From contig CAVTCI010000018.1 in assembly GCA_963733245.1 (NCBI GenBank), positions 19,512-83,511 of the forward strand: a stretch of 64,000 bases of DNA, in the 5' to 3' direction. Under the pieces are notes generated by a model, which ran no database searches, was not told where the DNA came from, and was given only the letters and a program-made list of their open reading frames with translations. A program made the translations under genes and the position numbers. Positions 1-64,000 of this stretch are shown piece after piece. The DNA is from an uncultured Solirubrobacterales bacterium (GTDB lineage: Bacteria > Actinomycetota > Thermoleophilia > Solirubrobacterales > Solirubrobacteraceae). The number at the start of each line of letters is the position of its first letter. The first letter of the stretch is position 1.

Positions 1-125
1 CCTGCTCGGCGGCCGTCCGCTGGGTCCAGGCGCACGGGACCGACGTGAGCGGGCAGCTCGGGCTGAGGCCGGCCGCGACGGGCCTGCTCTACCACGTCAC
101 CCCGGCGGCGGCGGCGGCCGGCTGA
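1..125 (+). CDS. 3' end of an unidentified gene (5' part outside window)
   Basis: Frame 3 reads ...VRWVQAHGTDVSGQLGLRPAATGLLYHVTPAAAAAG* with G/C at nearly every third codon position; stop TGA at 123-125. Absent from the ORF track because no start lies in the window. Confidence 0.3.
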   Translation, partial: CSAAVRWVQAHGTDVSGQLGLRPAATGLLYHVTPAAAAAG

Positions 126-133
126 GGCGATGC

Positions 134-871
134 TCAGCGGAAGACGGCCATCAGCGAGAGGCCGCAGGGGATGCGCCGGCCGGCGCCGATCACCCGAGCC
201 TCGAGCTCGAGCGGCCGCTCGAGCAGGCGGTTGAGCCGCGGCGGGGTCCGCTCGAGGTCGGAGACGGCGGTCGTCCCGTCGACGCCGGGCCGGCGGAGGC
301 GGAGGATCGCCCGGTGGGCGACCGCGGCGGGGAGGAGGATGCCGTTGAAGTGGGTGGTCGACGCCGTCTGCCAGCCGGCGTCGCCGGCGGCGATCGAGAG
401 CGTGCCGCGGGTGTAGCGCCGCCGGTGGTGGTTGATCACGTCGTGCTCGCTCCAGAGCCATTGGTAGGCGGGGACGGTGACCAGGAGGAGGCCGCCGGGC
501 CGTACGACCCGGCGGAGCTCACGGAGCGCCTCGCGGTCGTTGTCGAGATGCTCGATCACGTCGAAGCTGACCGCCAGATCGAAGCGGTCGGCCTCGAACG
601 GCGTCGCCTCGAGGCTGGCCTGGACGACGTCGCCGACGCCGCGGGAGCGGGCCTTGGCGACGCTGGCGTCGGCCAGCTCGAGGCCGGTGACCGTGCCGAA
701 GCGGGCGAGGTCGACCATGTTGCGCCCGCTCCCGCAGCCGGCGTCGAGGATCTCGATCGAGTCGGGCAGGCGCAGGGCGCGGAGCTCCTCCTCGATCACC
801 CGGCGGCGACCCCGGTACCACCAGTGGTCGTCCTCGATCTCGTGGGTGCGGAGCTCGTAGACCTCGTCCAT
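134..871 (-). CDS. class I SAM-dependent methyltransferase
   Basis: C-terminal 245 codons of ORF 134..1189. Start moved to ATG at 871 (MDEVYELRTHEIEDDHWWYRGRR) because the upstream part is Arg/Pro/Ser low complexity. Rossmann motif I ILDAGCGSGRN, followed by FDLAVSFDVIEHL and GGLLLVTVP. Confidence 0.8.
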   Translation of the reverse strand: MDEVYELRTHEIEDDHWWYRGRRRVIEEELRALRLPDSIEILDAGCGSGRNMVDLARFGTVTGLELADASVAKARSRGVGDVVQASLEATPFEADRFDLAVSFDVIEHLDNDREALRELRRVVRPGGLLLVTVPAYQWLWSEHDVINHHRRRYTRGTLSIAAGDAGWQTASTTHFNGILLPAAVAHRAILRLRRPGVDGTTAVSDLERTPPRLNRLLERPLELEARVIGAGRRIPCGLSLMAVFR

Positions 872-1215
872 GGGCGGGGATACAAGCAGGCCGGGGAGCG
901 CGGCGGCGGATCGAGGCGCTCCGGGGGTCGCCTTCGGCGGGCGTAACATCGTCGTGGTGCTCGGCCCGTCGAAGCCCGTCCCCCGCCTCGGGGCGCCGGC
1001 CGTGATCGCCCACTTCGGCGGGCGGGCCGAGGTGGTGACGATCGTCGGCATCGAGGACGGCGGCCGGCGCCTGGTGGTCGGCGGAGCCGACGGGGCCCGC
1101 CGGGAGTTCACGCTGCGCCGGGCGACCGCGGCCTTCGTCGCCGTGGGCGAGCAGCACGCGCCGCGGCTGCGCCTGCTCGACGCGGCCACTTCGGCGTAGG
1201 ATCGCCCGCCGCTGG

Positions 1216-1632
1216 TCAGTCGGCCTCGGGTCCCGGCGGCCGGCGGCCGCGCTTGCGCTCGCCGGCCTGGCGCTTGACGTCGAGGCGGCGCCGGCGCGAC
1301 GCGGCCGTTGGCCTGGTCGCGCGGCGGGGGCGGGGAACGGCGAGGGCCCGGGCCAGGCGCTCGGACAGGCGCCGGAGGGCCAGCTCGCGGTTGCGCGCCT
1401 GGCTGCGCCCGTCCTGGGCGATCGCGGTCACCCGCGGCCCGCAGCGGGCGAGCACGCGCTGGCGCTGGGCTTCGCTGAGGGTCTGCGAGCCGCGCACGTC
1501 GAAGCTCGCCTCGATCCGCGAGGCGGTGACGTTGGCATGCTGGCCGCCGGGCCCGGAGGAGCGGCTCGCGCGGACCGTGATCTCGGCCATTGGGATGGCG
1601 ACGTCGCGGTTGACGACGAGCTCGTCGCTCAT
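1216..1632 (-). CDS. arfB: alternative ribosome-rescue factor / peptidyl-tRNA hydrolase ArfB
   Basis: 138-aa ORF with the GGQ motif (SSGPGGQHANVT) and a basic C-terminal tail, as in ArfB/YaeJ release-factor-like proteins. Confidence 0.85.
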   Translation of the reverse strand: MSDELVVNRDVAIPMAEITVRASRSSGPGGQHANVTASRIEASFDVRGSQTLSEAQRQRVLARCGPRVTAIAQDGRSQARNRELALRRLSERLARALAVPRPRRATRPTAASRRRRLDVKRQAGERKRGRRPPGPEAD

Positions 1633-1700
1633 GGGTGGGCGCTTCGCGTGGGCATCCTCAAAGCCCAGTGTGCCAGCGGCTCGCGCCGGCCGGCGGCGGC

Positions 1701-2018
1701 CTACCGGCCGGTGGTGCGGTGCCCGGCGGCGCGCGTGTGCCCGGAGCGCCCGCGGATGGCGCCGGCGCCCCCGCGCCCGGTGCCGGCGGGCGGCGGCGGC
1801 GTGCGACGCACGAGCAGGCGCAGCGCCCGGTCGTCGGGGCCGGCCTCGGCCCGCTCGGTCAGGGTCCGGGGGTGGACGGTGCGGAACCCGGGCCCGCGAT
1901 CGCGGTCGCGGACGGCGACGACGACCTTGGTGGCGCTCGGAGCGTCGAAGACGATGCCGTCGACCGGCCGGCCGCCGTCGGTGACCCGGACGAGCTGGCC
2001 TGGGCTGGGCGACTCCAT
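1701..2018 (-). CDS. hypothetical protein
   Basis: 105-aa ORF (MESPSPGQLVRVTDGGRPVDGIVFDAPSATKVVVAVRDRD...). G/C-rich third positions; no recognisable domain. Confidence 0.4.
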   Translation of the reverse strand: MESPSPGQLVRVTDGGRPVDGIVFDAPSATKVVVAVRDRDRGPGFRTVHPRTLTERAEAGPDDRALRLLVRRTPPPPAGTGRGGAGAIRGRSGHTRAAGHRTTGR

Positions 2019-2104
2019 CCTCGGAGCCTACTCTCGCCCCCGGCCCGGGGGCGATCGCCGGGTGTCGGCGGAGGGGATCGCCGCCGGATGGCGGCGCTCG
2101 AGGG

Positions 2105-2383
2105 CGCTCGGCGCTCCTCGCCCTGCTCGTGCCCCTGCGCCGGGGAGAGGGGACCTTCGCGGGGTTTGCCGGCTACGCCGAGGCGATGCTCGAAGAACGC
2201 GAGTTCCTCATCCGCGAGGCGGTCGGCTGGGGGCTCAGGGAGACGGCCGAGCCGCGGCCGGACCTCGTCTACGGCTGGCTCCTGCCGCGGGCCGCCCGGG
2301 CGTCGTCGGTGACCGTGCGGGAGGCGGTCAAGCCCCTGTCGGCGAACCAGCGGGCGGCGATCGCGGCGGCCCGGTCGCGCTGA
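2105..2383 (+). pseudogene. C-terminal remnant of a DNA alkylation repair (AlkD-like HEAT-repeat) protein
   Basis: ...ALLALLVPLRRGEGTFAGFAGYAEAMLEEREFLIREAVGWGLRETAEPRPDLVYGWL...VREAVKPLS resembles only the last ~90 residues of AlkD-like proteins (EEFFIRKAIGWALRE signature, from memory). The frame opens at 1985 and the upstream translation is not AlkD-like. The N-terminal two-thirds is missing. Confidence 0.5.
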
Positions 2384-2439
2384 GCTCGGACGAGGCCGTG
2401 CGATGATAGGACCAGCCTGTCGTCCGAGGGGAGCCGATC

Positions 2440-3282
2440 ATGAAACTCGAGAGCTCGTTCTCCGTACGGGCGCCGATCGACGAAGTCTGGGCCGCGCTGC
2501 TCGATGTCGAGCGAACGGCTCCGTGCCTGCCGGGCGCCCGGGTGCTCGAGCGCCGGGGCGACGACGTCTACGGGCTGGCCCTCGACGTCGCCCTCGGGGA
2601 GACGCCGGTCTCGTGCCAGGGCGAGGTCGCGATCGTGGAGCGGGAACCCGGGGAGCGGCGGGCGGTGCTCAACCTGACCGCCGAGTCCGACGGCGAGGCC
2701 GGGGCGGTCGCCCGCGTCGAGCTCAGCTTGGTCGCGGAAGGCGAGCTCACGGCGGGCGCGATCTCGGGCGAGCTGTCCCTGAGCGGTGGCGCCGCCGCGG
2801 TTGGCCAGGCGACGATCGAGGCGACCCTCGAGCGGTTGGTCGACGGGTTCGCGCGCAACCTCGCCGCCATGCTCGGCGGCGGCGTTCCGACGGTCAACGG
2901 CGCCGATCCGGCGTCCTCCACCGCCCGGACACCGGCTCCGGTCGGCGACCCGCTGCCCGGCGACCCGCCGCTCGTGGTCGGGCCGGCCGCTCCGGCCGCG
3001 GCCCCGGCGCCGCCGGGCGAGCCGCTCGCCGAGCCGCCGCCGGCCCCGGCGATGGCCGCGGATCCCGGCGCCGCGCCCCCGCCGGAGCCGCCCCCGAGCC
3101 CGGGCGCGGGTAACTGGGCGGGAGCCCCCCGGCCGGCCGGGCCGATCGAGCGCCTGCGGACCCCGCTCGGGGCCGTGCTCGGCGGCCTGGTGATCCTCGG
3201 GCTGCTCTGGCGGTGGACCCGCCGGCGCGGCCGCGGCGCGGGCGAGCCGGAGGCCACCCCCGACGCCGGATCGGCCGCCTGA
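2440..3282 (+). CDS. SRPBCC/CoxG-family protein with Pro/Ala-rich linker and C-terminal membrane anchor
   Basis: N-terminus MKLESSFSVRAPIDEVWAALLDVERTAPCLPGA is typical of CoxG/SRPBCC domains. A long P/A-rich region follows, then the TM helix LGAVLGGLVILGLLW. Confidence 0.7.
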   Translation: MKLESSFSVRAPIDEVWAALLDVERTAPCLPGARVLERRGDDVYGLALDVALGETPVSCQGEVAIVEREPGERRAVLNLTAESDGEAGAVARVELSLVAEGELTAGAISGELSLSGGAAAVGQATIEATLERLVDGFARNLAAMLGGGVPTVNGADPASSTARTPAPVGDPLPGDPPLVVGPAAPAAAPAPPGEPLAEPPPAPAMAADPGAAPPPEPPPSPGAGNWAGAPRPAGPIERLRTPLGAVLGGLVILGLLWRWTRRRGRGAGEPEATPDAGSAA

Positions 3283-3291
3283 GGCCGGCGG

Positions 3292-3480
3292 ATGCTTCCC
3301 CTGGTCCTGGCCCACATCGCGGGCGTGCCGGTAGAGGAGACGCTGCTCAGCGTCGGCCCGGCCCTGGTCGCCGCCGTCTCGGTCGGCCTCGTCCACATCC
3401 GGTCGCTCCGCGACCGGTCCCCGTTCGACGAGGACGGCGACGCCGACGGTCCGCCCGAGGCGGACCGAGACCTCAACTAG
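3292..3480 (+). CDS. small hypothetical membrane protein
   Basis: 62-aa ORF with two hydrophobic stretches and an acidic tail. Strong G/C third-position bias. The stop overlaps the stop of the convergent peptidase gene (CTAG). Confidence 0.4.
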   Translation: MLPLVLAHIAGVPVEETLLSVGPALVAAVSVGLVHIRSLRDRSPFDEDGDADGPPEADRDLN

Positions 3481-4277
3481 CGACGCAGCCCGAGCGGGGG
3501 CCGGCCCGACGCGCGGAGGTCCTGGAGCTCGCCGAGCGCGGGGTCGGTGGGCAGGTGCTCGGGAGCTTCGAGCAGCCGCGTCACGAGCCGCGTCTCGACG
3601 AGCTCGCCTCCGACCAGCTCGACCCGGCACGCCCCGGCCTCGGGGCGGGCGCTGACGACCTCGACGAGGTCGGTCCCGGCGAAGAGGAGCCCGGCCCCGT
3701 CGTCGACCCCGAACCCCGCGGGGATCGCCGCCGTGCGGATGTGCTCGTGGAAGCTGGGCCGGCGGGGCGGGTCGGCGTCGTAGTGGACGCAGTTGCTCCC
3801 GCGCAGCAGGCCGAGGCCTCCGCTCGGGCGCGGCTTTCCGTGGGACCGGGTGATCCCGGCCTCGAACCAGCACATCGACCCGGCGCTGACCCCGCAGAGC
3901 AGGATCCCCGACGCCCAGGCCTCGGCGAGGATGCCGTCGAGCCCGTGGGCCCGCCAGATCGCGATCAGGTTGAGCATGCTCCCGCCGCCGACGTAGATCG
4001 CGTCCTGCTCGAGCAGGTGCTGGCGGATGGCGACGGGATGATCGCCGAGGCGGAAGAGCGACAGATGGGAGGTCCGGCAGCCGAGCCGGCGGAAGCTCGC
4101 GTTGAAGCGGTTGATCTGCTCGACCGGATCGCCGCTCGCCGTCGGCAGCAGGCAGATCCGCGGGCGTTCGGGGCCGGCCAGCTCGGCGATGTAGGCGTCG
4201 AGGGCGCGGTCGCGGGGTCCCGCGCCGAACCCGCCGCCGCCCATGGCGAGGATGCGCGGCGCGCGCGCCGCGCGCAT
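3477..4277 (-). CDS. S51 family peptidase (dipeptidase E-like), paralogue 2
   Basis: Start trimmed to ATG at 4277 (MRAARAPRILAMGGGGF...). Contains LLPTASGD and the nucleophile motif CGVSAGSMCWF. The start overlaps the upstream paralogue's stop (TGATG). Confidence 0.8.
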   Translation of the reverse strand: MRAARAPRILAMGGGGFGAGPRDRALDAYIAELAGPERPRICLLPTASGDPVEQINRFNASFRRLGCRTSHLSLFRLGDHPVAIRQHLLEQDAIYVGGGSMLNLIAIWRAHGLDGILAEAWASGILLCGVSAGSMCWFEAGITRSHGKPRPSGGLGLLRGSNCVHYDADPPRRPSFHEHIRTAAIPAGFGVDDGAGLLFAGTDLVEVVSARPEAGACRVELVGGELVETRLVTRLLEAPEHLPTDPALGELQDLRASGRPPLGLRR

Positions 4278-5089
4278 CAAGAGCCGGCCGCGGCCGCCAG
4301 GCTGGCGGCCGGCGGCGAGACCTGCGCCGGGCCCGACTCGAGCGTCGATCCGGGTGCGACATCGGCGACCGGCGCGCCCGGATCGCCCAGGTAGGTCGTG
4401 CGGAGCGCCGTCCGCACCACCCGGCCGCGGACGGTCCGCATCCGGTAGGCGCGGGCCTTCGGCCGCGAGCTCACGACGCGGACGAGCTGGTCGCCGACGA
4501 AGTGGAGCGCCGCCCCGTCCTCGGACGCGTATCCGGCGCACAATCCGTCGGCGAGGAACTCCCGGTAGGCCCGGTCCCGGTCACGCTCGCCATCGTAGTG
4601 AACGGTGTTGCTCCAGGGGAGGAAACCGAGCCCGCCGACCCGGGTCGGCTTGCCGTGGAAGGCGCTGACCGCCTCGCGGAACCAGCACAGCGAGCCGGCG
4701 CTGACCCCGCAGAGGACGACGCCGGCGTTCCACGCCTCGCGGAGGATGACGTCGATCCCGTGGGCGCGCCAGACGCCGAGGAGGCTGATCACGCTCCCGC
4801 CCCCGACGTAGATGACGTCCTGCCCGAGCAGGTGGGTGCGCAGGTCCGGCGCGGCGGACTCCCGCCGGAAGAGCGAGACGTGCGACGGCTGGCAGCGGGC
4901 GGCGTCGAACGCCCGGTAGAAGCGGACGATGTAGTGGTCGGCGTCGCCGCTGGCCGACGGCAGGAAGCACACCCGGGGGCGCTCCTTCCCGGTCAGGCCG
5001 AGGACGTAGTCGTCGAGCAGGGGGTTTCCGGCCTCCATCGAGAATCCGCCGCCGCCGAAGGCGACGATCTGGGGGGCGGGCGGGCTCAT
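4277..5089 (-). CDS. S51 family peptidase (dipeptidase E-like), paralogue 1
   Basis: 270-aa ORF: IVAFGGGGFS, CFLPSASGD, CGVSAGSLCWF. Collinear similarity to the downstream paralogue. Confidence 0.85.
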   Translation of the reverse strand: MSPPAPQIVAFGGGGFSMEAGNPLLDDYVLGLTGKERPRVCFLPSASGDADHYIVRFYRAFDAARCQPSHVSLFRRESAAPDLRTHLLGQDVIYVGGGSVISLLGVWRAHGIDVILREAWNAGVVLCGVSAGSLCWFREAVSAFHGKPTRVGGLGFLPWSNTVHYDGERDRDRAYREFLADGLCAGYASEDGAALHFVGDQLVRVVSSRPKARAYRMRTVRGRVVRTALRTTYLGDPGAPVADVAPGSTLESGPAQVSPPAASLAAAAGS

Positions 5090-5162
5090 CCGGTGAGCGT
5101 AGGGCGCCGGAGGGCGCCGGTCATTGGCCCGCCGGCAGTGACCGCTTGGACTGCTGGTCCCG

Positions 5163-6119
5163 TCAAGCGGGCGGCTGGTCGATGCTCGACGGCTCCAGGC
5201 GGGTGACGCCGGGCACCAGCGCCGGCGGCGTGGCCCCGGCCCGCGCGCAGGTGGCCGCCGCCACGGCCACGGCGAACCCGGTCGCCGACGCGACGAGGTC
5301 GGCCCGGGCCAGCCCGCGGCGATCGAGCCCGCGCGCGCTCCACCAGGCGAGGAACCCGCCGCTGAAGGCGTCGCCGGCGCCGATCGTGTCGACCACCCGG
5401 ACGGGCGGCGCCGCCACCGGGATCTCGCCCCAGGCGCCGATGGCGACGGCTCCCTCGGCGCCGCAGGTGAGCAGTGCCGTCGACGGGCCGAGGGCGAGCA
5501 GGGCGCGGGCCGCCGCCCGCGGCGGCGTCCCCGGGTCGAGCCAGGCCAGGTCCTCGGCGCTCACCTTGACCAGGTCGCTGTGGCGCAGGACCCGCGCCAG
5601 GCGCGCGCGATAGGCCGCCGCGTCCTCGACCAGCCCGGGCCGGCAGTTGGGATCGACCACGATCAGCGCCCGTCCGGCCAGCGCCTCTACGACGGCCTCG
5701 ATCGCGTCGGCCACCGGCTCGAGCATCAACCCGAGCGTCCCGACGTGGAGCATCCCGACCGCGGCCGGGAGCGCTCCGAGAGCCGCCTCGACGCTCAGGC
5801 CGGCGACCGATGTGCCCTCCGCGTAGAAGCGGTAGCGGGCGGCTCCGTCGGACTCGACGTAGGCCACGGCGAGCGTCGTCGGCTGGTCGGTGTGGACGAC
5901 GCTGTCCACGTCGACGCCGTCTGCCCGGAGGTCCGCCTCGAGCTCGCGTCCCAAGCCGTCGGTCGAGATGCGGCCGAGGAAGGCGACCGGCTGGCCCAAC
6001 CGTCCGATCGTCCGCGCCGTGTTGAACGGGCCCCCGCCCGGGTGCCCCACGAGCCGTCCGGCGCCGTCGGCGACGAGGTCGTAGAGCGCCTCGCCGGCGA
6101 CCAGGATCGGCGCGCTCAT
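5163..6119 (-). CDS. PfkB-family carbohydrate kinase (fructokinase/ribokinase-like)
   Basis: 318-aa ORF with N-terminal VAGEALYD and the C-terminal VDTIGAGDAFSGGF PfkB signature. Its ATG overlaps the LacI-like stop (ATGA at 6116-6119). Confidence 0.85.
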   Translation of the reverse strand: MSAPILVAGEALYDLVADGAGRLVGHPGGGPFNTARTIGRLGQPVAFLGRISTDGLGRELEADLRADGVDVDSVVHTDQPTTLAVAYVESDGAARYRFYAEGTSVAGLSVEAALGALPAAVGMLHVGTLGLMLEPVADAIEAVVEALAGRALIVVDPNCRPGLVEDAAAYRARLARVLRHSDLVKVSAEDLAWLDPGTPPRAAARALLALGPSTALLTCGAEGAVAIGAWGEIPVAAPPVRVVDTIGAGDAFSGGFLAWWSARGLDRRGLARADLVASATGFAVAVAAATCARAGATPPALVPGVTRLEPSSIDQPPA

Positions 6120-7168
6120 GCGGCCGAGCCGGGCGGGATCTCGCCCGAGCCCCGGGCGATCAGCGTCGGGCTCAGCACCACCCGCCGCGACGGCCCGGCG
6201 TCGCCGTCGAGGCGGGCGAACAGCAGCTCGGCCGCCTCGCGCCCGAGGCCGGCGGCGTTCTGGGAGATCACGGTCAGGCCGGGCTCGACGACGCCGGCCA
6301 GGGCGATGTCGTCGAAGCCGACGAGCGCGATCGCGCGCTGGAGGCCGAGGTCGTGGAGCGCCTGGACCGCCTGGATCGTGATCAGGTTCTGGCTCGTGAA
6401 GAGCGCGGTCGGCCGGGCCGACGAGCGCACGAGCTCGCGGGTTCGCTCGTAGGCGTCGGCCGCCCGGGGGAGCGTGTGGCGGATGAGGTCCTCGTCGAGC
6501 GCGAGGCCCGCGGCGGACAGGGCCCGGCGATATCCGCGCAGGCGCTCGGCCGCCGTGTAGAGCTCCGGCCGGTCGCCGAGGAAGGCGATCCGGCGGTGTC
6601 CGCCGGCGATCAGGTGGGACACGCCGGCCTGCGCCCCCCCGGCGTTGTCGGCCAGCGCCGTGTCGGCGTCGATGAAGCTCCCCGGGCGGTCGACGAAGAC
6701 GAGCGCGACCCCGGCCGCCCGATCGCGCATGAGGTAGCTGTGGTCGGAGGCGGCCGGCGCGATGATCAGGCCGTCGACCCCGCGGGATCCGAAGGCCTCG
6801 GCGAGCTCGCGCTCCCGCGCCGGCACCTCGTCCGAGCTGCCGGCGAACGTGAGGACCCCCCGTGCCCGGGCGACGTCCTCGATGCCGCGCTGGACGGCCG
6901 AGAAGAAGGGGTTCGCCACGTCCTCGACGATGACGCCGATGCTCGCCGACAGGCCGTCGGCCCGGCGCAGCGCGCTCGCGGCCACGTTGTGCCGGTAGCC
7001 GAGCGCCACGGCCGCCTCGCGGACGCGGACCGCCAACTCCGCGCCGACGGCGGGGTCGCCGTTGACGACCCGCGAAACCGTGCTCAGGCTGACCCCGGCC
7101 AGCGCCGCCACCTGCTTCATCGTGGCCCGCCGACCGACCGTCGAGGAAAACGTTTCGCCAGCTGCCAT
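6116..7168 (-). CDS. LacI-family transcriptional regulator
   Basis: HTH segment ATMKQVAALAGVSLSTVSRVVNG plus a periplasmic-binding-protein-like core. Start set to ATG 7168 (MAAGETFSS...), which is preceded by GGGAGA. The longer ORF-track N-terminus is unlikely. Confidence 0.85.
   Translation of the reverse strand: MAAGETFSSTVGRRATMKQVAALAGVSLSTVSRVVNGDPAVGAELAVRVREAAVALGYRHNVAASALRRADGLSASIGVIVEDVANPFFSAVQRGIEDVARARGVLTFAGSSDEVPARERELAEAFGSRGVDGLIIAPAASDHSYLMRDRAAGVALVFVDRPGSFIDADTALADNAGGAQAGVSHLIAGGHRRIAFLGDRPELYTAAERLRGYRRALSAAGLALDEDLIRHTLPRAADAYERTRELVRSSARPTALFTSQNLITIQAVQALHDLGLQRAIALVGFDDIALAGVVEPGLTVISQNAAGLGREAAELLFARLDGDAGPSRRVVLSPTLIARGSGEIPPGSAA
7145..7157. promoter_or_regulatory. 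candidate LacI-type operator (inside the 5' end of the regulator gene)
   Basis: ggaaaacgtttcg contains the perfect palindrome aaacgttt. It shares the 9-mer gaaaacgtt with the site at 7281-7289. Confidence 0.35.
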
Positions 7169-7279
7169 GACCTGCAAATCTCCCTGTCCGCGTTGGATTG
7201 CCGGAGTGTACGCGATCTTGATGAGAAAACGAAATCTCTTGACACGGGCCGTTCGGATGCCTAGAGTTCGGCGCATCGC

Positions 7280-7292
7280 TGAAAACGTTCTC
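7280..7292. promoter_or_regulatory. candidate LacI-type operator upstream of the ABC sugar operon
   Basis: tgaaaacgttctc lies about 45 nt upstream of the binding-protein ATG in the divergent intergenic region. It has a CG-centred half-palindrome of the TGnAAnCGnTTnCA type. Confidence 0.4.
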
Positions 7293-7336
7293 TCAAGCTG
7301 ACGCGAGAGAACCGGAGAAGAGGGACGAGGCATCTC

Positions 7337-8380
7337 ATGAGCAAGGGTCGACTGAAGTTCTCGCTGTCGTTGGTGGCGGTGATAGCGCTGATCGCCGCGG
7401 TGGTCGGGGTGGTCGCCGGTCGGGCGTCGGGCGGGTCGTCGAGCGGCGGCGGAGGCGGCGGCAGCGGCGGCAAGGCGGCGGGCAAGGCGGTCGACGTGAT
7501 CATCAAGGCGAGCGACTCGTCCTTCTGGCAGACGATGCTGGCCGGGGCGAAGAAGGCCGGGGGCGACTACGGGCTGTCGATCGGGCTCTTCGGACCGACC
7601 TCGGAGACCGATGTCGCCCAGCAGGTGCAGCTGATCGAGAACTCGATCTCCCGGGGAGTCAAGGCGATCGTGCTCGCGCCGAACTCCTCGACCGGCCTCA
7701 ACGACGCGATCAAGCGCGCCCGGTCGGCCGGGATCAAGGTGATCGTGGTCGACACGGCGGCGAGCACGCCGGCCGAGGGCTTCATCGGCACCGACAACAT
7801 CAAGGCCGGCGTCCAGGCCGGCCAGACCCTCTGCTCCCTGATCCAGGCCAAGGGGAAGAGCACCGGCACGGTGATGGTCGAGTCGTCGGTCGCCGGCGTC
7901 CAGACGATCAAGGACCGCGACACCGGCTTCGCGCAGGGGCTGGCCGCCGCGTGCCCCGGCGTCAAGGTCAGCCTCCAGCGCTACAACAACAACGACATCA
8001 ACACCGCGGCGAGTCAGGTCAACGACGCGCTGACGGCCAACCCGAACCTGCTCGGGATCTTCGCCGACAACAACGTCTCCGGCGTGGGCGCGGCGCGGGC
8101 GATCAAGGACAACCAGGCGACGGGGAAGATCCCGGTCGTCGCGTTCGACACCGACCCGCAGGAGAACGCGGCGCTCACCGACGGCTCGATCAGCGCGCTC
8201 GTCGTCCAGAACCCGTACTTCTTCGGCTACCAGGGCGTGGTCGAGGCCGGGATGGCCGCAGTCGGGAGCCAGCCGCCGCCGACGCTCGATCCGGGCGCCG
8301 TCGTGGCCACCAAGGCCAACGCGACCTCGCCGGTCGTGGCCCCGCTGCTCAACCCGCCGACGGCGAAGGCCGGGGCATGA
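7337..8380 (+). CDS. sugar ABC transporter substrate-binding protein (ribose/monosaccharide type)
   Basis: 347-aa ORF with an N-terminal TM anchor plus a Gly/Ser linker, followed by a type I periplasmic-binding fold (VDVIIKASDSSFWQTMLAGAKKAG..., GVKAIVLAPNSS). Confidence 0.85.
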   Translation: MSKGRLKFSLSLVAVIALIAAVVGVVAGRASGGSSSGGGGGGSGGKAAGKAVDVIIKASDSSFWQTMLAGAKKAGGDYGLSIGLFGPTSETDVAQQVQLIENSISRGVKAIVLAPNSSTGLNDAIKRARSAGIKVIVVDTAASTPAEGFIGTDNIKAGVQAGQTLCSLIQAKGKSTGTVMVESSVAGVQTIKDRDTGFAQGLAAACPGVKVSLQRYNNNDINTAASQVNDALTANPNLLGIFADNNVSGVGAARAIKDNQATGKIPVVAFDTDPQENAALTDGSISALVVQNPYFFGYQGVVEAGMAAVGSQPPPTLDPGAVVATKANATSPVVAPLLNPPTAKAGA

Positions 8381-9912
8381 GCACGACCGAGAACATCCAG
8401 CCGGTGGTGTCCCTCCGGGACGCCTCCAAGGCCTACGGGCCGAACAAGGCGCTGACCGAGGTCACGCTCGAGCTCCGCCCCGGCGAGGTCATGTGCCTGG
8501 CCGGGGAGAACGGGGCCGGCAAGAGCACGCTGATCAAGATCCTCACCGGGGCGATCCGCCGCGACACGGGGGACTACCTGATCGACGGCCGGGAGGTCGG
8601 CTCGCCGACCCCGTCGCAGGCCCGCGAGGCCGGCATCGGGGTCGTCTACCAGGAGCTCAGCCTGCTCCCCGACCTCTCGGTCGCCGAGAACCTCCTGATG
8701 AGCCGGCTCCCGGCCCGGCGGGGGGTGACGCGGCCGCGGGAGGCGCGGCGCCAGGCGCGGGCGATGCTCGAGCGGGTCGGCCTCGACACCCTCGACCCCG
8801 ACGCCCTGATCGCCGACCTGCCGCTGGCCGTGCAGCAGCTCGTCGAGATCGCCAAGGTGCTCGGCACGTCGCCGCGGGTTCTGATCTTCGACGAGCCGAC
8901 GACGGCGCTGTCCGAGACGGAGACCAAGGCGCTGCTCGGAAAGATCAAGCAGCTCCGCGACGAGGGCCACGCGATCATGTACGTGACCCACCACCTCGAG
9001 GAGATGTTCGAGATCGGCGACCGGGTCACCGTCCTGCGGGACGGCGGCCTGGTGCTGACCGCGCCGATGGCCGAGTTCGACCGCGACAGCCTGATCGCGT
9101 CGATGGTCGGGCGGAAGATCGAGTCGCTCTATCCGGCGTCCAACCGGACGATCGGCGAGCCGCGGCTCCGGGTGACCGGCCTGCTCCCGCGGGGGTGCAC
9201 GACGCCGATCAGCTTCGAGGTCCGGGCCGGTGAGATCGTCGGCGTGGCCGGCCTGCTCGGGTCGGGGCGGAGCGAGCTCGTCCGGGCGATCTTCGGGGCC
9301 GACGGCCGCCAGACCGGCGAGATCTCCGTCGACGGCCAGCGCGTCCGCGGCGGGGACCCCCGGCGGGCGGTGCAGGCCGGGCTCGGCCTCCTGACCGAGG
9401 ACCGCAAGCGCCTCGGTCTCCTGCTGGAGCTGACCATCCGCGAGAACGCGTCGATCGCCGACCTCGGCGACCTGTCGAGCTTCTTCATGGTCGACCGCAA
9501 GGAGGAGCGCGGGATCGTCAACAAGTACCTCGGCGGGTTGCGCCTCCGCGCGGCGTCCTGGGAGCAGCCGGTGTCCTCGCTGTCGGGGGGCAACCAGCAG
9601 AAGGTCCTCCTGGCCCGGTGGCTGGCCACGAAGGCGAAGGTCCTGATGTTCGACGAGCCGACCAAGGGCGTCGACGTCGGGGCGAAGGCGGAGATCTACA
9701 AGGTCATCGGCGACCTGGCGGCCGACGGGCTCGGCGTCATCGTCGTGTCGTCCTACCTGCCCGAGGTGCTGGGGCTGGCGGACCGGGTGCTGATCATGAG
9801 CGGCGGCACGGTCGCGGGCGAGCTGCCCGCGTCCGGGGCCACCGAAGAGGACGTCCTGCGGCTGGCCAGCGTCGGCGCCGGGGCGACGGCGACAGAGGAG
9901 ATGGGAGCATGA
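8377..9912 (+). CDS. sugar ABC transporter ATP-binding protein (duplicated ATPase, RbsA-like)
   Basis: Start at ATG 8377 (MSTTENIQPVVSLRDASKAYG), overlapping the upstream stop (ATGA). Two NBDs: GENGAGKST and LSGGNQQKV. Confidence 0.9.
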   Translation: MSTTENIQPVVSLRDASKAYGPNKALTEVTLELRPGEVMCLAGENGAGKSTLIKILTGAIRRDTGDYLIDGREVGSPTPSQAREAGIGVVYQELSLLPDLSVAENLLMSRLPARRGVTRPREARRQARAMLERVGLDTLDPDALIADLPLAVQQLVEIAKVLGTSPRVLIFDEPTTALSETETKALLGKIKQLRDEGHAIMYVTHHLEEMFEIGDRVTVLRDGGLVLTAPMAEFDRDSLIASMVGRKIESLYPASNRTIGEPRLRVTGLLPRGCTTPISFEVRAGEIVGVAGLLGSGRSELVRAIFGADGRQTGEISVDGQRVRGGDPRRAVQAGLGLLTEDRKRLGLLLELTIRENASIADLGDLSSFFMVDRKEERGIVNKYLGGLRLRAASWEQPVSSLSGGNQQKVLLARWLATKAKVLMFDEPTKGVDVGAKAEIYKVIGDLAADGLGVIVVSSYLPEVLGLADRVLIMSGGTVAGELPASGATEEDVLRLASVGAGATATEEMGA

Positions 9913-10934
9913 GACTGCCACGCAAGGAGTCACCTGGGCTCGAGCCGCTACCGGCGGGGGCGGGCGCCCCGGCCGAGGAGGAGCGGGTCCTGACGTTCGG
10001 GAGCGTGTTCGGCCGCGACGCCGGCGGGCTGATCGTCCTGTTGATCCTGTTCGGGGCGCTGACCCTCAAGTCACCCGAGTTCCTCACCTCGGCGAACATG
10101 GACAACCTGGCCCGCCAGGTCGCCGTGTTCGGGATCATCGCGGTCGGCCAGCTGCTCGTCATCCTGACGGCCGGGATCGACCTGTCGGTTGGATCGGTGC
10201 TCGGCCTGACCGGCTGCATCACGGCCGAGCTGCTCGTCCACGGCACGGGCATCGTGCCCGCCATCCTCGGCGGCCTGGCCGCCGGCGCGGCGATCGGCGT
10301 GTTCAACGGGGCGCTCGTGGCCTACGGCAAGCTGCCGCCGTTCATCGTCACCCTGGGGATGTTGGGCATCGCCCGGGGGGCGGTGCTGGTGTTGACCAGC
10401 GCCAACACCGTCCAGCCGCTGCCGGACGCGTTCGGGCAGATCGCCAACGGGTCGTTCCTCGGGCTGCCGAACCTGCTCTGGATGTTCGTCGCGGTGGTCG
10501 CGGTCACGGCGTTCGTCCTGCGCCGGACGGTGTTCGGCCGCTACATCTACGCGGTCGGGTCGAACCCGGAGTCGGCGCGGCTCGCCGGCGTCCCGGTGAC
10601 CCGGGTGCTGGTCGCCGTCTACGCGATCGCCGGCCTGCTCGCCGCGGTCGGCGGCGTGCTCTTCACCTCGCGCCTGAACGCCGGCATCCCGACGGCGGGC
10701 ACCGGCTACGAGCTGAACGCCATCGCCGCCTGCGTGATCGGCGGGGCCAGCCTCTTCGGAGCCAAGGGCGGGGCCTACGGGGCGGCGGCCGGAGCGCTGA
10801 TCGTCGGCGTCCTCAACAACGGCGGCAACCTGCTGGCGATCAACTCGTTCTACCTCCAGATCATCATCGGGGCGCTGATCCTCATCGCCGTGGCCTTCGA
10901 CCAGTGGCAGAGCCGCCGCTCGGCCTCGAGCTGA
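9909..10934 (+). CDS. sugar ABC transporter permease (RbsC-like)
   Basis: Start at ATG 9909 (MRLPRKESPG...), overlapping the upstream stop (ATGA). Polytopic membrane protein carrying the GIDLSVGS motif. Confidence 0.9.
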   Translation: MRLPRKESPGLEPLPAGAGAPAEEERVLTFGSVFGRDAGGLIVLLILFGALTLKSPEFLTSANMDNLARQVAVFGIIAVGQLLVILTAGIDLSVGSVLGLTGCITAELLVHGTGIVPAILGGLAAGAAIGVFNGALVAYGKLPPFIVTLGMLGIARGAVLVLTSANTVQPLPDAFGQIANGSFLGLPNLLWMFVAVVAVTAFVLRRTVFGRYIYAVGSNPESARLAGVPVTRVLVAVYAIAGLLAAVGGVLFTSRLNAGIPTAGTGYELNAIAACVIGGASLFGAKGGAYGAAAGALIVGVLNNGGNLLAINSFYLQIIIGALILIAVAFDQWQSRRSASS

Positions 10935-11193
10935 GCGTCGGGGGAGGCCAGAGCTCCTTGAGCGGGATCTCGTAGTAGACGTGGAGGCGGCCGCCGCCCT
11001 CCCGGTGGGAGAGGAGGCGGCCGCGGTGGGCGGTGACCCAGCCGTCGGCCGCCGGCCGCGCGTCCTCGGCCACCAGGTCGCGGCGGACCGCCTTGCAGTT
11101 GGCGTTGGCCAGCTCGTCGCCGCGGATGAGCCAGTCGTCGCCGGTTATCCCGTCGAGGTCGGCGAGCAGGCGGCGGATCTCTTCGCTCCCCAT
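10882..11193 (-). CDS. hypothetical protein (third gene of the AIM24 operon)
   Basis: 103-aa ORF (MGSEEIRRLLADLDGITGDDWLIRGDELANANCKAV...). Its ATG directly abuts the upstream TAG stop. No recognisable domain. The 3' end overlaps the convergent permease by 53 nt. Confidence 0.45.
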   Translation of the reverse strand: MGSEEIRRLLADLDGITGDDWLIRGDELANANCKAVRRDLVAEDARPAADGWVTAHRGRLLSHREGGGRLHVYYEIPLKELWPPPTLSSRPSGGSATGRRPRR

Positions 11194-11826
11194 CTACGCC
11201 CCGGCCCGGCGGGCCGCCGACAGGGCGGCCGGGGGGTCGAGCTCGGGCGCGGCGCGGGCGAGCAGCACCGCTCGGTCGGCGAGGTCGACCGCCTCGGCGG
11301 CGCCGATGTCCTCGTCGCCGAGGGCGAGCGCGAGGATCACCTGGCGCAGGAGCTCCGGGTTCTGGGCGTCGGGTGGGGGTCCGGCCGGCGGCAGTCCGCG
11401 CAGGCCCGCCAGCAGCGCCGAGGCCCCGCTACCCCGGGAGAGGCGGCCGGGGTGGCGGGCCGGGATTCGGGCGGCGATGCGCCCGGTGGCCGGGTCGACG
11501 AGGTTCATGTTCGTCCGCAGGCCGTCGCGCTCGAGGGCCACCCGGTAGCCCGAGAGGCGCAGGTAGCCGAGCTGGGCGGCGAGCTGCGTCCAGGCGGCGA
11601 ACTCGCCCTCCCCCCGGAGGCGGTGGTGGAGCGAGATCTGCGTCCCCGGGTCGGGGAGGGCCGGGTCGGGGTCGGCGGCCACGAGCAGGAAGGCCTGCTC
11701 GCCGAGGCGGCCGGCGCCGACGCCGGCGATCTCGGCGAGGAGCTGGTAGCCGCCGAGGCCGAGCGCGCCGACGATGCCCGGCGGCAGGGGGTGGGCCGCG
11801 AGGTGGCCGGGCGGGGGCGCCGGCAT
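11194..11826 (-). CDS. hypothetical protein (second gene of the AIM24 operon)
   Basis: Start trimmed to ATG 11826 (MPAPPPGHLAAHPLPPGIVGALGLGGYQLL...), overlapping the AIM24 stop (TGATG). No recognisable domain. Confidence 0.5.
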   Translation of the reverse strand: MPAPPPGHLAAHPLPPGIVGALGLGGYQLLAEIAGVGAGRLGEQAFLLVAADPDPALPDPGTQISLHHRLRGEGEFAAWTQLAAQLGYLRLSGYRVALERDGLRTNMNLVDPATGRIAARIPARHPGRLSRGSGASALLAGLRGLPPAGPPPDAQNPELLRQVILALALGDEDIGAAEAVDLADRAVLLARAAPELDPPAALSAARRAGA

Positions 11827-12590
11827 CAGCCCTCGAGCAGGCCGCCGACGAACCCGCCGATCCCGCCGCGCCCGCCGCCGGCGTTGCTCTCGCCCGCCGG
11901 CGGGTGGTAGTAGGCGCTCTGGAGCCCGACCCGGCCGGGCCCGGTGAAGCGGTTGAAGATGAGGTTGCCGGCGCCGCCGCCGAGCAGGCCGGTCTTGAAG
12001 CCGTAGGCCTGCTGGGTCATCTGGACGGTGTGGTCGCGGTAGACCCACCCGCCCGGCTCGATGTCGATCGTCTCGCCGGCGTCGAGATGCTTCTCGAAGA
12101 CGTTGCCGTAACCGTGGACCCAGACGACGCCCTCGTGGTCCCCGGCGAGGAACTCGTCGACGAAGAACCCGCCCCCGTAGAGCACGTTGGCGAAGCCCTT
12201 GATCCGGCTGAAGTCGTACTGGATGTTGCCGGTGGCGGCGAGGAACTGGTGCTCGCGGACGACCATGCCGTGGCCGGGCTCGAGATGGAGGGCGACGATG
12301 TGGCCGGGGGCGTCGCGGCTGAAGGCGATCTCCCCGTCCGACTGGGCCTCGCAGAGGAGGAGCGGGAGGCCGCCGAAGACCCGGCGCTTGAGGCCCTTCT
12401 TCAGCGGGTGGAGGCCGATCTGCATGGTCGGGTACTTCCAGAGCAGGACGTGGTGCTCGAAGTAGACGGGCACGCGGCCGTCGAGCGCCATGTGGAGGAC
12501 GGGCACGAGCTCGCCCTCGAGCCGGTAGCGGAGGCCCGGCGCCTCGCCCTCGCTGACCTGGGTCGGGAGTAGTCGGGGGGCGCTCGGCAT
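11826..12590 (-). CDS. AIM24/TIGR00266-family protein (DUF124)
   Basis: 254-aa ORF. LRYRLEGELVPVLHMALDG...FEHHVLLWKYP...GEIAFSRDAPGHIVALHLEPG...FLAATGNIQYDF...VWVHGYGNVFEKHLDAGETIDIEPGGWVY and a Gly-rich tail match my memory of this family. Confidence 0.8.
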   Translation of the reverse strand: MPSAPRLLPTQVSEGEAPGLRYRLEGELVPVLHMALDGRVPVYFEHHVLLWKYPTMQIGLHPLKKGLKRRVFGGLPLLLCEAQSDGEIAFSRDAPGHIVALHLEPGHGMVVREHQFLAATGNIQYDFSRIKGFANVLYGGGFFVDEFLAGDHEGVVWVHGYGNVFEKHLDAGETIDIEPGGWVYRDHTVQMTQQAYGFKTGLLGGGAGNLIFNRFTGPGRVGLQSAYYHPPAGESNAGGGRGGIGGFVGGLLEG

Positions 12591-12833
12591 GACGTGGCGA
12601 TCCTTTCCCGTGATTCGTCGGTGAGCACACGGTAGCGCCCGCCGGGGCCCTCGGAGTCCAGGGCGCGGCCTCGAGCTCTCCGGGGTCGCGGCCGGCCGTC
12701 CGGAGCCCCTGCTCGACCGCCTCGATCATGGATGCGGCGAACTCGCCGACCCGGAGGTGACGGGATCCGGCGGGCTCGGATCACGCCGCCCTTGCCGCTG
12801 GCCTCCCAGCCGTCGAAGAGGACGCAGAGGCCG

Positions 12834-13130
12834 TCAGGCCGGCGGCCGGCGGTCGTCGGGCCAGCGACCGTGGGCGTCGTAGTACTCGCGGGCGCTCGCC
12901 TCGACGACGCGTTCGCGATCCCCCGACGCGCCGAGGCGGAGCAGGAGGTTGACCAGGACGACGCACGCGCAGACGCCGGCCAATCCGACGAGGACGTCGA
13001 TGCCGTTCTCGCCTGGCCGGAGGATCGCGAAGATGACGCCGGCCAGGAGGATGGCGGCCGGGAGCCCGTAGCGGGTCAGGGTCACGGCGAGCGCGGGTCG
13101 CCGTTGCTGCTCGGGTTGGTCTGACGCCAT
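12834..13130 (-). CDS. small hypothetical membrane protein
   Basis: 98-aa ORF with two TM helices and strong G/C third-position bias. Confidence 0.5.
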   Translation of the reverse strand: MASDQPEQQRRPALAVTLTRYGLPAAILLAGVIFAILRPGENGIDVLVGLAGVCACVVLVNLLLRLGASGDRERVVEASAREYYDAHGRWPDDRRPPA

Positions 13131-13177
13131 GGGGAGTCACCCCGATCGTAGCGCCGCCGCGGGTGTAGGTTGCGGCG

Positions 13178-13822
13178 GTGGGCCACACCTACCGCCAGCG
13201 CCTGCGTGCCGAGGGCCTGACCCTGGCCGCCTGCGGGGGGCTCGGCTCGATCGTCCTCCTCGTCGCGACCGACCAGGCCGCGCGGATGCCGCTGAGCACG
13301 GCCGGTCAGCTCGCCTTCGTCGCGGTGCTCCTCGGCTGGCTCGGGCCCCGAGGCCTGCGGCGGGCGATCGCCGGCAGCCGGCCCGTGGGGGGGACCGAGG
13401 CGGCCACGGGTGAGCCGACGCCGCTCTGGCAGGCCCCGGTGGCCGTCGCCGTCCTCGCGGGCATCGCCGGGGGGGTCGGGGGCTGGGACGCCGGGCTGCG
13501 GGTCACCCTCGGCTGCGTGATCGTCGGCCTCGGTCAGGGCGTCCTGCTCGAGCGGCTGGTCGCCGCCGAGGAGCGGACGAGCCGGCGGGTCTTCCTGCGG
13601 ATGCCCGGGTCGAGCTGGTTTCGCGGAACGCGCCTCGGCTACCGGTCGGTCACGGCGCGGGCGAGCAGCCCGAGGCTGACCAGGCAACCGGCGCCGACCA
13701 AGGCGTCGCCGAGCCGGCGGCGGCCGGTGGCCGCGACGACGAGGCCGCCGGCCCGGATCGCCGTGCTCGCCCGCGCGGCCCGGATCAACTTCGGGTCGGG
13801 GGCCTCGCCGCGGGCGAAGTAG
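13178..13822 (+). CDS. hypothetical membrane protein
   Basis: GTG-initiated ORF with four hydrophobic segments. The last ~60 codons overlap the convergent phosphatidyltransferase gene, so the 3' part or the whole call is uncertain. Confidence 0.35.
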   Translation: MGHTYRQRLRAEGLTLAACGGLGSIVLLVATDQAARMPLSTAGQLAFVAVLLGWLGPRGLRRAIAGSRPVGGTEAATGEPTPLWQAPVAVAVLAGIAGGVGGWDAGLRVTLGCVIVGLGQGVLLERLVAAEERTSRRVFLRMPGSSWFRGTRLGYRSVTARASSPRLTRQPAPTKASPSRRRPVAATTRPPARIAVLARAARINFGSGASPRAK

Positions 13823-14460
13823 CCGAACCAGGCGTAGCCGGCGCCGGCTCCGAGGCGCAGGAGCTCCGCCCGGGCGGGTAGGCGGCCGATCCTCCCGGCG
13901 CGTCGCAGCCCGACGATCGCCGCCACCGCGAAGCAGGCGTCGACCAGTCCCTCGAGGTCCCGGCCGGCGCGGGTCGGCTCGGCCCGCCGGGCGGCCCGGC
14001 CGTCGAGCGCGTCGGTCGCCGCGCCGAGGGCACAGACGACCGGGCCGGGCGCCGCCAGGACGACCGGCACCAGCCACGCCCGGGCGAGGGTCAGGGCGTC
14101 CGCGGGTCCGAGCGGCCGCGGCCGGCCGTCCTCGGTCTCGAGCATTCCGAGGTGCCAGTCGAGCATCAGCGCCGTCGCCCCCCACCAGGCGAGCCCGAGC
14201 GGGGCGGCGCGGCGAAGGCGGCGGCTTCCCGTCGCCGCGAGCGCGAGCCAGAGCAGGGCCCCGGCGGTGAGCCAGGCTCGCGCCTGGCGGGCGAGCTCGG
14301 GTCGGGCGGCCCGGATCTCGGCGCTCCGCCGCGAGGACGCCCGGACGAAGGCCCAGGCCGCCGGCGGGGCGAAGCGGGAGGCGAGCAGGCGGTGCAGCTC
14401 CTCGCGAGCCCAGAGCTCGCCCGGCGTCAATGGTCGGCGGGTCCGACCGTGTCCCGGCAC
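13639..14460 (-). CDS. CDP-alcohol phosphatidyltransferase family protein
   Basis: ATDALDGRAARRAEPTRAGRDLEGLVDACFA approximates the D-G-x2-A-R-x7,8-G-x3-D-x3-D motif; polytopic. There is no ATG in frame, so the start is placed at GTG 14460 (TTG 14430 is an alternative). The longer ORF-track N-terminus is antisense to the cytochrome c gene. Confidence 0.6.
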   Translation of the reverse strand: MPGHGRTRRPLTPGELWAREELHRLLASRFAPPAAWAFVRASSRRSAEIRAARPELARQARAWLTAGALLWLALAATGSRRLRRAAPLGLAWWGATALMLDWHLGMLETEDGRPRPLGPADALTLARAWLVPVVLAAPGPVVCALGAATDALDGRAARRAEPTRAGRDLEGLVDACFAVAAIVGLRRAGRIGRLPARAELLRLGAGAGYAWFGYFARGEAPDPKLIRAARASTAIRAGGLVVAATGRRRLGDALVGAGCLVSLGLLARAVTDR

Positions 14461-14484
14461 GGTCGGAAGTCTGGCGCATCGGAT

Positions 14485-14982
14485 ATGTTGCCGCGCGTGA
14501 TCTATGCCGCGTCGGCGTTCTGGGTCGGGCTCGGCTTGACCGTCTTCCTGGTCGCCCTTCGCGGCGGTCCGGCGGGCGTGCGAGCGGCGCTCCACACGGA
14601 GGGCCAGGTCGGACGGCGGGTGCGGGTGGGCGTGATCGTCCTGGTCTTCGGGATCGGCCTCCTCGTCCCCGTGCTCGTCAGCGTCTCCAACGGCGCCCAC
14701 AAGGCGCGGACCGGCCCGGCCGGACTGACGCTGACCGCCGGGGAGACCGCCGGGAGGACGCTGTTCGCCACCCGCTGCGCGACCTGTCACACCCTCGGCG
14801 CCGCCCGGGCGGTCGGGCGGGTGGGCCCGAACCTCGATGTCCTGCGCCCGCCGGCGGCGCTCGTGCTCGACGCCATCACCAACGGCCGGGCGCGGGGGAT
14901 GGGCCAGATGCCGGCCCTCCTCTTCCAGGGCGACGACGCCAAGAACGTCGCCGATTTCGTCGCCGCCGTCGCCGGTCGCTGA
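14485..14982 (+). CDS. membrane-anchored class I c-type cytochrome
   Basis: Start at ATG 14485 (MLPRVIYAASAFWVGLGL...). Two N-terminal TM helices, the heme motif CATCH and a distal GMGQMP methionine. Confidence 0.8.
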   Translation: MLPRVIYAASAFWVGLGLTVFLVALRGGPAGVRAALHTEGQVGRRVRVGVIVLVFGIGLLVPVLVSVSNGAHKARTGPAGLTLTAGETAGRTLFATRCATCHTLGAARAVGRVGPNLDVLRPPAALVLDAITNGRARGMGQMPALLFQGDDAKNVADFVAAVAGR

Positions 14983-15091
14983 GGGCCGCGCCGGGCGGAC
15001 CGGCTCGCCGCGTCGAGGTTCCCCCGCAAATTCCTGCTCCAACCGCGGTCTGCAACGCGAATTGCAGGTGTTTCGCCGGTTCAGCGGTTAG

Positions 15092-15239
15092 GATGCGGGC
15101 ATACCGCTGAATCCCCGCCATCGGGCGGGGAGCGGGGGACCCAGGTGCTGGGGCGAATCGCCTTTTCGTGCGTAGCGCAGCCTTTCGGCGCGAGCCCATT
15201 GCCCCAATCGGGGCACAGGCCGCTAACCCCGTAAGCATC
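15092..15239 (+). promoter_or_regulatory. c-di-AMP riboswitch (ydaO/kimA class)
   Basis: cgcugaaucc...gagcgggggaccca...ggggcgaaucg...cccauugccccaaucggggcacaggccgcuaaccccguaagc matches the pseudo-twofold ydaO consensus blocks as I remember them from B. subtilis ydaO (CGCUUAAUC, GCGGGGGACCCA, GGGGUGAAUCC, GCUAACCUCGUAAGC). The P1 helix is gaugc (15092-96) paired with gcauc (15235-39). AAGGAGA and an ATG follow immediately. Confidence 0.8.
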
Positions 15240-15256
15240 GAGAAGGAGACCGTTCG

Positions 15257-15667
15257 ATGGCGCAGGCCGATGGCGGGGCATGGTGGGCTGAGGTCGAGCA
15301 CCTCCGCGAGCCGTTGGAGCGCCGGCGGGCCGCGCGCCAGCCCGAGGTCTCCCGCCGGACGGTGCGCATCCGCGGCCAGGCGATCGCCGGGACCTCGGCC
15401 CGCCAGCTCCACTCGGCCGCCGACAGTCCCCCGCCCCGGCGACTCGAGCCGCTCCCGCGCGAGCGCCCACGGCGCAGCGCGCCCGAGCGCCTCGGCTCGC
15501 GTCCGGACCGGATCGCCGCCTGGGCGGTGGTCTTCGGGCTGATGATGGCGGTCATGGCCGCGGCCACGGCCAAGGGCGCCACCCCCGCCCGCCTCGGCGC
15601 CACGCCGGGCCCGGTGCACGCGCTGATCGCTCCGGCGCCTCCGCCGGCCCGCGCCGTCACCCGCTGA
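15257..15667 (+). CDS. hypothetical small protein with C-terminal TM helix
   Basis: 136-aa ORF preceded by AAGGAGA with 7-nt spacing. Strong G/C third-position bias. Contains the TM helix IAAWAVVFGLMMAVMAAATA. Confidence 0.55.
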   Translation: MAQADGGAWWAEVEHLREPLERRRAARQPEVSRRTVRIRGQAIAGTSARQLHSAADSPPPRRLEPLPRERPRRSAPERLGSRPDRIAAWAVVFGLMMAVMAAATAKGATPARLGATPGPVHALIAPAPPPARAVTR

Positions 15668-15858
15668 CCGTCGCCCCAGGAGGTTGATCCGCCGCGCGTG
15701 CGGGTAGAAGACGGGGTGAGCCGGCCTATAGGGACTCGACAGATGGCCGACCCCCCGGGGTTGCCAGCGGCGTGTGATCCAGGTACCCTTATGAATCGTA
15801 AGGGGATGGCAAAAGGTAAAGCGCCAACCGAACAAAGCGGGCTGTGATGAAAACGACG

Positions 15859-16410
15859 ATGAGTAGGTTCCAGATCCACGACGACCTGACGGCCCCCGAG
15901 GGGTCGGTGCCGGTACTGCGCGGCGCCCTGGCCACCGGCGGCCAGCTGCCGAACTTCCTCGGCGTGCTCGCCGGCTCGCCGGCCGCCCTGCGCGGGTACG
16001 CCCGCTTTCGCTCCGAGCTGCGCCGCGGCAAGCTGACCCTGCCCACGCTCGAGCGCATCTCGCTCGCCGTGGCCGAGCACTACGGCTCCGAGCCGGGCCT
16101 GGCTCTCCACAGCCGCACGGCGCGGTCGTCCGGGCTCGGCCTCGACGAGGTGGCCGCCGCGCGGGAGTTCGCCTCGGGCGAGCCGAAGCAGGCGGCGCTG
16201 CTCCGCTACCTGAAGGCGATCGTCGCCGGCGGGGGCGGACCGCCGATGTACCTCCACGAGGAGGCCCGCGAGGCCGGTTGGACCGACGAGCAGCTGATCG
16301 AGGCGATCGCCTACGTGTCGATCGAGAGCTTCACCGCGATGATCAACGTGGCCGGCGAGGTGCCGATCGACGGCTCGGCCGAGGAGTCAAGGACGCTCCG
16401 AGCCGCGTAG
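15859..16410 (+). CDS. carboxymuconolactone decarboxylase / AhpD-like family protein
   Basis: MSRFQIHDDLTAPEGSVPVL...LPNFLGVLAGSPAALRGY...LERISLAVAEHYG is typical of CMD/AhpD-fold proteins. The start could also be 15844 or 15847. Confidence 0.75.
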   Translation: MSRFQIHDDLTAPEGSVPVLRGALATGGQLPNFLGVLAGSPAALRGYARFRSELRRGKLTLPTLERISLAVAEHYGSEPGLALHSRTARSSGLGLDEVAAAREFASGEPKQAALLRYLKAIVAGGGGPPMYLHEEAREAGWTDEQLIEAIAYVSIESFTAMINVAGEVPIDGSAEESRTLRAA

Positions 16411-16421
16411 CATCCGACCCG

Positions 16422-16766
16422 ATGGCGTCCGACTCCGTAGGGCAGCGGCACGAGTCACCTGGCTGCTGCCCGCGCTACCACGAGGCGGTCGAGTTGATCG
16501 GTCGACGCTGGACCGGCGCGATTCTGGCCATCCTCCTCCAGGCCGGGGCGCTCCGCTTCTCCGAGCTCGCGGCCGCGGTGCCCGAGCTGTCCGACCGGAT
16601 GCTCTCCGACCGGCTCAAGGAGCTCGAGGCCCGGGGCCTCGTCGAGCGGACCGTCTACTCCGGGCGGCCGGTGCGCGTCGAGTACAGCCTGACCCGGATG
16701 GGCTTCGCCCTCGGGCCGGCGGTCGGCGAGCTCCAGGCCTGGGCCCAGCGCTGGCTGGCCGTGTGA
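16422..16766 (+). CDS. HxlR-family transcriptional regulator
   Basis: Start trimmed to ATG 16422. CCPRYHEAVELIGRRWTGAILAILLQAGALRFSELAAAVPELSDRMLSDRLKELEARGLVER is a classic HxlR winged-helix segment. Confidence 0.85.
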   Translation: MASDSVGQRHESPGCCPRYHEAVELIGRRWTGAILAILLQAGALRFSELAAAVPELSDRMLSDRLKELEARGLVERTVYSGRPVRVEYSLTRMGFALGPAVGELQAWAQRWLAV

Positions 16767-16869
16767 GGGTCGCCGGCGCGCCGCGCTTGAAGGACCGGTG
16801 GTCCGGGTGGACCCACCTGGCCGTACGAACATCGCAGCGTCGCGAGCACGCATGTTCTAGGGTGGCGCG

Positions 16870-18207
16870 ATGGCGGACACCCCGAAGGTAGCCGCGGACG
16901 TCCAGGCGATCGTCGACGAGCGGAGGATCCGCTTCATCCGCTTCTGGTTCACCGACATCCTCGGCCAGCTGAAGTCGTTCTCGATCAACGCCGAGGAGCT
17001 CCCCGACGCCTTCGAGGGGGGGATGGGCTTCGACGGGTCGTCGATCACCGGGTTCAACGCGATCGAGGAGTCGGACATGATCGCCATGCCCGATCCGAGC
17101 ACGTTCGCCGTGCTCCCCTGGCGGCCGGAGGAGCAGGGGGTCGGGCGGATGTTCTGCGACGTCCTCACGCCGGAGCGGACGGCCTACGAGGGCGACCCGC
17201 GGCACATCCTGCGCCGGGCGATCAAGCGGGCCCAGGGGATGGGCTTCGATCTGTTCAACGTCGGTCCCGAGCTCGAGTACTTCCTCTTCCGTGACAACAA
17301 GACGACCGAGCCGCTCGACCAGGGCGGCTACTTCGACCTGACGACGCTCGACGCCGGATCCGACGTTCGCCGGGAGACGGTGCTCGCGCTCGAGCAGCTC
17401 GGCATCCACGTCGAGTACAGCCACCACGAGGTCGGCCCGTCCCAGCACGAGATCGACGTCCGCTTCGCCGACGCCCTGAAGATGGCCGACGACTGCATGA
17501 CCTACCGGATCACGGTCAAGGAATACGCGATGAAGTACGGCTGGCACGCGACGTTCATGCCGAAGCCCCTGTTCGGCGAGAACGGCTCGGGTATGCACAC
17601 CCACCAGTCGCTGTTCGCCGACGGGCGCAACGCCTTCTATGACGCGGACGACCAGTACTTCCTCTCGGATGTCGGCAAGGCCTTCATCGCCGGCCAGCTC
17701 CGCCATGCCCGGGAGATCTCCTCGATCTTCGCCCAGTGGGTCAACTCCTACAAGCGCCTGGTCCCGGGCTTCGAGGCCCCGGTCTACGTCGCCTGGTCGC
17801 GGCGCAACCGCTCGGCCCTCGTCCGCGTGCCCCTCTACCACCCGGGCAAGGAGCAGGCGACGCGGATGGAGCTCCGGTGCCCGGATCCGGCGTGCAACCC
17901 GTACCTGACCTTCGCCGCCCTCCTCCAGGCCGGCCTCGAGGGGATCGAGAAGGGCTACGAGCTGCCCGAGCCGATGGAGAAGAACCTCTATCACCTCTCC
18001 CCGGACGATCGCCGGCGCCTGGGGATCGAGCAGCTGCCCGAGACGCTGGGCGAGGCGATCGAGCTGACCGCCGAGTCGGAGCTCGCGCTGCGCACCCTCG
18101 GCGAGCACACGTTCAACCGCTACGTCGAGATCAAGCGCCAGGAGTGGGACGACTACCGCGTCCAGGTCACCCGCTGGGAGCTCGACCGCTACCTGCCGAT
18201 CCTCTAG
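16870..18207 (+). CDS. glnA: glutamine synthetase, type I
   Basis: 445-aa ORF: FIRFWFTDILGQLKSF, GFDGSSITGF, NVGPELEYFLF, SHHEVGPSQHEIDV, GSGMHTHQSLF, RVP...MELRCPDPACNPYL. Confidence 0.95.
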   Translation: MADTPKVAADVQAIVDERRIRFIRFWFTDILGQLKSFSINAEELPDAFEGGMGFDGSSITGFNAIEESDMIAMPDPSTFAVLPWRPEEQGVGRMFCDVLTPERTAYEGDPRHILRRAIKRAQGMGFDLFNVGPELEYFLFRDNKTTEPLDQGGYFDLTTLDAGSDVRRETVLALEQLGIHVEYSHHEVGPSQHEIDVRFADALKMADDCMTYRITVKEYAMKYGWHATFMPKPLFGENGSGMHTHQSLFADGRNAFYDADDQYFLSDVGKAFIAGQLRHAREISSIFAQWVNSYKRLVPGFEAPVYVAWSRRNRSALVRVPLYHPGKEQATRMELRCPDPACNPYLTFAALLQAGLEGIEKGYELPEPMEKNLYHLSPDDRRRLGIEQLPETLGEAIELTAESELALRTLGEHTFNRYVEIKRQEWDDYRVQVTRWELDRYLPIL

Positions 18208-18243
18208 CCGGCCGGTCCGGCGGGCACCACGACGACGCCCTGC

Positions 18244-18627
18244 GTGGCATCGATCGGCGGGCTGATCAGCGCTCAGGCGCGGTGTGCCAAGGTCAAGACG
18301 ACGCTGGCGCTTGGCGCGTCGACCGCGAGGGCGACGGTGGCCAGCCCTGGGGATCGCCGGGCTGCCCTTGATCCCGGCGATCGCGGCCACGGCGATCGAC
18401 GCGGGCTCGACGAGCACGTGCGCGGGGCGAGCGGCACCGGCACGTTCGCGTCGCTGACCATCGGGACGATCAGGTAGGCCAACGCGCCGGCGCCCAGCAC
18501 GACGATCAACCTGCCCCTCGGGCTCGGCAAGGTCGTCGTGAACGAGCGGGTCCCGGTCCCCGGTGCCGATCACGGCCTGACGGTCAACGCGATTCACATC
18601 ACGGCGACCGGTCGCGGCGTCGCCTTC
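18244..18627 (+). pseudogene. possible remnant of a secreted actinobacterial protein (C-terminal part), interrupted by TAG at 18475-18477
   Basis: ...GASGTGTFASLTIGTIR*ANAPAPSTTINLPLGLGKVVVNERVPVPGADHGLTVNAIHITATG resembles the ...PNTTI.LPGLG.VVLNEQ....GLTVNALHV... C-terminal signature of a secreted-protein family whose name I cannot recall with certainty. No signal peptide or start is present. Confidence 0.3.
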
Positions 18628-18663
18628 ATGAAGTATTCATGTCCCGGTCCCTACGATGCGCGC

Positions 18664-19818
18664 GTGAGGATCTGGTGCCCAGCCCTCGTCGCGGCGTGCA
18701 CGCTCGCCGCCTGCGGCGGCGGCTCGCCGAGCCGACCGGGCCCCGGCCCGCCGTCGTCCGGGCGATCGCCCGCCGCGCGCGGCGCGCTGCGCCCGGGGAG
18801 GATCCCGCGGCCGCTCCGCCGCGACGACATCTACGCCGCCGACCGGGCCGGGCGCCTCAGCCGGGTCGTCCGGGGCGACCCGCCGCTGGTCTACGTCCCG
18901 AACAGCCAGTCGAACACGGTCGACGTGATCTCCCAGCGGACGTTCCGCGTCGTCGCCCACTTCCCGGTCGGCGCGCTCCCCCAGCACGTGACCCCGTCGT
19001 GGGACCTGCGCACCCTCTACGTGACCAACGACGTCGGCAACAGCCTCACCCCGATCGACCCGCGCACCGGCCGCCCGGGGCGGCCGATCCCGGTGCTCGA
19101 TCCGTACAACCTGTACTTCACCCCGGACGGGCGCTTCGCCATCGTCGTGGCCGAGGCCCACCGGGAGCTCGACTTCCGCGACGCCCGGACGATGCGCCTC
19201 CACCGGGCCCTGGCCACGCCGGGCTGCGCGGGCATCGACCACATGGACTACACGTTCGACGGCCGTTACGCCCTCGCCTCGTGCGAGTTCGCCGGCCGGC
19301 TCATCGTCGTCGACCTCGCCCGGGAGAAGGTGGTCCGGTCGATCGACCTGGCGGCGGCGGCGATGCCCCAGGACGTCAAGCTCTCCCCCGACGGGCGGGT
19401 CTTCTACGTCGCCGACATGGCCCGGGGCGGCGTCTGGGTGATCGACGCCCGGCGGATGCGCAAGCTCGCCTTCGTGGCCACCGGGCGGGGGGCGCACGGG
19501 CTCTACCCGAGCCGCGACTCACGGATCCTCTACGTGTCCAACCGCGACGCCGGGTCGATCAGCCTGGTGTCGTTCGCCACCCGCCGGGTCGTGCGCACCT
19601 GGCACCTCCCGGGGGGCGGGTCGCCCGACATGGGTGGGGTCTCCGCCGACGGGCGCATCCTCTGGCTGTCGGGTCGCTACAGCGCGTGTGTCTACGCGAT
19701 CTCGACGCTGACCGGCCGCCTGCTCCACCGGATCAACGTCGGCGACGGCCCGCACGGGCTCGCCGTCTGGCCCCAGCCCGGCCGCTACTCGATCGGCCAC
19801 ACCGGGATCCTCCGGTAG
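18664..19818 (+). CDS. YVTN-family beta-propeller repeat lipoprotein
   Basis: Start placed at GTG 18664 (VRIWCPALVAACTLAACGG, lipobox LAAC); ATG 18628 is an alternative. Repeats LYVTNDVGNSL, FYVADMARGG and LYVSNRDAGSI. Confidence 0.8.
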   Translation: MRIWCPALVAACTLAACGGGSPSRPGPGPPSSGRSPAARGALRPGRIPRPLRRDDIYAADRAGRLSRVVRGDPPLVYVPNSQSNTVDVISQRTFRVVAHFPVGALPQHVTPSWDLRTLYVTNDVGNSLTPIDPRTGRPGRPIPVLDPYNLYFTPDGRFAIVVAEAHRELDFRDARTMRLHRALATPGCAGIDHMDYTFDGRYALASCEFAGRLIVVDLAREKVVRSIDLAAAAMPQDVKLSPDGRVFYVADMARGGVWVIDARRMRKLAFVATGRGAHGLYPSRDSRILYVSNRDAGSISLVSFATRRVVRTWHLPGGGSPDMGGVSADGRILWLSGRYSACVYAISTLTGRLLHRINVGDGPHGLAVWPQPGRYSIGHTGILR

Positions 19819-19820
19819 CT

Positions 19821-19984
19821 AGTGGTCCGTCCAGCAAGTTCCTGCACCATTGGGCGGGCCCGGATGACCGCGTGGCGGCGTCCTCGAAGCTCGGAATACG
19901 TCCATTATGCCGCCGCTTCTGCGTCCTGGCCACGCGGCCCCCGGACCTCGCCGAATGGCACACGAACTTACCGGACGAACCACT
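19821..19984. other. long imperfect inverted repeat: candidate structured sRNA or bidirectional terminator
   Basis: Fills the gap between two convergent stops. Paired segments: agtggtccgtcc/ggacgaaccact, aagttc/gaactt, ccatt/aatgg, ggcggg/ctcgcc, ccgg/ccgg, ccgcgtggc/gccacgcgg, ggcg/cgcc. There is a 14-nt 3'-side bulge and a ~30-nt apical region. Visibly less G+C-rich than the flanks. Confidence 0.4.
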
Positions 19985-19986
19985 AC

Positions 19987-22656
19987 TTAGAGGTCGCGGA
20001 GCTCCTCGATCGCCGGTCGCCGGAGGGCGCGGAGGGTGATGATCCCGGCGGCCAGGACGGTGGCGACCACGGCGCCGCCGACCCCGAGCAGGTAGCCCCA
20101 GGGGATCGCGAGCGTGTCCGGCGGGGGATCGAACACCCCGGTCAGGACGTCGACCAGCGTGATCGAGAGCAGGCTGGCCATCACCGCGCCGAGGAGCAGG
20201 CCGCCTCCGGCGACGAACGCCGACTCGCCCCAGACGAAGCCGCCGAGCTGGCGAGGGCGGGCGCCGAGGGCGCTGGCGATGGCGAACGTCCGGCGGCGCT
20301 CCTTGAAGCCGAGCCCGAGGGCGAGACCGGTCGCGGCGGCGGCGAGCACGAGGGCGAAGCCGAGCTCGATCCGGGTCAGGCCCGACAGCTCGACCGCGGT
20401 GAGGTTCGAGCCGACCACGTGGCGCTGGTTGACGATGTCGCTCACCGCCGCGCTCGAGCCGACCGTCGCGGCGATCCGCCGGGCCACGACGGCGGGGTTG
20501 GTGCCGTCGGTCTGGACGAGGAAGCTGCCGACCGCGTCTGACCCGGTCCGGGCGGCGACGTAGGTCTGGTTGGCGACGAAGAACGAGTCCTTCGGGGCGG
20601 TGGGGAACTCCTTGGCCACGCCCTCGTAGTGGAACGGCACCGTGGTCAGCCGCTTGGTGCGCCCGTCCTGGAGGCGGAGGTTGAGCAGGTCGCCGCGGTG
20701 GAGCTGGTAGTCCTTCACGGTCTCGGCGCTGACCAGGATGGCCGACGGGTCGCGGGCGATGATCCGCATCAGGCTGGCCGCGCTCCCCCCCTGGAACCAC
20801 CCGTTCTGGAGCTTGCCGGCGCTGGTGATCGTCGCCGGGCGCACGCCGAAGAGGTCCTGGAGGTCGGCGCCGATGTAGGCGTAGCGGTGCTGGAGCGGCT
20901 CGACCTGACCGACGCCGGGGATCCTCCCCAGCTGGGCGATCCCCTGGGCGGGCCCGACCGAGACGCCGGGCGACTCGGTCACCGCGACGTCGGCTCCGTT
21001 CGAGAGCCGGGCGTCGGCCTCGGCCTGCGCCTGATAGGTGGAGTTGAACACCGCCGTCGACCCGGCGAAGGCGGCGGTCAGGGCGACGAGGGCCACGGCC
21101 CGGGCGAGCAGCCGGCGCTGGCGGCCCATCGCCCGAGCGACGGTCGGGGCGAGCTCGCCGGCCAGCGGCCGGAGCGCTCCGGCGAGCGGCCGGCGTCCGC
21201 GGTGGAGCGCGAGGTCGGCCAGGCGGTAGACGAGCAGGCCAGCGCCGATCCAGCCGAGCACTGGGGCGAGCAGGGCGTACCAGTTGACCGAGACCTGGGC
21301 CACCCCCTCGGGGGCGAGCACCAGCTGGTAGCCGTTCCGGGAGGCCTGCCAGTAGATGAGGCCGGCGACGGCGAGGCAGCCGAGGTCCAGCCCGTAGCGC
21401 GCCCACACCGGACCCCGGGGCACGCGCCCGACCTGCCGCCGCTGTCCGGCTACCGTGAGCGAGCGGGCGTCGCGCAGGGCCGGGAGGGCGATCGCACCGG
21501 CGGCGATCGCCAGACCGACGAGCGCCGCGCCGAGCGCCCAGAGGACGGCGGACACCGGGCCGGCTCCGAACGACGCGGTTCCGAAGCTGCTCTGGCCGAT
21601 CAGGAGCGCGCCCGCCAGGCCGGCGAGCACGCCGGTCCCACCGGCGAACCCGGTCTCGGCCAGGGCGATGCGCACGAGCGTTCGGGTGGAGGCGCCGCGG
21701 GTCCGCAGGAGCGCCGAGTCGCGCCGGCGCCGGTCGGCCCCGGCCGACGCGATCAGGGCGGTCACCAGGCCGGCCAGGATCGCCCCGGGGACGCCGAGGA
21801 AGAGGAAGAGGATCTGGGCGTAGAGGGCGTCCTGGCGGGCCGTGTCGAGCGCGGCGCCGAGGTTGTCGGCGACCAGGCCGGTCCCGGTCAGCCGGCCTTC
21901 GAGGTTGCGCGCGCGGGCCGCGACCTGGTCGAAGGCGGCGCTCGGGCTGCTCGGGAGGGTGTGGGTGAGGGTCGTGTGGATCTGCGTCCGGATCAGCTCG
22001 GGGCGGTGGGCCAGGATCGGCGCCCAGGCGCTGCGGAAGGTCGCCGCGGGGAGGAGGACGACGTTGTCGGGCGGGGCCTGGGCCTGGGCCCCGGGAGGCG
22101 CGCCGACCTTCTGGAAGAGCGAGTCGGCGTAGGGGAGGTCGACCACCCCGGTCACCTTGACCGTGGTCGGGGTCGTCCCCGGGCGGGCGATCGTGACCGT
22201 GCTCCCCGGGGCGACGTGGAGGTTCGAGGCGGTCTGCTGGGCGACGAGGACCCCGGTCAGGTCGCCGGTGAGCAGGCGGAGCTCGCCGGGGAAGGCGGCG
22301 GCGTAGCCGGCGGGTAGGCCGAGGACCTGGGCGGCGCCGGTCGTCTGGGTCGAGCCCTGGGTCGTCGCCGTCAGCCCGGGCGACCCGGCGAGCTGGACGG
22401 CCGCGGCGTGGCGGACGCCGGGGAAGGCGCTGACGCGGGCCAGGACGGCGGCCGGGTCGGCGCCCGGCTGGGCCTCGACCTGCCAGTCGACCGCCACGCG
22501 GGCGATCGCGCGCTGGGTCATCTTGGCGTTCGTCGAGGATAGGAAGGTCCCGATCGCCGCGATCAGCGCGACGCCGACGGCGACCCCCAGGCCGGTCGCG
22601 ACGAGCCGCGTCGGGCGGTGGGCGATCAGCCCGCGAAGCCAGTTCAGCGCGACCAT
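19987..22656 (-). CDS. FtsX-like ABC transporter permease (large, duplicated)
   Basis: Start trimmed to ATG 22656 (MVALNWLRGLIAHRPTRLVATGLGVAVGVALI...). 889 aa with two FtsX-type TM bundles and large extracytoplasmic domains. Confidence 0.85.
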   Translation of the reverse strand: MVALNWLRGLIAHRPTRLVATGLGVAVGVALIAAIGTFLSSTNAKMTQRAIARVAVDWQVEAQPGADPAAVLARVSAFPGVRHAAAVQLAGSPGLTATTQGSTQTTGAAQVLGLPAGYAAAFPGELRLLTGDLTGVLVAQQTASNLHVAPGSTVTIARPGTTPTTVKVTGVVDLPYADSLFQKVGAPPGAQAQAPPDNVVLLPAATFRSAWAPILAHRPELIRTQIHTTLTHTLPSSPSAAFDQVAARARNLEGRLTGTGLVADNLGAALDTARQDALYAQILFLFLGVPGAILAGLVTALIASAGADRRRRDSALLRTRGASTRTLVRIALAETGFAGGTGVLAGLAGALLIGQSSFGTASFGAGPVSAVLWALGAALVGLAIAAGAIALPALRDARSLTVAGQRRQVGRVPRGPVWARYGLDLGCLAVAGLIYWQASRNGYQLVLAPEGVAQVSVNWYALLAPVLGWIGAGLLVYRLADLALHRGRRPLAGALRPLAGELAPTVARAMGRQRRLLARAVALVALTAAFAGSTAVFNSTYQAQAEADARLSNGADVAVTESPGVSVGPAQGIAQLGRIPGVGQVEPLQHRYAYIGADLQDLFGVRPATITSAGKLQNGWFQGGSAASLMRIIARDPSAILVSAETVKDYQLHRGDLLNLRLQDGRTKRLTTVPFHYEGVAKEFPTAPKDSFFVANQTYVAARTGSDAVGSFLVQTDGTNPAVVARRIAATVGSSAAVSDIVNQRHVVGSNLTAVELSGLTRIELGFALVLAAAATGLALGLGFKERRRTFAIASALGARPRQLGGFVWGESAFVAGGGLLLGAVMASLLSITLVDVLTGVFDPPPDTLAIPWGYLLGVGGAVVATVLAAGIITLRALRRPAIEELRDL

Positions 22657-23327
22657 CGCGTCGCCCTCGTCTCGGTCTCGAGCTCGCCGCTGTGCATCTC
22701 CCAGCGGTCGGGGAGACGGTCGGCCACGGTCAGGTCGTGCGTCGAGACGACGAGGGCCGAGCCGGCGTGCTCGCTTGCCGCGAGCAGGACGTCGACCACC
22801 GCCCGGCCGCTGGCCCGGTCGAGTTGGCCGGTCGGCTCGTCGGCCAGGATCAGGCTCGGCTCGCCGGCCAGCGCGCGGGCCACGGCGACGCGCTGGGCCT
22901 GGCCGCCGGAGATCTCCTCGGGGAGCTTGTCGGCGAGTTCGTCGAGGTCGAGGGTGCGAAGGGCGGCGTGCGCGGCCACCCGGGCCCCGGCGTCGGTCAT
23001 GCCCCCGATGACCAGGGGGAGCGCCGTGTTCTCGAGCACGGTCAGGGGGGGCAGCAGGCTCGGCCCCTGGAAGATGACGGCCACCCGCCCGGGCCGGAGC
23101 TCGTCGCGGCGGCCGATGGCGGGCCAGCTCACCCGGCCGACGGTGGGGTCGTCGAGGCCGGCCATCAGGTGCAGGAGAGTCGACTTGCCCGACCCGGATG
23201 GGCCGACCACGGCGATCCGCTGGCCGGCGAAGACCGCGCAGGTGGTGGCGTGGAGGGCGACGGTCGCGGCGCGACCGCGGCCGAACGTGCGGGCGACGTC
23301 CTGGCAGCGGACGAGCGGCTCGGTCAT
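22644..23327 (-). CDS. ABC transporter ATP-binding protein (canonical motifs)
   Basis: GPSGSGKST, ISGGQAQRVAVARALA, ILADEPTGQLD, VSTHD. The ATG overlaps the upstream stop (ATGA). Confidence 0.9.
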   Translation of the reverse strand: MTEPLVRCQDVARTFGRGRAATVALHATTCAVFAGQRIAVVGPSGSGKSTLLHLMAGLDDPTVGRVSWPAIGRRDELRPGRVAVIFQGPSLLPPLTVLENTALPLVIGGMTDAGARVAAHAALRTLDLDELADKLPEEISGGQAQRVAVARALAGEPSLILADEPTGQLDRASGRAVVDVLLAASEHAGSALVVSTHDLTVADRLPDRWEMHSGELETETRATRWSR

Positions 23328-23989
23328 GGCGCGACCCTCCCGTCAAGCAGGCGGACCTCGCGGTCGGCGGCGGCGGCGGCCGCGGGGCTGTGGGTGACGA
23401 TCAGGACGCCGGCGCCGGCGGCGGCCCGTTCGCGCAGCAGCTCGAGCACCTGGGCGGCGGTGGCCGAGTCGAGCTCGCCGGTCGGCTCGTCGGCCAGGAT
23501 CACCGGCGGGTCGTTGGCCAGGGCGACGGCCAGCCCGGCCCGGGCGAGCTCGCCGCCCGAGAGCTGGGCCGGGCGGGCCTGGGCACGATGCTCGATGCCG
23601 CAGCGCTCGAGCACCTCCTGGCGCCACGACCCGGCTCGCGATCCGTCGCCGATCCGCTGGGCCAGGGTGACGTTGCCGGCGATCGACAGGTGGCCGACGA
23701 GGTTGGCCTGCTGGAAGAGCATCCCGATCCGGGCGCCCCGGATCCGGGCGCGCTGCTCCTCGGGGCGGCGGGAGATGCGCGTTCCGTCGATGCTGACACT
23801 CCCGCCGTCGGGCTCGTCGAGGCCGGCCAGGCAGGCGAGGAGGGTCGACTTGCCCGAGCCCGACGGGCCGGTGACGGCGATCAGCTCGCCCGGCTCGACG
23901 GCCAGAGAGACCCCCTGGAGGGCGAGCGTCTCGTCGTCCCCGGCGTGGAAGAACCGGTAGAGGCTGCGCGCTTCGAGCACGGCGCTCAT
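23324..23989 (-). CDS. ABC transporter ATP-binding protein (degenerate signature motif)
   Basis: Start at ATG 23989 (MSAVLEARSLYRFF...), overlapping the lipoprotein stop (ATGA). GPSGSGKST and ILADEPTGELD are present, but the signature reads LSGGELARAGLAVALA instead of LSGGQxQR. Confidence 0.85.
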   Translation of the reverse strand: MSAVLEARSLYRFFHAGDDETLALQGVSLAVEPGELIAVTGPSGSGKSTLLACLAGLDEPDGGSVSIDGTRISRRPEEQRARIRGARIGMLFQQANLVGHLSIAGNVTLAQRIGDGSRAGSWRQEVLERCGIEHRAQARPAQLSGGELARAGLAVALANDPPVILADEPTGELDSATAAQVLELLRERAAAGAGVLIVTHSPAAAAAADREVRLLDGRVAP

Positions 23990-24588
23990 CGGGTGAACCG
24001 CAGGGAGTTGGTGATCCTGTTCCACGGATCGACGTTGTCGGAGCCGTTGGGCGCCGACAGCGTGATGACCACGTCGCGGCCCCGGTGGTCGAAGTCGTAG
24101 CGTTCGACCGCGAGGACGCCGAACTTGCCGGTCACCGGGTCGGGCGCCGAGTAGGCGAGGTAGGCGGTGCGGATCGCCGGCCCGGCCTGGCGCGTGACCG
24201 GGGCGACCGCCTGGAGCTTGAAGCCCTTGATCTGCGCGGCGAGCCTCGGGACCACGGTGCGCTTGACGGCGGCGAGGGTGATCGGGCTCGGGGTGGCGCT
24301 GATCTCGACCCGGTTGAGCTTGTCGGTGAACGTCACGACGCCGCCGGCGCTCGAGCGCGACCAGCCCTCGGGCGTGCTCAGCGTGTATCCGGCCCCCGGG
24401 ACCGCGTAGGGGACATAGGCCACGGTGTCGGGGATGTCTCCGGGCGGGAGGCTCTCGGGCGCGTTCGGGGAGCTCGGCTTCGAGCTCGAACTGGAGCCGC
24501 AGCCGGCGACGAGCGCGGCGAGGACGGCGAGCAGGCAGAGCTTGGACACGGGGCCTCCGAGGGCGTCGACGGGGCGAGTGCCGGCCAC
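23986..24588 (-). CDS. hypothetical lipoprotein (first gene of the ABC operon)
   Basis: LLAVLAALVAGCGSSSSS lipobox. The true start may be the GTG at 24549 (VSKLCLL...). Confidence 0.65.
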   Translation of the reverse strand: MAGTRPVDALGGPVSKLCLLAVLAALVAGCGSSSSSKPSSPNAPESLPPGDIPDTVAYVPYAVPGAGYTLSTPEGWSRSSAGGVVTFTDKLNRVEISATPSPITLAAVKRTVVPRLAAQIKGFKLQAVAPVTRQAGPAIRTAYLAYSAPDPVTGKFGVLAVERYDFDHRGRDVVITLSAPNGSDNVDPWNRITNSLRFTR

Positions 24589-24601
24589 CGTAGGGGCCGC
24601 G

Positions 24602-24638
24602 GGTCACGCCCAGGTCCGGGCAGGTCAACGCGAGGTCA
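24602..24638. promoter_or_regulatory. four direct GGTC(A/C) repeats at helical-turn spacing (candidate OmpR-family response-regulator boxes)
   Basis: ggtca 24602, ggtcc 24613, ggtca 24623 and ggtca 24634 (spacing 11/10/11 nt), in the 80-nt divergent region between the ABC operon and the response-regulator gene. Confidence 0.4.
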
Positions 24639-24669
24639 GAACGCGGGCCGGCCGCTACCGTCTGGGCTT

Positions 24670-25341
24670 ATGGTCGAACTCCGGATCCTGGTCGTCGAGG
24701 ACGACGAGGCGATCGCCGCGGGTCTGGGTCGGGTGCTCGCCGGGCAGGGCTACCGGGTGGAGCGGTTGGCGCGGGGGGCCGAGGCGGTGGGGGCGGCCGC
24801 CGGCGTCGGGCTGGTGGTGCTCGACCTGGGGCTTCCCGACGTCGACGGCCTCGAGCTGTGCCGCCGCCTGCGGGCGGCCCATCCGGCGGTGGCGATCCTG
24901 ATCCTCACGGCCCGCGACGGCGAGCTCGACGTGGTCTCGGGCCTCGACGCCGGGGCGGACGACTACCTGGTCAAGCCCTTCCGCCTCTCGGAGCTGCTCG
25001 CCCGCATCCGCTCGCACATGCGCCGGGTCGCCGGTCCGGCCGGCGAGGGCGAGCTGCCGCTCGAGGTCGGGGAGCTCCGCGTCGACCGGGCCGCCCGGCG
25101 GGCCTGGCTCGCGGACGACGAGCTGGCGTTGCGGCCGAAGGAGTTCGACCTGCTGGCCCTGTTCGCCCTCAACGCCGGGATCGCGCTGACGCGGGAGCGC
25201 ATCATGGAGGAGGTCTGGGACACGGCGTGGATCGGCTCGACCAAGACCCTCGACACCCACGTGCTGGGGCTGCGCCAGAAGCTCGGTCCAGGTGCGATCG
25301 CCACCCTGCGCGGCGTCGGCTACCGGTTCGAGCGGCCGTGA
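24670..25341 (+). CDS. OmpR/PhoB-family response regulator
   Basis: Start at ATG 24670 (MVELRILVVEDDEAIA...). Receiver domain with LDLGLPDVDG and a winged-helix C-terminus ending LRGVGYRFE. Confidence 0.9.
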   Translation: MVELRILVVEDDEAIAAGLGRVLAGQGYRVERLARGAEAVGAAAGVGLVVLDLGLPDVDGLELCRRLRAAHPAVAILILTARDGELDVVSGLDAGADDYLVKPFRLSELLARIRSHMRRVAGPAGEGELPLEVGELRVDRAARRAWLADDELALRPKEFDLLALFALNAGIALTRERIMEEVWDTAWIGSTKTLDTHVLGLRQKLGPGAIATLRGVGYRFERP

Positions 25342-26654
25342 AGCGCCGCCTCGTCCTGGCGATCGCCGGCGTGGCCGCGTGCGCCGTGGCCCTCTTCGCC
25401 CTGCCCCTGGGCGTCGTGCTCCAGCGCAGCTACCGCGACGAGGAACTGCTTCGCCTCCAGCGCGACACGGTGGCCGCGACGCGCGGCATCGACCTGAGCA
25501 CGACCGCGGGCGATCGGGTCGAGCTGCCGCCGTCGAAGGACCGCCTGGCGATCTACGACGCCGGGGGCGGGCTGGTCGCCGGGCGGGGTCCGGCGCGCGC
25601 CGGCGCCGCCGCGATCGGAGCCCTGCGGACCCGCCGGCCGGCCGGATCGGCCGACGCCACCGGACTGCGGGTGGCGGTGCCGCTGCTGAGCGGGGAGCGG
25701 GTCACCGGCGTGGTCGTCGCCCAGCGCGACGGGGGCGCCGTGGCCGGGCGGACCGAGCGGGCCTGGCTCGCCCTCGGCGGCCTGGCGGCCGGGCTGGTCG
25801 CGCTCTCGGTACTGGCCGCGCTCGCCCTCGGGAGCCGGCTCGCCGGACCGCTGGAGACGCTGGCCGCGGTGGCCCGGAAGGTGGGGGAGGGGGACTTCGC
25901 CGCGCGGGCGAAGCCGGTGGGGATCCGGGAGATCGACGACGTCGGCGGGGCGCTCGACCGGAGCTCGCACCGGATCGAGGAGCTAGTCAACCGGGAGCGG
26001 GCGTTCAGCGCCGATGCCTCGCATCAGCTCCGGACGCCGCTGACCGCCCTGCGCCTCGAGCTCGAGGCGCTCGCCCTCGAGCAGGACGCGGTCGAGCTGG
26101 CGGCGGCGCTGACCCAGGTCGACCGGCTCCAGGGCACGGTGGAGACGCTCCTAGCCGTCGCCCGGGGGACGCCGCCGGCCGTCCGGACGACCGACCTGGT
26201 CCGGCTCGTCCGCGAGGTCGAAGCCCGGTGGCACGGGCCGCTGGCCGCGGCGGGGCGCCCGCTGCGGGTGCGGGTCGAGGCCAGGCCGGCCGTCGCGGCG
26301 GTGTCGCCGGCGGTGGTCGGCGAGATCGTCGACGTGCTGGTCGAGAACGCCCAGGCGCACGGGGCCGGCGCCGTCGGGGTCAGGGTCTGCCGCCTCGGGC
26401 ACGCGCTGACCGTCGAGGTCGACGATCGGGGCCCAGGCTTCGGTCCCGACCCGGAGGCCGCCTTCGTCCGGGGCGTGGGCCGGGGGCACGGGATCGGGCT
26501 GGCGCTCGCCCGGTCGCTCGCCCACGCCGAGGGCGCCCGGCTCGAGGTGACCCGCCCGGGACCGGAGCCGATCGTCTCGCTGCTGATGCCGGCCGCGGGC
26601 GCCGAGAACTGCCGGCCGGTGGGGGCTCAGCGGTCGGGCGGGCGCGAGACGTAG
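25338..26654 (+). CDS. sensor histidine kinase
   Basis: GTG 25338 overlaps the regulator stop (GTGA). Two TM helices, a HAMP region, the H-box FSADASHQLRTPLTAL, and N/G boxes (VENAQAHG, DDRGPGF, GHGIGLALA). Confidence 0.9.
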   Translation: MKRRLVLAIAGVAACAVALFALPLGVVLQRSYRDEELLRLQRDTVAATRGIDLSTTAGDRVELPPSKDRLAIYDAGGGLVAGRGPARAGAAAIGALRTRRPAGSADATGLRVAVPLLSGERVTGVVVAQRDGGAVAGRTERAWLALGGLAAGLVALSVLAALALGSRLAGPLETLAAVARKVGEGDFAARAKPVGIREIDDVGGALDRSSHRIEELVNRERAFSADASHQLRTPLTALRLELEALALEQDAVELAAALTQVDRLQGTVETLLAVARGTPPAVRTTDLVRLVREVEARWHGPLAAAGRPLRVRVEARPAVAAVSPAVVGEIVDVLVENAQAHGAGAVGVRVCRLGHALTVEVDDRGPGFGPDPEAAFVRGVGRGHGIGLALARSLAHAEGARLEVTRPGPEPIVSLLMPAAGAENCRPVGAQRSGGRET

Positions 26655-26856
26655 CGCGAGGCGTTGCGCACGAAGGACGACCGGCGGCTCATCGTCGTCC
26701 GGGGCGTCGAGCCGGGCGCGGCCGAGCGCGTCCAGGAGCGAGTCCGCTCGGAGCTGCCGATACGTCCGCGCCTGAGGGCGCGGCGAACCTGGTCGAGAGC
26801 GGTTGGCGTGGTGTCCACCTCCGGTATACACCGCCGGGCGCCGGCCGTAACACCTC

Positions 26857-26921
26857 CTCAGGTCGGTGATCGTGACCGGCGCCCCGAGGCTCAGGCGGTG
26901 ATCGTGACCGGCGTCCCGAGG
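26857..26921. repeat. tandem duplication (33 + 32 nt) of the L,D-transpeptidase 3' end including its stop codon
   Basis: ctcaggtcggtgatcgtgaccggcgccccgagg followed by ctcaggcggtgatcgtgaccggcgtcccgagg. The functional stop (tca, 26891-93) lies in copy 2. Confidence 0.8.
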
Positions 26922-27643
26922 GGAAGGAGATGGGCGAGGCGGGTGATCTCGGGGTTGCTGACGTGGATGCAGCCATGGCTGACGTCGGCCCCGATCCCGC
27001 CCGGGTCGTTGGTCCCGTGGATGGCGATCTGTCCGGGGCCGCTCCCGAACGTCTGGAGCACGTTCGAGTAGGCCGAGAGGCCGAGCGCGTAGGGGCCGAA
27101 CGGGCCGCCGGGATCGGTGAGCCGGAACTGCTGGATGATGTAGTAGAGGCCGTGGGGCGTCGGCGTCACCACCCGGCCGACGCCGATCGGCTGGCGGTCG
27201 AGCAGCCGCTGGCCGCGCCAGAGGAGGAGGCGGTGGCGGCCGAGGCTGACCTCGAGGCGGAACTCGTCGTAGCGGAGCCTGACCTCGGAGGCGCGGATCC
27301 AGGCGATGCTCTGGTTGGGGCGGACCGGCAGGCGGACCTGGAGCCATCCGGGTTGGGAGCGCCGGACGAGCAGGATCAGCGGAAACCGGGGATCGGGGCT
27401 CCGCTGGACGCGGAGGGGCCGCCCGGGACCGGGCCGGCGGTAGAGACGGACGTATCCGCGGGTGGCCTGGGCGACGACGCTGAAGCCCGGACGGGCGAGC
27501 AGGCTGTGGCCGGGGGCGGGCGCCGGGCCGGCGGGCGCCGGTGACGGGCTCGGCGTCGAGGCCGCCGGCCGGTGGGATCCGCCGCAGCCGGCGACGAGGG
27601 CGGCGATCGCCAGGGCGGGGGCGAGGAGGCGGCGGGGTCGCAT
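26891..27643 (-). CDS. L,D-transpeptidase (YkuD domain) lipoprotein
   Basis: ALAIAALVAGCGG lipobox. C-terminal IAIHGTNDPGGIGADVSHGCIHVSN catalytic His/Cys motif. Confidence 0.85.
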   Translation of the reverse strand: MRPRRLLAPALAIAALVAGCGGSHRPAASTPSPSPAPAGPAPAPGHSLLARPGFSVVAQATRGYVRLYRRPGPGRPLRVQRSPDPRFPLILLVRRSQPGWLQVRLPVRPNQSIAWIRASEVRLRYDEFRLEVSLGRHRLLLWRGQRLLDRQPIGVGRVVTPTPHGLYYIIQQFRLTDPGGPFGPYALGLSAYSNVLQTFGSGPGQIAIHGTNDPGGIGADVSHGCIHVSNPEITRLAHLLPLGTPVTITA

Positions 27644-27737
27644 CGCCGGGCAGACTAGTCAAACCACCGGCCCGTGACGCCGGTGTTCGCGGGCGCTCTG
27701 AGACAATGGTCTCCCAGAGGTTCGCCCACCCGATCTG

Positions 27738-28583
27738 ATGCCCCCCGACACCGGCTTCCCGCTGGCCGACGCGCAGAACGACTTCCTCCGCGCGCGCCGT
27801 CGCCAGGCCCTCTCCCACCTGGCTGGGCGCCTGCGGCGCACGCCGGACGACGTCGGGGTGATCCTCCCGTTCGAGGAGGTGGTCGCCGCCCTCGGCCGGA
27901 CGGGCGAGCGGTCGCTCGGCCTCGAGTCGATCCGGCTCGAGTCGATCGTCGGGACCGTCGACCGGACCGGCGACTTCGATCGCCAGTTCCGTCCGACCTC
28001 CTCGCGGGTGCGCTCGCGCTGGGAGTCGATCGCCCAGGCCGAGCGGCGGGGGGCGGCGATGCCGCCGATCTCGGTCTTTCGAATCGGGGGCCTCCACTTC
28101 GTCCGCGACGGCCACCACCGGGTCTCGGTCGCCCGCGCCCTCGGGAGGACGTCGATCGACGCCCAGGTGACCGAGGTGCGGACGCGCCTGGCCCCGAGCG
28201 AGGCGATGACGGTCGGCGATCTGCCGCTCAAGTCGCACGAGCGGGTCTTCCTCGAGCGGGTCCCGCTCGCGCCCGAGCAGGCGCTGCGGATCCGGCTGAC
28301 CGATCCGTGGGGATACGCCGAGCTCGCCGAGGGCGTCGAGGCCTGGGGCTTCCGGCTGATGCAGGACCGCCGGACGATGATGGATCGCCGGGCGGTGGCC
28401 GACGCGTGGTTCGAGGAGGAGTACGCCCCGGTGGTCGAGCTCCTGCGGGAGGCCGAGCTCCTGGACGCGGGCACGGAGACCGAGGCCTACATGCGGGTGG
28501 CCGGGGATCGCTACCGGCTGCTGCGCACCCACAGCTGGAGCGACGAGGTCATCGCCCGGCTGCGCGAGTCGGCTGCCGACTAA
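27738..28583 (+). CDS. ParB/sulfiredoxin-like N-terminal-domain protein
   Basis: 281-aa ORF. PPISVFRIGGLHFVRDGHHRVSVARALG matches the ParB/Srx DGHHR core. The helical C-terminal half is of unknown function. Confidence 0.75.
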   Translation: MPPDTGFPLADAQNDFLRARRRQALSHLAGRLRRTPDDVGVILPFEEVVAALGRTGERSLGLESIRLESIVGTVDRTGDFDRQFRPTSSRVRSRWESIAQAERRGAAMPPISVFRIGGLHFVRDGHHRVSVARALGRTSIDAQVTEVRTRLAPSEAMTVGDLPLKSHERVFLERVPLAPEQALRIRLTDPWGYAELAEGVEAWGFRLMQDRRTMMDRRAVADAWFEEEYAPVVELLREAELLDAGTETEAYMRVAGDRYRLLRTHSWSDEVIARLRESAAD

Positions 28584-28595
28584 CCGATCGCCCGG

Positions 28596-29036
28596 CTGCG
28601 CGGGTCGCGGGCCGGGTGAGGCGGTCGCTCGGGGTGCGCGGGTTGCGGGCCGGGTGAGGCGGTCGCTCGGGTGCGCGGGTTGCGGGCCGGGTGAGGCGGG
28701 CGCTCGGGTGCGCGGGTTGCGGGCCGGGTGAGGCGGGCGCTTGGGTGCGGGGGTTGCGGGCCGGGTGAGGCGGGCGCTTGGGTGCGGGGGTTGCGGGCCG
28801 GGTGAGGCGGGCGCTTGGGTGCGGGGGTTGCGGGCCGGTGAGGCGGTCGCTTGGGTGCGGGGGTTGCGGGCCGGTGAGGCGGTCGCTTGGGTGCGGGGGT
28901 TGCGGGCCGGTGAGGCGGGCGCTTGGGGTGCGGGGGTTGCGGGCCGGTGAGGCGGTCGCTTGGGGTGCGGGGGTTGCGGGCCGGTGAGGCGGGCGCTTGG
29001 GTGCGGGGGTCGCGGGCCGGTGAGCGCGGTCGCTCT
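28596..29036. repeat. minisatellite A: ~12 tandem copies of a 36-37-nt G-rich unit
   Basis: Unit ggtgcg(c/g)gggttgcgggccgg(g)tgaggcgg(t/g)cgct(c/t)g(g). The first copy (ctgcgcgggtcgcgggccgggtgaggcggtcgctcgg) echoes the last 36 nt of the ParB-like gene (ctgcgcgagtcggctgccgactaaccgatcgcccgg). No spacers, and the period is not a multiple of 3. Confidence 0.95.
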
Positions 29037-29037
29037 C

Positions 29038-29338
29038 GGCTGGGCGGGTCGCCGGCCGGCTATCGGGTCGATCTCGGCTGGGCGGGTCGCCGGCCGGCTA
29101 TCGGGTCGCTCGCGGCTGGGCGGGTTGCCGGCCGGCTATCGGGTCGCTCTCGGCTGGGCGGGTTGCCGGCCGGCTATCGGGTCGCTCGCGGCTGGGCGGG
29201 TTGCCGGCCGGCTATCGGGTCGCTCGCGGCTGGGCGGGTCACCGGCCGGCTCCCCGACCGCGCGGCGGCGCGGGTCGCAGGCCGGCTACCGGGTCGCTCT
29301 CGGCTGTGCTCGTAGGCCGGCTACCGGGTCGCTCAGGG
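29038..29338. repeat. minisatellite B: 5 well-conserved plus ~3 degenerate copies of a 38-nt unit
   Basis: Unit ggctgggcgggt(c/t)gccggccggctatcgggtcg(c/a)tc(g/t)c. Each unit carries the perfect 10-bp palindrome gccggccggc. The array ends just before the convergent ABC ATPase stop. Confidence 0.9.
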
Positions 29339-29345
29339 CCGGAGC

Positions 29346-30506
29346 TCAACCCTGCTTGACCGCGGCGCCGGTTTCGGCGTCGAAGAGGTGGAGCTTCTTC
29401 GGGTTGAACCAGAGCTTGGCCTTGCGGCCCTGGCGGATGTCGCTCGCCGCATCGATGCGGGCGACCACCTGGCCGGGCTCGCCGCCCGGGACCTCGGCCC
29501 GGCCGGAGTCCTGGGCGAGCTCGGCGAGCTCGTCGGACCCGACGTGCTCGGACTCGACGGCGAAGTAGGCGAAGCTCTCCGAGCCCATCGACTCGAGGAC
29601 GTCGATGTCGACGGTGAACGTCGTACCCGTATGCCCGCGTTCGGCGGCGATCGCCGCGTCCTCGAAATCCTCGGGTCGGATCCCGACGACCACCTGGCGG
29701 GCCTCCCCGGCGACCGGCTTGTCGAGCTCGACCTTGCCGAGCGGCGTGGTCAACGTCCGGCCCTCGATCCGTCCGGAGAGGAAGTTCATCGCCGGCGACC
29801 CGATGAACCCGGCGACGAACAGGTTGACCGGCCGGGTGTAGAGCTCGCGCGGGGTCCCGACCTGCTGGAGGGCGCCGCTGCGCATGACGGCGACCCGGTC
29901 GCCCAGGGTCATCGCCTCGGTCTGGTCGTGGGTGACGTAGACGGTCGTCGTCCCCAGGCGCTGCTGGATCCGCGAGACCTCGGTTCGCATCTGGACGCGG
30001 AGCTTCGCGTCGAGGTTCGACAGCGGCTCGTCCATCAGGAACGCCTTCGGGTCGCGGACGATCGCCCGGCCCATGGCCACCCGCTGGCGCTGCCCGCCCG
30101 ACAGGTTGGCCGGCTTGCGGTCGAGGTGCTGGGTCAGGTCGAGGATCCGCGCCGCCTCCTCGACCTTCTTGTTGATCTCGCCCTCGTCCACCTTGGCCAG
30201 CTTGAGCGCGAAGCCCATGTTCTCGCGGACCGTCATGTGCGGGTAGAGGGCGTAGTTCTGGAAGACCATCGCGATGTCCCGGTCCTTCGGCGCCTTCTGG
30301 TTGACCACCTCGCCGGCGATCCGCAGCTCTCCGCCGGAGATGTCCTCGAGCCCGGCGATCATCCGCAGGGCGGTCGACTTGCCGCAGCCCGACGGGCCGA
30401 CGAGGATCATGAACTCGCCGTCGGCGATCGTCAGGTCCATGCTCTTGACGGCCTCGAAGCCGTCCGGGTATCGCTTGGTCACGCCGTCGAGAACGATCTC
30501 GGCCAC
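29346..30506 (-). CDS. sugar ABC transporter ATP-binding protein (MalK/UgpC/SugC-like)
   Basis: GTG 30506 preceded by AAGGAGA (VAEIVLDGVTKRYPDG...). GPSGCGKST, LSGGQRQRVAMGRA, FLMDEPLSNLD and a C-terminal TOBE-like domain. Confidence 0.9.
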   Translation of the reverse strand: MAEIVLDGVTKRYPDGFEAVKSMDLTIADGEFMILVGPSGCGKSTALRMIAGLEDISGGELRIAGEVVNQKAPKDRDIAMVFQNYALYPHMTVRENMGFALKLAKVDEGEINKKVEEAARILDLTQHLDRKPANLSGGQRQRVAMGRAIVRDPKAFLMDEPLSNLDAKLRVQMRTEVSRIQQRLGTTTVYVTHDQTEAMTLGDRVAVMRSGALQQVGTPRELYTRPVNLFVAGFIGSPAMNFLSGRIEGRTLTTPLGKVELDKPVAGEARQVVVGIRPEDFEDAAIAAERGHTGTTFTVDIDVLESMGSESFAYFAVESEHVGSDELAELAQDSGRAEVPGGEPGQVVARIDAASDIRQGRKAKLWFNPKKLHLFDAETGAAVKQG

Positions 30507-30517
30507 AACTGTCTCCT

Positions 30518-31348
30518 TTATCCCTTCACAGCGCCGGCGGTCAGTCCCGCGACGATCCGGCGCTGGAAGATCAGGACCATGATGATGATCGGGACGGTGA
30601 CCACCACGGCGGCCGCGGCGATCGATCCGGTCGGTTGCTGGAACTGGGAGGCCCCGGGAAACGCCGCCAGCGCGGCCGGGACCGTCCGCGCGTGGTTGGT
30701 CGAGGTCAGCGACACGGCGAAGACGAAGTCGTTCCAGCAGAAGAGGAAGACGAGGATCGCCGTGGTGAACACGCCCGGGGCGGCCAGCGGGGCGATGACC
30801 TTCCAGAAGGCCTGGAACGGCGTGGCTCCGTCCATCTGCGCCGCCTGCTCGAGCTCGCGGGGAATCTCCCGGAAGAACGCCGACAGGGTGTAGATGCTGA
30901 GCGGGAGGGCGAAGGTCATGTACGGGATGACGAGGCCCTGCCAGGTGTCGAAGAGGTGCAGCGAGCGCCAGAGGTTGAACAGGGGCCCGACGATCGAGAT
31001 CGGCGGGAACATGGCGATGGCCAGCGCGCCCGAGAGGATCGCGGTCTTGCCGGGGAAGTCGAGGCGGGAGATCGCGTAGGCGGCCATCGAGGCGAGGGCG
31101 ACGGCGATCAGGGTGGCGATGATGGCGATGCCGATCGAGTTGCGCAGGGCGTCGGTGAAGATCGTCTGGTTGAAGATGCCCTTGTAGTTCGCGAACGACC
31201 ACTTGGCCGGAAGGAAGTTGCCGTCGGCCAGGGTGCTCGGATCCTTGAGCGAGAGCGAGATGATCCACAGGACGGGGATCAGCGAGAAGGCGACCACCAC
31301 CAGGATGCCGGTGCTCCAGAGGGTGCGCTCCCGCGGCGTGTACTTCAT
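30518..31348 (-). CDS. carbohydrate ABC transporter permease (MalG/SugB-like)
   Basis: Start at ATG 31348 ([19 protein letters not shown]...), overlapping the upstream stop (ATGA). EAA-loop region [20 protein letters not shown]. Confidence 0.9.
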
Positions 31349-32289
31349 TTCGCCTCCCCTTGTTGACTGGCCGAGACGCCGAGCACCTTGATGAAGAGGA
31401 AGGCGAGGAGCGCGACCAGCAGGAACACGAGGACCGAGACGGCCGACCCGAGGCCGAGGTTCAGGCGGTTCAGGAGCTGGTTGTAGCCGAGGATGGAGAC
31501 CGTCTCGGTCCCGTTCTGGCCGGCGGTCTGGATGAAGACGGTGTCGAAGATCCGCACGGCGTCGAGCGTCCGGAAGAGCAGGGCGACGAGAATCGCCGGC
31601 TTGATCAGCGGGAGCGTGATCCGGACGAAGCGCTGCCAGGCATTGGCCCCGTCGACCTTCGCCGCCTCGTGGAGCTCGTCCGGGACGAGGGCGAGGCCGG
31701 CGAGGAGGAGGAGCGCCATGAACGGAGTCGTCTTCCACACCTCGGTCAGGATGATCACCAGGTAGGAGCTGAACTGGCGGGTCAGCGGGTCGTAGCTCAG
31801 GCCGAGCAGCCCGGGGACGAAGCCGGTGTTGGCCGACCAGGCGTAGCGCCAGGCGAAGGCGGCGACCACGGTGACGATGCCGTAGGGGATCAGCGCGGCG
31901 GCGCGGACGGCGCCCCGGCCGAAGATCGCCCGGTGCATGACGAGGGCGAGGCACATCCCGAGGACGAGCTCGAGGGCGACCGAGAAGACGGTGATGATCA
32001 TCGTGTGGGCGACGTCGGCCCACCAGACCGACGAGCCGAGGACGTGCCCGTAGTTGGCCAGGCCGATGAACTTGCTGGCGGCCGGGAAGCGGAGATCCGA
32101 GCGGTGGAGGGAGAGCCAGATCGCGTAGACGATCGGATAGACCGTCACCGCCAGCATCACCACGACCGCCGGGGCGCAGAGGAGCCAGGCGAGGCGGCGC
32201 TCGGCGCGCACCCGGTCGGTCACGCGCTTCGGTCGGCCGGCGGTCGCGCGGACGGCGCCCGGCTCGGCGGGTACGGCCGAGGTGCTCAT
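31345..32289 (-). CDS. carbohydrate ABC transporter permease (MalF/SugA-like)
   Basis: 314-aa ORF. EAA loop [23 protein letters not shown]. The ATG overlaps the binding-protein stop (ATGA). Confidence 0.9.
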
Positions 32290-33548
32290 ATCAGCTCACT
32301 CGAGCTGAGGGCCTTCTTCAGCTCGGAGCCGAGGGCGGACACGATCGAGGCGGTGTTGATCGCGCTGGGCGGCGACAGGGTCTTCTGGATGGCCAGGGAG
32401 ACGTCGCTGTAGAGCGGGGTCTGCGGGCGGACGCTCGCGTTGGCCAGCTGCTCCTTGATCAGCTGATGGAACGGGTACGGCTGGGCCAGCGACGGGTCGT
32501 CGTAGAGGGCGCTCAGGGTCGGCGGGAGCCCGCCCTTGATCGCGCCGACCTTCTGGTGGGCGGCGTTCCGCAGGCAGGCGGCCGCCTCGAAGGCGTCGGC
32601 CGGGTGCTGGGAGTAGGTCGAGACACCGAGGTTGAGGCCGCCGATGGTGACGCGGCTGGGGCTCCCGGCGGTGATCGCCGGGTAACGGGCGTAGCCCATC
32701 TCGGCGGCGATCTTCGGGGCGTTCATCTGGGCGCTCGGATAGACGAACGGGTAGTTGATCTCGAACGCGGCGACGCCCTTCTCGAAGGCGAGCCGGTTGT
32801 CGTCCTCCTGCTGGTTGGTCAGCGACGGGTCGGCGGCGACCGACGTGGCGAGCTGCTTCATGACGCCGGCGGCGACCGCGGCCGGCGGGCCGAGGGCGAC
32901 GGTCGTCGGCCCGCTGAGGATGGTCCCGCCGGCCGAGTTGACCAGGGTGTTGAACCAGACCATCAGCCCCTCGTACTGCTTGCCCTGGATCTCGATGTAG
33001 TGGGGCTTGCCCTGCTTGGCCAGGGCGGTCGCCATCGAGATCATCTCGCTCCAGGTCTGCGGCGGCGTCGGGACGAGATCCTTGCGATACCAGAGGAGCT
33101 GGGTGTTGCTGTTGGCCGGGGCGCCGTACAGGTGCCCCTTGTAGGTGGCGGTCTGGATCGGGACGGCGAGGGTCCCGGCCGTCACCTCCTGGGCGGGGGC
33201 GCCCGTCCACGGCCGCAGCCAGCCGGCCTCGGCGAACTCGGGGGTCCAGACCACGTCCATCCCGATGATGTCGATCGAGGAGTCCTTGGCGGCCAGGCGG
33301 CGGACGAGCTGCTGGCGCTGGCTGTCGGCGTCGGAGGGCAGCGTCTGGATCGAGATCGTGTACCGACCGCCGGAGGCCTTCGAGCAATCGGACGCCGCCT
33401 GGTCGAAGGCCCCGGAATGCTCGGGGAACACGTACCAGTTGAGCGTCGCGCGGCCGCCCGAGGAGCTCGAGCCGCCGCACGCGCCGACCACCGCGGCGAT
33501 CAGGCCGACCATCGCGACGTTCACGGCAACCCTCAGCGTCCTGCCCAC
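32286..33548 (-). CDS. sugar ABC transporter substrate-binding lipoprotein (LpqY-like)
   Basis: Start placed at GTG 33548, downstream of GGGAGGAAGG ([26 protein letters not shown], lipobox); 33563 and 33617 are alternatives. Family 1 solute-binding fold (LNWYVFPE...[20 protein letters not shown]). Confidence 0.85.
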
Positions 33549-33624
33549 GGCCTTCCTCCCCACAGAAAAAGCGCCCTGCCGACACCGTACATACCCCGGC
33601 GTGCGGATTGCAAGCAAGATTCGC

Positions 33625-35058
33625 CTACGGCGCCCGGGCCACCCAGCCGGCGCGCGCCGGGAGCACCGCCGGGTCGGCCGGGACGCCGGGCTCGGTGGCC
33701 AGGACGATCTCCCCGTGGGCCGGCGCCGGCGCCGGCGCCGAGCCGAGGTTCAGGGCGACCACGTAGTCGCCGCGCGCGTACGCGAGGACGGTCTCGGCGG
33801 CCTCGAGGAAGCGCAACTCCGGCCCGAGCTCGCGGCGGAGGGCGATCAGATCCCGGTAGAGGCGGAGCACGGATCCGGGATCGCGCTCCTGATCGGCGAC
33901 GTTGCGCGCGAGCGGGTCGGCCGGCGCCAGCCAGGGCGTGCCGGTGGAGAACCCGCCGCCCGGCGTCGGCTCCCACTGCATCGGCGTCCGGGCGCCGTCC
34001 CGACCGGCGCGGTCGAGCGGGGGATCGGGCGCCGCCCCGTCGGCCATCCCGAGCTCGTCGCCCTGGTAGATGAAGGTCGGCCCGGGCAGCGTGAGCAGGA
34101 GCATCGAGGCGACGCGGACGTTCTCGGGCCCGATCCGGCTGGCCAGGCGCGGGAAGTCGTGGTTGGAGACGACCCAGCCGATCTGGCCGGTCGCGTGGGC
34201 CGCCTCGATCACCGCGCGCAGGCGGTCGGCCCGCAGCGGCGCGTGGAGGAGCTCGAAGGAGAAGGCGAGGTCGAGGTGCTCGAGGTAGGGGCCGAGGTCG
34301 GCCGTCGGGAGGTAGACCTCGCCGATCATCAGGTGCGGGCCGATCGCCGCCCGCAGCGCGGCGAGCGGCCGCCCGACGTCCGGCTGGTTGGCCGAATGGC
34401 GCCGCTCCAGGCGGGCGGCCTCCGGGTGCACCGGGAGGAGGGCGGCCGCCGGGGCGGGCGGATCGTCGCGGAGGGCGGCATCCTTGAGGAGGCGGTCGAG
34501 GGCGTCGAGGCGAAACCCGTCGACCCCGCGGGCCAGCCACAGGCGCACGACCTCCCCCATGGCGGCGGCGACCGCCGGGTTGCGCCAGTCGAGGTCGGGC
34601 TGCTCGGCGAAGAACGAATGCAGGTACCAGCGTCCGGTGGGCCCGTCCCGCGTCCAGGCCGAGCCGCCGAAGCTGGCGATCCAGTTGTTCGGCGGGCCGT
34701 CGTCGGCCCAGATGTAGCGATCCGGGTGCTCGCGGAACCAGGGGTGCTCGATCGACGTGTGACACGGGATGAGGTCGAGCAGCAGCCGCAGGCCACGGGC
34801 GTGGGCGCCGTCGACCAGGGCGTCGAAGTCGGCCAGGGTGCCGAGCGTCGGGTCGACGGTCGTGTAGTCGGACACGTCGTAGCCGTAGTCGGCCAGCGGG
34901 GACGGATGGATCGGCGAGAGCCAGATCGCGTCGGCCCCGAGGCCGGCGATGTGATCGAGGCGGGCGGTGATCCCGGCCAGGTCGCCGACGCCGTCCCCGT
35001 CGCTGTCCTGGAACGAGCGCGGGTAGATCTGGTAGATCACGGCGTCCTGCCACCACAT
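33625..35058 (-). CDS. GH13 alpha-glucosidase / oligo-1,6-glucosidase-like hydrolase
   Basis: MWWQDAVIYQIYPRSFQDSDGDGVGDL..., GVDGFRLDAL (nucleophile), IGEVY (acid/base), VSNHDFPR. Start set to ATG 35058 because the ATG at 35100 would overlap the divergent gene's start. Confidence 0.85.
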   Translation of the reverse strand: MWWQDAVIYQIYPRSFQDSDGDGVGDLAGITARLDHIAGLGADAIWLSPIHPSPLADYGYDVSDYTTVDPTLGTLADFDALVDGAHARGLRLLLDLIPCHTSIEHPWFREHPDRYIWADDGPPNNWIASFGGSAWTRDGPTGRWYLHSFFAEQPDLDWRNPAVAAAMGEVVRLWLARGVDGFRLDALDRLLKDAALRDDPPAPAAALLPVHPEAARLERRHSANQPDVGRPLAALRAAIGPHLMIGEVYLPTADLGPYLEHLDLAFSFELLHAPLRADRLRAVIEAAHATGQIGWVVSNHDFPRLASRIGPENVRVASMLLLTLPGPTFIYQGDELGMADGAAPDPPLDRAGRDGARTPMQWEPTPGGGFSTGTPWLAPADPLARNVADQERDPGSVLRLYRDLIALRRELGPELRFLEAAETVLAYARGDYVVALNLGSAPAPAPAHGEIVLATEPGVPADPAVLPARAGWVARAP

Positions 35059-35071
35059 CGGTGGGGCCAAT

Positions 35072-35088
35072 CTACCGCCGGGCGGTAG
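35072..35088. promoter_or_regulatory. perfect 8+1+8 palindrome in the 40-nt divergent intergenic region (candidate operator)
   Basis: ctaccgcc g ggcggtag, lying between the glucosidase start (35058) and the oxidase start (35099). Confidence 0.4.
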
Positions 35089-35098
35089 CCTCGCGGTC

Positions 35099-36610
35099 AT
35101 GCCCTCCCCGAGAACGAGGCGGGAGTTCCTTGGCCGAGCCGGGGCCGCCTCGCTGCTCGCGCTCACCTTGGCCGACCGGACCGGGCTCCTGGCCGACGCC
35201 GCCGGGCCGCCGACCACGCAAGCGCTCGCCGGCCGGCTGCGCGGCGAGCTCGTCCTCCCCGGAGAGGCCGGCTACCCCGCGGCCAAGGCGCTCTACAACC
35301 CGCGCCTCGACATCGCGCCCCGGGCGATCGCCTTCTGCCGGACCCCGGGCGACGTGGCCCAGGTGCTCGCGTTCGCCCGGGCCCGCGGCTGGCCGATCGC
35401 GGCCCGCAGCGGCCGCCACTCGTTCGCCGGGTACTCCAACACCCGGGGCATCGTGGCCGACGTCTCGCCGATCCGCCACGTCCTCTACGACCCGGCCTCC
35501 CGATTGGTCCGGATCGGCGCCGGGGCCAACCTTCGCGACGTCTACGAGGGCCTCGTGCTCCGCCACGGCGTCGCCCTCCCGACCGGCACCTGCCCGACGG
35601 TCGGCGTCGCCGGGCTCGCCCTCGGCGGCGGATTCGGCCACCTGATGCGCCACGCCGGGCTCCTGTCCGACAGGCTCGCCGCGGTCGATCTCGTCCTCGC
35701 CGACGGCCGCCGGGTCCGGGCGAGCGCCCGCTCGGCTCCCGACCTGTTCTGGGCCTGCCGGGGCGGCGGGGGCGGCAACTTCGGCGTGGCCACCGAGTTC
35801 ACCTTCCGGACCCTGGCGGCCGCCCCGCTGACCACCTTCTCGCTCGGCTTCGCCTGGGCCGGGGCCGGGGCCGCGCTCGACGTCTGGCAGCGGACGATCC
35901 CGCCGGCGACCGACCGCCTGGCCGACTCGCGCTTCCGGGCGCTCAAGTCGCTGGGCGCCGGGGGGACGAGCCGGCTGACCGCGACGGTGAGCGGGCAGTT
36001 CTTCGGCGGGGAGGCCGAGCTCCGCGGCATCCTCGCCCCGCTCCTCGCCCTCGGCCCGGAGCGAACGACGATCCACACCGTCCCCTACGCGACGGCGGCG
36101 CTCCCCGACGCCTGCACGCCGACGGCGTCCGGGACGCTGAGCTGCGCGGTCGTCCACGAGCCGAACTACCAGCGGTCCGACTTCGTCCGCGACCCCCTCC
36201 CCCGGCCGGCGATCGCCACGCTGCTCGCCGAAGTCGAGCGCTGGCCCGGCGGCCCGACCGCCCGGGAGGGGGGCGTCCAGCTCGAGGCCCTCGGCGACTG
36301 CGCGGTCAACCGGGTGGCGGCCGCGGCCACGGCGTTCGTCCACCGGGACTCCCTCCTCCACATCGTCTACCTGAACTTCTGGGGCGCCGCCGACGCCCCG
36401 GGGCCGTTCGTCGCCTGGGCGCGGGAGGTCTACGCGGCGATGCGGCCGTTCGTGTCCGGCTACGCCTACCAGAACTACATCGACAGCGGCCTCGGCAACT
36501 GGCAGCACGCCTACTACGGGACGAATTACCCGCGCCTCCAGCGGGTCAAGGCGCGGTACGACCCGCACGGGGTCTTCCGCTTCGCCCAGGGGATCGCCCG
36601 CGCCAAGTAG
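35099..36610 (+). CDS. Tat-exported FAD-linked oxidase with BBE domain (AA7/oligosaccharide-oxidase-like)
   Basis: Twin-arginine signal SPRTRREFLGRAGAASLL. FAD_binding_4 core (ARSGRHSFAGYS, PTGTCPTVGVAGLALGGGFG, LFWACRGGGGGNFGV). C-terminal BBE motif YQNYID...YYGTNYPRLQRVKARYDPHGVFRF. Confidence 0.85.
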   Translation: MPSPRTRREFLGRAGAASLLALTLADRTGLLADAAGPPTTQALAGRLRGELVLPGEAGYPAAKALYNPRLDIAPRAIAFCRTPGDVAQVLAFARARGWPIAARSGRHSFAGYSNTRGIVADVSPIRHVLYDPASRLVRIGAGANLRDVYEGLVLRHGVALPTGTCPTVGVAGLALGGGFGHLMRHAGLLSDRLAAVDLVLADGRRVRASARSAPDLFWACRGGGGGNFGVATEFTFRTLAAAPLTTFSLGFAWAGAGAALDVWQRTIPPATDRLADSRFRALKSLGAGGTSRLTATVSGQFFGGEAELRGILAPLLALGPERTTIHTVPYATAALPDACTPTASGTLSCAVVHEPNYQRSDFVRDPLPRPAIATLLAEVERWPGGPTAREGGVQLEALGDCAVNRVAAAATAFVHRDSLLHIVYLNFWGAADAPGPFVAWAREVYAAMRPFVSGYAYQNYIDSGLGNWQHAYYGTNYPRLQRVKARYDPHGVFRFAQGIARAK

Positions 36611-36715
36611 GCCGGTCGGGCGAATTCGTGCCTGCCCGGTCGGGGAAATCGTTTAGATTCGCGCCTGAGCCCGGTCGACCGCCGGCTGATCGCCCCCACG
36701 CGAAGAGGAGAATCG

Positions 36716-37204
36716 ATGAGCAAGAAGAACGAGACGCGCCGCCGCGCCCTGGGACGCCTGATCCCCCGCCTGATCGTCGGCGGGTACTTCATCGGCCATG
36801 GCGTCCAGAAGCAGTTCGGCATCCTCGGGGGCTACGGCCTCGAGGCGACGGGCGCGCACTTCGAGACGCTCGGGCTGAAGCCGGGCAAGCTGAACGCCCA
36901 GCTCGCGGCCGGCGGGGAGCTGGGCGGGGGTAGCCTGCTCCTGCTCGGCCTCTTCCCGACGCTGGCCGGGATCCCGCTGATCGCGACGATGATCGTCGCC
37001 GCCCGCCTCGTCCACCTCGAGCACGGCCCCTGGGCCACCGAGGGCGGCGTCGAGTACACCCTCGTGCTGATCGCCGCAACGATGGCCATCATCGATGCCA
37101 ACGGGGGCGGCAAGGGCTCGACCAAGGCGCTGGCGGCGCTCCTCGGCGGGGCGATCGGCTCGACGGCCGTGATCGAGGCCGGCAAGCGCGAGCTCTTCGC
37201 CTGA
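36716..37204 (+). CDS. DoxX-family membrane protein
   Basis: 162-aa ORF preceded by GAGGAGA. LIVGGYFIGHGVQKQFG... and four TM helices. Confidence 0.8.
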   Translation: MSKKNETRRRALGRLIPRLIVGGYFIGHGVQKQFGILGGYGLEATGAHFETLGLKPGKLNAQLAAGGELGGGSLLLLGLFPTLAGIPLIATMIVAARLVHLEHGPWATEGGVEYTLVLIAATMAIIDANGGGKGSTKALAALLGGAIGSTAVIEAGKRELFA

Positions 37205-37349
37205 GCTTCGGTCGACCGGTGGGGGGCGGGGGGGCGCCCCCCGGCCCGGCGGGGGACCGCGGGCCTCCGGGTGAGCGTACGCTGAGGGCCAGCGCTCGCC
37301 CGGGTGCCCGCGGCGGCAGCCGGCGCAAACGACCGGGAGGACGAAGACG

Positions 37350-37805
37350 ATGACCCTGGCACATCGCACGACGGCCGCACTCCTCGCCGGCACGCTGGTG
37401 CTCGGGGCGAGTGCCTGCGGAGGGGGCGGCTCGAAGAAGAAGTCCGCCACCACCACGACGGCCACGACCGGCACGTCGACTACGCCGGCGACCACCAAGA
37501 GCGGCAAGAAGAAGGCGACACCCCTCTCGCAGACGCCGGCCACGACGCTGAAGTTCAGCGGCAACGGCCCCAAGGACATCGGCGTGCCGCCGCTGCGGAT
37601 CCCGGTGAACTCCACCCTCAAGTGGACGAACGACGCCCCGCCGGCGGTCCGGCTGTTCCAGGTCATCCCGGCCAGCCCGAAGGTTCTCTCGCCGGTCAAC
37701 TCGCGGGCGGCGAGCGGGCAGGCGCCGATCCGCAAGGGGGCCTACCACGGGTTCCTGGTCAACGCCGACGGCAAGTGGACGTTGACCATCGTGCCCGGAG
37801 GCTGA
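37350..37805 (+). CDS. hypothetical lipoprotein
   Basis: LLAGTLVLGASACGGGG lipobox, a Thr/Lys-rich linker and a ~90-aa beta-rich domain. Preceded by GGGAGGA. Confidence 0.6.
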   Translation: MTLAHRTTAALLAGTLVLGASACGGGGSKKKSATTTTATTGTSTTPATTKSGKKKATPLSQTPATTLKFSGNGPKDIGVPPLRIPVNSTLKWTNDAPPAVRLFQVIPASPKVLSPVNSRAASGQAPIRKGAYHGFLVNADGKWTLTIVPGG

Positions 37806-37940
37806 GCGGCGCCCGGAGGCTGTTGCGAGGCGCCCGCCCGGAGGCTGAGAGGGCGCCCGGAGGGCTGCTGAGAGGCCCCCGCCCGCCCGGAGGCTGAGAG
37901 GGCGGCCGGGGGGCTGCTGGGAGGCGCTCGGAGGCTGAGC
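37794..37940. repeat. degenerate tandem copies of the lipoprotein gene 3' end (cccggaggctga) with a 48-49-nt higher-order unit
   Basis: cccggaggctg recurs at 37794, 37812, 37837 and 37886, with degenerate copies at 37856, 37906 and 37929. Units 37832-37880 and 37881-37928 are near-identical (gcccgcccggaggctgagagggcg...). Confidence 0.8.
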
Positions 37941-37968
37941 GGCGGAGGGGGCGGGGCCGGCGCCCGGC

Positions 37969-38817
37969 TCAGACGGCGGCGGTGCGGGCGCGGCGCATCG
38001 CGACGAACAGGGCACCGAGGCCGAAGACGGTGGCCACGAGCGAGATCAGGGCCCCGAGGAAGGGGATCAGGGCGAGGACCCGGAGGATCAGCAGCCCGAC
38101 GATGAACGCGCCGATCCGCCCGCCCGCCTTACGTACCCGCCGGCCGACGAGCATGGCGCCGGTGAGGTAGGAGATCGCGTAGAGCGGGCCGAGAACGAGG
38201 AGCAGGCCGATCCCGAGCGGGGTTCCGACCACGGTGACGAGGAGGACGACGCCGAGGATGGGGAGGACGATCAGGAGCACGATGCCCGAGATGACCGTCC
38301 GCCCGGTGCCCGCCCGGGCGGCCCGGACAGCGGCGTCGGCGGCGGCGGGAGCGAGCACGAGCAGGAGCAGGCCGCCGATCAGGAGGGAGAGCGTGACGAC
38401 CAACCAGAAGCCGAGCGCGACGGCGATGCCCGGCGTGCCGATCGAGCCGGCCCCGAGCTTCTGCACCTTGCCGGTGACGACCGCCCCCGGGGCGACCACC
38501 GGACGGTCCTGCCCCCACTTGAGATCCCCACCGATGTGAGCCCGGCGGCCGAGGGTGGCGCGCTTGGCGATGGTGACGACGTCGCCGGTCACCGTCCCGC
38601 GGATCGTCACATCCCCGTTGACGTCGATGAGGTCGCCGTGGACGGTGCCCCGAACCGTCACCTTGCCGTCGACGACGAAGATGTCGCCGACCGTCTGCCC
38701 CTTGGCGACGAGGATGTCGCCCTTGACGACGATCTGGTTCGGCGGGTTGTCGGCGGCGAGGGCCGTGGCCGGAGCGAAGGCGAGCAACACCAGGAGTCCG
38801 AGAAGAAGGCGTCGCAT
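37969..38817 (-). CDS. signal-peptide protein with bactofilin-like (polymer-forming) repeat domain and polytopic C-terminal membrane domain
   Basis: MRRLLLGLLVLLAFAPATALA. Repeats GDIFVVDGKVTVRGTVHGDLIDVNGDVTIRGTVTGDVV, followed by ~5 TM helices. Confidence 0.65.
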   Translation of the reverse strand: MRRLLLGLLVLLAFAPATALAADNPPNQIVVKGDILVAKGQTVGDIFVVDGKVTVRGTVHGDLIDVNGDVTIRGTVTGDVVTIAKRATLGRRAHIGGDLKWGQDRPVVAPGAVVTGKVQKLGAGSIGTPGIAVALGFWLVVTLSLLIGGLLLLVLAPAAADAAVRAARAGTGRTVISGIVLLIVLPILGVVLLVTVVGTPLGIGLLLVLGPLYAISYLTGAMLVGRRVRKAGGRIGAFIVGLLILRVLALIPFLGALISLVATVFGLGALFVAMRRARTAAV

Positions 38818-38903
38818 CAGCCCGGCGAGCCTAACACGCTCACGGCGCCAGTGAGGAAATATCGCGCGGTGTGGGCCGATCCGCCCCCGGGTAGGAGCGA
38901 TCG

Positions 38904-41900
38904 GTGATGCTCCCGCTCTTTCGCCAGCTGACCGTCGACCGGCTCGGACGGGGTGCCGCCGTCCGCTCGGAGCGCACCGACGCCATCGTCCCCCGGACGT
39001 CCACGGCCGACCGCGTCGTCCGGTCGGTGTGCCCCTACTGCGCCGTCGGCTGCGGGCAGTCGATCTACGTCAAGGACGAGCAGGTCGTTCACATCGAGGG
39101 CGATCCGGACTCGCCGATCTCCCGCGGGCGCCTCTGCCCTCGGGGTTCGTCCTCGCTCGCCCTGGTCAACTCACCGTCCCGCGAGACGCGGGTCCGCTAC
39201 CGCCGGCCCCACGCGGCCGACTGGGAGGATCTCGAGCTCGACCAGGCGATGGACATGATCGCCGACCGGGTGATCGAGACCCGGCGGCGCACGTGGGAGG
39301 ATCGCGACGCCGGCGGAGCCCGCCTCGCCCGCACCCGCGGCTTCGCCCACCTCGGGGGGGCGACGCTCGACAACGAGGAGAACTACCTGATCAAGAAGTG
39401 CTTCTCGGCCCTCGGCGCCGTGGCGATCGAGAACCAGGCGCGGATATGACACTCGTCCACCGTCCCCGGTCTGGGGACGTCCTTCGGGCGCGGCGGGGCG
39501 ACCAACTACCTCCAGGACCTCCAGAACGCCGACTGCATCCTGATCGAGGGGTCGAACATGGCCGAGTGCCATCCGGTCGGCTTCCAGTGGGTGGTCGAGG
39601 CCAAGGCCCGGGGGGCGAAGGTGATCCACGTCGATCCGCGCTTCAGCCGGACGAGCGCCCTGGCCGACCTCCACGTCCCCCTGCGCACCGGGACCGACAT
39701 CGCCTGGCTCGGCGGGTTGATCAACCACGTCCTGAGCGGGGGCCGGGAGTTTCGCGAGTACGTCCTCCGCTACACCAACGCCGCGACGATCGTCTCCGAG
39801 GAGTTCGTCGACACCGCCGACCTCGACGGCCTCTTCTCGGGCTTCGACCCGGCCGCCGGCAAGTACGACGTCGCGAGCTGGCGCTACGCCGGCATGGAGC
39901 CGCCGGCGGCGGCCGGCGAGGCGAACGATGATCCGTCGGCCGAGCAGGCCCACGGCGCCCACGGCGCCGCGCTCAAGGGGGGCGAGCCGCCGGACAAGGA
40001 TGAGACCCTGACGCACCCGCGGTGCGTCCTTCAGGTGCTGAAGCGCCATTTCAGCCGCTACACGCCGGAGATGGTGGAGCGCGTCTGCGGCGTTCCCCGG
40101 GCGACCTTCCTCGAAGTCGCCGAGGCCATCTGCGCCAACTCGGGGCGCGAGCGGACCACGGCCTTCGTGTACTCGGTCGGCTGGACCCAGCGGACGACCG
40201 GCGTCCAGTACATCCGGGCCGCCTCGATCCTCCAGCTCCTGCTCGGCAACATCGGACGGCCGGGCGGGGGCATTCTCGCCCTCCGCGGGCACGCGTCGAT
40301 CCAGGGCTCGACCGACATCCCCACCCTCTACAACATCCTTCCCGGCTACCTCCCGATGCCCAAGGCCGATCCCGAGCTGACGCTCGAGCGCTACATCGAG
40401 GCGTCGACCGCCCCCGGGGGGTTCTGGGGGCACGCTCGGGAGTACATCGTCTCGCTGTTGAAGGCATGGTGGGGCGATGCGGCCACCGCGGCGAACGACT
40501 ACTGCTTCGATCACCTGCCGCGGATAGACGGCGACCACTCCATCTATCCGACGATCCTCGACATGCGGGACGGCAAGGTCGAGGGTTTCTTCGTGATGGG
40601 CGAGAACCCGGCGGTCGGCTCGGCCAACGCCAAGCTCCACCGCCTGGCCATGGCCAACCTCGACTGGCTGGTCGTCCGCGACTTCCAGATGATCGAGTCG
40701 GCGACCTTCTGGAAGGACGGCCCCGAGGTCGAGACCGGCGAGCTCACCCCGGAGGCCGTAGGTGCGGAGATCTTCTTCCTCCCGGCGGCCGCCCACACCG
40801 AGAAGGACGGCTCCTTCACCAACACCCAGCGGCTCCTCCAATGGCACAACAAGGCGATCGCGCCACCCGGGGACTGCCGCTCGGAGCTCTGGTTCATGTT
40901 CCATCTCGGGCGGCGGATACGGGCCAAGCTCGCTGGGTCCACCGACCCGCGCGACCGGGCGATCCTCGAGCTGACCTGGGACTACCCGGTCCACGGCCCG
41001 ACCGCCGAGCCCGACGCCGAGGCGGTGCTCCGGGAGATCTCCGGCCTCGACGCCGGCGGCCGCGCCCTGTCCGGGTACACCGAGCTCGAGGGCGACGGCT
41101 CGACCGCCTGCGGCTGCTGGATCTACTCGGGGGTCTACGCCGGCGGGGTGAACCAGGCCAACCGGCGCCGGCCCGGACCCGAGCAGGACATGGTCGCGGC
41201 CGAATGGGGCTGGGCCTGGCCGGCCAACCGGCGGATCCTCTACAACCGGGCCTCGGCCGACCCGGACGGTCGCCCCTGGTCGGAGCGCAAGGCCCACGTC
41301 TGGTGGGACGCCGAGGCCGGCCGGTGGACAGGGCGGGACGTCCCCGACTTCGTCGCCGACATGGCTCCGTCCTACCGACCGCCGGAGGGCGCCACGGCCG
41401 AGCGGGCGCTCCGCGGGGACGAGCCGTTCGTGATGCAGGCCGACGGCCGCGGCTGGCTGTTCGCACCGACCGGGCTGACCGACGGACCCCTCCCCACCCA
41501 CTACGAGCCGAAGGAGTCACCCTTCGGCAATGCCTTCCACGGCCAGCGGGCGAACCCGACCCTCGAGGGGTTCCCCCGGCCCGACAACCCGTACCACCCG
41601 GTCGGCGGCGACGTCTTCCCCTACGCGATGTCGACCTACCGGATCGCCGAGCACCACACCGCCGGGGGGATGTCGCGGACGCTGCCCCACCTGGCCGAGC
41701 TCGCCCCCGACATGTTCGTCGAGGTCTCCCCGGCCCTGGCGGCCGAGCGTGGCCTCGACCACAACGGGTGGGCGACGATCATCACCGCCCGGGCGGCGAT
41801 CGAGGCCCGGGTCATGGTCACCGCGCGGATTCCCGACCTCGACGTCGGCGGTCGCCGGATCCATCAGGTCGGCCTGCCCTACCACTGGGGCTGGGGCGGC

Positions 41901-42071
41901 CTGGCCACCGGCGACGCGGCGAACGACCTCCTGCCCCTCGCGCTCGACTCGAACGTGCACATCTCCGAGTTCAAATCGGCCACCTGCGACGTCCGCCCCG
42001 GCCGGCGCCCCCGGGGACCCGGCCTCCTCGCGCTCGTCGAGGAGTACCGGGCCCGCGCCCGTCAGACCTAG
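38904..42071 (+). CDS. formate dehydrogenase alpha subunit (molybdopterin oxidoreductase), selenocysteine-containing
   Basis: ORFs 38904..39449 and 39558..42071 are in the same frame. They are joined across TGA 39447-49 by ...AVAIENQARI-U-HSSTVPGLGTSFGRGGATNYLQDLQNADCILIEGSNMAECHPVGFQW, which parallels E. coli FdnG ...IDNQARVUHGPTV...GRGAMTNHW (from memory). N-terminal 4Fe-4S motif CPYCAVGCG...C. Confidence 0.9.
39447..39479 (+). other. UGA(Sec) codon plus SECIS-like hairpin
   Basis: tga cactcgtccac CGTCCCC ggtct GGGGACG. This is a perfect 7-bp stem starting 11 nt after the UGA, with an apical loop containing GGUC as in E. coli fdhF SECIS (from memory). Confidence 0.7.
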
Positions 42072-42265
42072 CCTCCCGGCCACCCCCGGTGCCGGTCCAC
42101 GCGGGGGCTCACCGGCGGGCACCGCCGACGACGGAGCAAGGTGCCGCGACGACCGGAGCGCGCCGGCGGAACTCCGTGAGCAGGTGGCCTTGGTCCCTCG
42201 GGCAGATGCGCCCGGCTGGCCGGAGCACGCCCCCGGCCAGGCCACCCGTGCGGCGCCTGACGGCC

Positions 42266-42394
42266 GGGGTCGGCTCGGCTGGCGAACCAGCCGGAGGCAG
42301 GGAGCGGCTGCTCCCACTCGTCCGGGTACGCCTCGGCGTCGGAGCGAAGATGACCTTGGGTCCACGGCGCCGTAATCGCGGCCTTGACGTCGTT
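42266..42394 (-). pseudogene. decayed duplicate of the peroxiredoxin 3' end
   Basis: Translation NDVKAAITAPWTQGHLRSDAEAYPDEWEQPLPASGWF compares with the intact Prx NNKVATPAQWTPGDKVIILGSVSDEEAKETYPDGWEQPLPYIRLV. Shared nucleotide blocks: gaaccagccgga, gggagcggctgctcccac, cgtccgggta. Confidence 0.6.
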
Positions 42395-42419
42395 CGTCCT
42401 CAGAGGGCCCGAAAGACGC

Positions 42420-43463
42420 TCAGAAGATCGCGTAGGTTCGGGTGATCCGCCCGAGCGCCCGCCCGAACAGCAGCGCATCCAGTCCCGCCTGGAAGTCGAT
42501 CCCGATGTTCCGGATCGTCTCGAACAGCTCCGACTCATCGCGAGTGTCGAACGACACCGCTTGCAATGCCTCGCGCACTCCACGGTCGCCGATCAGCTCG
42601 AGCCACCGGTCGTAGGCAGCCAGGGCCCGCGCCCCGGCCTCCTCGACTCCGGCGTAGAGGAACGCCGCCGCGAGTCGATCGCTCGGCGCCGCTTCGAACC
42701 ACCGCGTCAGGAAGCCGGACATCTCGACGTCGTCCTTCAAATGGCAGAGCAGCACGGTGACGAGTCCGCCCGCGAACAGCAGCTTCCGCGAGGTGCGGAG
42801 CTTGGCGTTCCGGGTCGCCCACTTCGGATCGTCCCCGCTCCGCGCCCCTTTGCCTTCGAAATCGACGCAGATCGTGCGCCAGTAACGGACGAGGTCGTTG
42901 AGAAGGAACCGCGGCGGTCGGTACGGCTTGACGGCCTTGATGTACCGCGAGAGGACTTCCGCGATCGCTTGACGGCGGACGTCGCCATGCAGCTCTCGCG
43001 ACTCAAGCAAGAGCAGCATCCGCCGCGTCAGGTTCGTGTTGGTGTCGGCGTCGAGGCCGATGTTCTTGACGAGCTCGGTGACATCGAACGCCACGCCGAA
43101 GACATCTTGGGCTCCGGGATGCTGGTCGCCGACCCCCAGCTCGGACGCGGCTGCCGATACCTCGGAGCGAACGTCGGGATCGTCCGTGGCGAACGGGTAG
43201 TCGACGAGAATCGCCCAGTCGTCGTCGCTGCCGTCGGTCAGCTCACCGCGAGCCCACGAGCCGAAGACGCATGTCGAGACACCCGGTCGCGCCGGCCGTA
43301 GATCGAGCGCGGTTCGTGTCTGAGTCGCTCGGCTGTCGGTCCGCACCCGTGCTCCCCGTAGCGCTTCGAAGTCAGCCCCGGTGCGCTCAGCCAGGCGGCT
43401 CAGGGCACCCGAGGGATCGTCTAGGAGGGCGGTGCTTCCAAGATCCATGGAACGTCCGAGCAC
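42420..43463 (-). CDS. nucleotidyltransferase-domain protein (GlnD/DUF294-like Pol-beta fold) with helical C-terminal domain
   Basis: STCVFGSWARGELTDGSDDDWAILVD is a G-S-x-A-R-G-E-x5-S-D-x-D NTase motif. It is followed by NLTRRMLLLLESRELHGD and a helical C-terminus. Start is GTG 43463 or ATG 43448. Confidence 0.7.
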   Translation of the reverse strand: MLGRSMDLGSTALLDDPSGALSRLAERTGADFEALRGARVRTDSRATQTRTALDLRPARPGVSTCVFGSWARGELTDGSDDDWAILVDYPFATDDPDVRSEVSAAASELGVGDQHPGAQDVFGVAFDVTELVKNIGLDADTNTNLTRRMLLLLESRELHGDVRRQAIAEVLSRYIKAVKPYRPPRFLLNDLVRYWRTICVDFEGKGARSGDDPKWATRNAKLRTSRKLLFAGGLVTVLLCHLKDDVEMSGFLTRWFEAAPSDRLAAAFLYAGVEEAGARALAAYDRWLELIGDRGVREALQAVSFDTRDESELFETIRNIGIDFQAGLDALLFGRALGRITRTYAIF

Positions 43464-44074
43464 CGCGCGAGCAGGCCAGCGAAGAGTGCTTCGTCGTCGA
43501 TCGTCAACGGCACGTGGCTGCCCGCCGCATCGAGCGAGCTCAGGTGGACGTGGCTCAGCCGGGTCGCGAACGTCGTGAGGAGCTCCTCGGCCACGCCCAT
43601 GGTCGGGTCGACAGCCTTCGCATGGGCAAGGTCAAGGCATAGCCTGGCCTGCGGCAGCACCTGAAACCGCGGCGCCAGCTGCTTGGCCGTCTGCCCATCA
43701 TCCCTCCGAGAATCCATATTCTCGATGACGAGCCGTCGTCCCAGGGGGGCGTATGCCGCCGGATCCCGCATCGTGTCTGGATGCAGGACGATCGCAGTGA
43801 CCCAAGCCGGAAGGCGCCCAAGACGGGCGACCAACTCGTGATCGGACATCCGCCGGTCCTTAGACGGGCCGTGGACGCTGACGAAGTGGAATGGCAATCG
43901 CGGCGCTCCGGCAACGTAGTCGAGTAGTCCCGGAAGCTCCGGCTCTGACAGCGCGGAGAGTTCGACCGCCGAACTCGACGTCTCGGCCGCGCGTTCGACG
44001 AGGGCGATCCAATCACCGCGGTCATCTACCATGAAGCCCGTCGAGCAGCCCACGACGTTGTGTGCCGCCAGCAC
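43421..44074 (-). CDS. small xylose-isomerase-like / AP-endonuclease-2-family TIM-barrel protein
   Basis: VVGCSTGF...AVELS...FVSVHGP...LVIENM...LCLDLAHA...HVHLSS...ILEAP follows the conserved E/H/E/D-H/H/E strand-end pattern of this fold. The start is uncertain (GTG 44074, 44053, 44104/44107 or TTG 44161). The 3' end overlaps the NTase start by 28-43 nt. Confidence 0.6.
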   Translation of the reverse strand: MLAAHNVVGCSTGFMVDDRGDWIALVERAAETSSSAVELSALSEPELPGLLDYVAGAPRLPFHFVSVHGPSKDRRMSDHELVARLGRLPAWVTAIVLHPDTMRDPAAYAPLGRRLVIENMDSRRDDGQTAKQLAPRFQVLPQARLCLDLAHAKAVDPTMGVAEELLTTFATRLSHVHLSSLDAAGSHVPLTIDDEALFAGLLARCSDVPWILEAPPS

Positions 44075-44268
44075 GAACGAATTCGAATGAAGAAACGACG
44101 GCACCACGCGCGGCCTTAAGCTATCGATCGGGTGCAGGGGTGCCCGCGGTCGGCCCCGCAATGTGCGGCCGATCGACGCCCCCGAGCGATGTCGGACCGT
44201 GGTGTTGAGACGAACATACGTTCGCCAACCATAGCGGCGCCCGCGGACGGCCCGGCTCGCCGCGATCC

Positions 44269-44297
44269 GAGGCCGGCGCTCCGCGAGCGCCGGCCTC
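44269..44297 (-). terminator. hairpin immediately downstream of the peroxiredoxin gene
   Basis: gaggccggcgct ccgcg agcgccggcctc: a perfect 12-bp stem with a 5-nt loop, 16 nt past the prx stop. No U-tract. Confidence 0.55.
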
Positions 44298-44312
44298 GGC
44301 CGAAGCGCCGGA

Positions 44313-44972
44313 TCAGGTCGGCTGGGGAACCAGCCGGATGTAGGGGAGCGGCTGCTCCCACCCGTCCGGGTAGGTCTCCTTCGCCTCCTCGTCGGAGACG
44401 GAGCCGAGGATGATCACCTTGTCGCCCGGCGTCCACTGCGCCGGCGTCGCGACCTTGTTGTTCGCCGTCAGCTGGAGCGAGTCGATGACCCGCAGAACCT
44501 CGTCGAAGTTCCGGCCGGTCGTCATCGGGTAGATGAGGATCAGCTTGATCTTCTTGTCCGGCCCGATCACGAAGACGTTGCGGACGGTGGCGTTGTCGGC
44601 CGGCGTCCGCGAGGTCGCTTCGCCCTCGGTCTCGGCGGGCAGCATGCCGTAGGCCTTGGCGACCGCGAAGTCCTTGTCGCCGATCAGCGGGTAGTTCGGG
44701 GCCGTCCCCTGGGAGCTCTCGATCTCCTGGGACCACCGGTCGTGGTTCTCGACCGGGTCGACCGACAGCCCGATGATCTTCACGCCGCGGCGAGCGAACT
44801 CCGGTTCGATGCTCGCCATGTAGCCGAGCTCGGTCGTGCAGACCGGCGTGAAGTTCCGCGGGTGCGAGAACAGGACGCCCCACGAGTCTCCGAGCCAGTC
44901 GTGGAAGTGGATCGTGCCCTCAGTGGTCTCCGCCTCGAAGTCCGGGGCGGTGTCGCCGAGTTTCAGAGCCAT
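44313..44972 (-). CDS. 1-Cys peroxiredoxin (Prx6 subfamily)
   Basis: Start at ATG 44972 preceded by AAGGAGA (MALKLGDTAPDFEAETTEG...). Active site FTPVCTTELG. Confidence 0.9.
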   Translation of the reverse strand: MALKLGDTAPDFEAETTEGTIHFHDWLGDSWGVLFSHPRNFTPVCTTELGYMASIEPEFARRGVKIIGLSVDPVENHDRWSQEIESSQGTAPNYPLIGDKDFAVAKAYGMLPAETEGEATSRTPADNATVRNVFVIGPDKKIKLILIYPMTTGRNFDEVLRVIDSLQLTANNKVATPAQWTPGDKVIILGSVSDEEAKETYPDGWEQPLPYIRLVPQPT

Positions 44973-45042
44973 GCAATTTCTCCTTTGGTCGAACGCGGTC
45001 TGTCCGACGGCCACTCAGCCTGGACAGAGTCTCCCAGACACT

Positions 45043-45074
45043 ATAGGCCGAGATCCGATCAGGTTTCGGCCTAT
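45043..45074. terminator. 9-bp inverted repeat downstream of ppdK and upstream of prx (terminator and/or operator)
   Basis: ataggccga (45043-51) pairs with tcggcctat (45066-74), with a 14-nt loop. It lies 20 nt past the ppdK stop and ~70 nt upstream of the prx start. Confidence 0.4.
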
Positions 45075-45093
45075 TCGGTAACGGGGCGTCGCC

Positions 45094-47757
45094 TCAGCCG
45101 CCGGCGGCCTCACGGGCCCGCGCCCGGATGGCCGCCTGGGCGGCCGCGACGATCGCCACCGGGACCCGGAACGGCGAGCATGAGACGTAGTCGATGCCGG
45201 CTCGCTCGAAGAAGTCGATCGAGTCGGGATCGCCCCCGTGCTCGCCGCAGATCCCGAGCTTGAGGCCTGGGTGGCCGGCGCGTCCGCGGTCGACCGCGAG
45301 CGCGATCAGCTGCCCGACGCCCGGTGTGTCGAGCGTCTCGAACGGCGAGACGTCGATGATCTTGCGCTCGACGTAGGTGCTGAGGAACTTGCTCTCGACG
45401 TCGTCCCGGGAGAAGCCGAGCGTCGTCTGGGTGAGGTCGTTGGTGCCGAAGGAGAAGAAGTCGGCCTCGACCGCGATCTTCTCGGCGATCAGGCACGCCC
45501 GGGGCAGCTCGATCATCGTCCCGACCGCGTAGTCGTCACCGCGGTGCATGCCGTGCTGGTCGCCGACCCGGACGACCAGGTCGCGCATCAGCTCGAGCTC
45601 CTTCTCGTAGTTCACCAGCGGGATCATGATCTCGAGGTGCGGCGCCTCGCCCGTCCGCTCGCGCACGGCCAGGGCCGCCTCCATGATCGCGTGGGCCTGC
45701 ATCTCGTAGATCTCGGGGAAGAGGACGCCGAGGCGGCAACCCCGGGTGCCGAGCATCGGGTTGACCTCCTCGAGGTAGACCACCCGTTCGAGCAGGCGCT
45801 CGAGCTCCTCGATCGCCGGCCCGTCCGCCCCGTCCTGGCGGGCCAGGTCGAGCTGATGCTGGACCTCGAAACGGTGGGGGAGGAACTCGTGGAGCGGCGG
45901 GTCGAGCAGGCGGATGGTCACCGGCAGCCCGGCCATCGCCTCGAACAGGCCTTCGAAGTCCTGGCGCTGGAGCGGCTGCAACTCGGCGAGCACGGCGCGG
46001 CGGGCCGCCTCGTCGCCGGCGAGGATCATCGCCCGCATCTTCGGCTGGCGGTCGGCGGCCATGAACATGTGCTCGGTCCGGCAGAGCCCGATCCCCTCGG
46101 CCCCGAACTCGCGCGACCGCCGCGCGTCCATCGGGGTGTCGGCGTTGGCCCGCACCCCGAGGCGGCGGAGCTTGTCGGCCCAGCCGAGGACGGTCACGAA
46201 GTGCTCGTTGAGCTCCGGCTCGATCAGCGGGACGTCGTCGAGGGTTATCTCGCCGGTCGTTCCGTCGATCGCGATCTGCTCGCCGCGTCCGATCACCCGG
46301 TCTCCGACCCGCAGCTCCTCGCGCTCGAGGTCGATCTCGAGCGCCTGGGCGCCGCAGACGCAGGGCCGGCCCATGCCGCGCGCGACCAGGGCGGCGTGCG
46401 AAGCCTTGCCGCCCTCGCTGGTGAGGATGCCGCGGGCGGCGTGGAAGCCGCCGACGTCCTCCGCCTCGGTGTAGGGGCGCACGAGGATCACGGCGCGGCC
46501 CGCCTCGGCCGCGGCGACCGCATCGGGTGCGGTGAAGACGATCCCGCCCTTGGCCGCCCCCGGCGACGCCGGAATGCCCCGGGCGAGCACGTCGATCTCG
46601 TGGGACGGGTCGAAGGTGGGGTGGAGGAGCGCGTCGAGCCGGGCGGCGTCGATCGTCGTGATCGCCGCCGGACGGTCGAGCAGGCCCTCCTCGACGGCAT
46701 CGACCGCGAAGCGCACCGCCGCCTGGGCCGGGCGCTTGGCGTTACGCGTCTGGAGCATGTACAGGTGCCCCTCCTCGATCGTGAACTCGACGTCCTGCAT
46801 GTCGCCGTAGTGGCGCTCGAGCGTGCGCAGGATCTCGATCAGCTCGGCGTGGGCCTCGGGCATGACGGTGGCGAGCTCGGCGATGTCGCGGGTGTTGCGC
46901 ACCCCCGAGACGACGTCCTCGCCCTGGGCGTTGGTCAGGAAGTCGCCTGACGGCTCCGGTGCGCCGGTGAGCTCGTCGCGGCTGAAGGCGACGCCCGAGC
47001 CGGACGTCTCGCCCTTGTTGCCGAAGGCCATCTGCTGGACGCTGACCGCCGTCCCCCAGTCGTCGGGGATGCCGTTGATCCGGCGGTAGGTCACGGCCCG
47101 GTCGCCGAGCCACGAGTCGAAGACGGCGCGGATCGCCTGCTCGAGCTGGCGGGTCGGATCCTCGGGGAAGTCCTCGCCCGTCCGCTCGCGGAAGAGCCCC
47201 TTGAAGCGGTCGGTCAGCATGCGCAGGGCGTCGACGTCGAGGTCGGTGTCCAGGCGGGCGCCCCGCTCGCGCTTCAAAGCGGTGATCTCCGCCTCGATCG
47301 CGCTCCCCGGCACCCCGCGGACGACGTTGGCGAACATCTGCACGAAGCGGCGGTAGGAGTCCCAGGCGAAGCGGTCGTTGCCCGTCGCCCGGGCCAGCCC
47401 CTCGACCGACGCGTCGTTCAACCCGAGGTTGAGGACCGTGTCGAGCATCCCGGGCATCGACTCCCGGGCTCCCGAGCGCACGGAGACGAGCAGCGGGTCC
47501 TCCGCGTCGCCCAACCGCTTGCCCGCCCGCTCCTCGAGGCGGGCGAGCCCGGCGGCGACCTCCCCGGCCAACCCGTCGGGCTCGCGGCGGCCGGCCGCCA
47601 TGTAGGCCACGCAGGCCTCGGTGGTGATCGTGAAGCCGGCCGGCACCCGCCCGGCTCCGAGGATGCGGGTCATCTCGGCGACGTTGGCGCCCTTGCCCCC
47701 CAGCAACTCGCGCATCTCGCGCGAGCCCTCGCTGAAGTCGTAGACGTACTTGGTCAC
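45094..47757 (-). CDS. ppdK: pyruvate, phosphate dikinase
   Basis: 887-aa ORF: MTKYVYDFSEGSREMRELLGGKGANVAEM, phospho-His region GGKASHAALVARGMG, C-terminal PEP-utiliser TIM barrel ...GICGEHGGDP. Confidence 0.95.
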   Translation of the reverse strand: MTKYVYDFSEGSREMRELLGGKGANVAEMTRILGAGRVPAGFTITTEACVAYMAAGRREPDGLAGEVAAGLARLEERAGKRLGDAEDPLLVSVRSGARESMPGMLDTVLNLGLNDASVEGLARATGNDRFAWDSYRRFVQMFANVVRGVPGSAIEAEITALKRERGARLDTDLDVDALRMLTDRFKGLFRERTGEDFPEDPTRQLEQAIRAVFDSWLGDRAVTYRRINGIPDDWGTAVSVQQMAFGNKGETSGSGVAFSRDELTGAPEPSGDFLTNAQGEDVVSGVRNTRDIAELATVMPEAHAELIEILRTLERHYGDMQDVEFTIEEGHLYMLQTRNAKRPAQAAVRFAVDAVEEGLLDRPAAITTIDAARLDALLHPTFDPSHEIDVLARGIPASPGAAKGGIVFTAPDAVAAAEAGRAVILVRPYTEAEDVGGFHAARGILTSEGGKASHAALVARGMGRPCVCGAQALEIDLEREELRVGDRVIGRGEQIAIDGTTGEITLDDVPLIEPELNEHFVTVLGWADKLRRLGVRANADTPMDARRSREFGAEGIGLCRTEHMFMAADRQPKMRAMILAGDEAARRAVLAELQPLQRQDFEGLFEAMAGLPVTIRLLDPPLHEFLPHRFEVQHQLDLARQDGADGPAIEELERLLERVVYLEEVNPMLGTRGCRLGVLFPEIYEMQAHAIMEAALAVRERTGEAPHLEIMIPLVNYEKELELMRDLVVRVGDQHGMHRGDDYAVGTMIELPRACLIAEKIAVEADFFSFGTNDLTQTTLGFSRDDVESKFLSTYVERKIIDVSPFETLDTPGVGQLIALAVDRGRAGHPGLKLGICGEHGGDPDSIDFFERAGIDYVSCSPFRVPVAIVAAAQAAIRARAREAAGG

Positions 47758-47767
47758 GACGCCCTCG

Positions 47768-48994
47768 TCAGGCCGCTACCGACGGGCCGCCGACCAGGCC
47801 TTCTTCGTGCAGCCGGGCGATCTCCTCCGGGCTGCGGCCGAGCACGTCGGCCAGGACCGCGTCGGTGTGCTCGCCGAGGAGCGGCGCGCGCCGCACCGGC
47901 AGCCGCGAGACGCCGCCGTAGCTGACCGGCGATCCCGGCATCAGGTAGGAGCCGATCCCCGGCTGCTCGACGATCTCGAACATCGGGTTCTCGGGCGAGC
48001 AGCGCGGATCCTCCTCGACCAGCTGGGTGAACGTCTGGTACGGGCCCCACGACACACCGTCGGCGTCGAAGATCGCCCCGATCTCCGCCATCGTCCGCGC
48101 CCGCACCCACGGCTTGAGCGCCGCCCCGATCAGGTCGCGGGCGGCGAAGCGACCGCCCTCCTTGGTGAGGTCGACGTCGAGCATCTTCTCGATCGCGGCC
48201 GCCGCCTCCTGGAGGTCGGTGGCCTTGACGAGGTTCTTCCACTGGCGCAGGGTGAGCGCGAGGATCATCACCCGCCGGTCGTCGCCGGTCAGGAAGTCGC
48301 GGCCGAAGGCGCCGTAGAGGAAGTTGCCGTCCTTGATCCGGTTGTTGTGGTTGATCTGGACCTCGGCGATCTTGCCGAGGTTGCCGACCATGGCGAAGGC
48401 GACGTCGGAGAGGGCGATCTTGATCAGCTGGCCCGCGCCCGTCCGGCGCCGGTGGCGCTCGGCGGCGAGCAGGGCGGTCGTGGCCAGCGTGCCCGTGACC
48501 GCGTCCCACGCCGGCAGGAGGTGGTTCATGGGGTAGGAGACGTTGCGCGGGCCGGTGGCCATCGGAAAGCCGCTCGCCGGGTTGACCGTGTAGTCGACGG
48601 CCGACGACCCGTCGGCGTTGCCGGTGATCACGACCATGATCAGGTCGGGCCGGTGCTCGGTCAGCCGGTCGTAGGACAGCCAGCCGCTCTCGGGGAAGTT
48701 GGTCAGGAAGAGGCCCCCGTCGTCCCCCGGGGCGCAGATCAGCTCGGTCAGGAGCTCGCGTCCGGCCGGCGAGCGCAGATCGGCGGCGAACGAGCGCTTG
48801 CCCTTGTTGAGCCCCGCCCAGAACAGGCTCTTGCCGTCCTCGGTAATCGGCCACCGGGTGTAGTCCAGGCCGCCGCTGAGCGGGTCGAAGCGGATCACGT
48901 CGGCCCCCATCTGGGCCAGGGTCATCCCGCCGAGGGGGGCGGCGACGAACGCCGACCCCTCGATCACACGCATGCCTTCGAGGATGCCGTTCAT
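47768..48994 (-). CDS. family III (CaiB/BaiF) CoA-transferase
   Basis: 408-aa ORF: LEGMRVIEGSAFVAAPLGGMTLAQMGADVIRFD..., GLNKGKRS, with the interlocked-dimer family III layout. Confidence 0.85.
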   Translation of the reverse strand: MNGILEGMRVIEGSAFVAAPLGGMTLAQMGADVIRFDPLSGGLDYTRWPITEDGKSLFWAGLNKGKRSFAADLRSPAGRELLTELICAPGDDGGLFLTNFPESGWLSYDRLTEHRPDLIMVVITGNADGSSAVDYTVNPASGFPMATGPRNVSYPMNHLLPAWDAVTGTLATTALLAAERHRRRTGAGQLIKIALSDVAFAMVGNLGKIAEVQINHNNRIKDGNFLYGAFGRDFLTGDDRRVMILALTLRQWKNLVKATDLQEAAAAIEKMLDVDLTKEGGRFAARDLIGAALKPWVRARTMAEIGAIFDADGVSWGPYQTFTQLVEEDPRCSPENPMFEIVEQPGIGSYLMPGSPVSYGGVSRLPVRRAPLLGEHTDAVLADVLGRSPEEIARLHEEGLVGGPSVAA

Positions 48995-49013
48995 CTGCCT
49001 CTCCTTGGAATCG

Positions 49014-50039
49014 TCATGCCATCACGGCCAGGAGCCGCCAGTCGAGGACCGGCTGGCCGCCGTCGCTCCCGTCGCGCTCGGCCGTCACCTGGGCCCTCAG
49101 ATCGACCAGCCCGACCCCGGGCGCATGCGCCAGCTCGTGCTTGTCCTCGATGGTCAGCACCGTGCTCAACCGGTCCTCCTCGAAGACCGGCGCCGTGTGG
49201 TTGCACTCGCGCCAGGCGGCGATCGTCACCACCTCGGGCAGCGCCCGGGTCAGTTGGGCCGCGGCGACCGAGATCGTGTGGCCGCCGTAGACGAGCCGCC
49301 GGCCGTGGGCGCCGGAGGTGGCGTCGACGTGGGTCTCCGCGACGTTGAGGGTCAGGCGGACGAGCTCCGGGGCGGCGGTCACCGTGTCGCGCCCTTCGAT
49401 CTCGTAGACCTGGCCGACCTCGAGCGCGGCGAAGCGGCTCCCGCCGGTCCGCGCGCGCAGCGCGTCGAAGCCCCAGCTCCCGGGGACGGCCGTGGCCACC
49501 CGGTCCATGTCGAGCTCGACCGGGATGTCGTCGAAGCGGTCGGCGTGGCCGGTCTGGATGCTCGCGTCGCGGAGCGGGATCATCGGGCAGCGCCAGAAGT
49601 CGAGCACCCGCTCGCCGGCCTGGTTCTCGGTGCGGATGCGCAGGGCGACCAGGCCGGTCGCCGACCCGTCGGCCCGCGGCCGGTTCTGGCGCAGGCCGAC
49701 GATCTCCGTGCGCGTTCGCAGGGTGTCGCCGATGAACACCGGGCGCAGGAGGACGAGCCCCCGGTAGAAGAGGTTCCCGCGGACCCGCTGGGTCGGCCCG
49801 GTCGACTGGCCGATGGCCACGTCGCAGACCAGGTTCGGATGGGCCAGGGTCTCCGCCCGCCCGGTCACCGCGGCCGAGAGGGTCGCGTCGAGGGGCAGCA
49901 GCATCCGGTCGCCGACCAGCGCTTGGTGGATCGCCGCGTGGCCGGCCGTGATGGTCAGTCCGGGGGCGTCGTAGACCTGGCCGACTTCGAAGTCCTCGAA
50001 GTACGGACCGCCCACCCTGATCGGCTCGGCTGAAGGCAT
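49014..50039 (-). CDS. MaoC-family (double hot-dog) acyl-CoA hydratase/dehydratase
   Basis: 341-aa ORF preceded by GAGGAG. YFEDFEVGQVY...LTITAGHAAIHQALVGD...GNLFYRGL... then a second hot-dog half ...FAALEVGQVYEIEG. Confidence 0.85.
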   Translation of the reverse strand: MPSAEPIRVGGPYFEDFEVGQVYDAPGLTITAGHAAIHQALVGDRMLLPLDATLSAAVTGRAETLAHPNLVCDVAIGQSTGPTQRVRGNLFYRGLVLLRPVFIGDTLRTRTEIVGLRQNRPRADGSATGLVALRIRTENQAGERVLDFWRCPMIPLRDASIQTGHADRFDDIPVELDMDRVATAVPGSWGFDALRARTGGSRFAALEVGQVYEIEGRDTVTAAPELVRLTLNVAETHVDATSGAHGRRLVYGGHTISVAAAQLTRALPEVVTIAAWRECNHTAPVFEEDRLSTVLTIEDKHELAHAPGVGLVDLRAQVTAERDGSDGGQPVLDWRLLAVMA

Positions 50040-50299
50040 CGCTTGGTCTCCTCATCCCCTCCGGCGGCGGTGCCAGCGATGCCCCGGGCGGGGCACGGGC
50101 GGGTCGCCCGCCGGCAGCGGGAGCGTATTAGAACTCGCCGGCGGGCGATCGGTGGGCCGGGCGCCGCCGGCCGGCCGCCCCGCGCCCCCGGCGGCGGTCC
50201 GGCCGGCGGGGGCAGCCGCCATCAAGGGGGGCGTGGCGTTCAACACCCTGTTCGGGCGCCCTTCCCGGCACCTTGACAGTCACCCGCCGGTACTGGAAC

Positions 50300-52405
50300 A
50301 TGGACCGCCGACCGACCGACGGGGAGCTTGAGGTGGGTGTGAAGGCGAGTCGAGCGCGGGTCACGGCCTGGTTGGTGTGCGCGATGGTGGTGACCGTGTC
50401 GGGAATCGCGCAGGCCGCCGCGGCGCCGGTCTCCGCCGGCCCGAAGCCGGCGGTAGCCGCGCTCGAGGATCCGTTCAACGCCCGCATCTCGGTGGCCGTC
50501 GCCGCCGACGGGCGCTTCTCGGCCGGCGCGTTTCCCAATCCGCTCACCGGGGGGCCGACCGCGTTCTCCTACCCCATCCTCTTCGGCTGGCCGACCACGA
50601 GCACGTCGTTCACCACGGTGATGGTCGACGGGGTCGCCGACGTGTACGGGTCGAGCGGAACCCAGGTCCAGGCGCCGACCGAAGCCGGCGCGACGAACAC
50701 GAGCGCCTGGTCCAACGGGGACGTCACGACTCGGCAGACGCTCTCGGTGGACACGAACCCGCTCACCGGCCTGGCGGACGCCGCGCGCATCGCCTACACC
50801 GTCACGAACGGCGGCGCCGTGTCCCGCTCCGTCGGCGTGCGCACGCTCCTCGACACTGACGTCGACAACAACGACGGGTCGCCGTTTCTCATACCCGGCC
50901 TCGGCCCGGTGACCACCGAGCAGGACTTCTCCGGCGCGGCGGTGCCCGACCACTTCCAGATCCTCCCGGCCCTCGGGGCCGGCACGCGCCTGGCCGGAGC
51001 CGCCCTCCGCGGCGCCGACGCGACGCCGCCCGACCGGCTCGTCATCGCCGACTGGCCGCGGATCGGAGCCACCGCCTGGGACTACGCGGTCACCCCCGGG
51101 CGTTCGATCACCACCGACAGCGCCTACGCGGCCTACTGGAACCCGCGCGACCTCGGACCGGGCGCATCGGTCACCTTCGTGACCTACTACGCCGCCATCA
51201 CGCCGCCGGAGGTCACCGGGCTCAACCCGCCGAGCGGCGCGGCGGGCGGGGGGACGGCGGTGACGGTCACGGGCACCGAGCTGAGCGGGGCCACGGCCGT
51301 CGCCTTCGGGTCGGTCCCGGCCGCGGGCTTCCGGGTCGACGGTCCCACCCAGATCACCGCGACGGCCCCGCCGGGCACGGGGACGGTGGCGGTGCGGGTC
51401 ACCACGCCGGAGGGAACGAGCGCGCCGAGCGACGCGGATCTCTTCACCTACGGGGCGCCGCCACCCGCCCCGACCCAGCCGACCTCCCAGACCCAGCCGG
51501 CCGAGGGGGTCACCAGCGACAGCGCGGAGCTCGTGGCGGCGATCAACCCGCGCGGGCTGGCGACGACCATGCACTTCGAGTACGGCGTCGATCCCGCCGG
51601 AGCGGCGGCGGCGGCTCTCAGCTACAGCTCGCGGACGCCCGATCAGCCGGTGGCCGGTGACTTCGCCGATCACTCGCTGACCGCGGTCGTGGCCAGCCTC
51701 CAGCCCAACAGCACCTATCACGTGCGCGCGGTCGCGGCGAACGCCCTGGGAGTGACGGCGGGGACGGACGTGACGTTCCGGACGGCGTCGGACGCGCCGC
51801 CGCCCCCGCCGATCCTCGGCAAGGCGTTCAACGCCCAGCCGGTCAGCGGCCGCGTCCTCGTCCTCCTGCCCGCCTCCGCCCGGAGCGGACAGGCGCGGGC
51901 GAGCGCGGTCAAGGGCGTCGGCTACATCCCCCTGACCGAGGCCCGCCAGCTGCCGGTCGGCACGATCTTCAACGCGGCGAGCGGGTCCGTCCGCCTGACC
52001 ACCGCGACGGCCACCCGCGGCCGCGTCCAGGCGGGCACCTTCGGGGGCGGGGTGTTCAAGCTGCTCCAGAGCCGCCGCGCTCGGGGGCTCTCGGAGCTCT
52101 CGCTGCAGAGCGGGGCCGGCGCGGCGAAGAAGTGCGCCGCGACGGCCGGCAAGGCCCAGACGGCGGCCAAGCGGGCGCTCCCCAAGACGGTGCTGAACCT
52201 CCTGCGCGCGAAGGGGACCGGGCACTTCCAGAGCCACGGCCGCTTCAGCTCGGCGACCGTCCGCGGGACCACGTGGACTACCACCGACCGCTGTGACGGG
52301 ACGCTGACCTCGGTCCAGCGCGGCGTCGTCGTGGTCACCGACCTCCGGCGCAAGCGCCAGGTCGTCGTCCGCGCCGGGCGCGCCTACCTGGCCCGCGCGC
52401 CCTGA
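50300..52405 (+). CDS. large secreted multidomain protein with IPT/TIG and Fn3-like domains
   Basis: Start at ATG 50300 (an internal GTG is possible). Signal peptide WLVCAMVVTVSGIAQAAAAP. IPT/TIG-like PEVTGLNPPSGAAGGGTAVTVTGTELSGATAVAFGSVPA...TGTVAVRVTTPEGTS. Fn3-like ...LQPNSTYHVRAVAANALG. The N- and C-terminal domains are unassigned. Confidence 0.7.
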   Translation: MDRRPTDGELEVGVKASRARVTAWLVCAMVVTVSGIAQAAAAPVSAGPKPAVAALEDPFNARISVAVAADGRFSAGAFPNPLTGGPTAFSYPILFGWPTTSTSFTTVMVDGVADVYGSSGTQVQAPTEAGATNTSAWSNGDVTTRQTLSVDTNPLTGLADAARIAYTVTNGGAVSRSVGVRTLLDTDVDNNDGSPFLIPGLGPVTTEQDFSGAAVPDHFQILPALGAGTRLAGAALRGADATPPDRLVIADWPRIGATAWDYAVTPGRSITTDSAYAAYWNPRDLGPGASVTFVTYYAAITPPEVTGLNPPSGAAGGGTAVTVTGTELSGATAVAFGSVPAAGFRVDGPTQITATAPPGTGTVAVRVTTPEGTSAPSDADLFTYGAPPPAPTQPTSQTQPAEGVTSDSAELVAAINPRGLATTMHFEYGVDPAGAAAAALSYSSRTPDQPVAGDFADHSLTAVVASLQPNSTYHVRAVAANALGVTAGTDVTFRTASDAPPPPPILGKAFNAQPVSGRVLVLLPASARSGQARASAVKGVGYIPLTEARQLPVGTIFNAASGSVRLTTATATRGRVQAGTFGGGVFKLLQSRRARGLSELSLQSGAGAAKKCAATAGKAQTAAKRALPKTVLNLLRAKGTGHFQSHGRFSSATVRGTTWTTTDRCDGTLTSVQRGVVVVTDLRRKRQVVVRAGRAYLARAP

Positions 52406-52418
52406 CGCGGCCGGTCGG

Positions 52419-53280
52419 TCAGCCCCCGGCGAGCGAGCGTGGGCGGGGCTGGCCGGCGGGCGGCGGGTCGTCGAGGAGCAGGCGGGGCACCGTGACCAAC
52501 TGGTAGTGGCGACGCCGCAGGAGGGTGATGATCCGCGGGAGGGCGGCGATCGTCTGGCGGCGGTCGCCCCCGCCGTCGTGGAAGAGGATCACCGCCCCGG
52601 GGCGGGCGCCGCTGACCGCGATGTAGACGATCCGCTTGACCCCGGGCCGGGTGAAGTCCTTGCTGTCGACCGTCCAGAGCACCATCAGCATCCGATCGGC
52701 ACGCAGCAGGGGCGCCGTGGCCGCGTCGAAGCCCCCGTACGGCGGCCGGAAGAGCCGCGGATAGGGCGCCCCCTGGCTCTGGATCGATTGTGCCCCGCGA
52801 ATGATCTCCGCCTGCTGGGCGGCGGAGGAGAGGGTGGTGAGGAGCGGATGGGTCTCGGTGTGGTCGCCGATCGGCAGCCCGGCGGCGAGGACGCGGCGCT
52901 CGATCCCCGGGTAGATGCGGGTCGCCCGGCCGATCTCGAAGAAGGTCGCCGGCGCCCGGGCGCGGCGCAGGACGGCGAGGACCGCGAGCGTCGCCGGGCC
53001 CGGCCCGTCGTCGAAGGTCAGGGCGATCTCGCGCCGCCGGGCCGAGCCGGTCGCCAGGTAGCCGGTCCGGGCGAGCGTCCGATCGACCGCGGCCGCCGCC
53101 GCCCCGCCACCCGGCCGGGCCGCGACCGGGGCGGCGCGGCGGCGCCGGCGCGGAGGCGCGGGCCGGCGGCCGGCGGCCGCCCCCGCCGGGCCCGGCGAGC
53201 AGGGCGACCGCGGCGGCGGCCAGGGCGAGCACGACCACGCCGGCCCGGAGCCGGCGCCGAGCGTGGTGATCGGGGCTCAC
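52419..53280 (-). pseudogene. polysaccharide deacetylase (NodB domain) with apparent frameshift between signal anchor and catalytic domain
   Basis: GTG 53280 overlaps the fbpC-like stop (GTGA) and opens VSPDHHARRRLRAGVVVLALAAAAVALLAG (signal anchor). The NodB domain (EIALTFDDGP, DHTETHP, RPPYG, ILFHDG) is in another frame that contains no ATG/GTG/TTG between 53276 and 52691. Confidence 0.6.
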
Positions 53281-54416
53281 CGGGGCGGTGAGCCGGCCGC
53301 GGCGGGGGCGCCGGCGGGGGAGCTGTAGACGATCGGCAGGACCACGTCCCGTTCGCCGCGGGGGCAGTCGAGCAGGGCGTGGACCTCGGCCGGGAGGGTC
53401 AGGCCGACGCGGCTGGCCAGGGGCGGGGCCTCGGCGCCGGAGGTTCGGGCGAGCAGGCGCAGCCCGGCGGCGCGGCCCTCGACCGAGAGCGTGATGCGGG
53501 CGTCGTGGCCGTAGTACTCGATCGCCTCGACGCGGGCGGTCAGGAGGCCCTGACATTCGCCCTCGCCGCACAGGCAGACCTCCTCCGGGCGGATCAGCAC
53601 CATGCCCTGCTCGGCGGCGGCCCCGGCCGGCTGGGAGGCGGTCAGGCGCAGGAGGCCGAGGTCGGTCTCGGCGTGGGTTCCGTGGAGGCGCGCCGGGAGC
53701 AGATTGGCGTCGCCGAGGAAGCGGGCGATCCCGGCGTCGACCGGCGCCCGGTAGATGCGCTGCGGGGCACCCGACTGGGCGATCCGCCCGCCCGCGAGGA
53801 TCGCCACCTCGTCGGCCAGGGAGAGGGCCTCGTCCTGGTCGTGGGTGACGAGCACGGCGGTCGCTCCGACCGCGGCCAGCGCCGCCTTGACGTCGGCCCG
53901 GGTCGTGGCCCGGAGCTCCGGGTCGAGGGCGGCGAACGGCTCGTCGAGGAGGACGATCGCCGGATCGATGGCCAGCGCCCGGGCCAGCGCGACCCGCTGC
54001 TGCTGGCCGCCGGACAGCTCATGGGGCCGGCGGCGATCGAGGCCGGCGAGGCCGACGAGCTCGAGCAGCTCGCCGATCCACTTGCTCCCGCGGCGCTGGC
54101 GCGGGAGGCCGAAGGCGACGTTGGCGGCGACGTTGAGATGGGGGAAGAGCGCGCCCTCCTGGGGGACGTAGCCGACCCGCCGCTGCTCGGGCGGCGCCCG
54201 CCGGACCCCGTCGTCGACCACTTGTCCGCCCAGCTCGACCGACCCGGCGTCGGCGCCCTCGAAGCCGGCGAGCACGCGGAGGAGTGTGGTCTTCCCCGAC
54301 CCGGATGCCCCGAGCACGGCGACGAAGGAACCGGTGCGGACCTCGAGCGAGAGGCCGGTCAGGACCGGCGAGCTGCCGTACGCCTTCGCGAGCCCGTCGA
54401 CGACGATCGCGTTCAT
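53277..54416 (-). CDS. Fe(3+)/polyamine-type ABC transporter ATP-binding protein (FbpC-like)
   Basis: Start at ATG 54416 (MNAIVVDGLAKAYGSS...), overlapping the permease stop (ATGA). GASGSGKTT, LSGGQQQRVALARA, LLDEPFAALD. Confidence 0.9.
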   Translation of the reverse strand: MNAIVVDGLAKAYGSSPVLTGLSLEVRTGSFVAVLGASGSGKTTLLRVLAGFEGADAGSVELGGQVVDDGVRRAPPEQRRVGYVPQEGALFPHLNVAANVAFGLPRQRRGSKWIGELLELVGLAGLDRRRPHELSGGQQQRVALARALAIDPAIVLLDEPFAALDPELRATTRADVKAALAAVGATAVLVTHDQDEALSLADEVAILAGGRIAQSGAPQRIYRAPVDAGIARFLGDANLLPARLHGTHAETDLGLLRLTASQPAGAAAEQGMVLIRPEEVCLCGEGECQGLLTARVEAIEYYGHDARITLSVEGRAAGLRLLARTSGAEAPPLASRVGLTLPAEVHALLDCPRGERDVVLPIVYSSPAGAPAAAGSPPR

Positions 54417-56020
54417 GCTGCGAGCGTATCGAGCCGGCGGATGAGCAGATAGGTCGCCGGCGCGCAGATGCCGACCATGAGGGCGGCGTAGGGGGCGGCC
54501 GCGCCGTAGGCGAGGCTCGTCTGATAGGCCCAGAACTGGGTGGCCAGGGTCTCCGACCCGGTCGGGCGCAGGAGGAGGGTCGCGGTCAGCTCGGTCGCCG
54601 CGGAGAGGAACACGAGCGCGGCGGCCGCGGCGAGCCCGGGGGCGATCAGCGGGAGGGTCACCCGGCGAAAGGCGCCGAACGGCCGCTGGCCGAGCGTCCG
54701 GGCCACCTCCTCGAGGCGGGGCGGCACCTGGACGAGGGTCCCCCGGATGGCGATCAGGGCGAGCGGGAGGAAGAGGATCGCGTAGGCGATCACCAGCAGC
54801 GCATGGGTCTGGTAGAGGGGGTGGGCGAGGCGGATGCTGAACGAGACGAGGGCCAGGGCGATGACGATCCCGGGGAGGGCGCGGGCGATGAACGAGCTGC
54901 GCTCGAGCAGCATCGAGAGGCGCGAGCGGTGGCGGACGGCGAGCACCGACACCGGGAGGGCGATCAGGGCGGTGAGGGCGGCGGCGACCGCCGAGAGGCC
55001 GAAGGTCGTCCCGGCGGCCCCGAGGATCGAGGCCGCCGGGAGGGTCGTCGAGCCGCCGCGGATCAACCAGTAGACGAGCGTCCCGACGGGCACGCCGAGG
55101 GCGAGCACGACGAGCAGGCCGACGCCGCCGACGGCCAGGGGCGTCGCCCGTCCGAGCACGATCGGCCGCCGGGCGCGGGCCGAGCCGGAACCGACCCGCG
55201 AGTAGCGGGTCCGGCCGATCAGGCCGAGCTCGCCGAGGAGGAAGGCGACGCTGAGCACGACGACGACGAGGGACAGGAGCGCCGCGCTCGCGCCGTCGAA
55301 GCCGAGCTGGTATTCGGCGAAGATCTCGGTGGCGAAGGTCGGGAAGCGGAGCGTCGCGAAGGCTCCGTACTCGGCGAGCAGGTGGAGGGCGATGATCAGG
55401 GCGCCGCCGAGGATGGCCACCCGCAACTGGGGGAGGGTGACCCGCCAGAACGTCCGCCACGGCCCGAGGCCGAGGCTGCGGGCGGTCTCCTCGAGCGCCG
55501 GGTCGCTCCCGCGGAGCGCCGCCGCCGCCGGGAGGTAGACGAACGGGTAGTAGGAGAGCGTGGTGACCAGGAGCGCTCCCCGGTACCCCTGGAAGCGCCC
55601 GGCGTCGAGGGAGACCCAGCTGAAGCTGTTGACGAACTCGGGCACGCCGATCGGCAGCACCAGGAGCATCGTCCACAGGCGCCGGCCCGGGAGGTCGGTC
55701 CGCTCGACCGCCCAGGCGGCGGCGACCCCGAGCCCGACGCAGAGGACGCTCACCCCGACGAGCAGGGTCAGCGTATTGGTCAGCAGCGAGGCGACCCGCG
55801 GGCGGATCAGGAGGGAGACGGCCGCGCTCCAGCTGATCGTCCGGGCCTCGATGACGACGAAGATCAGGGGCAGCACCGCCAGCGCGGCCGTGCCGACCGC
55901 GGCGAGCACCAGTCCCCGGGGCGGCGAGGAGCGCCGCAGGCGGGGGGCGGTCCGGGCCCCCGCCGCCCGGGTCGGACCCGTCCCGGGCGCGCCCGGGGCG
56001 CTCGCGGCCGGGACGGCCAC
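54413..56020 (-). CDS. iron ABC transporter permease (duplicated, FbpB-like)
   Basis: 535-aa polytopic ORF with two binding-protein-dependent permease modules (two EAA-like loops: LEETARSLGLGPWRTFWRVTLP and LEEVARTLGQRPFGAFRRVTLP). Confidence 0.9.
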   Translation of the reverse strand: MAVPAASAPGAPGTGPTRAAGARTAPRLRRSSPPRGLVLAAVGTAALAVLPLIFVVIEARTISWSAAVSLLIRPRVASLLTNTLTLLVGVSVLCVGLGVAAAWAVERTDLPGRRLWTMLLVLPIGVPEFVNSFSWVSLDAGRFQGYRGALLVTTLSYYPFVYLPAAAALRGSDPALEETARSLGLGPWRTFWRVTLPQLRVAILGGALIIALHLLAEYGAFATLRFPTFATEIFAEYQLGFDGASAALLSLVVVVLSVAFLLGELGLIGRTRYSRVGSGSARARRPIVLGRATPLAVGGVGLLVVLALGVPVGTLVYWLIRGGSTTLPAASILGAAGTTFGLSAVAAALTALIALPVSVLAVRHRSRLSMLLERSSFIARALPGIVIALALVSFSIRLAHPLYQTHALLVIAYAILFLPLALIAIRGTLVQVPPRLEEVARTLGQRPFGAFRRVTLPLIAPGLAAAAALVFLSAATELTATLLLRPTGSETLATQFWAYQTSLAYGAAAPYAALMVGICAPATYLLIRRLDTLAA

Positions 56021-57055
56021 TTAGATGAGTCCGACCTGCTGGAGGAGCGTGAGCGGCAACCGCCCGTCGCCCAGGTCGGCGATGCCGACGTCGGGCGGCT
56101 TGAGCGCGGCGAGCGGCCGCAGCGGCTTGGCGGTGACGACGCCCGAGCCGAGCGGGTACTCGTAGCTCTCGCTGCGGGCGATGATCTCCTGGGCCGGAGC
56201 GCTCACCAGATAGGCCAGGAACCGCTGGGCGAGCACTGGGTGGCGACTCGACTTCAGCGCGCCGGCGCCGGATACGTCGACCAGGGCGCCGGCGTCGCCG
56301 GGGGCGAAGTAGTGGAGCGCCGAGCGGACCTTGCCGGCGCCGACCTCGTCGCGGAGGCGGTACCAGTAGTAGTGGTCGATCAGCCCGGCGGCGATCTCGC
56401 CGCGGTTGACCGCGGCGACCAGGGTCTCGTTGCTGTCGTAGACCTTCCCGTTCGCCTTCAGCCCGCTCAGCCAGCTGACCGCCGCCGGCTGGCCATGGAG
56501 CTTGACCAGGGCGGCGATCAGGGGCTGGAAGTCGGTCTCGGTCGGGGCGAAGCCGATCTTGCCCTTCCAGGGGGAGAGCGCGAGCGACTGGAGGGTCGCC
56601 GGGAGGGCGGCGGCCGTGAGCTTCGCCGTGTTGTAGACGAGCACGGCCGACCGGGCCGACACGCCGACCCAGTCGCCGGTGGGGGAGTTGAACCGGGCGG
56701 TGACGCGCGCGAGGGTGGTGGGGTCGACCGGGGCGAGCAGCCGGCTCTTGTCGAGCACGGTGAGGGCCGGGGGGTTCTCGGCGAAGAAGACATCGGCCGG
56801 CGAGTCGGCGCCCTCCCGAAGGATCTGATTGGCCAGGGCGGCCTCGTCGTTGGAGCGGAGGTTGACGCCGATGCCGGTCCGGGCGTGGAAGTCGTTGGCC
56901 AGGGCCGTCGCCGTCTGCTGGTGCTGTCCGCTGTAGACGGTGATCTCGTTCGTCCCGCCCGAGGAGGCGCCGCAGCCGCCGAGCCCCGCCGCGAGCGCGA
57001 CCGCCGCGGCGAAGATGAGCCTCCTGCGTGGGGGCCTGAAGCGCAGCCCGACCAC
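56021..57055 (-). CDS. iron(III) ABC transporter substrate-binding lipoprotein (FbpA/AfuA-like)
   Basis: FAAAVALAAGLGGCG lipobox, then ITVYSGQHQQTATALANDFHARTGIGVNLRSND...SPADVFFAENP. The start is uncertain (GTG 57055 chosen; the ORF extends to 57115). Confidence 0.85.
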   Translation of the reverse strand: MVGLRFRPPRRRLIFAAAVALAAGLGGCGASSGGTNEITVYSGQHQQTATALANDFHARTGIGVNLRSNDEAALANQILREGADSPADVFFAENPPALTVLDKSRLLAPVDPTTLARVTARFNSPTGDWVGVSARSAVLVYNTAKLTAAALPATLQSLALSPWKGKIGFAPTETDFQPLIAALVKLHGQPAAVSWLSGLKANGKVYDSNETLVAAVNRGEIAAGLIDHYYWYRLRDEVGAGKVRSALHYFAPGDAGALVDVSGAGALKSSRHPVLAQRFLAYLVSAPAQEIIARSESYEYPLGSGVVTAKPLRPLAALKPPDVGIADLGDGRLPLTLLQQVGLI

Positions 57056-57151
57056 CCCTCCCTCGTGAAGTAGCTCCGGCCCGTAAGGGGACCCTAACTT
57101 AGGGAAACCTAACACAGGCCGTCGCGACGGGCGGACGGCGTCCAGCCCGGG

Positions 57152-58267
57152 CTACCGGAGCTGGATGTGGTCGGCCTCGGCGGGCCCGGGGAAGGGCCGG
57201 GTCAGGCCGTACTGCTCGAGCGTCCCCTCGGGGACGCCCTCGACCCCGGGCGTGTCCGAGGCCTGTCCGCGGGTGTGCGGGTCGTTGGCAAACCCCCCGA
57301 CCTCGACCGAGTGCTGCGGCGTGCGGTAGCCGGAGATGCCGATCAGGTGGAGCTGTAGCGCCTGGCCGAGGGCGTTCAGTCGAGCCGCGAGGGTCGGTTC
57401 GTCGGCCACGGAATAGTCGGTCCCCGGGGCCTGGAAGAATCCGTAGAGGCCCCGGGCGCCGCTGAACGGCGCGAGGGCGCCCGGGCCGGAGAGGCCGGAC
57501 GCGGGCGGGGTCGCCGCGATCGTCCGCTCGATCGCGGCGAGACTCGTCGCGAGGGCGCCGCGTTGGGCGTGGAGCGAGTCGAGCTCGGATGACTTGGCCG
57601 CCCGGGCCCGAGCGAAGACGAGCTGACGGTCGAGGACGGACAGACGCAGCCGGGCCGCCTCGTCGCGCTGCAGGAGGACGGCCCGGGTCCTCTGGCTCTG
57701 GCCCGCCTCGAGCTGGGCGAGCCGCGCCGTCTCCGCCGCGACCGCCGCCCGGGCGCCCTTGACCTGGGCGGTGACCAGGGCGTTGTGGTGGGAGATCAGC
57801 TTGAGGTAGTCCATGCGCTCCAGCAGGTCGCTGAACCCGTGGGCCTCGACGACGACGCTGGCCACGTCGGGCGGCGGCGTCTCGTAGGCGGCGACGAGTT
57901 GGGCGCGGAGGGTGTCCTGGTCGGCCGCGAAGCGCAGCCGCAGCCCGGTCAGCCGGGCCCGGACCGCCCGCAGGCGCTCCTGGGTGGCGGCCAGCTGGAC
58001 GCGCTCGATGTCGAGCGTCGTCTGGATCGCGTCGAGCCGGGCCTGGAGGTCGCTCAGGCGGCCGTCGTAGCTGGCCGCCCGGGTGCGGTCGCGCTCGATC
58101 GCCGCCCGCAGGGCCTGCTCGCGGGCGTCGGCCGCGGCGATCCGCTGCCGGAGGGCCCCGGGCGAGACGGCGCCGGCCGCCGGCGGGCCGAGGACGACGG
58201 CCGCGGCGACCACGAGGGCGGCCAGGCCGGGGGCCGGGCACCGGCGGAGGGGAGGGCGAGCGGTCAT
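57152..58267 (-). CDS. secreted coiled-coil protein with C-terminal LAS/M15-type metallopeptidase domain
   Basis: Start at ATG 58267 (MTARPPLRRCPAPGLAALVVAAAVVLG...). About 230 aa of heptad-rich Ala/Arg/Leu/Gln sequence. C-terminus ISGYRTPQHSVEVGGFANDPHTRGQASD...EADHIQL follows the SxHxxGxAxD ... H pattern of M15/VanY-like peptidases. Confidence 0.7.
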   Translation of the reverse strand: MTARPPLRRCPAPGLAALVVAAAVVLGPPAAGAVSPGALRQRIAAADAREQALRAAIERDRTRAASYDGRLSDLQARLDAIQTTLDIERVQLAATQERLRAVRARLTGLRLRFAADQDTLRAQLVAAYETPPPDVASVVVEAHGFSDLLERMDYLKLISHHNALVTAQVKGARAAVAAETARLAQLEAGQSQRTRAVLLQRDEAARLRLSVLDRQLVFARARAAKSSELDSLHAQRGALATSLAAIERTIAATPPASGLSGPGALAPFSGARGLYGFFQAPGTDYSVADEPTLAARLNALGQALQLHLIGISGYRTPQHSVEVGGFANDPHTRGQASDTPGVEGVPEGTLEQYGLTRPFPGPAEADHIQLR

Positions 58268-58409
58268 CAGGGGACGGGGCCCGCGGCGATCGCCGAGGCG
58301 GGCGAGCCCGGGGGGCAAGCTAACACCGGATCGGGCCGCCGGACGCAGGCGCGGCTGCATGCAGCGGGACTTGCAGCGGGGAGGAGGCCCGGCGCCCGCC
58401 CCGACGGGT

Positions 58410-58526
58410 GGGTCAGAGCCCGCCCGAGGCCCCGGCGGGTGGGTCCCCCGAGGCCCCGACCGGTGGGTCAGAGTCGGCTCGAGAGGTCGCCCGGCGGGGG
58501 GGTCAGAGCCCGCCCGAGAAGTCGCC
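58410..58526. repeat. degenerate tandem copies of the 3' end and stop of gene 58503..59243
   Basis: The identical 19-mer gggtcagagcccgcccgag occurs at 58410-28 and 58500-18. An intermediate diverged copy, ggtcagagtcggctcgagaggtcgcc, lies at 58466-91. The functional stop (tca) is at 58503-05. Confidence 0.7.
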
Positions 58527-59243
58527 GGGTTGGTTGGTCGGGTAGGAGCCGGGCGGGCCGTAGCCGACGACGATCGTGTCGTGGGCCCGCATCACGTAGG
58601 CGGGGCCGTCGACGACCGGGAGGCCGTTGACGAAGACCCGCAGGGTGTTCTGCCCGCCGACCCGGTAGCCGCCGAGCTGGGTCGGGGTGAACGCGACGCC
58701 CCAGACGTCGAAGAACTGGCCGAGCGTGAAGCCGTAGGGCCGGGTCGACTCCATATGGACGATGCCGGTCGTGTCGTGGGTATGGAGGGGGGAGACGGCG
58801 GTGCCCGTATCGGGCAGGCCGATGTTGGCCGGGACGACGACCGGGTGCCCGTCGACGTAGACGCGGAGCTCGGCGTGGATGTGGAAGACGGTGTCGCTGA
58901 GGTCGGGAAGTCCGAGTGCGGTCAACCGCCGAGCGAGGAACCGGTACTCGGCCGGCCAGGGCGCCGGGGTCGTCTGGAGGCCGGGGAGGGCGGCTTGGGC
59001 GACGGCGACCGGCGCCGGCCGGCCGGTCGCCGCCGGCCGGGCGGAGCCGCCGCGGAGGAACAGGATCGCCGCGACGGCGGCGACCACCCCGGCGACCGAG
59101 ACGAAGCCGCGGGCCACGCCGCGCCACGGGTGGCGCCGCGCCGGCGGGCCGGCGGCGGGCCGCATGGCCGTCGGGCCGGGTGGGGGGGCGCCCGGGGAGG
59201 AGGTTCCGGGATCGGACTCGGGTTCGGTTGGATCGTCGCTCAC
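58503..59243 (-). CDS. hypothetical membrane-anchored protein
   Basis: GTG 59243 preceded by GAGGAA. Acidic/Pro-rich N-terminus, TM helix FVSVAGVVAAVAAILFL and an extracytoplasmic domain with HIHAELRVYVDG...PLHTHDTTGIVHMES. Confidence 0.55.
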   Translation of the reverse strand: MSDDPTEPESDPGTSSPGAPPPGPTAMRPAAGPPARRHPWRGVARGFVSVAGVVAAVAAILFLRGGSARPAATGRPAPVAVAQAALPGLQTTPAPWPAEYRFLARRLTALGLPDLSDTVFHIHAELRVYVDGHPVVVPANIGLPDTGTAVSPLHTHDTTGIVHMESTRPYGFTLGQFFDVWGVAFTPTQLGGYRVGGQNTLRVFVNGLPVVDGPAYVMRAHDTIVVGYGPPGSYPTNQPGDFSGGL

Positions 59244-59381
59244 GTCGTATTCCTCGCCCGCGGGCCCCGCCGGGGGGTCCGATGATGCCAGGCGCGCGGA
59301 CCCACCGGATCGGCCCGGCCTGGCCGGGCGCCGGCCACCGGCGCCGCCTACCGCGACTTTCCCGCGTAACCTGGGTTCTGC

Positions 59382-60140
59382 ATGATCGTGAAGCCTGGGC
59401 TAATCGGAGTGCTCGCCGCGGCCGCGGCTCTCGGTCTGGTCAGCGGGGCGGCCGGGGCGATCACCGAGGTCGGCCTCCAGAGCAACCCGACCGCCCCCAG
59501 CTGTCCGGGGACCCCGTGCCTCGCGGTCAGCCAGACGACCGGCTACCAGGCCAAGATTGGCCCGTTGAAGGCCCCGGTCAGCGTGACCAAGGCCGGGCGG
59601 ATCGTCGCCTGGACGATCACCCAGGGCCAGCCCACGCCGGCCCAGATCAAGTTCTTCGACTCGATGGAGGGCGGTCCGGCCGCGGCCGCGATCGCGATCC
59701 TCCGCCCCGGGCCGAAGCTCGCCTTCACGCTGATCGCCCAGAGCCCGGTGATGCGCCTCCAGCCCTTCTTCGGGACGACCGTCCAGTTCCCCCTCGATAC
59801 GTCCCTGGCCGTCAATCCCGGCGACGTCGTCGCCCTGACCGTCCCGACCTGGACTCCGGCCCTGGCCCTCGGCTTCGGCCACGACACCTCCTGGCGGGCC
59901 AGCCGGGGCCGGACGTCGTGCGCCAACACCAACCTCCCGACCGCCCAGACCTCGATCGGCTCGAGCGTCCAGTACTTCTGTCTCTACGGGACCGCCCGGC
60001 TGACCTACTCGGCGACGTTCATCCCGACGCCGGTGGCCCCGGTCGCCCCGACCACCACCCCGCCGACGACGACCAAGCCCCCGACGACCACCAAGTCGCC
60101 GGCGAGCACGACGACGCCGACGACGACGACCAAGAAGTAG
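59382..60140 (+). CDS. hypothetical secreted protein with Thr/Pro-rich C-terminal tail
   Basis: Signal peptide LIGVLAAAAALGLVSGAAGA, four Cys residues, and the tail PTTTPPTTTKPPTTTKSPASTTTPTTTTKK. Confidence 0.6.
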   Translation: MIVKPGLIGVLAAAAALGLVSGAAGAITEVGLQSNPTAPSCPGTPCLAVSQTTGYQAKIGPLKAPVSVTKAGRIVAWTITQGQPTPAQIKFFDSMEGGPAAAAIAILRPGPKLAFTLIAQSPVMRLQPFFGTTVQFPLDTSLAVNPGDVVALTVPTWTPALALGFGHDTSWRASRGRTSCANTNLPTAQTSIGSSVQYFCLYGTARLTYSATFIPTPVAPVAPTTTPPTTTKPPTTTKSPASTTTPTTTTKK

Positions 60141-60191
60141 CGGCCGGTCCCCGCCCGGTCAGGAGTAGCGGCCGGTCCCCGCCCGGTCAGT
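60136..60191. repeat. perfect 27-nt tandem duplication (28-nt period) spanning the stop codons of both convergent genes
   Basis: agtagcggccggtccccgcccggtcag occurs twice (60136-62 and 60164-90). Copy 1 holds the TAG of the + gene (60138-40) and copy 2 holds the tca of the - gene (60187-89). Confidence 0.95.
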
Positions 60192-61671
60192 TGACCGGCT
60201 TGACGCTCTCGGCGATCGCCAGCATCTGCTGGTTGGTGAGCTGGCTGTCGAGGGTGTTGCTCACCCAGTACACCGCCTGGGGCAGCCGCCAGGAGACGGT
60301 CCGGATGTGCGATCCGTCGAGGTAGACGTCGTAGGTCCGCCCGGCGATCTTCCGGCTCTGGTGGGGCCCGGCGAGGATCGGCGGCGCCTTCCAGTCGGTT
60401 CCCTCGACGCCGTAGTACTCGCCCGCGAGGCCGCGGGAGATCGAGATCACGTAGGCCCGGTGGCGGACCTGATGCTCGTCCGGCAGGGTGTAGGCCCGGA
60501 CGAGGTCCGGGGCGAAGCCGCTCTGGACCCGGAGTTGCGGGACGTAGAGCTTGATCGGCAGGCCGATCGACGCGACGTTGGCCAGGCCGATGTCGCTCGC
60601 CGGGGTCGCGGTCAGCCCGATCCCGGCGAGCCGGCCGAGATGGGCCCGCCGCTTGAGGTTGAGCGCCGGCACGTGGACCTTGGTCGGCGGGTTCCCGCTC
60701 AGGAAGTCCTCGACCGTCGCGCGGACCTGCTGCGAACTGGCCACGACGTAGCTTCCGCCGGCCAGGGTCACGTTCTGGTTGGCCTGGAACTTGACCTGGC
60801 GGACCGGGCGGCCGAGCGAGAAGGCGGCCAGCGTGAACAGGTGGAGGATGGTCGCCGTCCCGTGGATGTCGGTCTGGACCGACGCGTGGAGGGCCCGGAG
60901 GAGCTTGTCCTCGTTGTTGATCAGTCCGGAGACGCCGATCTGCTGCTTGGCCTGGCGGAGGAAGTCCTGCTGGCGGGCGACGCGGATGAAGTCGCTGTCG
61001 GTGTGCCGGTAGCGGGCGTAGTCGAGCGCCGTCTGGTCGCAGAGGCGCTGGTAGCCGGGCTGGATGTTGATGCTCGCGTAGTTGTCGGCCGCGTTCGGCG
61101 CGCTGATGTGGAAGTAGCGGCGGTCGACCATGACGTAGACGCAGCCGATCGCGTCGACGACGCGGCGAAAGCCCCGGAAGTTGATGTCGACGATGTGCTG
61201 GATCGACACGCCGGGCAGGGCTCCCTCGACCGTCTTGGCCGCCAGGGCCGCCCCGCCGATCGAGTACGCGGCGTTGATCTTCTGGGTCGAGATCCCCTTC
61301 GCCCCGGCGTTGATCGTCGTGCGCAGGTCGCGGGGCACCGAGAGCACCGACGTCTGGTTGCGGTTCGGATCCATGCGGACGAGGAGCAGGGTGTCCGAGT
61401 GGGCCTGGTTGTTGCGGTCGAAGGCCGATTTCGACAGCGGGCGGCGGTCGGTGCCGATGACGAGGATCGTCTCCGCCGCCCCGGCCTGAGCCGCCGTGAT
61501 CACGTCGCTGCCGACGTGGAGCGTCGACGGGCCGAGCAGGTCGGAGACGTGCTTGACCTCCATCAGGACCGCGGTCGCCGTCGCCGCCGTCATCAGCATG
61601 ACGATCGCCAGGCTCCCGAGCAGGAAGCGCTTCCACAGGCTGGGGGCTCTATCTAGCGGCTCGAGCGGCAT
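60187..61671 (-). CDS. LytR-CpsA-Psr (LCP) family cell-envelope transferase with C-terminal LytR_C-like domain
   Basis: 494-aa ORF: N-terminal TM helix, ILVIGTDRR...HSDTLLLVRMDP...VLSVPRDL...INAAYSIGG...HIVDINFRGFRRVVDAIG. Confidence 0.85.
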   Translation of the reverse strand: MPLEPLDRAPSLWKRFLLGSLAIVMLMTAATATAVLMEVKHVSDLLGPSTLHVGSDVITAAQAGAAETILVIGTDRRPLSKSAFDRNNQAHSDTLLLVRMDPNRNQTSVLSVPRDLRTTINAGAKGISTQKINAAYSIGGAALAAKTVEGALPGVSIQHIVDINFRGFRRVVDAIGCVYVMVDRRYFHISAPNAADNYASINIQPGYQRLCDQTALDYARYRHTDSDFIRVARQQDFLRQAKQQIGVSGLINNEDKLLRALHASVQTDIHGTATILHLFTLAAFSLGRPVRQVKFQANQNVTLAGGSYVVASSQQVRATVEDFLSGNPPTKVHVPALNLKRRAHLGRLAGIGLTATPASDIGLANVASIGLPIKLYVPQLRVQSGFAPDLVRAYTLPDEHQVRHRAYVISISRGLAGEYYGVEGTDWKAPPILAGPHQSRKIAGRTYDVYLDGSHIRTVSWRLPQAVYWVSNTLDSQLTNQQMLAIAESVKPVN

Positions 61672-61773
61672 CGGGCGCCCCCATCCTCTCAGAGCGGCCA
61701 GAGCGATTCCCCGGCGGGCCGGACGCGGGCGGCGAAGATCCGGCGCGACCCCGGCGGGGCGGCCCGCGTCGCC

Positions 61774-62292
61774 CTATTCGTGCCGGCGCAGGCGCCAGAT
61801 GAGGAAGGCGACGATTCCCGCGTTGACGGCGAGGGCCGCCGCCTTGCCGGCCGTCGCGCGCTTGCTCAACTCGTAGATCTCCGGGATGAACAGGAGGCTC
61901 GTGGCGACCACGGTCAGGTACTCGGCCCACCGCCGCCGCTTCCACAGCCCGTAGCCCTCGACCCCTTCGAGGATTCCGTAGCCGATGGCGACCACCCCGA
62001 AGACGACGTACCGGTTCGGGCTGATCGCCCGGACCTTCTCGATCAGCTTCTGGATGCCGTTGCGACTCGGGTCGAAGCCGAAGCTCCGGGCGGCGTCGTT
62101 GATCGTCCGTCCCCAGTCGGTGTGCGAGTGGGTGATCAGGATGACGCCGATCGCCACCAAGACGACCGCCCGGACCAGCCGCTCGATCGCGATCAGCCTG
62201 AGCACCCGGTCGTCGGCCGGACCGGCCCGATGCTCGGCGGAGACCGGACGGGCGGAGCCGATCGCCGGCGTCGGCTCGGGGGCGGCGGTCAC
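61774..62292 (-). CDS. DUF2127-like membrane protein
   Basis: 172-aa ORF: LRLIAIERLVRAVVLVAIGVILI..., GYGILEGVEGYGLWKRRRWAEYLTVVATSLLFIPEIYEL. Confidence 0.7.
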   Translation of the reverse strand: MTAAPEPTPAIGSARPVSAEHRAGPADDRVLRLIAIERLVRAVVLVAIGVILITHSHTDWGRTINDAARSFGFDPSRNGIQKLIEKVRAISPNRYVVFGVVAIGYGILEGVEGYGLWKRRRWAEYLTVVATSLLFIPEIYELSKRATAGKAAALAVNAGIVAFLIWRLRRHE

Positions 62293-62313
62293 GGGCGCCG
62301 GACCCCGGCGGCC

Positions 62314-62655
62314 TCAGTTGGTGCAGTGGGCCGAGGTGTACTTGACGACCTGCGGCTTGCCCTTGACCAGGCGGATCGTGTCGGTCCACCGGCAGCGCGA
62401 GTTGCTGTGGACCGGGATCAGCTCGACCTGGCAGGTGTAGGCCCCGCCGCGGACGGCGTGACAGCCGGTGATCTTGGCCGTGTCGCCCCCGTAGATGGCG
62501 GCGGCGGCGATCGCGTCGCGCTTGGCGACGGCGGCCGCGCTGGCCGCGGTCAGGCGGGTCGCGGAGGCCGAGAGCGCCGGCGCGGCGAGGGACTGGGCCA
62601 GGACGATGGCGGCGGTGGCGGCTCCGGCGAGAGCCTGGTTCTTGGTCGTGAGCAT
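62314..62655 (-). CDS. small secreted Cys-containing hypothetical protein
   Basis: Start trimmed to ATG 62655 (MLTTKNQALAGAATAAIVLAQSLAAPALSA signal peptide). The mature part has 4 Cys residues. Confidence 0.5.
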   Translation of the reverse strand: MLTTKNQALAGAATAAIVLAQSLAAPALSASATRLTAASAAAVAKRDAIAAAAIYGGDTAKITGCHAVRGGAYTCQVELIPVHSNSRCRWTDTIRLVKGKPQVVKYTSAHCTN

Positions 62656-62746
62656 GGTCCGATCGAGCCGGTCCGCGGCTCTCCGACGGACCCTAGCAAC
62701 GCCCGCGCCCGGTCGAGCCGCCAACCCGGCTCGACCCGCCTTCGCC

Positions 62747-63529
62747 TCAGTCGACGGCCCGGCGGCCGAAGCCGCGGACGCCGAGGGCGGTGAAGATGGC
62801 CACCGCCCCGACGCAGCCGAGGGCGATCCAGCCGGGCGCGAGGTGGGGGAGGCGGGTGAGCGAGGCGCGCATGCCCTCGCTGACGTAGGTCAGCGGGTTG
62901 ACCAGGGTGATGTCCTGGAACCAGCGGAGGTGGGTCAGGCTCGGCCAGGGGTAGAACGCCGCCCCCGTGAAGATCAGGGGGGTGAGGACGATCGCGAAGG
63001 CGACGCTGATCCGGTTCGGCGGGACGGCCGTCCCGAGCACCAGGCCCATCGCCGCCCCGGCGAGCGAGCCGAGCAGGAGGACGGGGACGAAGCCGACCCA
63101 GTCGGCCCCGGTCAGGTCGATGCCGCCCGGGAGGATCAGCGCGGCGAGCGGGAAGATGCACAGGGCGGCGATGATCCCGCGCAGGGCGGCGATGACCATC
63201 TTCTGGACGGCGACGGCCGCGGTCGGGAGGGGCGCGAGGAGGCGGTCCTCGATCTCCTTGGTGAAGGAGAACTCGATGACCAGGGGGAGGGCGGTGTTCT
63301 GGAGCGCCGTCAGCACGAGGGTCAGGGCGAGGACCCCGGGCATCAGCTGGGCGCCGTAGGACCCGCGCGCGGCGCCGATCTCCGGGAGGACCCGGCCGAA
63401 GATCAGGAGCAGGAAGATCGGCTGGAGGAGCGCCTGGGCGAGGAACCCGACCGGCTCGTGGCGGACGGTCACCCAGATGTCCCGCTCGCACAGGGCGCGG
63501 AAGGCCCGAGCCTGGACGCCGACCCTCAT
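62747..63529 (-). CDS. ABC-2 type transporter permease
   Basis: Start at ATG 63529 (MRVGVQARAFRALCERDIWVTVRH...), overlapping the ATPase stop (ATGA). Six TM helices. Confidence 0.8.
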   Translation of the reverse strand: MRVGVQARAFRALCERDIWVTVRHEPVGFLAQALLQPIFLLLIFGRVLPEIGAARGSYGAQLMPGVLALTLVLTALQNTALPLVIEFSFTKEIEDRLLAPLPTAAVAVQKMVIAALRGIIAALCIFPLAALILPGGIDLTGADWVGFVPVLLLGSLAGAAMGLVLGTAVPPNRISVAFAIVLTPLIFTGAAFYPWPSLTHLRWFQDITLVNPLTYVSEGMRASLTRLPHLAPGWIALGCVGAVAIFTALGVRGFGRRAVD

Positions 63530-64000
63530 CGGAGGTCCCGCCCGGTCAGATGGACGAAGACGTCCTCGAGGCTGCCCTCGATCCGGCGCATCTCGACCAG
63601 GGCCGGCTCGCCGCCGTCGGCCGCCCGGAGCGCGGCGAGCGCCACCTCGGGGAGGCGGGCGGCCTCGCCGTAGAGGCGCACCCGCCAGCGGCCCGGCGCT
63701 CCCGCGGCCGAGTCGGCCCGCTCGATCCCCGGCCGGCCGGCGAAGACGGCGGCCGGGTCGGCGGGCGTCTCGAGGGTGAGCTCGAGGCCGCTGACCGCCG
63801 GGAGGAGCCGGCGCAGGCCGGCCGGCGTGTCGAGGGCGATCACCTGGCCATGGTCCATGATCGCGATCCGGTCGCACAGGCGGTCGGCCTCGAGCATGTC
63901 GTGGGTGGTCAGCAGGAGGGTCACCCCCCGGGAGCGGAGGTCGACGATCCGCTCCCAGAGGAAGAGCCGGGACTGGGGGTCGAGGCCGGTCGTCGGCTCG
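63526..64000 (-). CDS. ABC transporter ATP-binding protein (partial; 5' part outside window)
   Basis: ...PTTGLDPQSRLFLWERIVDLRSRGVTLLLTTHDMLEADRLCDRIAIMDHGQVIA... Walker B, D-loop and H-loop, plus a C-terminal regulatory extension. Confidence 0.85.
   Translation of the reverse strand, partial: EPTTGLDPQSRLFLWERIVDLRSRGVTLLLTTHDMLEADRLCDRIAIMDHGQVIALDTPAGLRRLLPAVSGLELTLETPADPAAVFAGRPGIERADSAAGAPGRWRVRLYGEAARLPEVALAALRAADGGEPALVEMRRIEGSLEDVFVHLTGRDLR

Follow-up and report, generated by a model that had tools for sequence, protein, structure and literature searches.

A PDC-M70-like operon with a predicted LexA box, flanked by the 3′ end of a peroxiredoxin gene and a decayed copy of it, in a Solirubrobacterales genome

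Introduction

Integrative islands and prophages of one kind insert at the 3′ end of tRNA or protein genes, each bringing along a replacement for that end (attL/attR). The locus described here, found in a window of 64 kb from a soil actinobacterium (the whole stretch of DNA analyzed), resembles such islands: foreign DNA lies between two copies of a gene's 3′ end, the gene itself is intact, and the site is empty in relatives. It differs from them in having no integrase, no clear identical core, and a cargo of only 1.9 kb. The intact copy is, moreover, native-type to the last codon, and the same scar is found behind three genes.

Single crossovers of re-circularized DNA give, in experiments, 109-950-bp duplications of the homologous gene end (PMC3240628). 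Homology-facilitated illegitimate recombination (de Vries and Wackernagel 2002; Prudhomme et al. 2002; both as cited in PMC5361080) usually leads to deletions, not duplications (PMC3240628). The order in the window, an intact gene, an insert, a truncated copy of the gene end (about 100-200 bp), and the native flank, is like that of Campbell-type integration, but here the circular intermediate and the donor are inferred. Rhs, CDI, and T6SS effector-immunity arrays contain orphan 3′ fragments left by recombination that recurs at a conserved anchor gene (PMC5361080). Those arrays likewise have a displaced 3′ gene fragment downstream of a newly arrived conflict module, though their fragment derives from an old toxin with a replaced variable end, whereas here it derives from the housekeeping anchor, the peroxiredoxin gene prx.

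The cargo itself is closest to PDC-M70, a phage defence candidate defined, in the searched text of Payne et al. (bioRxiv 10.1101/2024.01.29.577857), by its embedding in BREX, DISARM, or type I R-M loci; that text makes no mention of a LexA box for PDC-M70. Literature searches for PDC-M70 or for a LexA-regulated pair of nucleotidyltransferase and TIM-barrel genes gave nothing beyond the PADLOC candidate list. The two proteins in the window match the two PDC-M70 profiles, one each and over the full length, and their genes are adjacent on the same strand. Unlike in the PDC-M70 definition, the pair stands alone between housekeeping genes and has a predicted LexA box. It is also like the type VII pair MntA-HepT (MNT-HEPN) in being a small, translationally coupled two-gene operon with a minimal nucleotidyltransferase. 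However, the partner is an endonuclease IV-like TIM barrel, not a HEPN RNase, the nucleotidyltransferase is three times larger than MntA with a possibly GlnE/DrrA-like helical domain, and the gene order is reversed. Endonuclease IV (Nfo/Apn1) and GlnE/DrrA are the best structural matches of the two proteins, at identities of 12-18%, TM scores of 0.38-0.58, and Pfam scores under the curated cut-offs.

Results

Duplicated end of prx

The features of the repeat and its surroundings are as follows.
44313..44972, minus strand: intact 1-Cys peroxiredoxin gene prx, 219 aa from ATG at 44972, the ORF being open from GTG at 45014
44313..44477, minus strand: proximal repeat copy, the last ~55 prx codons and the stop, native-type (from alignments)
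44312-44108, 3′ of intact prx: cassette-type sequence S1, common to the related locus L081
42404..42419, minus strand: right-hand insertion junction, a 16-nt spacer from the stop of the cassette gene M70A to the start of the remnant (from the sequence)
42270..42403, minus strand: distal repeat copy, a decayed, frameshifted remnant of prx from about codon 176 to the stop (from alignments)
42207..42269, minus strand: native prx-downstream flank accompanying the remnant, homologous to L001:8714-8771 just past the prx stop of the relative L001
42072..42199, minus strand: native fdh-downstream flank, homologous to the L001 region just past the fdh stop (blastn)
38904..42071, plus strand: formate dehydrogenase alpha subunit gene fdh (Pfam Molybdopterin and Molydop_binding), the right border of the variable gap

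The product of prx matches Pfam AhpC-TSA (1.7e-29) and 1-cysPrx_C (5e-12) and is 97% identical in amino acids to that of L001 and 90% to those of L002 and L081. The convergent fdh gene, which contains an in-frame TGA at 39450-39452 (context ENQARI-U-HSS), is syntenic in L001, L002, L081, and L084.

The local alignment of the prx tail (44471-44313) with the remnant (42403-42270) scores 99, with ~87% identity over 137 aligned bases, four to five indels including a frameshift, and longest identical blocks of about 20-28 nt. Mononucleotide shuffles score 22 on average (maximum 37) and 1000 random window segments 26 (maximum 48). The preliminary description, which had reported a diverged same-strand duplication of the prx 3′ end with indels, is thus upheld, since no control exceeds 48. 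Direct repeats of the target gene end are accordingly present on both sides of the island. The proximal copy shows only three differences from L001 along 44313..44477. In the remnant, CGA takes the place of the former stop codon; this copy is now non-functional and still decaying. None of 80 related prx loci has a second C-terminal copy of the gene. An apparent continuation of the repeat for ~60 nt beyond the prx stop was rejected as an alignment artefact, the two downstream flanks being unrelated (z = −0.2). It is an example of how G+C-rich sequence raises weak alignment scores.

The flanks distinguish the two copies. S1 matches the prx-downstream region of L081 (z = 27), while the 62 nt downstream of the remnant have no similarity to the flank of the intact copy and match L001 instead (score 52-55, where shuffles reach 38-43 at most; z = 7.9). 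The 128 nt downstream of fdh also match L001 (score 73, z = 16.7). Homology to L081, L084, and L082 stops 3 nt past the M70A stop, and an independent Logan contig of run X1 covers 42354-42665 with zero mismatches. Because the remnant has the native L001-type flank and intact prx the L081-type cassette flank, the sequence identifies the repeat as a true insertion scar around accessory DNA of atypical composition.

States of the prx-fdh gap in relatives

The gap between prx and fdh has four states among related Solirubrobacterales. Comparison of the fdh-prx neighbourhood, which the preliminary description had proposed, uncovered an empty site in a related species: in L002 the two stop codons are about 113-130 bp apart without the cassette. 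L001 carries other cargo, and in L081 and L084 this site is occupied by the same cassette, without the remnant. A soil-metagenome contig of 532 nt from a single low-depth assembly runs from the fdh stop through a prx remnant to the M70A end; its middle ~92 nt could not be placed even at 80% likeness.

The loci L081 and L084 differ by 5.5% in fdh and by 17% in M70A. Their third-position identity falls from 0.875 in fdh to 0.706 in M70A, with the break at the junction of the two genes. The cassette is therefore not simply vertical at this site, and the idea that it co-diverges with its flanks was dropped after this comparison. The gap is better described as a recombination hot spot at which diverged cassette alleles are gained, swapped, and lost between lineages.

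Genes of the cassette

The two island genes form an overlapping operon that matches the PADLOC candidate defence system PDC-M70. The cassette of 1.9 kb is probably DNA-damage-inducible and is a candidate anti-phage system.
43421..44107, minus strand: M70B, a 228-aa endonuclease IV/xylose isomerase-like TIM-barrel protein, putative metal-dependent phosphodiesterase or nuclease (PADLOC, Pfam, AlphaFold2, Foldseek)
42420..43448, minus strand: M70A, a nucleotidyltransferase of 342 aa with the GS...DxD motif and a helical C-terminal domain (PADLOC, AlphaFold2, Foldseek)

M70B matches the profile PDC-M70B at 3.4e-56 (residues 36-244 on positions 3-210 of 238). It also matches Pfam AP_endonuc_2 at 4e-5, the PF01261 score of 23.8 bits being under the gathering cut-off of 31.1; precomputed PF01261 annotation is present on many homologues. 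The AlphaFold2 model (pLDDT 92.9) has its top Foldseek matches in Apn1 and Nfo (10nh, 4k1g, 2nqh; E 3e-7 to 2e-5). His79, Glu129, Asp159, His162, His186, His188, His198, and Asp218 are invariant and His109, Asp193, and Glu224 nearly so. The modeled structure thus shows a TIM-barrel fold most like Nfo/Apn1, with conserved residues of the metal-ligand type.

M70A overlaps the 3′ end of M70B by 28 nt on the same strand and matches PDC-M70A at 9.6e-74 (residues 19-347 on positions 6-355 of 355). Its model (pLDDT 88.9) is closest in Foldseek to GlnE adenylyltransferase domains and DrrA (3k7d, 1v4a, 6yx5; probability 1.0, TM 0.38-0.46, identity 12-15%), and profile searches match nucleotidyltransferase domains in the PDB. 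Gly63, Ser64, Asp75, and Asp77 of the Pol-β-type nucleotidyltransferase motif are invariant in 58 sequences. The sequence-only PDB search found only this motif for M70A and nothing for M70B. The match of M70A to MntA is weak (NCBIfam MntA, E = 0.0016; low-ranking Foldseek matches 7bxo and 6m6u).

The two genes are adjacent in every related locus with upstream sequence present. Codon identities of 0.85-0.93 at first and second positions and 0.67-0.69 at third positions indicate that the pair is under purifying selection. Downstream of M70A, the genes in L082, L123, and L125/L126 are unrelated, and a conserved third gene was rejected. From these resemblances, M70B would cut nucleic acid or a phosphodiester substrate, and M70A would nucleotidylylate a partner; this might be M70B, in the manner of type VII (MNT-HEPN) toxin-antitoxin pairs. 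By analogy with MntA-HepT, a nucleotidyltransferase that modifies and controls a nuclease partner would be a plausible logic, and the outcome would be a defence or stress module.

Predicted LexA box and hairpin

The region upstream of M70B contains the following elements.
44211..44224, minus-strand sequence: predicted LexA (SOS) box CGAACGTATGTTCG, about 104 nt upstream of the M70B start
44233-44228: −10-like hexamer TATGGT, near the predicted LexA box
10 nt upstream of the GTG start of M70B: −10-like hexamer TAGCTT
44269..44297, minus strand: hairpin with a 13-bp stem just past the prx stop, the first element of S1

The SOS-box consensus is well established, as the Cheo box and as the mycobacterial TCGAAC-N4-GTTCGA. 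The predicted box is an exact match to CGAAC-N4-GTTCG (Gram-positive/actinobacterial SOS box). Seven loci besides the window have a predicted box at M70B: it is exact and 111-165 nt upstream in L081, L123, L125, L126, L129, and L130/L131, and has one mismatch in L082. Exact boxes number only 13 in 1.4 Mb (126 loci), and the same motif lies directly upstream of lexA, at 7 nt in L039 and 28 nt in L130. LexA would repress the operon, and DNA damage or phage-triggered SOS would induce it; the distance of about 100 nt between the box and the start codon counts somewhat against this. Consensus promoter and terminator scans and Rfam searches gave nothing useful in or near the island.

The hairpin, read earlier as the prx terminator at the island boundary, is real (−37.8 kcal/mol, z = −3.3), but it is part of the cassette-type sequence shared with L081, where the counterpart has a longer stem (z = −4.0), and is no native terminator. 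Homology to the intergenic hairpin of L002 was rejected as not significant (z = 2.4).

Base composition of the island

The claim that the island differs in composition from the rest of the window stands at third codon positions and not in total G+C. In 300-nt windows, total G+C is 0.64-0.68 in the island and 0.72-0.80 at the fdh 3′ end. It cannot delimit the island, because prx itself and the 3′ end of ppdK are equally low (0.65-0.69). GC3 is 0.76 in both island genes against 0.94 in prx, 0.95 in fdh, 0.96 in ppdK, and 0.91-0.97 in the other window genes, that is, 18-20 points under the host level. Lowered GC3 is a constant trait of the cassette in every high-G+C host examined and therefore gives no date of arrival.

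Discussion

Arrival by a single crossover

The insertion of 1.9 kb behind prx is an ordinary kind of genomic islet. We lean, with some reserve, toward a joint reading in which the LexA-box PDC-M70 operon (42404-44312) is an SOS-induced defence or stress module that was brought from a related donor by a single crossover of the host. The resident prx 3′ end would have undergone one reciprocal, Campbell-type crossover with circular or re-circularized DNA that carried a prx 3′ fragment beside the cassette. The event would be due to general recombination of the host, not a dedicated integrase, and would have created the decayed tail at 42270-42403 as it brought in the cassette. The donor would be a relative already carrying the cassette behind prx; the Campbell-type route requires a donor with the cassette behind the same gene, and the similar duplications behind two unrelated genes (L125, L130) count against it. 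The topology of the scar is that of a single reciprocal crossover product, for which intact prx followed by cassette-type DNA, and a remnant followed by the native downstream flank, are expected. The remnant is a mosaic, having L081-type derived states at sites 47, 88, and 89 and window/L001-type states at sites 116 and 152, as expected of a crossover product. As a test of donor against recipient, its derived states gave no decision on account of this mosaic pattern. Against this reading, intact prx is window/L001-type up to its stop codon, so that a simple homologous crossover would have to lie within the final few bases of the repeat unless the functional copy was homogenized afterwards.

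Timing of the insertion

A somewhat unlikely alternative concerns timing and is compatible with any mechanism of insertion: the ancestor of the window, L001, and L081 would have received the cassette and the duplication in one ancient event and passed them on vertically. L001 would then have lost the cassette by recombination between the prx tails, L081/L084 would have deleted the remnant, and the PKD gene block would be a loss on the window lineage. The prx tree, (L002,(L081,(window,L001))), places the empty L002 outside the other three with 97.5% bootstrap and allows one old gain followed by losses. The prx-downstream flank of L001 is that of the remnant, as expected after deletion between direct repeats, and the altered C terminus of fdh in L081/L084, read antisense into M70A, suggests a deletion there. 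The remnant has diverged by 13-21%, no less than neutral intergenic sequence has between the window and L001, which would accord with such an age. Vertical descent is, however, at odds with the cassette alleles of L081 and L084 being so much further apart than their fdh genes, and the proposed deletion in these two loci would need to begin within 3 nt of the M70A stop.

Site-specific integration

The preliminary description took the locus for the usual scar of site-specific integration. The scar is genuine, but it has no recombinase, tRNA, or conserved att-like core here. In an unlikely version of this route, a larger element would have integrated at the prx stop by way of its attP core. The two prx tails would be attL and attR, and everything but the two cargo genes, the integrase included, would have been lost since. 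The intact copy is wholly recipient-type, incoming-type DNA begins exactly at the stop, and the native flank lies downstream of the remnant, as a crossover at a fixed core would leave them; for the pattern of the intact copy, a site-specific event at the prx stop codon is at least as good an account as a simple homologous one. The empty site in L002 also agrees with integration of this kind. A search for the cassette beside recombinases elsewhere, suggested earlier, was productive: it adjoins a tyrosine integrase and tRNA-Leu at L130/L131 and lies near relaxase and coupling-protein genes at L134. Nevertheless, the 3′ end of the L130 integrase gene is itself duplicated behind the cassette, so that this gene looks like a target of the cassette and not its agent.

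The absence of an integrase, excisionase, and tRNA, as previously stated, holds at greater range. No tRNA occurs in the 64 kb, the island contains only M70B and M70A, and no integrase lies within about 6 kb on either side, since the genes on both sides are core genes in synteny with L001, L002, and L081. L081/L084 likewise lack an integrase, excisionase, and tRNA. Across independent loci, the cassette ends show no conserved terminal sequences or inverted repeats, and the same scar with the same small cassette at prx, a cytochrome c gene, and an integrase gene is hard to square with one attP. More widely, distant M70 homologues lie in defence-island contexts, plasmid matches number only five and are distant, and the cassette was found neither on phages nor on IMG/VR viral contigs.

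Duplication of the target

The third account, which we consider distinctly unlikely, is an unrecognized route by which every primary insertion leaves 50-190 nt of the target duplicated. Capture at a staggered break with fill-in (NHEJ-type), a template switch in replication, or the cassette's own nuclease and nucleotidyltransferase are candidates for it. The 3′ end of the upstream gene is duplicated after the M70A stop at three independent sites: prx in the window (score 99), a cytochrome c gene in L125 (49), and the integrase gene in L130 (40), matched controls (n = 3000) reaching 46 at most, with their 99th percentile at 36. The duplications, of 46-190 nt, have their distal copies beginning 3-43 nt past the M70A stop in all three, and each of these loci is a member of the SOS-box subfamily. 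A hairpin resembling the native terminator comes after the distal copy in L125, and its relative L126 is without those ~340 nt. Duplications behind the two unrelated genes in L125 and L130 argue for target duplication at primary insertion. On the other hand, duplications are found in only three of eight close loci, one of them short (46 nt), and neither terminal repeats nor conserved ends were found. To our knowledge, no enzyme family makes such long target duplications. M70A, moreover, resembles protein AMPylases and not polymerases or transposases, and pure target duplication does not predict the L081-type states of the remnant. A DDE or other transposon was rejected, there being no transposase, no conserved ends, and a duplication of 46-190 nt, not 2-15 nt.

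A bolder form, which we regard as improbable, makes the SOS box, M70B, and M70A a self-contained mobile module whose SOS-induced nuclease, possibly with the nucleotidyltransferase, would promote insertion at gene ends with target duplications of 50-190 nt. If so, the long duplications would let the module enter between or into overlapping gene ends without inactivating them, and the remnants of prx in the window, the cytochrome c gene in L125, and the integrase gene in L130 would be three of its footprints.

Local tandem duplication or deletion without horizontal transfer, or chance similarity, for which the inflation of weak alignments by G+C-rich sequence might speak, is already effectively refuted by the repeat score far over every control, by the GC3 of the enclosed genes, and by the unrelated flanks of the two copies, each homologous to a different relative, and the gap varies among species as well.

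Implications

With the single host crossover as the favored reading, the locus provides a natural example of a recombinase-free defence-type operon entering a compact, high-G+C genome between convergent housekeeping genes with neither damaged, in which the insertion footprint tells incoming from resident DNA. For the candidate system PDC-M70, the predicted LexA control, the pairing of an endonuclease IV-like with an AMPylase-like partner, and the swapping of alleles at a fixed chromosomal hot spot are testable additions. The long flanking duplication at two unrelated sites, if upheld more widely, would point to an insertion route outside the known transposases and integrases.

Organization of the locus and the duplicated prx end

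In this Solirubrobacterales (Thermoleophilia) bacterium, the two-gene cassette M70B-M70A separates the convergent genes prx and fdh, and a decayed copy of the prx tail (hereafter, the remnant) is located on the distal side of the cassette.

Features of the prx-fdh locus
47757-45094, minus strand: ppdK
44972/45014-44313, minus strand: prx, a 1-Cys peroxiredoxin gene by Pfam
205 nt, minus strand: spacer from prx to M70B
44107-43421, minus strand: M70B, 228 aa, weak Pfam match to AP_endonuc_2
43448-42420, minus strand: M70A, 342 aa, 28-nt overlap with M70B, weak Pfam match to NTP_transf_2
16 nt, minus strand: spacer from M70A to the remnant
42403-42270, minus strand: decayed prx-tail remnant
38904-42071, plus strand, convergent: fdh, Pfam molybdopterin oxidoreductase

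The fdh stop (42071) is found approximately 200 nt beyond the remnant. An in-frame TGA in fdh (39450-39452), within the motif ENQARI-U-HSS, is very probably a selenocysteine codon, so that the formate dehydrogenase alpha subunit is encoded by one gene, not by two ORFs.

The local alignment score between the last ~55 codons of prx and the remnant is 99, against a mean of 22 and a maximum of 37 for shuffled sequences, and a mean of 26 and a maximum of 48 for 1000 random window segments. The two copies are ~87% identical over 137 aligned bases and differ by several indels and by a frameshift. This agrees with the preliminary description, in which the 3′ end of prx was said to be duplicated and diverged with indels. 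An apparent extension of the repeat ~60 nt beyond the prx stop was rejected as noise, since the downstream flanks of the two copies are unrelated (z = −0.2). A compositional difference of the island had also been claimed. This is clear in GC3, which is 0.76 in both island genes versus 0.94-0.96 in prx, fdh, and ppdK and 0.91-0.97 in the remaining window genes. However, the total G+C, which falls to 0.64-0.68 in the island, is equally low in prx and the adjoining end of ppdK. The significance of the repeat and the GC3 contrast thus confirm the original observation, with GC3 as its refinement. The GC3 of the cassette is 10-20 points below that of its neighbors in every high-G+C host examined, and the low value is a mark of an accessory gene set, not of recent arrival.

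Resident and incoming DNA

The order CoA-transferase, ppdK, prx, and fdh is syntenic in three relatives, L001 (the closest species), L002, and L081. Homology between the window and L001 is interrupted precisely behind the prx stop and starts again 113 nt past the fdh stop. Downstream of the intact prx, the sequence comprises a hairpin, an SOS box, and the promoter region; it is homologous to the prx-downstream region of L081 (z = 27) and unrelated to the flanks of L001 and L002. The remnant is followed by 62 nt with homology to the prx-downstream flank of L001 (z = 7.9) and then by 128 nt with homology to its fdh-downstream flank (z = 16.7). These flank homologies indicate that the remnant and the DNA following it represent the old resident arrangement of prx end, intergenic region, and fdh, and that the incoming DNA begins just past the prx stop and ends 16 nt beyond that of M70A. 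The tail of the intact prx differs from that of L001 at three positions only. Formerly, the hairpin was regarded as the prx terminator at the boundary of the island; it is conserved with L081 as incoming-type sequence, and that reading is not retained.

The prx-fdh gap in relatives

In L002, prx is indeed found beside fdh; the gap is empty, with ~113-130 bp between the prx and fdh stops. The gap in L001 is 6.5 kb long (L001:8679-15201) and encodes two proteins, both with host-like GC3: one of 1676 aa with PKD/FG-GAP repeats and one of 663 aa without a Pfam match. Sequences homologous to both outer edges of this PKD block, ~62 nt and ~128 nt long, are retained in the window; the block was either deleted in the window lineage or inserted in L001.

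L081 and another relative, L084, possess the same cassette at the same site with no remnant. In both, the end of fdh and the M70A stop overlap; the C-terminus of fdh is altered and 6 codons longer (...DGRGQNMA-stop), suggesting that a deletion fused the ends of fdh and M70A. The longer C-terminus is read antisense through the M70A stop (L081:9017-9035 and L084:1371-1389). In a 532-nt contig that diverges by 5-10% from the window (soil-metagenome run X3), the order is the fdh end, a prx-tail remnant abutting the fdh stop, and the M70A end. Among 80 prx loci from other species, none has a second prx tail.

The fdh genes of L081 and L084 are 94.5% identical (5.5% apart; third positions, 0.875), whereas their M70A genes are 83% identical (17% apart; third positions, 0.706), and the identity drop is located exactly at the M70A/fdh junction. 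Given this difference and the position of the break, the cassette alleles have evidently been swapped laterally by recombination at the prx-fdh locus.

Possible routes of insertion

The topology of the locus is an intact gene, the insert, a truncated gene end, and the native flank. Such a product would be expected if a circular DNA bearing a fragment of the resident gene end underwent one reciprocal crossover with that end. In Escherichia coli, single-crossover integration of re-circularised conjugated DNA leads to 109-950-bp duplications of the homologous gene end, while true homology-facilitated illegitimate recombination causes mainly deletions (PMC3240628). Displaced 3′ fragments are known in Rhs, CDI, and T6SS arrays (PMC5361080). 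A potential donor type in the clade is the L081 type, with the cassette directly behind prx. The remnant has derived states at sites 47, 88, and 89 that are otherwise found only in L081 prx, and derived states common to the window and L001 at sites 116 and 152; its Glu-to-Ala change, an L081-type state, is absent from 72 outgroups. Such a mixture would fit the product of a crossover or gene conversion at a later time.

Since the intact prx is native-type down to its final codon, an integrase-type crossover at a fixed core fits at least as well. However, a recombinase is present in none of the window, L081, and L084, and no tRNA was found; for the window, both absences had been noted from the start. 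The initial interpretation as a scar of site-specific integration therefore stands as to a real insertion scar, an accessory cassette, and a variable site, but not as to mediation by an integrase. One old gain of the cassette, followed by its loss in L001 through recombination between both prx tails, is also allowed by the prx tree, (L002,(L081,(window,L001))) (bootstrap, 97.5%); such a loss would account for the match of the L001 prx flank to the flank of the remnant.

The single crossover with a circular donor should also be considered in the light of other loci. For each of the eight SOS-box-subfamily loci, the 250 nt following the M70A stop were compared with the 400 nt that precede the SOS box. 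Significant direct repeats were found in three of them (scores: window, 99; L125, 49; L130, 40), with a maximum of 46 and a 99th percentile of 36 for 3000 matched control pairs.

Flanking repeat copies at the other two insertion sites, which are unrelated
L125: 6067-6169 and 8072-8181; upstream gene, cytochrome c
L130: 4164-4210 and 6041-6083; upstream gene, tyrosine integrase

In L125, the last ~40 codons of the cytochrome-c gene (...AAFVTIASGGK...GRGRGRGRSGRG-stop) reappear 43 nt past the M70A stop (...ARFGTTASGGK...GRGRGRGRGRSGEGDG-stop), and the distal copy is followed by a hairpin. L126 has downstream genes in common with L125 but lacks those ~340 nt. The cassette does adjoin a recombinase in L130/L131, where a tyrosine integrase lies behind a tRNA-Leu and is followed by the SOS box, M70B, and M70A. 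There, SGRRSITTTERHGTS begins 3 nt after the M70A stop and is identical at 38 of 46 nt to the integrase's own catalytic-Tyr region, LGHRSITTTEEHYGHL. The same footprint behind three different upstream genes is awkward for a model in which the donor carries the cassette behind the same gene. The footprints hint at a process that duplicates its target on primary cassette insertion, a reading of low probability; conserved cassette ends were not found across the compared loci, and we know of no transposase or integrase making 50-190-nt duplications.

Predicted LexA control of the cassette

A palindrome, CGAACGTATGTTCG, is located at 44224-44211, ~104 nt upstream of the M70B start. Exact matches to CGAAC-N4-GTTCG, the Gram-positive/actinobacterial LexA box, are found 111-165 nt upstream of M70B in L081, L123, L125, L126, L129, and L130/L131, and a box with one mismatch in L082, though the surrounding non-coding sequences are otherwise unrelated between these loci. 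Only 13 exact boxes occur in 1.4 Mb (126 loci; L130 is outside this set). One of them, in L039 (6693-6706), precedes a lexA gene by 7 nt. In L130, the distance is 28 nt between a box (2662-2675) and a downstream gene encoding LexA_DNA_bind and Peptidase_S24 domains. As the motif is that of the LexA box, the M70B-M70A operon is predicted to be LexA-repressed and damage-inducible.

A second exact box at 44795-44808, inside the prx coding sequence (IEPEF), is probably a chance match. In L019, an exact box (7888-7901) 44 nt upstream of the prx ORF hints that prx may be SOS-regulated in some relatives. In many loci, a TANNNT hexamer (TAGCTT, TAGCGT, or TAGGCT) precedes the M70B start codon by ~8-12 nt (44118-44123 and equivalents in L081, L082, L123, L125, and L126), suggesting a leaderless M70B transcript beside any promoter at the SOS box.

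The cassette proteins and their context

Pfam gives only the weak matches to NTP_transf_2 and AP_endonuc_2, while M70A and M70B match profiles A (9.6e-74) and B (3.4e-56) of the PADLOC candidate defence system PDC-M70 over their full lengths. The preprint by Payne et al. (bioRxiv 10.1101/2024.01.29.577857) presents the PDC set as 145 candidate systems, put forward because their homologues sit inside BREX, DISARM, or type I R-M loci, and PDC-M70 is cassette CAS_00217 in its supplement. The M70B-M70A pair and its short overlap are kept in every related locus having upstream sequence, and both genes are under purifying selection. The AlphaFold2 model of M70B (pLDDT 92.9) has its closest likeness in Apn1 and Nfo (Endo IV), both AP endonucleases (E 3e-7 to 2e-5), and several His, Asp, and Glu residues of the protein are invariant or almost so. 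In M70A, the nucleotidyltransferase motif G-S...D-x-D is invariant, and the model (pLDDT 88.9) is closest to GlnE adenylyltransferase domains and the Legionella AMPylase DrrA (probability 1.0, TM 0.38-0.46).

Distant homologues of the pair are found in defence or mobile settings. One on a Mesorhizobium plasmid adjoins SIR2, 5′-nucleotidase, ThiF, and ImmA/IrrE genes, and one on a Mycobacterium plasmid adjoins a type I R-M system. Others are convergent with Prok-JAB and E2/ThiF (E1-like) operons (L134:6086-8286, L135:2008-4208, and L137:5038-7460), neighbors that recall the ubiquitin-like regulatory modules of type II CBASS, or stand beside a ThiF gene only (L136:7761-9038 and plasmid NZ_CP080530.1, L127:7932-9008). 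Distant pairs are also found near STAND and Schlafen-like genes, and near relaxase and coupling-protein genes. The pair was not found in phage records or IMG/VR contigs.

Damage or infection would induce the module. M70B may act as a phosphodiesterase/nuclease effector, and the partner that M70A may nucleotidylylate could be M70B itself on the analogy of MntA-HepT, a likeness based on weak matches (NCBIfam MntA E = 0.0016). The locus is a small defence-type islet at a gene end, matching an existing candidate family, to which the predicted LexA control, the allele swapping at a fixed hot spot, and the recurrent long flanking duplication are additions worth pursuing.
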